From positions 1-5,742 of the IMG/VR virus record IMGVR_UViG_2671180294_000016: 5,742 nucleotides of DNA, one strand, 5' to 3'. Both the position numbers and the translations under genes were made by a program. Positions 1-5,742 of the stretch are shown here, piece after piece. Source of the stretch: a virus. Taxonomy: Duplodnaviria > Heunggongvirae > Uroviricota > Caudoviricetes. Below the pieces are notes generated by a model. That model was not told the DNA's origin. It worked only from the letters and a program-made list of their open reading frames with translations, and did not search any database. Positions within the stretch are counted from its first letter, which is position 1; each line of letters starts with the position of its first letter.

Positions 1-1392
1 ATGGACTTACCTTCTTTACCTTCTCTTTCTTCACTCTTTTCTGCATCTTCAGGTATCAATTGGCGCGATAATCTTTACGACGCTTCATTTCGTGGCGTTC
101 CGTTTTCGGTGGAGAGCGACGAGGGTTCGTTCGGACGCCGCGTTCAGGTCCATGAATACCCAAACCGTGACAAACCGTACACGGAAGATCTCGGGCGTGC
201 CACGCGACGGCTGACGATTAATGCGTATCTCGTTGGTGATGATTACGCAGAGCAGCGCGACAGGCTGATTACAGCGATTGAAACCGCCGGGCCGGGGACG
301 CTGATCCATCCGCAGTTCGGTGAAATGCAGGGCTGTATTGACGGGCAGGTGACCGTTTCTCACTCCGGCACTGAAGGCCGTATGTGCCGGGTTTCATTTC
401 AGTTTGTTGAGAGCGGGGAACTGTCATTTCCGGTCGCCGGAGCTGCAACCGCCAGAAAACTGGAGGAGTCGTCCGTATTCCTGGATGAGTTGATTGAAGA
501 CATGTTCGGCGATTTTGATCTCGCGGGAATACCGGACTTTATTCAGAACGATGTTATTGCCCGGACGACCGATATGCTGGGAACCGTTCAGACAGCTTTC
601 AAAATGGTTAATTCGGCTGTTTCTGCCGGAGCGAGACTACTGCAGGGCGATTTATCCGTCATTCTGATGCCGCCGTCGGTTGCCAGTGATTTTGTGCATA
701 CGTTGCAGGATACCTGGCGGGCCGGAACCCGGCTGGTGGATAACACACAGGATCTGGTGCAGTCCATAACGACAATGTCCGGCATTACGCTGGACCCAGG
801 ACTGGCACCGCGTGCGGTGTGGCCCACAGATTCCGCATCGGTTATCAGGCAAAAACAGCAGACAAACCTTGTGGCTGCTGTCATCCGGACGACGGCAATC
901 AGCGAAGCCACAAGGGCGGTCACTTCACTGCCACAACCCGGAAGCCTGGTGAAAAATCAGCAGGCGGTTGTGGCTGTTGGTGGTTCCACTGAACGTCAGT
1001 CCGATATTATTCACGTTTCTCATCCGGCACTTGACAGCGTGGCAGCCAGCACAGGACAGGATGAGAGAGCGCAACCACCCACGCGGGAAAATCTCACCAT
1101 CATACGCGAATCGCTGAACGCGGCGATTGAACAGGAGCTCAGGCGTACGGCGGATGACAGGCTGTTTTTTCAGCTGACGTCATTACGTACAGAACTGAAC
1201 CGGGATATTCAGGCGCGTCTGGTTCAGACGGAGGAAACCGCAGAGCGAACGCCAGCGGAAGTTCTGCCTGCGCTTGTTCTGGCTGCGTCATGGTACGACG
1301 ATGCGTCCCGTGAAACTGATATCCTGGATCGAAATGCCATCTCTCATCCGGGCTTTGTTCCGGTCAGGGCATTAAGGGTACCCGTCAGATGA
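1..1392 (+). CDS. Phage tail protein, Mu gpN-like DNA circulation protein (contractile-tail/baseplate module)
   Basis: 463-aa ORF starting at ATG at position 1 with TGA at 1390-1392. Residues ~20-110 (WRDNLYDASFRGVPF...HEYPNRDKPYTEDLGR...AYLVGDDYAEQRD...GPGTLIHPQFG) match my recollection of the conserved N-terminal domain of Mu N-type proteins. Stop overlaps the next start in an ATGA motif. The first ~20 codons are CT-rich and low-complexity, so the true start is uncertain and the gene could be 5'-partial. Confidence 0.75.
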   Translation: MDLPSLPSLSSLFSASSGINWRDNLYDASFRGVPFSVESDEGSFGRRVQVHEYPNRDKPYTEDLGRATRRLTINAYLVGDDYAEQRDRLITAIETAGPGTLIHPQFGEMQGCIDGQVTVSHSGTEGRMCRVSFQFVESGELSFPVAGAATARKLEESSVFLDELIEDMFGDFDLAGIPDFIQNDVIARTTDMLGTVQTAFKMVNSAVSAGARLLQGDLSVILMPPSVASDFVHTLQDTWRAGTRLVDNTQDLVQSITTMSGITLDPGLAPRAVWPTDSASVIRQKQQTNLVAAVIRTTAISEATRAVTSLPQPGSLVKNQQAVVAVGGSTERQSDIIHVSHPALDSVAASTGQDERAQPPTRENLTIIRESLNAAIEQELRRTADDRLFFQLTSLRTELNRDIQARLVQTEETAERTPAEVLPALVLAASWYDDASRETDILDRNAISHPGFVPVRALRVPVR

Positions 1393-2465
1393 ATGATACC
1401 GTTTTACTTCGGGTTTCCGGTCGCGAATGGGGCGGCTGGACATCCGTCCGTATCAGTGCGGGCATTAACCGTATTGCCCGGGATTTTAATGTTGCCATTA
1501 CCACCCGCTGGCCCGGAAGCCGGGATTATCAACCCCGGATAAAAAATGGTGAGCTGGTTGAAGTGCTTATCGGGGATGAGCCTGTGCTCACCGGATATGT
1601 GGAGGCACTACCGCTTCGTTATGACGCCAGCAGCGTCAGCATGGGAATTGTCGGGCGAAGCAAAACAGCCGATCTGGTTGACTGCTCTGCTTTGCCACTC
1701 CAGCAGAGCGGAAAAAACCTGCTCAGAATAGTCAGTGAACTGGCTGCGCCATTTGGCATCACCGTTGTTGATGCTGGCGTGCCGCAGACAGCGGTGATTG
1801 ATGCCCAGCCGGAACACGGCGAAACCGTTGCCGATTGTCTTAACCGGTTACTGGGGCAGGTTCAGACGCTGGCTTATGACGATGAATGCGGGCGACTGGT
1901 TCTGGGAAAACCCGGAACAGGTAAAGCGGCGACGGCGCTGGTGCTGGGAGAGAATATTCTTTCCTGTGACACGGAAAGAAGCATCAGAGAGCGGTTTTCT
2001 GAATATCAGGTCAGTGGGCAGCGCCCGGGCAACGACGATGATTTTGGTGAGGCCACCATTGCCGCAATACGTCAGACCATTCAGGACAGTGGCGTGACCC
2101 GTTATCGCCCTTTGTTGATTCAGCAGTCAGGCACAGCAACGACAGCAACCTGTAAGGCCCGTTGTGAATTTGAAGCGCGCCAACGGGCTGCGCTTACCCG
2201 TGAGACAACATATACGGTTCAGGGCTGGCGGCAGGGCAGTGGCGCGTTATGGCGTCCGGGGTTATCTGTCATCGTTTTCGACCCGCTGAATAATTTTGAT
2301 AATGATGAACTGGTGATCGCAGAAGTTACCTATAACCAGGACGACCGGGGCACGACGACTGAATTACGGGTTGGCCCGGCAGATGCTTATCTCCCCGAGC
2401 CTGTTACCGCCAGGAAGAAAAAAATGTTGAGGAGGATTTCTGATGAACGGGTTTTCTCTTCGTAA
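1389..2465 (+). CDS. Phage tail/baseplate hub protein, Mu gpP-like (late control D family)
   Basis: 358-aa ORF; ATG at 1389 overlaps the upstream stop by 4 bp (translational coupling). Its position between the N-like and V-like genes and its size fit the Mu-type baseplate order N-P-Q(gp45)-gp46-gp47. Family assignment is by position and general similarity, not by a run alignment. Confidence 0.7.
   Translation: MNDTVLLRVSGREWGGWTSVRISAGINRIARDFNVAITTRWPGSRDYQPRIKNGELVEVLIGDEPVLTGYVEALPLRYDASSVSMGIVGRSKTADLVDCSALPLQQSGKNLLRIVSELAAPFGITVVDAGVPQTAVIDAQPEHGETVADCLNRLLGQVQTLAYDDECGRLVLGKPGTGKAATALVLGENILSCDTERSIRERFSEYQVSGQRPGNDDDFGEATIAAIRQTIQDSGVTRYRPLLIQQSGTATTATCKARCEFEARQRAALTRETTYTVQGWRQGSGALWRPGLSVIVFDPLNNFDNDELVIAEVTYNQDDRGTTTELRVGPADAYLPEPVTARKKKMLRRISDERVFSS
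2429..2435 (+). promoter_or_regulatory. Shine-Dalgarno sequence (GAGGAGG) for the gp45-like gene
   Basis: GAGGAGG lies 7 nt upstream of the ATG at 2443, inside the 3' end of the preceding ORF. This supports 2443 as the real start and an internal re-initiation site. Confidence 0.6.
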
Positions 2466-2976
2466 TCTGATTTCCCGGGCTGTCATCACGGCGGTGGATT
2501 CCGCCAGAAAGTGTCAGTCTGTAGGGTTGAAAATGATAGCCGGAGATCAGAAACAACACGTTGAGCACCTTGAACCTTATGGTTTTACATCTGCCGCACA
2601 GAACGGTGCTGAGGGCGTTGCTTTATTTCCGGCGGGCGATCGTTCTCATGGTGTGGTTGTGGTCGTGGCTGACAGACGTTACCGGCTGAAAGGACTGAAA
2701 CGTGGGGAAGTGGCGCTTTATGACGATCTGGGACAGTCCGTTGTCCTGACCCGTTCCGGTATTGTGGTGGACGGGGCCGGGAAGGCCATAATTTTTAAAA
2801 ACGCGCCTAAAGCGCGCTTTGAAATGCCAGTCGAATCCACCGCCGATATTACTGACAATTGCGACAGTGGCGGACTCAGCATGCAGCAAATGCGGCAGGC
2901 CTACAATGCCCACAAACATACCGAAAATGGTGATGGTGGCGGGATCACTGACACGCCGGATCAACCGATGGGCTGA
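2443..2976 (+). CDS. Baseplate assembly protein V-like / Mu gp45-like baseplate spike
   Basis: 177-aa ORF with a strong SD and a 23-bp overlap with the upstream gene. Motifs EPYGFTSAAQNGAEGVALFPAGDRSHGVVVVVADRRYR...GEVALYD resemble the gpV/gp45 spike family as I recall it. Confidence 0.75.
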   Translation: MNGFSLRNLISRAVITAVDSARKCQSVGLKMIAGDQKQHVEHLEPYGFTSAAQNGAEGVALFPAGDRSHGVVVVVADRRYRLKGLKRGEVALYDDLGQSVVLTRSGIVVDGAGKAIIFKNAPKARFEMPVESTADITDNCDSGGLSMQQMRQAYNAHKHTENGDGGGITDTPDQPMG

Positions 2977-2981
2977 AAATC

Positions 2982-3392
2982 ATGATGATTAATGTTAACG
3001 GGCGACCCGTGTCGACCGGGGCTTCGATCGACCTTCTGACGCGTGCTGTGATTATTTCGCTTTTTACATGGCGGCGTGCCGGGCGTGATGATGCACCACG
3101 GATATTTGGATGGTGGGGGGATACCTGGCCTGCGGTTCAGAATGATCGCACGGGGTCGCGTTTGTATCTGTTGCGACGCAGCAAGCTGACAAATAAAACC
3201 CCGCAGCTTGCCAGAGATTATGTCCGTGAGGCGCTGGCGTGGATGGTGGAGGATGGTGTTGCTTCCCGTCTTGATATTAACGCTGTCCGGACCGGGACAG
3301 ACTCGCTGGCACTTGCCATTACCATTTACCAGCGTGACGGCAATATTCACAACATTATTTTTGATGATATCTGGAGTGAACTGAATGGCTGA
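2982..3392 (+). CDS. Mu gp46-family baseplate protein
   Basis: 136-aa ORF starting at ATG 2982 (or 2985), 5 bp after the upstream stop. Its size and position between the V-like and J-like genes fit the GP46 family. The SD is weak. Confidence 0.65.
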   Translation: MMINVNGRPVSTGASIDLLTRAVIISLFTWRRAGRDDAPRIFGWWGDTWPAVQNDRTGSRLYLLRRSKLTNKTPQLARDYVREALAWMVEDGVASRLDINAVRTGTDSLALAITIYQRDGNIHNIIFDDIWSELNG

Positions 3393-3978
3393 CAGTCAGT
3401 TTTATCGCCCCGGCCTCCCGCAACTTATTTCTATGATCCGGAGCGATTTATTAACCCGCTTTGAGCAGGATACGCTGCTTCGTCGTATGGATGCGGAAGT
3501 GTATGCCCGTGTACAGGCTGCAGCCGTACACACGTTGTACGGGTATATCGATTATCTTGCCAGAAATCTGTTACCGGACGTGTGTGATGAAGACTGGCTG
3601 TACCGGCACGCCAGAATCAAACGCTGCCCGCGAAAAGAAGCGGTGGCAGCCCGGGGATTTGTGCGCTGGGATGGCGTAGAGGGGACGCCGGTATTGCCAG
3701 CGGGAACGCAGATCCAGCGTGATAATCAGGTGACCTTTACCACGACGGCGACGGTGACCGCAGCCGATGGTCTTCTCCGGGTGCCTGTTGTGGCAGACGA
3801 ACCGGGATCGGCGGGGAATACGGATGATGGTATTGCCATGCAACTGGGAACACCCGTCAGTGGTCTGCCGTCCACAGGGTACGCTGACACCATTACAGAC
3901 GGTGAAGATATTGAAAATCTGGAAATATGGCGTGCCCGCGTTATGGAACGTTATTACTACATTCCACAGGGGGGCGCA
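3385..3978 (+). pseudogene. Baseplate J-like (Mu gp47-like) gene, 3'-truncated by IS1 insertion
   Basis: ATG at 3385 overlaps the upstream stop by 8 bp, with GGAGTG 6 nt upstream. The N-terminal motif RRMDAEVYARVQAAAVHTLYGYIDYLARNLLPD is typical of baseplate J-like proteins. Native coding stops at 3978, about 198 codons, against roughly 350 expected. The 224-aa ORF in the track (to 4059) gets its last ~27 residues from read-through into IS1. Confidence 0.75.
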
Positions 3979-4324
3979 GGTAATGACTCCAACTTATTGA
4001 TAGTGTTTTATGTTCAGATAATGCCCGATGACTTTGTCATGCAGCTCCACCGATTTTGAGAACGACAGCGACTTCCGTCCCAGCCGTGCCAGGTGCTGCC
4101 TCAGATTCAGGTTATGCCGCTCAATTCGCTGCGTATATCGCTTGCTGATTACGTGCAGCTTTCCCTTCAGGCGGGATTCATACAGCGGCCAGCCATCCGT
4201 CATCCATATCACCACGTCAAAGGGTGACAGCAGGCTCATAAGACGCCCCAGCGTCGCCATAGTGCGTTCACCGAATACGTGCGCAACAACCGTCTTCCGG
4301 AGACTGTCATACGCGTAAAACAGC
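3979..4324 (-). mobile_element. IS1 insertion sequence, partial (terminal inverted repeat through ~346 bp, then gap)
   Basis: 3979-4001 GGTAATGACTCCAACTTATTGAT is the IS1 terminal inverted repeat. The following sequence matches the IS1 interior as I recall it and encodes the InsB C-terminus on the minus strand. The element continues into the N-run, so its other end is not visible. Confidence 0.95.
3994..4324 (-). CDS. insB: IS1 transposase InsB, C-terminal fragment (5' part lost in gap)
   Basis: Minus-strand translation ...[109 protein letters not shown] matches the InsB C-terminus; stop is the reverse complement of 3994-3996. The 133-aa ORF in the track (3994..4395) is a chimera spanning the N-gap. 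Confidence 0.9.
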
Positions 4325-4335
4325 NNNNNNNNNNN
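4325..4335. other. Assembly gap (11 N) joining IS1 interior to integrase interior
   Basis: A literal run of 11 n. The left flank is internal IS1 sequence and the right flank is mid-gene integrase sequence, so an unknown amount of DNA is missing. Confidence 0.98.
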
Positions 4336-4336
4336 G

Positions 4337-5008
4337 AAAAACACAATGGCAGGATCAATGCGTTCTGTGTTGTCTGATATGTTTCGCGAGGCCATTGTTG
4401 AAGGACGTATATCTCAAAATCCAGTCACGCCAACAAGAGCACCGAAAATAGTAGTTACAAGAGAACGACTGAAACTAAAGATATACAACTGCATCAGGGA
4501 GGCAGCAGATCAACTTCCGGCATGGTTCCCATTAGCTATGGATTTAGCCCTTGTAACAGGACAACGTCGCGAAGACATAACGAATATGCGGTTCAGTGAT
4601 ATTTATGATGATCGTCTCCACGTCAGGCAAATTAAGACAGGAATGATGATTGCTATCCCCCTGTCACTCAGCCTTCCTGTCGCTGGTCTACGGCTTGGTA
4701 CAGTAGTTGAACGATGCCGCCTGGTAAGCCGGGGAGATTATCTAATCAGTGCCGGGATTAGAAAAAACAGCCCTGACGGCAGCATTCACCCGGATGGCCT
4801 GACAAAAAAATTTGTCGCAGCCAGAAAATTCACAGGTATCCAGTTCAGTGAAAACCCACCAACTTTTCACGAGATCAGAAGCCTGGCTGGACGATTGTAC
4901 AAAGAAACATGTGGAGAAGAATTTGCTCAGCGTCTACTTGGCCACACATCGGAGAAGACAACAAAAATGTATCTTGATGAGAGAGAAAAAACGTACTTAC
5001 TGCTCTGA
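4337..5008 (+). CDS. int: Tyrosine recombinase, lambda Int family, 5'-truncated at the gap (C-terminal catalytic domain)
   Basis: Frame is open from the first base after the gap. The translation aligns from memory with lambda Int from about residue 160 to the C-terminus ([16 protein letters not shown] / AIP / [14 protein letters not shown] / [13 protein letters not shown]). The catalytic positions R, K, H-x-x-R, H and Y are all present. TGA stop at 5006-5008. The ATG at 4346 is probably not the real start. Confidence 0.9.
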
Positions 5009-5084
5009 TTTTAACGTAAATGGATTGTTAAATGTATTTTGGTTGTGATATAACCAAAAAGACCGGAATACAGAAATTCGAGTA

Positions 5085-5104
5085 AATTTCGGGGAATTTC
5101 GGGG
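5085..5104 (+). repeat. Perfect tandem direct repeat AATTTCGGGG x2 between int and the sRNA 3' end
   Basis: 5085-5094 and 5095-5104 are identical decamers. The position between the int stop and the presumptive att core makes them candidate arm-type recombinase binding sites, which is inference only. Confidence 0.45.
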
Positions 5105-5114
5105 GAGACATTTG

Positions 5115-5127
5115 CAACTAATTGATT
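5115..5127 (-). promoter_or_regulatory. IHF consensus-like site (WATCAANNNNTTR) in the att-proximal spacer
   Basis: The reverse complement of 5115-5127 is AATCAATTAGTTG, matching WATCAANNNNTTR. It sits in AT-rich DNA between int and the SdsR 3' end. A chance match is plausible. Confidence 0.3.
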
Positions 5128-5139
5128 TCAAATGCAATT

Positions 5140-5174
5140 AAAAAAAGACCGAATACGATTCCTGTATTCGGTCC
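5140..5174 (-). terminator. Intrinsic terminator of SdsR (hairpin GACCGAATAC...GTATTCGGTC plus U-run)
   Basis: A 10-bp perfect stem at 5148-5157 / 5165-5174 with a 7-nt loop, followed on the minus strand by 7 T (plus-strand A-run 5140-5146). Confidence 0.8.
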
Positions 5175-5242
5175 AGGGAAATGGCTCTTGGGAGAGAGCC
5201 GTGCGCTAAAAGTTGGCATTAATGCAGGCTTAGTTGCCTTGC
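5140..5242 (-). ncRNA. sdsR: Small RNA SdsR (RyeB)
   Basis: The minus strand reads GCAAGGCAACTAAGCCTGCATTAATGCCAACTTTTAGCGCACGGCTCTCTCCCAAGAGCCATTTCCCTGGACCGAATACAGGAATCGTATTCGGTC followed by a T-run. This matches the enterobacterial SdsR/RyeB sequence as I recall it, including the terminal hairpin. Exact ends are approximate. Confidence 0.85.
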
Positions 5243-5248
5243 CCTTTA

Positions 5249-5255
5249 AGAATAG
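5249..5255 (-). promoter_or_regulatory. Candidate sigma-S-type -10 element (C-TATTCT) for sdsR
   Basis: On the minus strand, CTATTCT ends 6 nt upstream of the presumed SdsR 5' end (G at 5242), with C at -13. This fits the sigma-S extended -10 pattern and the known RpoS dependence of SdsR. No clear -35 was examined. Confidence 0.45.
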
Positions 5256-5329
5256 ATGACGACGCCAGGTTTTCCAGTTTGCGTGCAAAATGGTCAATAA
5301 AAAGCGCGGTGGTCATCAGCTTAAATGTT

Positions 5330-5371
5330 AAAAACCGCCCGTTCTGGTGAAAGAACTGAGGCGGTTTTTTT
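5330..5371. terminator. Bidirectional intrinsic terminator between ryeA/sdsR and yebY
   Basis: A GC-rich stem (CCGCC..GTTC / GAAC..GGCGG) at about 5335-5364 is flanked by A5 upstream and T7 downstream, so it can terminate on both strands. It lies 30 bp past the yebY stop on the minus strand. Confidence 0.8.
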
Positions 5372-5400
5372 ATTGGAAATCAAAAGGCTATTTTAGGTAA

Positions 5401-5742
5401 TTAACAGAGTTTTTCAGCTCGTTCTATAAACGGTGCCAGACTCATTTTTTCGCCGGGATTGTTAGGATCATCAATCTGAATCACCGAAATGGGTTGGGCA
5501 TTGGTCTTCCCACTGGCAACTTCCTTTTGTGCGATATCGTTTAAAGGATACTGCACGAGGGTACTCGGATTAATAACATACAAAGCATTACCCGGTCGGC
5601 AAGTCAGCATCACCTCTTCGCGATTAAACGCCCATTTGTCTTTACCCACTTCAAAACGACTGACGGTAATCACCTGCGGTGCAGCCAGCGCCGCTGCAGA
5701 ACTGGTGAGTAACAGAAACGCCAGAATACTTTTTTTCATCAT
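5401..5742 (-). CDS. yebY: YebY, DUF2511-family secreted/periplasmic protein
   Basis: 113-aa minus-strand [27 protein letters not shown]..., with a typical Sec signal peptide and an A-x-A cleavage motif. It matches E. coli YebY as I recall it, the gene that flanks ryeA/sdsR in K-12. The start codon is at the window edge and the RBS lies outside the window. Confidence 0.85.

Follow-up and report, generated by a model that had tools for sequence, protein, structure and literature searches.

The tail genes considered here are closely related to those of phiP27 (NC_003356 / AJ298298), an Stx2e-converting phage. phiP27 and its relatives are temperate myoviruses that combine lambdoid regulation, a cos site and an HK97-type head with a Mu-type tail, and the SfI/SfII/SfIV/SfV phage group has been described as phiP27-related (PMC3851460). 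The phiP27 genome carries int, xis and a cos site, and no transposase or MuA/MuB is annotated in it. Its integrase, a 437-aa protein with an Arm-DNA-bind_2 domain, is encoded at the opposite end of the prophage from the tail block and on the opposite strand.

A second kind of system is represented by the lambdoid, Rac-like prophages found at ryeA/ryeB (sdsR), such as PhiW104 of Salmonella. In these prophages int is terminal and faces an attachment core located in the final bases of sdsR/ryeB. The placement of the attachment site in the last 23 bp of ryeB was published by Balbontin et al. (2008), as relayed in PMC7380047.

In this study, we analysed a stretch of viral-catalogue DNA of 5,742 nucleotides (referred to throughout as the window) in which baseplate genes resembling those of phiP27 are followed by an integrase gene resembling those of the ryeA/ryeB prophages. 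We suggest, with a probability of roughly 0.8, that the window consists of parts of two independent decayed prophages of Shigella sonnei together with chromosomal DNA, rather than of one element, and that a run of 11 N in its interior is most likely a scaffold or assembly join.

Results

The first 3978 nucleotides of the window are 96.7% identical in DNA to phiP27 over their full length, and the five proteins encoded there (Table 1) are 96-99% identical in amino acid sequence to those of phiP27 L48-L52, in the same order. Individually, the gp43-type protein shares 95.9% identity with phiP27 gp48, the hub 99.4% with gp49 across 345 aa, the spike 96% with gp50, the wedge protein 95.6% with gp51, and the baseplate J fragment 98.5% with residues 1-198 of gp52. 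The same five families occur in the same order, on one strand, as gp43-gp47 of Mu, at only 26-39% amino acid identity (BLASTP E 6e-13 to 6e-49; 37% for gp43 across the N-terminal domain and 39% for gp46). The hub aligns end to end with Mu gp44 (PDB 1WRU, E 8e-46) and also matches MuSo2 (3CDD, E 1e-46), and the spike aligns end to end with Mu gp45 (9KI1 chain V, E 2.6e-14). The five co-directional open reading frames match the tail families named in the original prediction. Also borne out was its view that the tail came from a temperate, integrase-using myovirus and not from a transposable phage, given that phiP27 has int, xis and cos. Neither a MuA-type DDE transposase nor MuB is encoded in the window, as judged from its open reading frames and a Pfam profile search, and the phage type from which the tail derives differs from Mu in relying on an integrase and an excisionase.

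Table 1. Annotated features of the window, with coordinates, strand and the evidence for each.
Feature	Coordinates	Strand	Evidence
DNA-circularisation / Mu gp43-type tail protein, 463 aa, phiP27 L48 orthologue	1..1392	+	Pfam DNA_circ_N 3e-36
Baseplate hub, Mu gp44/P type, 358 aa	1389..2465	+	Pfam GpP-like_1st, Gp44-like_2nd, GpP_4th (4e-22, 2e-21, 4e-19)
Central spike / baseplate assembly protein V, Mu gp45 type, 177 aa	2443..2976	+	Pfam Phage_Mu_Gp45 2e-26
Baseplate wedge protein, Mu gp46 type, 136 aa	2982..3392	+	Pfam GP46 4.5e-33
Baseplate J / Mu gp47 type, N-terminal 198 of 360 codons only	3385..3978	+	Pfam Baseplate_J 1.2e-24
IS1 target sequence GGGGGCGCA, left copy of 9-bp target-site duplication	3970..3978		same 9 bp recur directly after 768-bp IS1 in 53G (L007)
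IS1 fragment, right inverted-repeat end and last 346 bp, InsB C-terminus	3979..4324	-	Pfam DDE_Tnp_IS1 3.9e-61
Run of 11 N, sole point where the two halves meet	4325..4335		sequence inspection
3' fragment of lambda-Int-family integrase, ~codons 136-358 of 358	4336..5008	+	PF00589 1.9e-16
Prophage end between int and attachment core (P'-arm equivalent), 33% GC	5009..5138		homology to unoccupied E. coli locus begins only at 5139
RyeA (SraC) sRNA gene	5136..5280	+	Rfam RF00101 179 bits (gathering 37), full length
Prophage/chromosome junction: attachment core overlapping SdsR terminator hairpin	5139..5173		alignment to empty site in L016
SdsR (RyeB), antisense to RyeA	5140-5239	-	Rfam RF00111 118 bits (gathering 38), full length
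yebY, chromosomal, 113 aa	5401..5742	-	Pfam DUF2511/YebY 2e-45

The baseplate module in the window is neither complete nor uninterrupted. The 3' end of the hub gene is frameshifted by an A-run that is one nucleotide shorter (A7 at ~2418-2424) than the A8 of phiP27 and E. coli, and the J gene is cut by IS1, leaving a fragment that covers positions 2-137 of the 255 in the Baseplate_J profile. The open reading frame at 3385-4059 is therefore a chimera of 224 aa, in which J codons 1-198 read through into IS1. Beyond these two lesions, the window differs from phiP27 in having five genes only; stx, the head and lysis genes and the phiP27 int are all absent.

The IS1 right end (GGTAATGACTCC...) begins directly at the break in J, and the fragment comprises 346 of the 768 bp of IS1, with the canonical right-end sequence and the InsB C-terminus, before it is ended by the N run. 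Copies of IS1 at S. sonnei loci and in E. coli O121 match this fragment with 100% identity. Window positions 1-4324 as a whole are 100% identical to S. sonnei 53G (HE616528.1), where the element at this site is a complete, simple insertion of 768 bp with a 9-bp target duplication, and the C-terminal 162 codons of J follow it. Removing IS1 and one 9-bp copy in silico from the 53G sequence restores a 360-aa J open reading frame. Downstream of IS1, 53G continues with the rest of J and the tail fibres, and then ssrA/smpB; the sheath, tube and tape-measure genes, which lie outside the window and whose presence upstream had been proposed as a check, are found upstream in the same genome.

The exact 224-aa J::IS1 chimera recurs in 226 index blocks. 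Wherever we read a closed chromosome or a long contig (53G, Ss046 CP000038, CP044151, CP110404 and others), it is followed by the complete 768-bp IS1 with its 9-bp duplication, the J C-terminus, gp48 and the tail fibres. The tail fibres are followed by tmRNA and smpB in most of these sequences, and by another integrase-bearing element, not tmRNA/smpB, in CP044151 (L009). The phiP27-like remnant of S. sonnei lies at ssrA, extends from the sheath gene through the tail fibres and carries two IS1 insertions. Short S. sonnei draft contigs with the J chimera stop inside IS1 (L037, L038).

The integrase fragment on the other side of the N run aligns to lambda Int residues 142-348 (PDB 1Z1B, E 2.9e-49), and its full-length relative aligns to lambda Int over all three domains (E 6.5e-73). 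The catalytic residues R212, K235, H308, R311, H333 and Y342 are all conserved and the GQR, KTG, HEIRS, GH and MY positions are kept, in agreement with the earlier assignment to the lambda family of tyrosine integrases. An ATG-initiated open reading frame within the fragment (4346-5008) encodes 220 aa, and the exact protein carries the database name 'phage integrase [Shigella sonnei]'. Because ~135 N-terminal codons are absent, the fragment lacks its arm-binding domain and the larger part of its core-binding domain; Arm-DNA-bind_1 and Phage_int_M are present in the 358-aa relatives only. The best local match between this protein and the phiP27 integrase is 24% identity over 86 aa (E 0.003), and the two are essentially unrelated.

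Window positions 4336-5742 are 100% identical to S. sonnei contigs (L014 and L015). In S. sonnei contigs, the sequence upstream of the position equivalent to 4336 consists of int codons 36-134, preceded by the end of an IS630; IS630 divides int at codon 36 in this species, and IS1 borders the gene. In scaffold L014, the IS1 just upstream of int has the opposite orientation, and a simple collapse of two copies does not give the observed order. Draft contigs begin at many scattered points inside int (positions 76 to 293 for L015), a pattern into which a contig starting at position 409 would fit. In assembly GCA_000815925.1, J::IS1 lies mid-contig in its normal context on AMKL01000062 (680,639 nt), and the int fragment lies at the end of AMKL01000046 (233,991 nt).

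In E. coli, relatives of this gene (98-99.8% nucleotide identity) lie together with xis at the terminus of lambdoid prophages inserted at yebY, and 228 complete E. coli genomes have a window-type int adjoining yebY. The prophage of this kind in E. coli 2013C-3342 encodes a siphovirus tail of the lambda type (gpJ, the major tail subunit and G/T-type tail assembly genes) on the strand opposite to int and at least 36 kb from it. The window int belongs to such lambdoid siphovirus prophages, which have Rac-like early genes and are integrated at sdsR/ryeA. In E. coli O121, a window-type int has received an IS1 of its own, in an independent event whose 9-bp overlap corresponds to window positions 4973-4981.

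The prophage end beyond int contains tandem AATTTCGGGG repeats at 5085-5104, which may be arm-type Int sites, and a partial core-like copy at 5056-5077. The attachment core differs from the empty-site allele by two substitutions (5145 and 5154), and the arms of the SdsR terminator hairpin are at 5147-5156 and 5164-5173. The boundary at 5139 coincides with the 3' end of SdsR and the int stop codon is at 5008, so int occupies the end of the prophage that borders the attachment site, as in PhiW104. The window differs from the ryeA/ryeB prophages in retaining only the truncated int, without xis or other prophage genes. In E. coli genomes, the gene annotated yebY is followed by copD, yobA and holE.

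The break in identity between these two S. sonnei contexts falls exactly at the N run. The continuation of IS1 (CAGCGCTGGCG CGATTT...) and the sequence upstream of the int fragment (...GATTGAAGGAGG) are each absent from the other side of the run. Given that 11 N is too short to accommodate the missing 422 bp of IS1, the gap size is either nominal or mis-estimated. We read 26 contigs bearing J and 24 bearing int and searched 5,426 complete E. coli genomes and IMG/VR without finding a contiguous example of the tail-IS1-int junction, and in none of those genomes does a single place cover 80% or more of the window. In the best 30 of 10,099 records with a match, the tail match ends at 3979.

Discussion

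The left part of the window (1-4324) is a block of baseplate genes from a temperate myovirus remnant of the phiP27 type, located at the ssrA (tmRNA) locus. IS1 transposed into baseplate J and left the 9-bp target duplication, an insertion that rendered the tail module dead. The right part (4336-5138) is the last remnant of a lambdoid prophage with a Rac-like early region and a siphovirus tail, which entered the 3' end of sdsR/ryeB, beside yebY, through site-specific recombination of the lambda-Int type. What is still visible of it is the 3' two-thirds of int, together with the arm of the attachment site that adjoins it. The fragment retains its catalytic residues, but without its arm-binding domain, and with no xis in S. 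sonnei, it cannot mediate excision. The N run is best explained as a gap joining a contig that ended inside the IS1 repeat to a contig that started inside int; given that S. sonnei draft contigs habitually end in IS1 and in int, we infer that it is an assembly join and not a real junction.

It is alternatively conceivable, though unlikely, that the junction is physically real in the source isolate and that IS-associated recombination joined the ssrA-linked phiP27-like remnant to the sdsR-linked int remnant. The route could have been an inversion or a translocation involving the IS1 in J and a second IS1 copy, or an illegitimate deletion with its endpoint inside IS1, with the N run hiding an unresolved repeat. 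Rearrangements mediated by IS elements occur often in S. sonnei, both loci are surrounded by many IS1 and IS630 copies, and in scaffold L014 an IS1 lies 21 nt upstream of the int start. The independent insertion in O121 is consistent with this possibility, as is the variation in the flanks of the tail remnant among closed S. sonnei genomes (L009 and L012 versus others). The two loci, ssrA and sdsR/yebY, are ~0.8 Mb apart on the E. coli K-12 map. However, both breakpoints are internal, one to IS1 and one to int, and neither is at an IS end, which is not what IS1 transposition or homologous recombination between IS1 copies would yield. The discontinuity is also exactly the N run, with both flanks stopping where draft contigs typically stop, and the surveyed contigs, E. 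coli genomes and IMG/VR hold no contiguous copy. If real, the junction would be a record of an IS-associated chromosomal rearrangement with an unusual breakpoint, inside IS1 rather than at its end.

It is very improbable that the window derives from a single temperate myovirus with a Mu-like tail and its own lambda-type integrase, rearranged or deleted so that int adjoins the baseplate genes: phages with a Mu-like tail and a tyrosine integrase exist (phiP27 and the SfI/SfII/SfIV/SfV group, PMC3851460) and a GC break agrees with their modular make-up, but the family owning this tail block uses a different integrase, its remnant in S. sonnei is at ssrA and not at sdsR, the family owning the window int has lambda-type siphovirus tails, an IS1 fragment and the N run separate the parts, and both parent phage types encode int and their tail genes on opposite strands, so no internal deletion could make them co-directional.

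The original prediction had treated the window as one mosaic element in which tail genes and int are immediately adjacent. The intervening 346 bp of IS1 and 11 N contradict the adjacency, and the idea of a single element fails because the int is not the recombinase of the tail module and each half continues differently in contiguous, 100% identical S. sonnei sequence. It was right that the layout is not that of an intact prophage, and its appeal to rearrangement or deletion was a fair hint, although IS1, the N run and both truncations had been missed. The span that it covered, 1-5008, stops before the attachment site (~5139) and the SdsR/RyeA genes (5136-5280), which explain the location of int.

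The biological weight of the reading as two prophage remnants is small. phiP27-type tails, lambda-type Int at the ryeA/ryeB hot spot, IS1 and IS630 are all well described, and, judging by sequence, all components of the window are already known, being 100% identical to published S. sonnei sequence and members of well-described families. The lesson is methodological: in IS-rich genomes such as those of Shigella, real synteny should not be inferred from a gene neighbourhood that spans an N run or an incomplete IS.

The compositional break between the two halves had been read as a sign of modules of different origin. The break itself is real, with 54.4% GC in the tail genes (1-3978; GC3 52-55%) and 45.5% in int (4336-5008; GC3 39%; chi-square p = 2e-5). 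Of the hand counts, ~55% at 301-360 agrees with the computed 55.0%, and 38-42% at 4441-4500 is slightly above the computed 36.7%. However, such a step is normal inside a single temperate phage and is alone no proof of a chimera. It does not discriminate between the readings, given that phiP27 by itself shows a similar contrast between tail (53.9%) and int (45.2%).

The Mu-type tail genes and the integrase are two separate remnants

The juxtaposition of tail genes and integrase gene is most likely (probability about 0.8) a scaffold or assembly join at repeats. An IS1 transposed into the Baseplate J gene and left the tail block dead, and in Shigella sonnei a lambdoid prophage at sdsR was worn down to an integrase (int) stump via IS1 and IS630 events; the two unrelated remnants would then have been joined at repeats during scaffolding or assembly. 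The "mosaic element" of the original prediction is not a real unit, and every component of it is already known. What was observed there is partly confirmed and its interpretation partly supported. For instance, the tail genes and int were described as immediately adjacent, but IS1 sequence and a run of N intervene and both flanking genes are truncated (see table). There are no tRNA or tmRNA genes in the window.

Features of the window and the matches that identify them
Feature	Coordinates	Strand	Evidence or remarks
Five overlapping co-directional tail genes	1-3978	+	Pfam DNA_circ_N, GpP/gp44 hub, Phage_Mu_Gp45, GP46, Baseplate_J
IS1, 346 bp	3979-4324	- (InsB C-terminus)	Canonical right end GGTAATGACTCC; DDE_Tnp_IS1 3.9e-61
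Run of 11 N	4325-4335
Tyrosine integrase gene, 3' part	4336-5008	+
Low-GC spacer holding the antisense sRNA pair RyeA and SdsR/RyeB	5009-5400
RyeA	5136-5280	+	Full-length Rfam match, score far above gathering
SdsR/RyeB	5140-5239	-	Full-length Rfam match, score far above gathering
yebY	5401-5742	-

A phiP27-like tail block inactivated by IS1

The assignment of the five tail ORFs to Mu-type families was borne out by Pfam and by structural entries. All five proteins reproduce the Mu gp43-47 order at 26-39% identity, the hub can be aligned over its full length with the proteins in the Mu gp44 (1WRU, E 8e-46) and MuSo2 (3CDD) crystal structures, and the spike matches the gp45 chain of the Mu baseplate entry 9KI1. 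Across its whole length the block shares 96.7% identity with the Stx2e phage phiP27 (proteins 96-99% identical), a cos-packaging, integrase-using phage whose prophage map runs attL, int(-), xis(-) ... tail(+), attR. The complete gene plan is visible in a 99%-identical E. coli prophage, with lambdoid Q and RusA, holin and lysozyme, a P27-type small terminase, an HK97-type head, and a tail with sheath, tube, tape measure and Mu-type baseplate. The phiP27 genome was reportedly described by Recktenwald and Schmidt (2002). A temperate, non-transposable myovirus with a Mu-like tail is a long known type, and this description fits the tail block; it does not fit the window integrase, which belongs to another phage family. 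The SfI/SfII/SfIV/SfV group and its likeness to phiP27 have been described (PMC3851460).

Window positions 1-4324 are 100% identical to Shigella sonnei 53G (HE616528.1). Of the 360 codons of J, 198 remain; the open frame then reads through into IS1, making a 224-aa ORF (3385-4059). This exact J::IS1 chimera occurs in 226 index blocks of public assemblies, and all closed chromosomes and long contigs read (including 53G, Ss046 CP000038, CP044151 and CP110404) continue uniformly: a whole 768-bp IS1 is followed by the J C-terminus, a gp48 homologue and the genes for the tail fibres. The J::IS1 is located at about 3,027,726 in 53G and about 2,895,321 in Ss046. Next, in most of the records, are ssrA (the tmRNA gene) and smpB; the closed CP044151 is an exception, with a different integrase-bearing element 3' of the tail fibres. 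Given that in 53G a perfect 9-bp duplication (GGGGGCGCA) stands on both sides of the IS1, and that deleting the IS1 in silico gives back a J of 360 aa that is colinear with its phiP27 counterpart, the insertion is a simple transposition, and it inactivated the tail block. The sheath, tube and tape-measure genes sought upstream of the baseplate block are present in 53G, along with a chaperone gene and a second, inverted IS1; from these upstream and downstream genes, the S. sonnei element is therefore a sheath-to-fibre remnant at ssrA. The J::IS1 junction had no exact match in a scan of species-representative genome contigs, which we take to mean that no S. sonnei genome bearing it is among the representatives.

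The second IS1 of 53G (locus L007, 5476-6173) separates the tape-measure gene from the DNA-circularisation gene and is 444 bp upstream of the start of the window. Inverted IS1 copies thus bracket the 4.4-kb baseplate block, which explains why 186 index blocks have it as a contig of its own, 2-5 kb long. The hub gene has a run of seven A (2418-2424) where phiP27 and E. coli FDAARGOS_944 have eight, which alters its final codons and makes the ORF run on into the gp45 gene, to 358 aa instead of 351 aa. The shorter run is common to all S. sonnei loci compared, with annotated hub lengths of 350 to 364 aa, and looks like a further sign of decay.

An integrase stump from a lambdoid prophage at sdsR

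The prediction of a lambda-family tyrosine integrase proved correct. The fragment corresponds to residues 142-348 of lambda Int (alignment E 2.9e-49) with all six catalytic residues conserved, and a 358-aa full-length relative aligns with lambda Int across all three domains (E 6.5e-73). Missing are the first ~135 codons, that is, the arm-binding domain and most of the core-binding domain. Window positions 4336-5742 are 100% identical to S. sonnei draft contigs, and the exact 220-aa product is on record as 'phage integrase [Shigella sonnei]'. In S. sonnei contigs the sequence 5' of the equivalent of 4336 is the remaining int back to codon 36, then an IS630 end, and no IS1; in another S. sonnei scaffold the first ~25 int codons and an IS1 come next. 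In this species, then, IS1 and IS630 events left only an int stump of the lambdoid prophage at sdsR. Lambda Int needs arm binding. Because the stump is without its arm-binding domain and without xis, we infer that it would be unable to catalyse excision, although its catalytic domain is kept.

At 98-99.8% nucleotide identity, the same int adjoins yebY in 228 complete E. coli genomes, accompanied by an excisionase and Rac-like early genes (recE/recT, gam, kil, ralR). The near-intact prophage of E. coli 2013C-3342 that carries it has a lambda-type non-contractile tail (gpJ, major tail subunit, tail assembly, tape measure), on the strand opposite int and at least 36 kb distant. The integrase of phiP27 has 437 aa with an Arm-DNA-bind_2 domain and is essentially unrelated to the int in the window.

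Several further features of this int gene were seen. In intact copies a GGAGG motif with 9-nt spacing precedes the internal Met of the 220-aa ORF (398-421 in the S. sonnei contig L015; in the window, 4336-4348, it is partly under the N run), and this is probably why gene callers name the stump a 220-aa "integrase". In E. coli O121 201805972 (L003) a separate IS1A insertion lies near the int 3' end, at the equivalent of 4973-4981, its target duplication marked by a 9-bp overlap of two alignment pieces; int has thus been struck by IS1 more than once. For P0003, an int variant protein with a 3' deletion, a look-up of recorded occurrences returned none. PP818812.1, labelled as the Actinobacillus pleuropneumoniae phage vB_Apl-pPE4, carries at 46307-47104 an integrase 95.9% DNA-identical to that of E. 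coli and Shigella, which is unexpected for the stated host, and the record may be mislabelled or contaminated.

The junction

None of the contigs retrieved with the 220-aa integrase or the J chimera holds both halves, and the minus-strand ORF that spans the N run (3994-4395) had no recorded occurrence. Scans of IMG/VR found the J::IS1 junction at 2 loci and the int 5' boundary at 31, with no locus having both. No locus in 5,426 complete E. coli genomes spans 80% or more of the window, and the 30 best-ranked records all have a tail match that ends at 3979. Most tellingly, in GCA_000815925.1 the J::IS1 sequence lies mid-contig in its normal context (AMKL01000062, 680,639 nt) and the int fragment is at the extreme end of a separate contig (AMKL01000046, 233,991 nt). 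Draft contigs start at many points within int and stop about 110-125 bp into the IS1 of J, and the ends on either side of the N run therefore resemble normal contig ends.

The two halves are not one element: their attachment sites in S. sonnei differ (ssrA and sdsR), as do their parent phage families, integrases and tail types, and nothing links them but an N run with a partial IS1 beside it. In each parent family the tail genes lie on the strand opposite to int, either at the other end of the prophage or, in the circular form, convergent with it across attP, so the co-directional arrangement in the window is unreachable by internal deletion.

An alternative is that a true, isolate-specific IS-associated rearrangement made the junction. 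Its basis is that 11 N are too short for the missing 422 bp of IS1, and that the IS1 adjoining int in one S. sonnei scaffold (L014) is oppositely oriented; we nevertheless consider it unlikely, and if true it would still be a routine event for Shigella. A simple repeat collapse via that same IS1 is rejected as stated, given its opposite orientation.

The compositional break itself was confirmed, with 54.4% GC in the tail genes versus 45.5% in int (chi-square p = 2e-5); the int-to-att spacer has 33%. The original prediction saw in this modules of different origin. We considered it as a mark of a chimeric join and rejected that idea, because phiP27 alone shows the same contrast (tail genes 53.9%, int 45.2%, early region 45.1%); the step is not diagnostic.

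A genuine IS1-mediated internal prophage deletion is seen in E. coli VL7S7 (L002, 11694-14931), a model of such a layout when it is real. In this yebY-linked prophage, opposite-strand tail-fibre genes (tail fiber N-terminal domain, DUF4376, tail fibre assembly) are joined by IS1 directly to dicB and recE, next to sitABCD.

The attachment site at sdsR/ryeA

Homology of the window to unoccupied E. coli loci starts at 5139, at the SdsR 3' end and terminator hairpin. This boundary is the ryeA/ryeB hot-spot attachment site reported by Balbontin et al. 2008, as summarised in PMC7380047. In other genomes the same site is filled by different integrase types, and many IMG/VR proviruses end exactly at window position 5742. 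A yebY look-up returned E. coli-type loci only, both empty sites and other prophages, with no closed S. sonnei yebY locus among its results.

Two perfect tandem copies of AATTTCGGGG (5085-5104), with a degenerate third copy, AAATTCGAGT, ahead of them (about 5074-5084), follow the int stop and precede the attachment core, placed as are the lambda P'1-P'3 arm-type Int sites. These may be arm-type sites of this integrase family. A partial second copy of the attachment core and SdsR terminator (AAAAAGACCG..GAATACAG; 5056-5077 versus 5142-5169) lies 86 bp inside the prophage arm, and could be the scar of an earlier hot-spot integration or a candidate core-type binding site. Compared with the empty E. 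coli site, the occupied allele has two differences in the first 16 nt of homology, at 5145 and 5154, which fall in the SdsR terminator and the RyeA 5' end. Replacement of the core by sequence from the phage would be expected to leave such differences, and the 5154 variant makes the hairpin stem perfectly complementary.

Follow-up and report, generated by a model that had tools for sequence, protein, structure and literature searches.

IS1 insertion in the baseplate J gene of a Shigella sonnei prophage remnant and its probably artificial link to a second remnant

The window, i.e. the whole stretch of 5,742 nucleotides analysed here (positions 1 to 5,742 of IMG/VR record IMGVR_UViG_2671180294_000016), carries a baseplate J-type gene that is split by IS1 and, behind a run of 11 N, a part of an integrase gene. 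IS1 entered J by simple insertion, which duplicated 9 bp of target and removed nothing. The adjacency of J, IS1, N-run and integrase is probably a short-read scaffolding error that arose from identical IS1 copies, the integrase belonging to a different prophage remnant. The window corresponds to positions 909-6650 of the 23,071-bp draft scaffold CXCC01000064.1 from S. sonnei (GCA_001261015.1), with 0 mismatches in 5742 bases.

Results

Gene content of the window

The left 4.3 kb of the window stems from a decayed phiP27-like prophage, of which it represents the baseplate part; the prophage has a contractile tail of the Mu type and adjoins ssrA/smpB. The row, which lies on the plus strand, starts with the gene for a DNA circularisation protein of the Mu gp43 type (1-1392; Pfam DNA_circ_N, E=3e-36), by similarity the homolog of phiP27 L48, and continues with a baseplate hub gene of the Mu gp44/P2 gpP type (1389-2465; Pfam GpP-like_1st, Gp44-like_2nd, NMB1110_3rd and GpP_4th), a Mu gp45-type baseplate assembly gene (2443-2976; Pfam Phage_Mu_Gp45, E=2.1e-26), a Mu gp46-type baseplate gene (2982-3392; Pfam GP46, E=4.5e-33) and the 5' part of a baseplate J/Mu gp47-type gene (3385-3978; codons 1-198 of 360; Pfam Baseplate_J, E=3.5e-24, profile positions 2-134 of 255), which is cut by IS1. 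The J-type gene occupies the gp47 position of the Mu row gp43-gp44-gp45-gp46-gp47-gp48, the gp48 member being supplied by closed genomes.

The Stx2e phage phiP27 (NC_003356.1, L48-L52) is 96.7% identical at the DNA level to window positions 1-3978 (phiP27 33589-37570) and has the same order of DNA circularisation, hub, gp45-type, gp46-type and J-type genes. Its J homolog L52 is intact and comprises 360 aa, whereas J of S. sonnei is split by IS1. Within the gpP/gp44 hub gene the copy number of the hexanucleotide GCTGGT (window ~1925-1945) varies, with two copies in the window and in strain 53G, three in one further locus (L004) and four in two others (L005 and L006). The hub proteins have lengths of 358, 360 and 362 aa, tracking 2, 3 and 4 copies, i.e. 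this is a small in-frame tandem-repeat polymorphism.

The J part is followed by 346 bp of IS1 (3979-4324, minus strand) and the N-run (4325-4335), which represents a scaffold join rather than a measured gap and recurs in CXCC01000064.1 at 5233-5243. To the right of it are codons 136-358 of a tyrosine integrase that belongs to another prophage remnant (4336-5008, plus strand; Pfam Phage_integrase, PF00589), the gene for the small RNA RyeA (SraC; 5136-5280, plus strand; Rfam RF00101, 179 bits, and K-12 annotation), the gene for SdsR (RyeB; 5140-5239, minus strand; Rfam RF00111, 118 bits) opposite RyeA, and the chromosomal backbone gene yebY (5401-5742, minus strand; Pfam DUF2511/YebY, E=2e-45, annotated as yebY in related loci and in K-12). 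A tRNA search of the window returned no tRNA gene.

IS1 splits the baseplate J gene

The IS1 segment runs inward from the right terminal repeat, GGTAATGACTCCAACTTATTGAT (3979-4001), and is 100% identical to S. sonnei IS1 copies (346 of 346 positions). Its counterpart in the inverted repeat of ~23 bp, the left repeat ATCAGTAAGTTGGCAGCATCACC, lies outside the window and is visible only in the closed-genome copy (HE616528.1). On the minus strand, positions 3994-4323 encode the C-terminal part of the IS1 transposase (Pfam DDE_Tnp_IS1, PF03400, E=4.6e-61, profile positions 23-131 of 131). The frame of J codons 1-198 continues for 26 IS1-derived codons to a stop inside IS1 (4057-4059), giving a fusion ORF of 224 aa that exactly matches the S. 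sonnei Ss046 protein Q3YYR0_SHISS, which is a truncated baseplate J protein misnamed 'putative head assembly protein' in its annotation.

In HE616528.1, which we take to be the same record as NC_016822 of strain 53G, the IS1 at the J site is complete, with 768 bp, ORFs for InsA and DDE_Tnp_IS1, and GAGTTTTTTAAG, which reads as A6C, the frameshift site, on the coding strand. There it is flanked on both sides by the 9-bp sequence GGGGGCGCA (10586-10594 and 11363-11371), of which the window contains the left copy (3970-3978) and not the right one. GGGGGCGCA occurs once in the uninterrupted J homolog of the enteroinvasive E. coli (EIEC) strain RMDEC465, and removing IS1 plus one repeat copy from HE616528.1 yields a frame of 360 aa that is close to the intact J of RMDEC465. 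The N-terminal Baseplate_J domain (PF04865) is in the window, and Baseplate_J_C (PF26079) is found on the ORF that follows IS1 in closed genomes. Ten places shown from the 26 longest contigs with the fusion ORF, several closed chromosomes among them, have the layout J 5' part, complete IS1 (insB, insA), Baseplate_J_C ORF, gp48, tail fibre genes, tmRNA gene (ssrA) and smpB.

An earlier note on this DNA had placed the IS1 start at 3979, at about codon 198 of a J frame of about 350 codons, with only 346 bp of IS1 in front of the N-run. Position, codon and count agree with our analysis, the length being 360 codons in relatives. The note took J to be inactivated, and an intact J can indeed not come from the IS1-split locus. 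It left a simple insertion and an IS1-mediated deletion as alternatives, and proposed to look for the second IS1 end, a target duplication and a resuming J frame, all of which are present in closed S. sonnei chromosomes. As a complete IS1 of 768 bp with a 9-bp duplication is followed directly by the 3' part of J, simple insertion holds and deletion does not. The event was an ordinary transposition of IS1 into J after codon 198, which duplicated 9 bp of target and left a 198-codon 5' piece, fused to the 26 codons from IS1, and a separate 3' ORF.

There are ~230 contigs with the fusion ORF, which are named S. sonnei, and 682 S. sonnei contigs with the J 3' ORF; an uninterrupted S. sonnei J allele is not on record according to a look-up of protein and ORF records. 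Thus, the insertion is widespread and probably ancestral in the sequenced S. sonnei population. Moreover, 'trimmed' assemblies contain 48 contigs whose end coincides exactly with the J|IS1 junction. Exact-pattern scans of species-representative genomes, among which S. sonnei evidently is not included, retrieved neither the J|IS1 junction nor the join that spans the N-run.

The insertion shares its 768 bp, terminal repeats, insA/insB and A6C site, as well as the 9-bp duplication, the coding-sequence target and the species-wide presence with the IS1 insertions that gave rise to pseudogenes in S. sonnei 53G (accession NC_016822) and Ss046 (Hawkey et al. 2020, PMC7373316), without any substantial difference. 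The split J is an ordinary finding and is already contained in reference annotations (Q3YYR0_SHISS).

Further decay of the tail region

Judging from its family, the gp47/J-type protein would be a wedge component needed for baseplate assembly, and a prophage remnant with a split J would thus be expected to be incapable of making tails. The suggestion in the earlier note that the prophage is tail-defective is reasonable, but carries little weight, because the tail region contains a second IS1 and an IS3-family element as well. The second IS1, identical to the first and inverted, lies between the tape-measure and DNA circularisation genes and has its own duplication, CGTTAAAAC, and the IS3-family element, which phiP27 lacks, is located directly upstream of the sheath gene. 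Given these two additional IS elements, the prophage is a decaying remnant regardless of the state of J.

In phiP27 the tape-measure and DNA circularisation genes are separated by 15 bp, whereas in S. sonnei the second IS1 and ~660 bp of extra DNA lie between them. The genes are likewise 15 bp apart in EIEC RMDEC465. The extra DNA, which is split by IS1 (CXCC01000064.1 481-908; HE616528.1 5244-6616), ends in a terminator-like hairpin just before base 1 of the window.

IS1-flanked composite transposons may carry inverted IS1 copies, e.g. Tn1681. The tail block resembles such composites in that it has an IS1 copy on either side, the two being identical and inverted, with the left ends outward, but differs from them in that each of the two copies has a 9-bp duplication of its own, CGTTAAAAC and GGGGGCGCA, respectively. 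The two copies therefore stem from two independent insertions. That the tail block moves as a unit is suggested by one draft scaffold only.

The integrase remnant next to yebY

From 4336 onward neither J nor IS1 is present, and the sequence instead covers the 3' two thirds of an integrase gene that belongs to another locus. Other assemblies have integrase sequence, and no IS1 end, directly to the left of 4336 (...TGGATTGAAGGAGG|GAAAAACAC). We reached the closed S. sonnei integrase locus through an S. sonnei-specific copD allele, a look-up with YebY having returned generic E. coli contexts only. All ten closed S. sonnei chromosomes fetched have an intact integrase of 358 aa, and seven of the ten match window positions 4336-5742 exactly. 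An IS1 end is located 20 bp upstream of the integrase ATG in closed S. sonnei, and an excisionase gene, several IS elements and an ipaH gene lie farther upstream; tail genes are absent from this locus in the ten chromosomes. The 223-codon integrase fragment is also named S. sonnei in database matches.

RyeA/SdsR is 128 bp downstream of the integrase stop, and the integrase reads toward the attachment site; other genomes, among them the closed S. sonnei ones, have this layout with a full 358-aa gene. The ryeA/ryeB (sdsR) locus is described as a phage attachment site (Balbontin et al. 2008, as summarised in PMC7380047). The remnant has in common with prophages at this site that the integrase gene is located beside yebY and directed at the 3' end of sdsR, but in S. 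sonnei only a remnant is left, and this is unrelated to the tail genes to the left of the N-run. In E. coli genomes the ryeA/yebY site is either empty, with pphA adjoining, or occupied by a prophage with a 358-aa integrase.

On the prophage side AAAAAGACCGGAATACA (window 5057-5073) resembles AAAAAGACCGAATACGA at the 3' end of sdsR (5145-5161), and judging from this similarity AAAAAGACCGGAATACA is probably a phage-borne copy of the attachment core. The pair escaped the repeat finder because the two copies differ by an indel. Window positions 4336-5135 are 95.9% identical to the integrase of PP818812.1, 'Actinobacillus phage vB_Apl-pPE4', a host label that is unexpected for an integrase of the E. 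coli/Shigella type.

The integrase has been hit by IS elements elsewhere. In many S. sonnei drafts (contigs of ~18 kb, e.g. UEAK01000085.1 1-112) it is split by IS630 at nt ~110, the target being CTAG; with an intact gene in the ten closed genomes, the IS630-split form seems to mark a sublineage. E. coli O121 strain 201805972 (NZ_CP119441.1) carries an independent IS1 near the 3' end of the integrase gene (9647-10414) with its own 9-bp duplication, CTTGATGAG, i.e. IS1 has struck the ryeA-site integrase more than once, in different lineages.

Anatomy of the source scaffold

CXCC01000064.1 starts with a piece of 113 bp, followed by 21 N, the last 346 bp of IS1, ~430 bp, the tail genes up to J codon 198, the first 346 bp of IS1 counted from the same end, 11 N, and the integrase gene from nt 405 onward. 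Within the 113-bp piece (1-113), the terminal 29 bp of IS1 are followed by 20 bp and by integrase nt 1-34, to which nt 191-219 are directly attached. Thus, the scaffold has a tail contig bracketed by IS1 in the middle of one integrase gene, with a piece of that gene on either side. The two IS1 pieces share the coordinate at which they stop, 346, and none of 23 full IS1 copies has a sequence variant at position 347 that might explain this stop. Neither an IS1 outer end nor a target duplication, as the ends of a composite transposon would have, is present at either integrase edge of the scaffold, and integrase nt 220-404 (185 bp) are missing between the two edges. With 34-37% GC, the unassembled stretch is richer in AT than any other part of the gene. 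N-runs also interrupt unique genes such as ptrB in a sister scaffold.

The junction of integrase nt 34 to nt 191 corresponds to an in-frame deletion of 156 bp that is absent from the closed genomes examined, and in view of it the integrase of the source strain is not simply the reference one. No contiguous gene for the predicted 306-aa product is on record, which is neutral as to the contiguity in the isolate, and a look-up of the chimeric minus-strand ORF that spans the N-run likewise yielded no entry. The left breakpoint of the deletion lies in CTAG, the preferred IS630 target, and its span covers the IS630 site of the sublineage; the deletion may represent an imprecise loss of IS630.

Discussion

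The earlier note had treated J, IS1 and the sequence behind the N-run as a single locus in which a small gap interrupts one IS1 copy. This view is not supported, as the 11 N cannot accommodate the missing 422 bp and the far side belongs to a different remnant; the 21 N in front of the other IS1 piece are likewise far fewer than the 422 bp lacking there. In the two chromosomes common to both sets of loci, J and the integrase are 1.52 Mb (CBDDMI010000001.1) and 1.59 Mb (CP044151.1) apart and lie on opposite strands, whereas they are on the same strand in the window; on the K-12 backbone the distance from smpB to yebY is 831 kb. The join is found in one assembly only, being absent from the long contigs examined for either locus and from the ten closed chromosomes, i.e. 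no independent second occurrence of the tail block at the integrase site, as would mark a composite, was encountered there. The 223-aa partial integrase is present on only one contig longer than 20 kb, and no IS1 end, left or right, is located within 12 bases of the integrase sequence from 4338 onward in the metagenome and viral contig collections scanned.

The two IS1 copies of the tail block (IS1a and IS1b) are identical, inverted and 768 bp in length, and the third copy, 20 bp upstream of the integrase, is identical to them or nearly so. Moreover, the IS1 end is followed by CGTTAA both where the tail block begins on the left and in front of the integrase, so that 774 bp are shared before the sequences fork; in a short-k assembly graph both loci are therefore attached to one and the same node. 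From this IS1|CGTTAA fork the tail block and the integrase point the same way, as they do in CXCC01000064.1. S. sonnei has a median of 286 IS insertions per chromosome, with IS1 being the commonest element, and a large Sanger read set of S. sonnei has a mean read length of 59 bp (PMC7373316). Based on these findings we consider it probable that the adjacency in the window is a scaffolding error. The identical IS1 copies and the shared CGTTAA fork would let the assembler confuse the tail block with the integrase locus, and the N-run would be the scaffolder's join of the tail contig to a second contig that starts inside the integrase of the second remnant at ryeA/sdsR-yebY.

Several observations run counter to an artefact and would suit a real, strain-specific rearrangement, in which either a 6-kb composite of IS1, tail genes and IS1 moved into the integrase gene or the IS1 in J transposed into the integrase with an inversion of ~1.5 Mb. 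Both ends of the tail contig are tied to pieces of the same integrase gene, with the unseen left ends of both IS1 copies pointing outward, just as the insertion of a real IS1-flanked block predicts, and the read-pair scaffolder steps that would yield the exact order of CXCC01000064.1 could not be reconstructed. An inversion that ends in the IS1 of J and in the integrase would convert the opposite strands of the closed genomes into the same-strand order of the window, although it accounts for one of the two joins only. Other assemblies also break here, as eight of their contigs start at window positions 4335-4337 and ten Logan contigs at 4365, and a real breakpoint near 4335-4365 in some sublineage is possible. 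The deletion junction in the 113-bp piece, the independent IS1 in the same integrase of E. coli O121 201805972 and the frequent IS activity and rearrangement in S. sonnei (PMC7373316; PMC8072062) fit a rearrangement as well. Against it stand the restriction of the join to a single assembly, the missing IS1 outer ends and target duplications together with the missing 185 bp of integrase, and the contig scans, which found no IS1 end beside the integrase sequence. Finally, the integrase locus shares IS1 and CGTTAA with the left edge of the block, which is expected of a graph error, but for a random site would be a coincidence of ~1 in 10,000 (a rough estimate from ~400 bp in 4.8 Mb). A real rearrangement thus appears unlikely, yet it is not to be neglected.

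Two further readings concern the IS1 junction itself. At face value the window shows a J 5' part, IS1 and an unrelated truncated gene, and the earlier note's alternative of an IS1-mediated adjacent deletion, which would start at J codon 199 and end midway through the integrase, would produce this picture. It is very improbable, as two loci that are 1.5 Mb apart and inverted cannot be joined in this way, and the deletion would cost a third of the chromosome; in addition, CXCC01000064.1 retains the 5' start of the integrase, and the J 3' ORF persists on the S. sonnei contigs counted above. Short-read assemblers often misplace a high-copy repeat such as IS1, and the earlier note had accordingly named as its refutation a collapsed-repeat artefact with an intact J in the real genome. 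This reading is hardly credible at all: closed chromosomes from several independent assemblies keep the J|IS1 junction to the base, together with the target duplication, hundreds of independent drafts end at or cross it, and the intact allele is not on record. A scaffolding error at the N-run, next to a genuine IS1 insertion, remains the reading that we prefer.

The biological weight of the window is small, since IS-driven pseudogenes and prophage decay are well documented in Shigella and the site is already annotated, and the finding is an ordinary one whether the join is artificial or real. If it were true, a composite move or an inversion of 1.5 Mb would be a case of IS1 reshuffling prophage remnants caught in the act. 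For the use of draft assemblies the window is instructive: in IS-rich genomes an N-run beside an IS fragment in a short-read scaffold is not equivalent to a small gap within one locus, as here it joins loci that are 1.5 Mb apart, and scans that treat windows with such N-runs as contiguous will report false 'deletion' or 'fusion' events.

The contig starts inside the integrase may be looked at in their own right. In several unrelated S. sonnei assemblies contigs that start at 4335-4337, 4365 or 4517 contain pure integrase sequence, and the starts may reflect a loss of coverage in the AT-rich 5' half of the gene or a real sublineage breakpoint. The difference between 4365 and 4335 is 30, i.e. 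k-1 for k=31; from the starts at 4335, 4336, 4365 and 4517 and the overlap lengths, however, no single consistent answer emerged for the assembler's k and the true fork position. The fetched loci, which cover a small part of each genome, contain no paralogous integrase with an identical stretch that might have caused the contig breaks.

Both remnants have ipaH effector genes at their edge, at 16472-18187 in the closed S. sonnei ryeA/yebY locus (L032) and at 17486-18997 in the phiP27-like prophage of EIEC RMDEC465 (L003).

Follow-up and report, generated by a model that had tools for sequence, protein, structure and literature searches.

The Stx2e phage phiP27 (NC_003356.1) is a complete phage whose sequence was deposited in prophage order. 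The first part of its map runs from attL through the integrase gene (minus strand), xis, the early genes, stx2e, and the lysis genes to cos and the head genes, and the second part runs from the sheath and tube genes through the tape-measure gene, the baseplate genes L48–L53, and the fibre genes L54–L57 to attR. Its tail genes are located on the plus strand and end at attR, and its integrase gene, encoding a protein of 437 aa, is located on the minus strand at attL. A remnant that shares with phiP27 the gene order circularization protein, hub, V, GP46, and J is present in the closed chromosome HE616528.1, which is that of Shigella sonnei 53G (PMC5447701). In the S. sonnei chromosome, a median of 286 IS insertions was detected, with IS1 as the largest contributor (PMC7373316).

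Two other described cases are relevant to this study. As stated in the part of PMC7380047 that cites Balbontin et al. 2008, ryeA/ryeB is a known prophage hot spot, and its attachment site consists of the last 23 bp of ryeB; lysogeny at this hot spot is reported to alter RyeA/RyeB expression. In PhiW104-type prophages at this site, the junction coincides with the last bases of sdsR, within ryeA, and the 5′ end of RyeA is replaced. The other case is an assembly effect. In short-read assemblies of Shigella and E. coli, collapsed multi-copy IS elements give scaffold gaps, in which an N run stands between non-adjacent sequences and one of its edges lies in IS1.

The stretch of DNA analysed here, 5,742 nt in full length and referred to as the window, contains a run of exactly 11 N at positions 4325–4335, as the first-pass annotation had observed. 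To the left of this run is a 346-bp piece of IS1 (3979–4324), and to its right is the 3′ part of a tyrosine integrase gene (4336–5008). Comparison of both flanks with other genomes suggests that the 11 N very probably represent a draft-assembly join of two contigs derived from unrelated prophage remnants in an S. sonnei-type chromosome rather than a biological feature. Both flanks were identified, and their contents read, in closed and sister genomes, and the source strain presumably has the same structure. The N run serves as a placeholder for a scaffold gap or join and records no measured distance, in line with the earlier remark that it says nothing about the size of the gap. The sequences that it separates are non-adjacent in all closed relatives, including finished genomes of the same lineage. 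Two ORFs on the minus strand (3994–4395 and 4236–4358) cross the run, and both contain X residues; these ORFs are artefacts, just as had been predicted for any ORF call spanning the gap. No tRNA genes were found in the window by a tRNA scan.

The left side of the window contains a phiP27-like, Mu-type baseplate module with genes in the order N-like, P-like, gp45, gp46, and gp47 (J) and with the matching Pfam domains, the Pfam families being assigned from identical products in public assemblies. All five genes are on the plus strand. The first (1–1392) encodes a DNA-circularization protein of 463 aa (Mu gpN-like; phiP27 L48; PF07157 on the identical product), and the second (1389–2465) encodes a baseplate hub of 358 aa (gpP-like; phiP27 L49) with GpP-like Pfam domains. 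These are followed by the genes for a Mu gp45/gpV-like baseplate spike of 177 aa (2443–2976; PF06890) and a GP46 (gpW-like) baseplate wedge of 136 aa (2982–3392; PF07409), and by the 5′ 594 nt (198 codons) of a J/gp47-like baseplate gene (3385–3978), which is cut by IS1. Positions 1–3978 showed 96.7% nucleotide identity to L48–L52 of phiP27 (phiP27 33589–37570), and positions 1–4324 were 100.000% identical to the closed chromosome of strain 53G. The window differs from phiP27 in that J is interrupted by IS1 and an A run in the hub gene is changed by −1, and the S. sonnei remnant differs further in having a second, inverted IS1 upstream. The A run is located at 2419–2425, in the 3′ end of the hub gene, and it was A7 in the window and nearly all S. 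sonnei-lineage loci; E. coli FDAARGOS_944 (L001) had A8 at this place, and L005 had A6. As a result of the −1 change, the hub gene ends in a few different codons, and its ORF (358 aa versus 351 aa) overlaps the start of gp45 by 23 nt.

The IS1 in J, which is on the minus strand, opens at position 3979 with its IRR end (GGTAATGACTCC...), and the 346 bp contained in the window comprise the 3′ part of insB and are 100% identical to full 768-bp copies in related loci. The 9 bp that precede it (3970–3978; GGGGGCGCA) are the left copy of the target-site duplication; closed genomes have the right copy past the gap. In the closed counterpart L007, the element is a complete IS1 of 768 bp (L007 10595–11362) with terminal inverted repeats, insA/insB, and the 9-bp duplication, and it is preceded by J nt 1–595 and followed by J nt 586–1083. 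In contrast to this complete element, the IS1 of the window is cut short by the end of the contig.

The ORF called from position 3385 continues to 4059 and encodes a 224-aa J′::IS1 fusion protein, which is a unique marker of the insertion. Exact matches to this protein were found in 226 blocks of public assemblies, and the contigs were longer than 1 Mb in 20 of these blocks. In strain 53G, the J′::IS1 site occupies 3,027,726–3,028,400. A scan of the species-representative genome collection for the J′::IS1 junction gave 0 hits. The fusion ORF was carried on contigs of 2–5 kb in 186 of the 226 blocks because near-identical inverted copies of IS1 bracket a 4.4-kb segment at this locus. A 109-aa InsB fragment that ends at the gap (3994–4323, minus strand) was found by exact look-up in 153 blocks, always at a contig terminus, which indicates that the position 346 bp into IS1 is a recurrent break point of assemblers. 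The contexts of these termini were unrelated and included plasmid rep/par genes, gfc capsule genes, mur/fts genes, flagellar genes, and feoB. The IS1 copies in the examined loci were 99.7–100% identical over 768 bp, and the left edge of the gap is thus inside a multi-copy, near-identical element. The left contig probably stops within IS1 because the many identical copies are unresolvable by short reads. As for the bracketing copies, the 4.4-kb baseplate segment in closed S. sonnei genomes lies between two inverted, 100% identical IS1 elements (L007 5421–6188 and 10595–11362), the upstream one being located between the tape-measure and circularization genes; this arrangement is composite-transposon-like or invertible.

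The continuation of the tail module was read from approximately 20 closed chromosomes with the identical J′::IS1 junction, in which IS1 is a simple insertion and the tail module continues beyond it. In the 10 contexts listed and 11 similar ones, IS1 is followed by the 3′ part of J (Baseplate_J_C), a Mu gp48/gpI-like gene, and fibre genes; the order after the gp48/gpI-like gene is a 346-aa fibre-like gene, a Caudo_TAP fibre-assembly gene, a phage_tail_N fibre gene, and a DUF4376 gene. This agrees with the expectation in the first-pass annotation that a J-like gene is followed by gpI-like, fibre, and fibre-assembly genes in intact relatives. Beyond the DUF4376 gene, nine of the 10 listed contexts contain the tmRNA gene ssrA and then smpB-ratA-ratB, and the distance from the DUF4376 gene to ssrA is only about 200 bp in the closed genomes. 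The same continuation past J′::IS1 was observed in a contig of the viral collection (L018). Neither an integrase of the window's type nor yebY was found within 10 kb of the J′::IS1 junction in the closed contexts examined, and no unknown cargo past J was seen in these contexts. The left contig would be part of a phiP27-like remnant beside ssrA-smpB, with a simple IS1 insertion in J, and would end 346 bp inside that IS1. The sequence missing on this side would consist of the remaining 422 bp of IS1, the 3′ part of J, the gp48/gpI-like gene, two fibre genes, the fibre-assembly gene, the DUF4376 gene, and attR at ssrA, amounting to approximately 5.1 kb, all of which would be known sequence. One closed chromosome (CP044151.1; L009 16200–18741) has, after the fibre genes, an IS3-family element and a different integrase gene (391 aa, minus strand) in place of ssrA-smpB; L009 shows strain-level rearrangement at this prophage end.

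The right side of the window carries the 3′ part of the integrase gene on the plus strand (4336–5008; PF00589), corresponding to nt 405–1077 and codons 136–358 of a gene that encodes 358 aa in full, as aligned with the intact gene of E. coli VL7S7 (L003 14597–15673). Position 4336 corresponds to int nt 405 (the third base of codon 135), and the window therefore lacks 404 bp of int. The first-pass annotation had correctly recognized that the 5′ part of int is missing, and it had placed the break too far downstream, at codon ~160 with a loss of ~480 bp. An attachment-site arm (5009–5138) extends from the int stop codon to the chromosomal junction. Because homology to K-12 starts only at position 5139, at the 3′ end of sdsR and within ryeA, this arm is phage-derived, and the integrase gene is located at the extreme end of a prophage occupying the ryeA/ryeB hot spot. 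The catalytic domain of the encoded protein is of the Phage_integrase type, and the 3′ end of the gene lies beside the attachment site in the 3′ end of sdsR. Rfam matches were obtained for SraC/RyeA (Rfam core, 5136–5280, plus strand, with the prophage/chromosome junction at 5139) and for SdsR/RyeB antisense to RyeA (5140–5239, minus strand), with scores of 179 and 118 bits, respectively. The chromosomal gene yebY (5401–5742, minus strand; PF10709) was identified as an ORF beyond them. The position of the junction and the replacement of the RyeA 5′ end are as in PhiW104-type prophages; unlike those prophages, only an integrase remnant is visible in the window. Phage DNA stands in place of the RyeA promoter and the first ~37 nt of the RNA (window 5009–5373), K-12 ryeA starting 37 nt before the onset of homology.

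In the intact loci L002, L003, and L032, xis, a DUF1187 gene, an AAA ATPase gene, and the genes for Gam and RecE are located directly upstream of int on the same strand. The genes upstream of int are a lambdoid early-left operon, not tail fibre genes, and the right-flank remnant is a lambdoid prophage distinct from the phiP27-like one. In L003, the fibre genes of the prophage that carries int are located at the far end, on the strand opposite to int. The phiP27 integrase gene at attL is a different gene from that of the window.

The right side of the window was 100% identical to two draft contigs, L014 and L015. In L015, int nt 107–404 are present upstream of the base corresponding to window 4336 and are preceded by the end of an IS630 element (L015 1–110). 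In L014, one end of an IS1 is located 22 bp before the int ATG, at the place expected for xis (L014 6488–6823). Among the 24 contigs examined for the int ORF, 23 resembled L015 and continued into int nt 107–404, and IS630 was inserted at approximately int nt 106 in the sister drafts. Since int nt 107–404 are kept in the sister drafts, int is not truncated at the gap in this lineage; the gene is already a pseudogene there, disrupted by IS630 and IS1 at points further upstream. An intact functional integrase gene was not found in the window or the sister drafts, the N-terminal 135 codons being absent from the window and the gene being split by IS630 in the sister drafts. The right contig would represent the outer end of a lambdoid remnant that is inserted beside yebY in the 3′ end of sdsR (within ryeA), and the part missing on this side would be int nt 1–404, interrupted by IS630 in the lineage and with IS1 just upstream. 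A scaffolder or another joining step would have linked the two contigs by an 11-N spacer. The IS1 of L014 was considered as a candidate for the same copy as that of the window and was rejected: it is oriented from IRL to IRR toward int, opposite to the window IS1, and it abuts the start of int, not nt 405. In 137 blocks of assemblies, a 220-aa ORF with an internal start in int (4346–5008) is annotated as a gene.

The first-pass annotation had assumed a single colinear prophage, with gpI, fibres, assembly genes, cargo (possibly novel), xis, and the 5′ half of int hidden in one gap. The order of genes after J in intact relatives is compatible with this reading, and a related E. coli prophage, that of FDAARGOS_944, has cargo after its fibre genes (an ipaHe pseudogene and a SAM methyltransferase gene), followed by the chromosome. 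Nevertheless, such a prophage is highly unlikely, and it is already contradicted by the closed genomes, in which ssrA marks the end of the identical tail module. The tail genes and int share one strand in the window, with the 3′ end of int toward the chromosome, whereas they are on opposite strands and at opposite ends in phiP27, L003, and E. coli FDAARGOS_944. As int of phiP27 is at attL on the strand opposite to the tail genes, the arrangement in the window is not the natural order, and tail genes and int on one strand, with the 3′ end of int running into the chromosome, cannot belong to one colinear prophage. The 3′ end of int abuts the chromosome, so its prophage runs leftward through xis, Gam, and RecE, and not through fibre genes; xis, which had been expected between the fibres and int, is instead located upstream of int, with Gam and RecE, in the lambdoid remnant. 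The two flanks did not belong to the same prophage in intact relatives, where one has its end at ssrA-smpB and the other at ryeA/sdsR-yebY. In K-12, ryeA is at 1,923,066 and smpB is at 2,754,896, and the resulting separation of ~832 kb rests on K-12 synteny. The interpretation in the first-pass annotation is partly supported, and its central premise of a colinear prophage is wrong. The gap had also been thought to leave room for a novel accessory system, and none was seen in the closed relatives; because closed genomes of the same lineage account for both sides, such a system need not be sought. These results call for caution: N runs in IS-rich Shigella and E. coli drafts can juxtapose unrelated loci, and reasoning from gene order across them, such as asking what lies between J and int, can invent hidden content.

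If the join were physically present in the source strain, an IS-mediated rearrangement would have occurred there, in which IS1 or another IS at int nt ~405 recombined with the IS1 in J and fused the two remnants; the gap would then contain nothing but the remaining ~422 bp of IS1 and possibly DNA of other IS elements. Shigella genomes often rearrange via IS copies (PMC7373316; PMC8072062), the region downstream of the tail module varies between closed S. sonnei genomes, as in L009, and it is otherwise unexplained why the right contig begins at int nt 405. However, no IS bases were found at the right contig edge (window 4336), and 23 of the 24 contigs extend upstream from this point into int. 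The IS1 upstream of int in L014 is a different copy from that in J, as its opposite orientation shows. The join was in no closed genome examined, and in a whole-window search of 5,426 complete E. coli genomes it was absent, no record covering it. We consider this rearrangement unlikely. Rather more doubtful is a physical join in which the ssrA-site and ryeA/yebY-site remnants, fused by IS elements, flank a gap with IS DNA and possibly strain-specific sequence. Even in a rearranged strain, the gap would most likely contain only IS DNA, and a real join would add one more case of IS-mediated rearrangement in S. sonnei, a phenomenon that is already well documented.

The right edge of the gap was examined for a cause of its own. 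No repeat, IS, or mosaic boundary was found at int nt 405, and 31 related loci were colinear through this position. A repeat was accordingly not found as the cause of the second contig edge, and in this respect the window differs from a collapsed-IS scaffold gap, its right edge not being inside a recognisable repeat. The two edges of the gap do not overlap each other, and a length of 11 N is unusual for a gap of estimated size. Both observations would fit a library or assembly chimera in which a short adaptor or a low-quality stretch at the junction was replaced by N. The left edge, however, coincides with a recurrent contig terminus, which fits the joining of contig ends better than a random chimera, and this origin is scarcely credible. 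A run of 11 masked bases within contiguous sequence was ruled out, IS1 continuing as CAGCGCTGG... beyond the left edge and the right flank being int. The draft-assembly join remains our preferred reading. A run of 11 N may be the minimum gap length of the reference-guided scaffolder Ragout.

Several other sequences related to the integrase locus were observed. In L032 (reverse complement, 8298–10069), a stretch of ~1.8 kb with an ipaH-like fragment lies between the integrase gene and yebY and contains a single-N gap; this stretch may be a scaffolding effect too. E. coli O121 strain 201805972 (L002 15647–16414) carries an independent IS1 in the 3′ end of the integrase gene, with a 9-bp duplication corresponding to window 4973–4981. 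An integrase gene of the E. coli type together with its attachment-site arm, with 95.8% nucleotide identity, was found at 46302–47104 of PP818812.1, which is labelled 'Actinobacillus phage vB_Apl-pPE4', an unexpected host label.

Follow-up and report, generated by a model that had tools for sequence, protein, structure and literature searches.

A lambda-type integrase fragment beside sdsR and a probable phage attachment site within the terminator of this small RNA gene in Escherichia coli and Shigella

The DNA analyzed (the window) comprises 5,742 nucleotides of a caudoviricete virus record (IMGVR_UViG_2671180294_000016, positions 1 to 5,742). Toward its right end the remains of a phage integrase gene adjoin a pair of overlapping small RNA genes and the chromosomal gene yebY, as follows:

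3978-4324, minus strand: end of an IS1 element with part of insB (Pfam DDE_Tnp_IS1, E 4.6e-61)
4325-4335: run of 11 N, after the IS1 piece and directly before the integrase fragment
4336-5008, plus strand: 3′ part of a lambda-Int-family integrase gene, codons 136-358 and stop (Pfam Phage_integrase)
5136-5280, plus strand: match to SraC_RyeA (Rfam RF00101), 179.1 bits against a gathering score of 37, E 2e-42
5136-5373, plus strand: body of ryeA (sraC), antisense to sdsR, up to the shared terminator before yebY
5140-5239, minus strand: match to SdsR_RyeB (Rfam RF00111), 118.1 bits against a gathering score of 38, E 2e-23
5140-5243, minus strand: sdsR (ryeB), to which the annotated sdsR of K-12 (positions 4105-4208 of the K-12 locus, L003) maps
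5401-5742, minus strand: yebY (Pfam DUF2511, E 2e-45)

The integrase reading frame is closed by a TGA at 5006-5008, the point at which a sequence-only reading of this DNA had placed the end of a lambda-family integrase gene. Family and end point stand, but the gene is incomplete, with only codons 136-358 present: the window integrase is identical to residues 136-358 of WP_001189102 (358 amino acids) at 222 of 223 positions, matches Phage_integrase (PF00589) with an E value of 1.9e-16 and has a complete catalytic domain; the arm-binding domain and the larger part of the core-binding domain are either absent or obscured by the gap. The full-length relative contains Arm-DNA-bind_1 (PF09003, 28 bits against a cut-off of 22), Phage_int_M (PF22022, 41.4 bits) and Phage_integrase domains, and residues 8-353 align to the lambda Int structures 5j0n, 1z1b and 1z1g (E 6.5e-73) with all of the catalytic residues (R, K, H-x-x-R, H and the nucleophile Y) paired. 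The corresponding motifs, in register with lambda Int 5j0n_E (GQRR/GQRV, KTG, HEIR/HELR, LLGH and MY/QY), all lie inside the fragment at 4336-5008. The assignment to the lambda-Int type, made on sequence, holds and fits the lineage of the gene, the window copy being an incomplete member. An Exc-family excisionase (PF07825, E 6.9e-14) lies upstream of int and overlaps its start in the relatives L002 and L005; it is absent from the window.

Downstream of the integrase stop, a spacer of 131 bp (5009-5139) leads to the 3′ end of SdsR on the opposite strand, in agreement with the 130 bp given in the sequence-only reading, and chromosomal yebY follows, as also noted there. Both Rfam matches are full length (model positions 1-100 of 100 for RF00111 and 1-145 of 145 for RF00101), and yebY is situated upstream of SdsR, 161 bp from the 5′ end of the Rfam match, and is annotated in every matching genome. 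A terminator scan and folding place the SdsR terminator at 5174-5146 on the minus strand, with an 11-bp stem, a 7-nt loop (GATTCCT, 5157-5163) and a U-run; in the DNA, the 10-bp stem arms at 5147-5156 and 5164-5173 are perfect inverted copies of each other, 7 nt apart. A weak match to rliE at 5318-5423 (25.8 bits against a gathering score of 90) was dismissed, this being the yebY/ryeA terminator region.

Alignment of the window with the prophage-free K-12 locus locates the junction between phage and host. Identity begins at 5139; the two sequences differ at 5145 and 5154 and match at every position from 5155 onward, across yebY; no similarity to K-12 was found in this alignment left of 5139. 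The host/phage boundary therefore lies within 5140-5175, as predicted. Comparison of attB (K-12), attR (window), attL and attR (strain CFS3292) and attP (a phage genome and three viral contigs), and inspection of the sequence, give the following features:

5009-5138, plus strand: P arm of attR, absent from the prophage-free site and adjoining int in the attP of the free phage
5025-5054, plus strand: candidate sigma-70 promoter directed toward ryeA (TTGTTA at 5025-5030, 18-nt spacer, TGaTATAAC)
5056-5077, plus strand: core-like sequence inside the P arm (repeats D1 and I1)
5084-5094 and 5095-5105, plus strand: tandem AATTTCGGGG repeats, candidate arm-type Int binding sites
5139-5170: att common core, 32 bp, 29 of 32 positions identical between attP and attB, the sole segment common to phage and host
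5155-5165: strand-exchange interval ACGATTCCTGT, 11 identical bases that include the terminator loop

Strain CFS3292 carries an intact 43.5-kb prophage with the same int and a complete complement of head, tail, lysis and replication genes, located between yebY/sdsR and pphA. Its int adjoins sdsR, and a second copy of the core is found at the pphA end (attL), so the duplicated core expected at the far end of the element exists in this strain; the direct repeat occupies 44881-44904 and 1341-1364 of the CFS3292 locus (L005), 43.5 kb apart. In CFS3292, K-12 homology stops at L003 4135 on the attL side and begins at 4104 on the attR side, and a blastn comparison of the phage genome with the K-12 locus gave a single match, the 32 bp at L003 4104-4135. 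The attP predicted by joining the left arm of attR to the right arm of attL exists in the sequenced 47.5-kb genome of phage PP818812.1, which carries the same int and att, between gp70 and int; the attP-specific junction is also found in three IMG/VR contigs (L010-L012). The core had been expected to be the 3′-terminal 20-25 bp of sdsR: its location in the SdsR 3′ end is supported, but its size is 32 bp with 3 mismatches rather than about 23 bp.

The mismatches within and beside the core allow the crossover to be placed more closely. In the attL of CFS3292, the bases equivalent to 5145 and 5154 are of the host type and those equivalent to 5166 and 5171 of the phage type; position 5154 is T in attP and attR and C in attB and attL, and position 5166 is T in attP and attL and A in attB and attR. 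Strand exchange is thus confined to the 11 bp at 5155-5165, an interval that presumes a pPE4/L010-type attP in the integrating phage and a K-12-type attB in the host; the attP variants of L011 and L012 have G at the position of 5145, and the lysogen L008 has C at that of 5154. The loop GATTCCT is the likely overlap region, and the layout suggests that the terminator stem arms serve as the core-type Int binding sites. Whether the "empty" K-12 site is itself an old remnant was considered by searching K-12 near pphA-yebW-yebV: no second, degenerate copy of the core was found there, and similarity to the phage arms amounted to a weak (36%) YebW-like match in the phage DNA.

These data support, with a probability of about 0.93, the interpretation of 5009-5170 as the attR of a temperate phage whose early region is Rac-like and whose lambda-type, arm-binding tyrosine integrase inserts into the Rho-independent terminator of sdsR. 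The int fragment could instead have come to lie beside sdsR by an IS1-mediated rearrangement or by mis-scaffolding, the similarity at 5139-5170 being incidental, and the DNA to the left of int gives some reason to consider this. The IS1 terminal repeat GGTAATGACTCC begins at 3978, and the IS1 fragment and the run of 11 N directly upstream of the int fragment interrupt the link between the integrase and everything leftward. IS1 and Mu-like baseplate genes of another prophage type are found there, their contiguity with int being unproven; the genes further left form a Mu/SfV-like tail module that occurs near zinT in FDAARGOS_944, and the baseplate-J/IS1 junction (3830-4130) was found in no complete E. 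coli genome searched. This disruption, however, is some 800 bp to the left of the att junction and leaves it untouched; 4337-5742, junction included, is colinear with 228 complete genomes at 98-99.8% identity, and matching attL, attP and attB sites exist, all of which makes such an origin very improbable.

It is just as hard to credit that the phage inserts beside sdsR, with the shared 32 bp a conserved intergenic site and SdsR wholly host-encoded. The left edge of the core (5139) does nearly coincide with the SdsR 3′ end (5140), and phage and host are identical at 14 of 16 positions over 5139-5154, so that most of the RNA sequence is silent on its origin; but attR has phage-type bases at 5145 and 5154, inside SdsR, while their host-type counterparts are found at attL 43 kb away, and the limits of the exchange, 5155-5165, lie 16-26 nt within the RNA gene. 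Least probable of all is that the element is not a prophage but a satellite or phage-inducible island that encodes an integrase of its own, as might be suggested by the bare integrase fragment in the window and the short, rearranged remnant in strain VL7S7, since the same int and att are carried by the 43.5-kb CFS3292 prophage, with its head, tail, lysis and replication genes, and by the 47.5-kb phage genome.

The attR reading also accords with the distribution of the site. Among 5426 complete E. coli genomes, 5191 have the uninterrupted K-12-type pphA-sdsR site (attB) and 228 have the same int beside sdsR/yebY, so that the site is used in about 4%; a search of genome contigs with the integrase yielded two loci, one in Shigella flexneri and one in a further E. 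coli. The strain most similar to the window over 4337-5742 and without an insertion there is VL7S7, whose element, joined to Rac-region genes (ompN, uspF and sitABCD), is so short and rearranged that it gave no attL, and CFS3292 was taken in its place. In Salmonella, a remnant with a sopE-like gene and sodC has an int 74% identical and a core-like site. The element in the window is probably a decaying, non-excisable remnant.

The P arm is near-identical to the int-proximal attP arm of PP818812.1 and of IMG/VR contig L010, and to those of the lysogens L002, L005, L007 and L008. Two copies of the motif AATTTCGGG are present in the P arm, and a third, in the same orientation, lies at +161 of attP in the P′ arm; the variant attP arms of L011-L013 contain a related tandem AATTTCGAGG. 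These repeats are candidate arm-type Int sites, a role suggested by analogy with the arm sites of lambda. Within the core-like sequence at 5056-5077, which is kept in all P arms, AAAAAGACCG repeats 5142-5151 and GAATACAGAAAT is complementary to 5158-5169.

By crossing over within the terminator, the phage becomes the source of part of the RNA. The last 16 to 26 nt of sdsR, from 5140 to the exchange point, are phage-derived and the remainder is host: host DNA encodes SdsR up to and including the 5′ half of its terminator stem, and the loop-proximal sequence, the 3′ stem half and the U-run come from the phage. Because the phage supplies a matching 3′ half, full-length SdsR with an intact terminator is retained. 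The window SdsR differs from that of K-12 by two substitutions, one converting a G.U pair of the stem to A-U and the other changing the tail from UCUUUUU to UUUUUUU, and the predicted fold is -15.8 kcal/mol in both the host-type and the phage-derived form. The phage-type bases at 5145 and 5154 inside SdsR, together with the preserved hairpin, bear out the proposal that the phage rebuilds the sRNA 3′ end.

The antisense gene is affected differently. Published work places the ryeA promoter downstream of the terminator of sdsR and attributes pphA transcription to read-through that originates at the sdsR promoter (PMC6610125). In K-12, ryeA (L003 4067-4338) begins 37 bp to the left of the core, so its promoter and first 37 nt are replaced here by phage DNA; the K-12 ryeA promoter and start are absent from the window, with unrelated phage sequence in their place. 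In CFS3292 the K-12 ryeA 5′ sequence is kept at attL beside pphA, the insertion having left pphA, together with the ryeA promoter and the initial 37 nt of RyeA, at the far end of the prophage. This removal of the native ryeA promoter formed no part of the sequence-only reading.

We infer that RyeA in lysogens must start within phage DNA, probably, to judge from the sequence, at the conserved extended -10 promoter at 5025-5054 (-10 hexamer 5049-5054, predicted start near 5061), which is invariant in all six aligned P arms. A consensus promoter scan of the plus strand over 4900-5450 called no promoter, and the candidate fails its demand for T at position 6 of the -10 hexamer; the candidate therefore rests on a reading of the sequence, its conservation and the literature. 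In Shigella and Salmonella, SraC is reported to exceed its E. coli K-12 counterpart by about 35 nt, its -10 box being displaced upstream by some 35 bp (PMC3333887); phage DNA as the RyeA 5′ end, if the promoter is correctly placed, offers a simple explanation for this longer, differently promoted SraC/RyeA.

It is conceivable, though in our judgment doubtful, that lysogeny rewires a host toxin-antitoxin-like sRNA pair and ties the stability of the prophage to stationary phase. In lysogens, int and sdsR point toward each other, and no plus-strand terminator was found between the int stop (5008) and the ryeA body; transcripts from int and from the P-arm promoter would consequently end in RyeA sequence. 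SdsR, which is abundant and sigma-S-dependent, could base-pair with this 3′ portion and trigger RNase III cleavage, in an inverted version of lambda sib retroregulation that would operate in the integrated state only; read-through from sdsR would run antisense into int. On the host side, pphA would lose its main promoter, and RyeA, the SdsR antagonist, would pass to phage control.

SdsR, to which both RyeA and pphA are linked, controls porins, tolC and mutS; a prophage at this site is thus a plausible source of strain differences in stationary-phase regulation.

The result is a map, at base resolution, of an attachment site in an sRNA terminator of E. coli/Shigella, with its four att sites, its 11-bp exchange interval and its usage. 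The site is an E. coli/Shigella member of a kind of integration described in 2008 for Salmonella, and the general picture is unchanged. The report named in the sequence-only reading (Balbontin et al. 2008, J Bacteriol 190:4075) exists and is cited in three later papers for the ryeA/ryeB insertion hot spot in Salmonella (PMC7380047, PMC3333887, PMC3603311). A published account of PhiW104 of Salmonella DT104 places its attachment within the last 23 bp of ryeB and states that lysogeny alters the 5′ part of ryeA, with ryeA expression down and ryeB expression up (PMC7380047). The likeness to PhiW104 is drawn from that description: both phages insert into the terminator that ends ryeB/sdsR, restore the 3′ end of the sRNA and replace the 5′ part of the antisense ryeA with phage DNA, and different or decayed elements occupy the site in different strains. 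Unlike PhiW104, the present element has an E. coli/Shigella host and is truncated in the window, and its shared segment is 32 bp with 3 mismatches, as against the 23 bp reported.

The recombination system resembles the Int-Xis systems of lambda and HK022. The full-length relative's integrase has full-length homology to lambda Int and is about 41% identical to HK022 Int, with the arm-binding, core-binding and catalytic domains and all of the catalytic residues; the gene for an Exc-family excisionase precedes int, overlapping its start, and attP is just downstream of int, with a core that is an inverted repeat around a 7-bp spacer and with repeated candidate arm sites in both arms. The target differs, being an sRNA terminator rather than the gal-bio intergenic site, and the binding sites and overlap assigned here are predicted from sequence arrangement and the lambda analogy. 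As with the integrases that target tRNA and tmRNA genes (P4, P22 and the ssrA islands), insertion is at the 3′ end of a structured RNA gene, a phage-borne copy of that end keeps the gene intact, and a symmetric stem is the recombination site. Here, however, the target is the Rho-independent terminator of an Hfq-dependent sRNA in a bidirectional locus, where restoring SdsR necessarily severs the RyeA promoter.

The window (5,742 bp) comprises four blocks: baseplate genes, IS1, a run of 11 N and an integrase-sdsR/ryeA-yebY segment.

1-3977, plus strand: Mu/SfV-like baseplate module (DNA circularisation protein, GpP-like hub, Gp45, GP46, Baseplate_J)
3978-4324: IS1 sequence, with part of insB on the minus strand; its terminal repeat starts at 3978
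4325-4335: run of 11 N
4336-5008: 3′ two-thirds of a tyrosine integrase gene, directly after the N-run
Right of the integrase stop at 5008: sdsR/ryeA locus, then yebY
5401-5742, minus strand: yebY (DUF2511)

The layout claimed by the sequence-only reading, an integrase gene ending at 5008 with the SdsR 3′ end about 130 bp on and then yebY, is real. Rfam matches to SdsR_RyeB (5140-5239, minus strand, 118.1 bits, gathering 38, E 2e-23) and SraC_RyeA (5136-5280, plus strand, 179.1 bits, gathering 37, E 2e-42) cover the full length of both models, yebY matches DUF2511, and 131 bp separate the integrase stop codon (5006-5008) from the SdsR 3′ end. Terminator scanning and folding place the SdsR terminator at 5174-5146 (11-bp stem, 7-nt loop and U-run).

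Alignment to the prophage-free pphA-ryeA/sdsR-yebY region of E. coli K-12 MG1655 revealed no similarity to that locus left of 5139, mismatches at 5145 (A in the window, G in K-12) and 5154 (T in the window, C in K-12), and, apart from two distant SNPs, unbroken identity from 5155 into yebY; the limit of identity lies within 5140-5175, where the host/phage boundary had been predicted. The far end of the prophage was sought in relatives. Strain CFS3292 has, between yebY/sdsR and pphA, a complete 43.5-kb prophage with the same integrase at one end (gene order int, xis, ralR, recT, recE, kil, repressors, replication, lysis, head, contractile-tail/baseplate module, pinE). The duplicated core that the sequence-only reading expected is present there, as a second copy (TAAAAAGAGACCGAACACGATTCCTGTtTTCGt) at the pphA end, with K-12-type DNA before it and phage DNA after it. 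Rfam matches above threshold show that this prophage also encodes its own regulatory RNAs (RalA, DicF, sok and the C4/isrK group; L005 2929-3107, 8512-8563, 16134-16309 and 18479-18680).

The free-phage form is represented by PP818812.1, a 47.5-kb genome from the phages collection with a 97.5% identical integrase. Its only blastn match to the K-12 locus is 32 bp (window 5139-5170; 29/32 identical), and its attP lies exactly as predicted, between the last tail gene and int, and consists of the arm at window 5009-5138 (the P arm), the core and the right arm of the CFS3292 attL. The attP-specific junction also occurs in three IMG/VR viral contigs, and the P arm of one of these matches the window over the approximately 60 bases compared. 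PP818812.1 was deposited as "Actinobacillus phage vB_Apl-pPE4"; its gene set is Rac-like and typical of E. coli (recET, kil, dicA, ydaT, RalA and sok RNAs) and its attP matches E. coli sdsR, so the Actinobacillus host assignment looks doubtful.

The empty host site (attB, K-12), free-phage site (attP) and prophage ends (attL and attR, the latter in the window) agree with the proposal that the 3′ end of sdsR is the att core and is rebuilt by the phage; the core is 32 bp, longer than the 20-25 bp first proposed.

Diagnostic bases in the four attachment sites
5145: attP A, attR A, attB G, attL G
5154: attP T, attR T, attB C, attL C
5166: attP T, attR A, attB A, attL T
5171: attP T, attR G, attB G, attL T

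These bases place strand exchange within ACGATTCCTGT (5155-5165), an 11-bp interval that assumes a phage of the pPE4/L010 type and a K-12-type host, since two attP variants (contigs L011 and L012) carry G at the 5145 position and one further lysogen (L008) carries C at the 5154 position. The interval includes the 7-nt terminator loop GATTCCT (5157-5163), which is flanked by a perfect 10-bp inverted repeat, GACCGAATAC/GTATTCGGTC (5147-5156 and 5164-5173). In a lambda-type core, a 7-bp overlap region lies between two inverted core-type sites, and the SdsR terminator has the same geometry; by analogy, the stem arms would bind Int and the loop would be the overlap region. AATTTCGGG is present as a tandem pair in the P arm (5084-5105) and as a single copy of the same orientation in the P′ arm, and a related tandem, AATTTCGAGG, is found in variant attP arms; both are candidate arm-type sites. 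The P arm also contains a partial core copy (5056-5077), kept in all P arms examined, in which AAAAAGACCG repeats 5142-5151 and GAATACAGAAAT is complementary to 5158-5169. This copy may offer Int an additional site, or pair inside a RyeA leader initiated from the phage.

The name "lambda-family integrase" fits the lineage; the gene in the window is a fragment. A full-length relative aligns with the lambda Int crystal structures 5j0n, 1z1b and 1z1g (residues 8-353, E 6.5e-73), with R, K, H-x-x-R, H and Y all aligned, contains Arm-DNA-bind_1, Phage_int_M and Phage_integrase Pfam domains, is approximately 41% identical to HK022 Int and has its start overlapped by an Exc-family excisionase. Residues 136-358 of the 358-aa protein are all that the window encodes (222/223 identical to WP_001189102). 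They include the whole catalytic domain; the arm-binding domain and the greater part of the core-binding domain are absent or masked, so this copy cannot work as an integrase on its own. E. coli O121 201805972 (L001) is 99.8% identical to the window over 4337-5742. In that genome a separate IS1 (L001 8640-9420) lies near the 3′ end of the same gene, at a position unlike that of the IS1/gap in the window, which indicates at least two IS1 hits on the integrase.

To the left of the integrase, the window resembles another type of prophage. Its Baseplate_J gene breaks off after about 198 codons at an IS1 end (3977/3978) that starts GGTAATGACTCC..., and 347 bp of IS1 and the 11-N run precede integrase codon 136. 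The baseplate genes share 99% identity with a section of an ipaH-carrying prophage in E. coli FDAARGOS_944, which is of a different phage type and sits at a different locus, near zinT, and the tail module differs in the prophages with the sdsR-targeting integrase (CFS3292 and pPE4). The baseplate-J/IS1 junction was absent from all complete E. coli genomes searched, so the two parts were brought together either by IS1-mediated rearrangement in an IS1-rich (Shigella/EIEC-like) strain or in scaffolding. Neither case affects the junction at 5139-5170, which is colinear with complete genomes.

Among 5,426 complete E. coli genomes, 5,191 have an uninterrupted K-12-type site. The site is occupied by the integrase of the window in 228 (at least 80% of the length of 4337-5742 matched), and so in almost every one of the 235 genomes where the site is interrupted. 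Next to the empty K-12 site, towards pphA, the genes yebV-yebW-pphA (L003 2781-3970) have phage-like features; pphA is similar to the lambda phosphatase, and a YebW-like DUF1482 protein (36% identity) is encoded in the early region of an sdsR prophage remnant. A second core copy was sought in this K-12 segment and not found, so an ancient prophage remnant is only a suspicion.

Integration preserves the length and terminator of SdsR. Folding of the 41-nt 3′ end gives the same hairpin (-15.8 kcal/mol) in the window and K-12; the phage-supplied part converts one G.U pair to A-U and the tail from UCUUUUU to an uninterrupted UUUUUUU. RyeA is affected differently. The K-12 ryeA start (L003 4067) is 37 bp left of the core and its promoter, mapped in K-12 (PMC6610125), is further left, so integration leaves both at attL with pphA, 43 kb away. 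Upstream of the RyeA body in the window is the phage P arm, where a conserved element (TTGTTA-18-TGaTATAAC, 5025-5054) would start transcription near 5061; RyeA would then exceed its K-12 length by about 41 nt. This fits a published difference: compared with K-12, the SraC of Shigella and Salmonella is about 35 nt longer and has its -10 box about 35 bp further upstream (PMC3333887). The genome of S. flexneri SFBU1023 shares this P arm and has, adjoining sdsR, a decayed integrase gene that is in pieces. Its SdsR terminator (L007 3700-3760) has a deletion and substitutions (ACC-AACATGATTCCTGTATTGGGT) that accompany a drop in Rfam score to 81 bits, which looks like decay of the rebuilt terminator. 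In K-12, pphA is transcribed mainly by read-through from the sdsR promoter (PMC6610125); in lysogens pphA should lose this input, and the read-through should run antisense into int. A more speculative and rather unlikely possibility is that, in the prophage state, SdsR controls int-ryeA transcripts as an antisense retroregulator.

The sequence-only reading is thus supported overall, and the window is an E. coli/Shigella case of a phenomenon already published for Salmonella. Our analysis adds the four-site att map, the 11-bp exchange interval, the occupancy figure, the int truncation and a link to the RyeA promoter difference. sRNA genes were noted as prophage targets in later surveys (PMC3603311), and "RyeB" serves as a site label in island catalogues (PMC10111431). 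An integrase of 74% identity and a core-like site are found in a Salmonella remnant that also has a sopE-like gene and sodC, which suggests one integrase lineage in E. coli and Salmonella. Papers citing Balbontin et al. 2008 confirm the description of ryeA/ryeB in Salmonella as a hot spot, with different or decayed elements. As cited in PMC7380047, that study reported that the temperate Salmonella phage PhiW104 attaches in the last ~23 bp of ryeB and that its lysogeny changes the 5′ part of ryeA, with lower ryeA and higher ryeB expression.

Follow-up and report, generated by a model that had tools for sequence, protein, structure and literature searches.

Genes at the junction

The window, that is, the whole stretch of 5,742 nucleotides analyzed here, starts with five Mu-like tail and baseplate genes (positions 1-3978) encoding a DNA circularisation protein (DNA_circ_N), GpP/gp44, gp45, gp46, and a truncated baseplate J protein, and continues with an IS1 end (3979-4324) and an assembly gap of 11 N (4325-4335). 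Beyond the gap, the plus strand encodes the 220 C-terminal codons of a tyrosine integrase (4346-5008; Pfam PF00589, E 1.9e-16), with its stop codon at 5006-5008 and its N-terminal part lost at the gap and IS1. In complete genomes, this int gene is intact (358 aa) and an excisionase gene (xis) lies ahead of it. A non-coding segment of 130 nt (5009-5138) separates the integrase stop from a phage attachment (att) core. The core is followed by sdsR (ryeB) on the minus strand (5140-5243), by the overlapping part of ryeA that is collinear with K-12 ryeA on the plus strand (5139-5373, about K-12 RyeA nt 38-272), and by yebY on the minus strand (5401-5742; Pfam PF10709, E 2e-45), the conserved host gene flanking sdsR, annotated in K-12 and in the lysogens. 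An assignment of the Mu-like tail genes (1-3978) to the same prophage was dropped: no complete genome of E. coli joins them to the sdsR-site integrase, and the gap of 11 N falls within the IS1 copy. The adjacency is probably a scaffolding artefact within the IS1 repeat and, since the Mu-like genes and the integrase are unjoined in complete genomes, the left 4.3 kb may be a mere scaffolding neighbour.

SdsR is a conserved sigma-S-dependent regulator with ompD, tolC, and mutS among its targets, and RyeA limits it in two ways, by pairing and by transcriptional interference. Rfam reports full-length RyeA/SraC at 5136-5280 on the plus strand (RF00101, 179.1 bits against a gathering score of 37, model positions 1-145) and SdsR at 5140-5239 on the minus strand (RF00111, 118.1 bits against a gathering score of 38). 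The start of the RF00101 model coincides with the att core, where conservation between RyeA genes stops. The sdsR limits given above combine RF00111, the K-12 annotation mapped at offset 3535, and alignment, those of ryeA alignment and RF00101. RyeA thus lies opposite SdsR with full antisense overlap, as the first-pass annotation of this DNA had it: both RNAs are matched by Rfam, the complementarity to SdsR is complete in ryeA 5139-5373, and the terminator before yebY is also kept. This plus-strand terminator (5335-5371) consists of a hairpin (5335-5364) and a T-run (5365-5371), and the RyeA 3' end maps to ~5362-5373 (K-12 annotation, offset 3535; 3' ends from Choi et al. 2019, PMC6610125). 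The interval singled out by the first-pass annotation, 5009-5371, runs from the first base past the integrase stop codon to the RyeA terminator. In pairwise alignment, the window and K-12 are collinear over 5139-5400 with four substitutions, two of which (5145 and 5154) fall in the core and two downstream.

Attachment site and crossover in the sdsR terminator

A four-way comparison of attR (window), attP (PP818812), attB (K-12), and attL (NZ_CP074868) delimits the att core, present here in its attR form, to 5139-5170, with the sequence TAAAAA[A/G]AGACCGAA[T/C]ACGATTCCTGT[A/T]TTCG. The phage genome PP818812 contains window positions 4346-5170 at 95.9% identity and then runs into different DNA, its P arm, which is the attP form. 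The attL was taken from the complete lysogen NZ_CP074868, that of the present strain lying outside the window. In this lysogen, pphA is found ~49 kb left of int. Next to it come the ryeA promoter, intact and of the K-12 type, and the 5' end of RyeA, and then the core and the P arm. Of the three core positions at which phage and host differ, the window is of the phage type at 5145 (A) and 5154 (T) and of the host type at 5166 (A); the attL is its exact reciprocal at all three. Because of this reciprocity, strand exchange is placed within 5155-5165. The core shared by attP and attB, together with the reciprocal alleles, bears out the earlier assignment of the att core to the SdsR 3' end. The segment GATTCCT (5157-5163) is the 7-nt loop of the SdsR terminator and is flanked by the inverted arms GACCGAATAC / GTATTCGGTC of the terminator stem, which form a perfect inverted repeat of 10 bp in the RNA fold of SdsR. 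It is probably the 7-bp overlap, and a crossover in the terminator loop is the geometry typical for integrases aimed at RNA-gene hairpins.

With the crossover within 5155-5165, the phage encodes the SdsR 3' terminus over ~15 nt, a stretch made up of the U-tract and the 3' half of the terminator stem. The first-pass annotation had taken everything left of about 5140 as phage DNA; phage DNA is indeed found there, with a boundary that has to be moved ~15 nt further right, into the SdsR 3' end. Likewise, ryeA from 5139 to ~5154-5165 is phage-supplied att-core DNA, and only the part right of the crossover is host-derived. As compared with K-12, SdsR differs at two phage-supplied positions (5141-5154, minus strand): a stem A-U replaces a G-U, and the tail contains seven uninterrupted U versus CUCUUUUU, with five U, in K-12. 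The predicted fold is the same as that of K-12 (-32.5 kcal/mol for both), and both Hfq binding and termination might be influenced by the altered 3' end of SdsR.

Phages that integrate in tRNA or tmRNA genes carry a copy of the 3' end of the gene, and the RNA is restored. The present system makes the same use of a hairpin stem as inverted core-type sites and of a 7-nt loop as overlap, and SdsR stays intact. In contrast, the sRNA targeted here is Hfq-dependent and overlapped by an antisense gene, and restoring the one inevitably re-equips the other.

Two features of the reference sequences are worth recording. PP818812.1 (L004) has been deposited as "Actinobacillus phage vB_Apl-pPE4", and its integrase and attP are 96% identical to those of the E. 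coli prophage described here; given that its target is the sdsR terminator of enterobacteria, the assigned host is questionable. In NZ_CP074868, the displaced host ryeA promoter and RyeA 5' end at attL (L006 20036-21618) point into the phage end. The type III effector gene nleG7 is located on the same strand ~800 nt downstream of this promoter, and no terminator-like site was found between the two.

The P' arm and the start of RyeA

The RefSeq annotation of K-12 places ryeA at 1923066-1923337 (plus strand) and sdsR at 1923104-1923207 (minus strand), so that RyeA starts 38 nt left of the sdsR 3' end. The K-12 RyeA +1 has been mapped by primer extension and RACE, and RyeA is abolished when the -10 is changed to CTCGAG, the mutagenic primer identifying this -10 as TATGGT (Choi et al. 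2019, PMC6610125). In pairwise alignment, similarity of the window to K-12 begins at 5139, and all DNA left of this position is unrelated to K-12. The K-12 ryeA promoter and RyeA nt 1-38 are therefore missing: neither the promoter (TGtTATGGT) nor nt 1-38 was found in the window, and 5009-5138 is unrelated to the K-12 segment L001:1471-1604. An equivalence between 5009-5138 and the K-12 RyeA leader was likewise rejected, as the two do not align. A RyeA transcript of this strain can therefore begin only within phage DNA and, as read from the sequence, is not of the K-12 type (272 nt) at its 5' end. These results support the earlier proposal that the promoter and 5' segment of RyeA are supplied by the prophage: over the interval 5009-5140 suggested for comparison, 5009-5138 is not K-12 sequence, the K-12 +1 and -10 map to DNA that has been replaced by the P' arm with its putative phage promoter, and the start site mapped from the K-12 data does not fall to the right of 5175.

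In lambda attP, the core is followed by the H' IHF site and by the P'1-3 arm sites adjoining int. The window segment 5009-5138, aligned with 26 other SdsR-adjacent arms from species ranging from Citrobacter to Yersinia and Pectobacterium, reads as a lambda-like P' arm. Three tandem 10-bp arm-type repeats (AATTCGAGTA, AATTTCGGGG, AATTTCGGGG; 5075-5104, plus strand) are putative Int arm-binding sites P'1-3, and three phased TTTCGnnn repeats occur in all related arms. Within the window, the arm-type motif AATTTCGGG is confined to 5075-5104; outside it, a copy is found in the P arm of attP (L004 1370-1378) and another in that of attL (L006 20309-20317). An IHF-like site, AATCAATTAGTTG (consensus WATCAANNNNTTR; 5115-5127, minus strand), is predicted between the arm repeats and the core, and most related arms display (T)ATAAATCAA-type sequences at this position. 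At the outer edge of the arm lies a copy of the left core half (5056-5071; AAAAAGACCGGAATAC versus AAAAAGACCGAATAC in the core). The half-core block is found at the equivalent position in the 26 aligned arms, well conserved in most and degenerate in several, and an extra stretch of ~45 nt between the half-site copy and the int stop codon is present only in the subgroup of the window. Lambda attP and window 5009-5170 therefore share the order of their elements and have arm-type repeats on both arms; the window, whose sites are predicted ones, differs by the additional core half-site copy at the outer P' end. Since 5009-5138 is such an arm, its conservation is mostly explained by recombination functions. 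The conserved GGTTGTGATATAACC was also considered as a terminator and rejected, its stem being 4 bp long, without a T-run, and the hairpin not conserved in Salmonella arms.

A consensus promoter scan of 4800-5450 did not return any plus-strand site. A position-weight scan reports two candidates, TTAACG-N18-TATTTT (5011-5040, 8.6 bits) and TTGTTA-N18-TGaTATAAC (5025-5054, 8.1 bits), the validated K-12 PryeA obtaining 7.8 bits by the same score. Neither candidate is significant by its score, because sites of at least 8 bits occur about once per kb per strand (1.1 in the window). The second, composed of TTGTTA (5025-5030), an 18-nt spacer, and a putative sigma-70 extended -10, TGa TATAAC (5046-5054), all on the plus strand, is the better candidate for the RyeA promoter. 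Five arms that were not selected by this motif (the window, Pseudescherichia L021, Citrobacter L010, Trabulsiella L029, and the Salmonella prophage ZC-S1_prp) retain the -35-like hexamer, the TG, the TATAA, and their spacing, while the spacer and the n of TGn vary. The hexamer and spacing are also kept in ~20 viral contigs, presumably from Salmonella, the host flank of which is ~74% identical to E. coli; as these contigs were picked by a 30-mer that includes the -10, their -10 is no independent evidence. On the other side, TATAAC has a C at -10 position 6, where a T is highly conserved, the score does not rise above the background of AT-rich DNA, and promoter-like sites on the plus strand are not enriched in the P' arms of the integrase family as a whole (mean 7.6 versus 7.4 bits; z ~0). 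The conserved promoter-like block could instead be a binding site for a recombination protein. Relative to the K-12 TATGGT, TATAAC is 40 nt more distant from the core. If it serves as the -10, RyeA is predicted to start at ~5060-5062 and to measure ~311-313 nt, with a phage-derived leader of ~78 nt (5061-5138, plus strand) in place of the 38-nt K-12 leader. Homology between the window-type TGTGATATAAC box and the K-12-type TGTGTTATGGT box is suggestive and would need a deletion of ~18 nt; being unsupported, it was dropped.

Taken together, the window is best interpreted as including the attR, the right-hand boundary of a lambdoid prophage (or of a remnant of one) whose tyrosine integrase would recombine within the sdsR terminator hairpin. 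Integration would rebuild the final ~15 nt of SdsR out of phage DNA, move the host ryeA promoter and RyeA nt 1-38 to the far prophage end (attL; ~49 kb away in one complete lysogen), sever sdsR from pphA, and fuse the RyeA gene body (5139-5373) to the phage P' arm. We consider it likely that RyeA then starts in phage DNA, most likely at ~5061, from the extended -10 promoter right after the int stop (TTGTTA-N18-TGaTATAAC). The resulting RNA, ~311 nt against 272 nt in K-12, would remain antisense to the whole of SdsR. With its promoter and leader exchanged, RyeA would be expected to change in level and timing, as would the transcriptional interference on sdsR and the SdsR/RyeA ratio.

This interpretation has a close precedent in the work of Balbontin, Figueroa-Bossi, Casadesus & Bossi (2008; J Bacteriol 190:4075), known to us through PMC7380047, PMC3333887, and PMC3603311. 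As reported in PMC7380047, the att site of Salmonella enterica lies in the last ~23 bp of ryeB/sdsR and is internal to ryeA, in agreement with the crossover at 5155-5165, and lysogeny by phiW104 was shown experimentally to bring ryeA down and ryeB up. As far as these sources describe it, the Salmonella system (phiW104 and older islands at the ryeA/ryeB locus) involves the same site, a replaced ryeA 5' part with changed RNA levels, and repeated use of the locus. It follows that replacement of the RyeA 5' end by a prophage is a principle already established in Salmonella, of which the window provides an E. coli case; the latter differs by its host, by a distinct P' arm, and by a crossover mapped to the terminator loop, and is known from sequence alone. 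The ryeA/ryeB locus is also listed as a phage target in Salmonella (PMC3603311) and Cronobacter (PMC3680222). In K-12, inactivation of the ryeA promoter makes SdsR appear earlier and at a higher level and raises sdsR read-through ~4-fold, which is attributed to transcriptional interference, and sdsR and pphA form a dicistronic read-through transcript (PMC6610125). In view of these K-12 promoter-loss data and of the phiW104 data as cited in PMC7380047, a shift of the RyeA/SdsR balance in the present strain is plausible.

A second reading, unlikely but the most serious competitor, holds that the P' arm contains no working rightward promoter and that RyeA is effectively silent, leaving SdsR without its antisense partner and expressed earlier and higher. 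The empty consensus scan, the background-level score of the candidate, and the lack of enrichment of promoter-like sites across the integrase family all fit such a reading, as does the drop of ryeA upon phiW104 lysogeny in Salmonella (PMC7380047, citing Balbontin 2008). However, the TGnTATAA(C/G) element keeps its hexamers and spacing while its spacer varies, and SraC is readily detected in Shigella and Salmonella. Frohlich et al. 2012 (PMC3333887) report that the RNA of these genera exceeds that of E. coli by ~35 nt because its -10 box is displaced upstream by ~35 bp. The promoter varies by species, and the window predicts an addition of 39-41 nt, near the published ~35; this tie between the window promoter and the longer SraC of PMC3333887 is indirect, and an undeleted promoter of the integrase-derived kind described below, 36 nt further upstream than in E. 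coli, fits equally well.

According to a third reading, which we regard as improbable, the RyeA region is transcribed mainly by read-through from xis-int (or IS1), as the 3' part of transcripts that end at the RyeA terminator, and not from a promoter of its own, in which case SdsR pairing would act on the integrase mRNA, similarly to the sib retroregulation of lambda. The int gene shares the strand of RyeA and stops 130 nt short of the core, and the plus strand is devoid of any terminator-like site from 5008 to the RyeA terminator; however, int is truncated here at the gap and IS1, and its expression in a lysogen is assumed to be low by analogy with lambda. Lastly, the idea that the sequence left of 5139 is a divergent, non-phage host allele of the pphA-sdsR spacer, for which only the general variability of this spacer among species could be invoked, is refuted by its presence in the phage PP818812 (4346-5170 at 95.9%, running into P-arm DNA), by the adjacent integrase gene, and by the reciprocal attL with pphA ~49 kb away in a complete lysogen.

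Relation of the K-12 ryeA promoter to integrase genes, and spread of the insertion

The 3'-terminal ~20 codons of Enterobacter-type integrases can be aligned with the promoter region of K-12 ryeA (L001:1493-1560), which lies on the same strand and at the same position relative to the core. These integrases end in ...TKKYLDARGAEYVMV*, encoded by ...AAATACCTGGACGCACGCGGTGCAGAGTATGTTATGGTTTAG. A nucleotide profile of the int 3' end, run against 157 kb of E. coli DNA, returns the window-type int first (E ~5e-6), and the K-12 promoter region is the best non-integrase match (E 0.005, the next one being at E 0.25 in these 157 kb). Against 108 species arms, the same profile gives 52 matches, 28 of them at loci with int or a remnant and 24 at int-less loci. 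The E-values of the int-less matches extend from 1e-22, for pseudogene stubs of Enterobacter and Pseudescherichia, through 7e-4 for E. coli, to ~5e-3 for the weakest. In these 24 sequences, the A-tract, CTGGAC, and TGnTATGGTTTA are conserved and the 17-nt spacer varies, which makes a promoter-like pattern, unlike that of a decaying reading frame. The combination TGGAC-N17-TGnTATGGT occurs with constant spacing in 27 of the 108 loci; with an intact int, 79 nt separate it from the core, and in E. coli, which has lost the arm repeats, the distance is 43 nt.

By analogy with lambda Int, we take the Y of the integrase terminal ...K-Y-L-D-A-R-G-A-E-Y-V-M-V-stop to be the catalytic residue. Because the codons concerned encode this presumed catalytic tyrosine motif, common to the whole family, the direction of descent would have to be from the integrase to the host promoter, and the reverse route, with phages capturing a host promoter, appears unlikely. 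We therefore lean, with some reserve, toward the view that RyeA is phage-born everywhere and that the K-12 promoter (CTGGAC-N17-TGtTATGGT) derives, as a selectively retained fossil, from the ~20 terminal codons of an integrase gene that targeted SdsR. Selection would have kept this promoter in E. coli and many Enterobacteriaceae after the remaining prophage had decayed, and each new integration would swap one phage-derived RyeA 5' module for another. If this is true, an antisense sRNA gene arose from phage integration modules and has been repeatedly rebuilt by them. No paper stating an integrase-fossil origin of the ryeA promoter was found in the literature searched, and Balbontin 2008 may touch on the origin. 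Relative to the published systems, the present analysis adds the precise att anatomy, a specific candidate promoter and start site, and the evidence for an integrase fossil in the "native" RyeA promoter.

All 5426 complete E. coli genomes match the window rightward of 5139. The attB is intact in 5191 of them and split in 235 (4.3%), and 228 of the 5426 possess the int-side junction of the window, the carriers including strains of the O111 and O121 serogroups. The RyeA of these carriers, about 4% of the complete genomes of E. coli, should therefore differ from that of K-12 in length, promoter, and timing; the carriers also differ in the SdsR 3' end and lose the sdsR-pphA co-transcript, and K-12 results on SdsR and RyeA are not transferable to them unchecked. 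Among 120 species representatives with an SdsR core, a sample of loci outside which Salmonella and Shigella fall, an integrase of the same family or a protein-detectable remnant adjoins the SdsR 3' end in 28.

Individual assemblies exhibit further variation at this site. In the O121 genome NZ_CP119441 (L002 20098-20795), IS1 is inserted close to the int 3' end at the sdsR locus. In another E. coli assembly (L135 3681-4766), the site is occupied by a different integrase of the same family (361 aa), the end of which is ~54 nt nearer to yebY. Several IMG/VR contigs (L156, L147/L151, L145/L160, and L169/L176) have two copies of the P'-arm 30-mer, at least one of which lies beside phage P-arm DNA rather than SdsR; the two arm copies per contig therefore point to tandem or successive insertions at the sdsR site.

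Follow-up and report, generated by a model that had tools for sequence, protein, structure and literature searches.

A probable lambda-family attachment site with the SdsR terminator as its core, and a core-like sequence in its integrase-proximal arm

The closest described counterparts of the DNA considered here are the attachment sites of lambda-type phages. In lambda attP, the P' arm runs from the 3' end of int through three contiguous direct arm repeats and an IHF site to the core, the order that is also found in our window (the whole stretch of 5,742 nucleotides that was analysed). Both in lambda and in the integrase family to which the window belongs, inverted half-sites lie around a 7-bp overlap and further arm-type sites are present on the far arm. 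The arm-type consensus of lambda is C/AAGTCACTAT, and its P'3 site overlaps the int stop codon. HK022, which shares the arm-type sites of lambda, encodes the closest characterised integrase in the phage collection and, like the family described below, this enzyme is of the lambda-type heterobivalent kind.

The bacterial side of the system has also been described. The last 23 bp of ryeB (sdsR) are reported as the attachment site of PhiW104 and other Salmonella prophages (Balbontin et al. 2008, J Bacteriol 190:4075, cited in PMC7380047 and PMC3333887), and sdsR/ryeB is presented there as a phage hotspot at which insertions have recurred and left remnants. Where these two reviews deal with Balbontin et al. 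2008, they mention the 23-bp core only. The searchable literature held nothing specific on sdsR/ryeB arm sites, on a core-like site in an att arm or on a correspondence between integrase residues and site triplets, and no integrase or IHF binding, footprint, recombination or cleavage data for the sdsR integrase family were found in it.

The analysis presented here suggests, with a probability that we place at roughly 0.8, that positions 5056-5173 of the window are the integrase-proximal arm and core, in the form of an attL junction, of a lambda-family att site which uses the SdsR terminator hairpin as its core. This reading draws on the layout of the elements, on their conservation, on their covariation with the integrase and on the homology of the integrase to lambda Int.

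The sdsR/ryeA locus and the attL junction

The window corresponds to the sdsR/ryeA locus of E. coli, with a decayed prophage on its left side. Its main landmarks are the following:

1-4059: Mu/phiP27-like baseplate genes, left of the core, part of the decayed prophage
4346-5008, plus strand: truncated tyrosine integrase gene, encoding the C-terminal 220 aa (catalytic domain), with PF00589 as sole domain match
5037-5059: inverted repeat TTTTGGTT-GTGATAT-AACCAAAA, lying in an insert of about 50 bp that follows the int stop and precedes the core-like site
5136-5280, plus strand: RyeA/SraC (Rfam match)
5239-5140, minus strand: SdsR (Rfam match)
5401-5742: yebY, right of the core

An IS1 remnant, recognised by homology, adjoins the int gene, which it has cut, so that the N-terminal arm-binding and core-binding domains are missing. 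Domain searches show that full-length relatives of the enzyme comprise 358 aa and carry PF09003, PF22022 and PF00589; an excisionase gene precedes int in these relatives. Since the integrase of the window has no arm-binding domain, the att site next to it is a non-functional relic, inactive unless a related integrase acts in trans. The integrase-spacer-sdsR junction is present in 228 of 5426 complete E. coli genomes (about 4%), the family also occurring in many Enterobacterales other than E. coli, and none among the complete RefSeq E. coli genomes has the baseplate/IS1/truncated-int junction of the window.

The insert of about 50 bp downstream of the int stop is restricted to one subfamily, and the RNA fold of the inverted repeat at 5037-5059 has a z of -2.35. 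The motif TGTGRTATAAC is kept in relatives of the Escherichia/Salmonella/Citrobacter type and missing from those of the Serratia/Yersinia type. A sigma-70 promoter in the TGTGATATAAC motif, aimed into ryeA, was also considered and was not called by a promoter scan.

The junction itself was defined by comparing the window (attL) with the attP of phage pPE4 (PP818812, locus L001), whose integrase is 97.5% identical, and with the empty attB of K-12. Identity between attP and attB is limited to ACGATTCCTGT (5155-5165), and perfect 10-bp inverted half-sites flank GATTCCT, giving GACCGAATAC / GATTCCT / GTATTCGGTC. The core of the window can be divided as follows:

5140-5156, plus strand: phage-derived A-tract and integrase-proximal half-site GACCGAATAC (5147-5156), from the attL/attB/attP comparison; its minus strand is the 3' stem and U-tail of the SdsR terminator
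5157-5163: presumed 7-bp overlap GATTCCT, the loop of the SdsR terminator
5164-5173, plus strand: bacterial core half-site GTATTCGGTC, the same as in K-12 attB and unlike attP GTTTTCGTCA; its minus strand is the 5' stem of the SdsR terminator

Position 5154 is T, the phage attP type (K-12 has C), and position 5166 is of the host type, which places the crossover in or beside the 7-nt loop GATTCCT. The positions of cleavage in this core are presumed by analogy with lambda. The two half-sites of attP differ from each other, the integrase-proximal one being GACCGAATAC and the distal one GTTTTCGTCA. Integration has left lasting traces in the host: the 3' half of the SdsR terminator is phage-derived, and phage DNA replaces the native ryeA promoter and the first ~45 nt.

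Layout of the integrase-proximal arm and specificity of its repeats

Between the int gene and the core, five elements were distinguished:

5056-5071, plus strand: core-like element AAAAAGACCGGAATAC, which repeats the integrase-proximal half-site and its A-tract in direct orientation, apart from one inserted G
5074-5083, plus strand: arm-type repeat 3 (P'3 by analogy with lambda) AAATTCGAGT, with its TTCG at -70 from the core
5085-5094, plus strand: arm-type repeat 2 (P'2 by analogy) AATTTCGGGG, at a fixed position in relatives
5095-5104, plus strand: arm-type repeat 1 (P'1 by analogy, nearest to the core) AATTTCGGGG, at a fixed position in relatives
5115-5127, minus strand: IHF consensus site (H' by analogy with lambda) AATCAATTAGTTG = WATCAANNNNTTR, an exact match to the consensus

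An earlier, sequence-only reading of this DNA had pointed to a perfect tandem of the decamer AATTTCGGGG and to an IHF-like motif at 5115-5127, and had proposed att-arm architecture with arm-type recombinase repeats. The tandem occupies exactly 5085-5094 and 5095-5104, without further exact copies in the window, and the IHF-like motif is an exact WATCAANNNNTTR match on the minus strand. The third, degenerate repeat unit AAATTCGAGT at 5074-5083 had been taken in that reading as the tail of a hairpin copy.

The comparison of the arm covered 252 Enterobacterales att regions (79 non-redundant), the attP sites of three phages and the empty site of K-12. Phage records, viral contigs and the genomes of species representatives supplied the related loci. 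When viral contigs were scanned for a loose pattern of three TTCG motifs, the matches listed were mostly random hits, and these were filtered by hand. The integrases of the survey are 47% to 100% identical and come from Escherichia, Serratia, Yersinia, Pectobacterium, Kluyvera and Pantoea. At the sdsR locus of Serratia, tandem prophages were observed (L086/L094 and L116/L126).

All these loci share one order: the int stop, a core half-site copy, three TTCGnnn repeats of about 10 bp, an IHF consensus site and the sdsR terminator core. The proposed architecture is therefore borne out by the same ordered elements, at fixed distances, in free phage attP and in the 252 att regions. Likewise, the conservation of the repeats in other prophages at sdsR, which the sequence-only reading had suggested should be examined together with the attP regions of related phages, is supported: the motifs are found in those attP regions, and three repeats stand at fixed positions in the 252 att regions, a set made up of regions with an sdsR-type core and three repeats. 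Counted from the start of the core half-site, the TTCG motifs of the three repeats fall at -69, -58 and -48, give or take 1; relative to the overlap centre, the repeats lie at -82, -71 and -61. The core-like copy is found at -84/-85 from the core in nearly all relatives. In decayed relics with two repeats, the core-like copy is shifted inward by one repeat length.

Repeats of the same type and orientation are also found on the far (P) arm of attP-form loci, where their distances from the overlap centre are +123, (+133) and +144; the counterparts in attP are TTTTTCGAGT at +123, of the repeat 3 unit type, and AATTTCGGGA at +144. For example, an E. coli phage has TTCGAGT and TTCGGGA on its P arm, and locus L140 has three TTCGGAC.

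Moreover, the repeats covary with the N-terminal arm-binding domain of the integrase. The triplet that follows TTCG falls into 15 classes across phages, and in 69 of 79 cases a phage carries the same triplet in two or more of its three copies. The identity of the triplet follows that of one residue in the N-domain of the integrase, the third after NLT[Y/F]R: GAC goes with R (21/25), GGG with D or E (15/16), TGN with Y (9/9), AGT with G (9/13), and GAA or GAG with S. Two Serratia integrases illustrate the relationship, their N-domains being near-identical except for a five-residue segment: the one with RNRNA has GAC repeats and the one with SKGKS has AGT repeats. A corresponding residue code would read R for GAC, Y for TGN, D for GGG or AGG, G for AGT, and S for GAA or GAG.

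The full-length integrase aligns with lambda Int structures over residues 10-348 (E = 6.5e-73), with 39% identity to lambda Int and 41.5% identity to HK022 Int over 97% of its length. The residue that tracks the triplet aligns with about N21 of lambda Int, a residue which, going by the published structures of the lambda N-domain, would belong to the portion in contact with arm DNA. These sequence comparisons support the view that the decamers would behave as arm-type integrase sites.

Of the 79 non-redundant relatives, 35 have a strict match to WATCARNNNNTTR in the stretch that separates the last repeat from the core, as against 0.7% of random 41-mers of the same composition, and the enrichment of the IHF consensus at its fixed positions is about 60-fold. 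Two placements account for all these matches, one at -19 on the plus strand and the other at about -32 on the minus strand, and the window has the minus-strand version. The site at 5115-5127 is thus a putative IHF site by consensus match.

In terms of the features that characterise a lambda-type att arm, the family displays an adjacent integrase with an arm-binding domain (lost at the window locus), repeats on both arms, covariation between site and integrase, a consensus IHF site and inverted half-sites around an overlap identical in attP and attB. By analogy with lambda, the two 10-bp halves of the terminator stem would act as core-type integrase sites and the 7-nt loop would be the strand-exchange overlap. 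The two copies of AATTTCGGGG, together with AAATTCGAGT, would form three contiguous arm-type sites bound by the integrase N-terminal domain, and bending by IHF between arm and core would allow the arm-held protomers to deliver their catalytic domains to the core half-sites.

The core-like copy and its possible role

The unusual element of the arm is the core-like sequence that abuts the outermost arm-type repeat. The sequence-only reading had located it at 5061-5080 (GACCGGAATACAGAAATTCG) and had described it as an inverted partial copy of the SdsR 3' hairpin. The resemblance to the SdsR terminator stem is real: minus-strand SdsR GACCGAATACAGGAATCG aligns with 5061-5080 with 17 matches, 1 mismatch and 2 one-base gaps, and a local alignment between the arm zone and the core zone has a score of 13.5, reached by 3 of 5000 shuffles and thus above chance. 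The coordinates given for the SdsR end needed correction, GACCGAATACAGGAATCG being the reverse complement of 5156-5173 and not of 5157-5174.

The orientation also has to be revised. A repeat search recovers an inverted relationship (5066-5077 against 5158-5169, 11/12 complementary) and an equally good direct one (5056-5071, AAAAAGACCGGAATAC, against 5141-5156, AAAAAAGACCGAATAC). The coexistence of the two is explained by the perfectly palindromic 10-bp stem of the terminator (5147-5156 / 5164-5173). In relatives, the A-tract to the left of the copy is conserved, as it is at the core, whereas the bases to its right vary freely and belong to repeat 3; together with the identity of the half-site in attP, this favours a direct repeat of the integrase-proximal core half-site plus A-tract. 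The A/T-rich flank of the first arm-type repeat accounts for the loop matches that had pointed to an inverted copy.

The consensus of the copy is (A)AAGACCG(A/G)ATA(T/C). Over 78 non-redundant sites it has a mean identity of 8.4/10 to the phage's own integrase-proximal half-site, and its positions carry 0.9-2.0 bits of information each, compared with about 0.1 in the spacer beyond the repeats, conservation figures that are somewhat inflated by anchoring on TTCG and on the best match to GACCGAATA. The copy is present in the free phage attP of pPE4 (L001), ZC-S1_prp (L002) and Tbat2_3 (L152), and is missing from the empty attB of K-12.

Evidence that the copy changes together with the core is suggestive and comes from one lineage. 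In L096, a relative integrated at a different site, upstream of katG in Serratia rubidaea, the core half-site is AAAAAGTATACCTATC and the arm copy is AAAAAGTAACTATC, both being changed; the alignment of its own pair scores 11 (12 of 5000 shuffles) compared with 6-7 for its cross-class pairs, and, once positions in common with the canonical site are left out of account, the chance of such a joint change is estimated at about 0.06. Scanning for the L096 core with 14 bases returned random matches only, and in viral contigs the sequences of L096 integrase relatives break off at the int stop, without the att region. In Pantoea-type relatives with a third attB (L119, L120, L513, L515), the resemblance between arm and core is AT-rich and not significant. 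Natural variants of the core half-site agree with the arm copy in L097, L485 and L494, and do not reappear in it in L168, L177, L208, L102, L106, L113, L186 and L302. Single-base covariation between core half-site and arm copy, positive at L097, was accordingly inconsistent over further loci and was abandoned as an argument.

Several explanations of the copy have to be weighed. One of them, already raised as an alternative in the sequence-only reading, is that a previous phage insertion at this hotspot left the copy behind in the chromosome as a scar or secondary core; this would agree with the documented history of sdsR/ryeB (Balbontin et al. 2008, cited in PMC7380047 and PMC3333887) and with the tandem prophages of Serratia. 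In spite of this, the copy and the decamers lie in the phage-borne arm of free or circular genomes (L001, L002, L152) and not in the empty K-12 site, and the copy keeps a constant position with respect to int stop and repeats even where integrases are only 47% identical. Since the element is carried inside phage genomes and is missing from the empty site, the scar hypothesis was rejected as extremely improbable. The related idea of a degenerate secondary core or core-type site retains its core-type part, the element resembling a core half-site, but loses the rest: the copy is followed by AGAAATT in place of the GATTCCT of the overlap and is therefore not usable as a core. It is also highly unlikely that the copy is a fourth, inverted arm-type site, even though its reverse complement ATATTCGGTC fits WWWTTCGNNN. 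Its commonest variant is GACCGAATAT, whose reverse complement has TTCG between A/T and a triplet and stands only 1-2 bases from a true repeat in phages with GAC-type repeats. However, the true repeats are all TTCG (by the criterion of collection, although this is also visible in the alignment), while the copy has variants TCCG, CTCG, TACG, TGCG and TCCT, with an information content of 0.87 at the variable A. Furthermore, the 'triplet' of the copy stays GTC while the true repeats switch among 15 classes, and in L096 the copy has no TTCG whereas the three repeats keep theirs.

A role of the copy (5056-5071) as RNA, either in a hairpin or terminator of the int 3' UTR formed with the TTCG repeats or as a complement of the SdsR 3' end affecting int mRNA or read-through, appears unlikely. 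The copy does begin at the int stop codon, or a few bases from it, in most relatives; predicted folds pair its CCGAA(U) with (A)UUCGG of a repeat (plus-strand z = -1.8 to -2.4), and it is complementary to the ~14 terminal nucleotides of SdsR. This pairing is nevertheless confined to the invariant CGAA/TTCG tetramer, and the variable repeat positions are pairable in 6-58% of the 78 non-redundant sequences, that is, without compensatory change. The only terminator-like site in 4950-5420 is the genuine sdsR terminator (5174-5146), and the minus-strand fold is no better than that of shuffles (z = -0.6). As an identity for the copy, a terminator or second SdsR hairpin was rejected: the second stem half is missing, the folds are weak and no terminator was called. 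There is a similarly small probability that the copy has no function, being an old duplication kept core-like by occasional recombination or gene conversion between direct repeats. The two copies do recombine, L011 having a clean 85-bp deletion exactly between copy and core which removes the repeats and the IHF site, and the joint change in L096 could reflect conversion and not selection. Repeats of 13-16 bp are, however, poor substrates for conversion, and recombination between direct repeats deletes the arm, as in L011, without homogenising it. Differences between copy and core, such as the final T versus C and the inserted G of the E. coli type, are stable within clades, and the copy retains 0.9-2 bits per position next to a spacer that is unconserved.

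The reading of the copy that we tentatively favour is that of an extra docking site for the integrase, which we regard as possible without being probable. The core-like sequence beside P'3 would offer an additional, low-specificity docking site to the C-terminal part of an integrase protomer, and docking there could stabilise or regulate the arm complex. A speculative extension to the whole sdsR-integrase family is that this docking half-site represents a seventh recognition element, with the related proposal that one residue of the N-domain sets the arm triplet. The seventh element could serve to lock the arm complex or to nucleate it, or else to adjust how integration and excision are balanced, and it would be expected to change along with the core upon a switch of attachment site, as L096 suggests.

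Comparison with known systems

The sdsR/ryeA locus as a phage landing site and the lambda-type arm are both known; what is added here is the anatomy of a widespread, uncharacterised integrase family. The nearest described cases at the same location are the PhiW104-type prophages. They are reported to share the site (the SdsR terminator, internal to ryeA), and in them, as in the window, phage DNA takes the place of the ryeA promoter and 5' part, while phage sequence restores the terminator. The window differs in belonging to E. coli and in that its prophage is a truncated relic. Strain differences in the SdsR terminator and in the region upstream of ryeA are thereby explained: they are phage-derived and persist after decay of the prophage.

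HK022 has a different core and attB and is not known to carry TTCG repeats. As for lambda, the homology of its Int to the sdsR-family integrase is full-length and includes the arm-binding domain PF09003, but the sites depart from the lambda pattern in several respects. The arm sites of the sdsR family are of the form WWWTTCGnnn, with up to three far-arm sites (+123/+133/+144); its core is an sRNA terminator hairpin with perfect 10-bp half-sites; its IHF site changes strand and position between subfamilies; and it has a copy of a core half-site between the int stop and P'3. To our knowledge, no core half-site copy has been described in the lambda arm, and there is hence no precedent for the action of such a copy.

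The natural series of matched integrases and arm sites could guide the engineering of orthogonal lambda-type integrases. The extra core half-site lies outside the lambda paradigm and, if functional, would constitute a new control element in a well-studied recombination machine.

Integrase residue and arm-repeat triplet

The arm repeats (window 5074-5104), units of about 10 bp proposed as arm-type integrase sites, contain TTCG followed by a triplet. Comparison across the collected loci L001-L516 reveals that this triplet is tracked by a single residue of the arm-binding domain, located three positions past the NLT[Y/F]R motif. In the integrase of locus L003 and its relatives this residue lies in the segment of residues about 17-22 and corresponds approximately to lambda N21.

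Tracking residue and associated triplet
R: GAC
Y: TGN
D or E: GGG or AGG
G: AGT
S: GAA or GAG
Q or V: ATA
K: GGA

The pairing is broken in a few cases, for example KASKS or RYYKS with GAC. From these sequence comparisons, the correspondence looks like a natural specificity code.

Architecture and decay of the att arm

Among 79 non-redundant att regions, the IHF consensus between repeats and core differs in both strand and position: -19 on the plus strand in Serratia/Yersinia-type phages, and about -32 on the minus strand in Escherichia/Salmonella-type phages. An insert of about 50 bp (window 5009-5059), separating the int stop from the core-like copy, is limited to the Escherichia/Salmonella/Citrobacter-type subfamily; in Serratia/Yersinia-type phages the core-like copy directly adjoins the int stop. 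Two motifs in the insert, ATGTTAAA and TGTGRTATAAC, are conserved. It also holds an inverted repeat (5037-5044/5052-5059; fold z = -2.35), and a promoter scan called no promoter within it.

L011 (IMGVR_UViG_2728369554_000022) has undergone a clean 85-bp deletion between the core-like copy and the core, equivalent to window 5056-5140. The deletion took out the IHF site together with the full set of three arm repeats, and the sdsR terminator remains intact. Other relics hold two (L135, L137, L138, L140, L141 and L144) or five (L336) arm repeats, a variation in number that suggests slippage of repeat units.

Prophages at the sdsR locus

The prophage at window 1-4345 is a mosaic relic with the following features:
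within 1-4345: Mu/phiP27-like DNA-circularisation and baseplate genes (gpP, gp45, gp46)
3385-4059: truncated baseplate J
about 3980-4345: partial IS1, transposase fragment on the minus strand

The partial IS1 links the Mu/phiP27-like genes to a lambda-family integrase fragment, and this junction is absent from all complete RefSeq E. coli genomes.

In Serratia montpellierensis (L086/L094) and Serratia aquatilis (L116/L126), sdsR is occupied by tandem pairs of prophages of this integrase family, the two of each pair lying about 41-55 kb apart and differing in arm-repeat class; hybrid attP-like junctions thus lie between the two members. The phage named Actinobacillus phage vB_Apl-pPE4 (PP818812.1) has an attP built on the enterobacterial sdsR terminator, and its integrase shares 97.5% identity with the E. 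coli one. The assignment of this phage to an Actinobacillus host looks doubtful.

SdsR terminator and ryeA

A weak Rfam match to Listeria rliE at 5318-5423 (25.8 bits versus a gathering score of 90) is regarded as spurious; it coincides with a hairpin terminator that separates ryeA from yebY. In the window the SdsR terminator takes its 3' stem half and U-tail from phage DNA (5140-5156, compared with L004 4105-4121), and phage arm DNA stands in place of the native ryeA promoter and first ~45 nucleotides. Lysogeny at the sdsR site is reported to lower ryeA expression and to raise that of ryeB (PMC7380047). Within the phage-derived stem half, the T at 5154 provides a Watson-Crick pair where K-12 has a U.G wobble.
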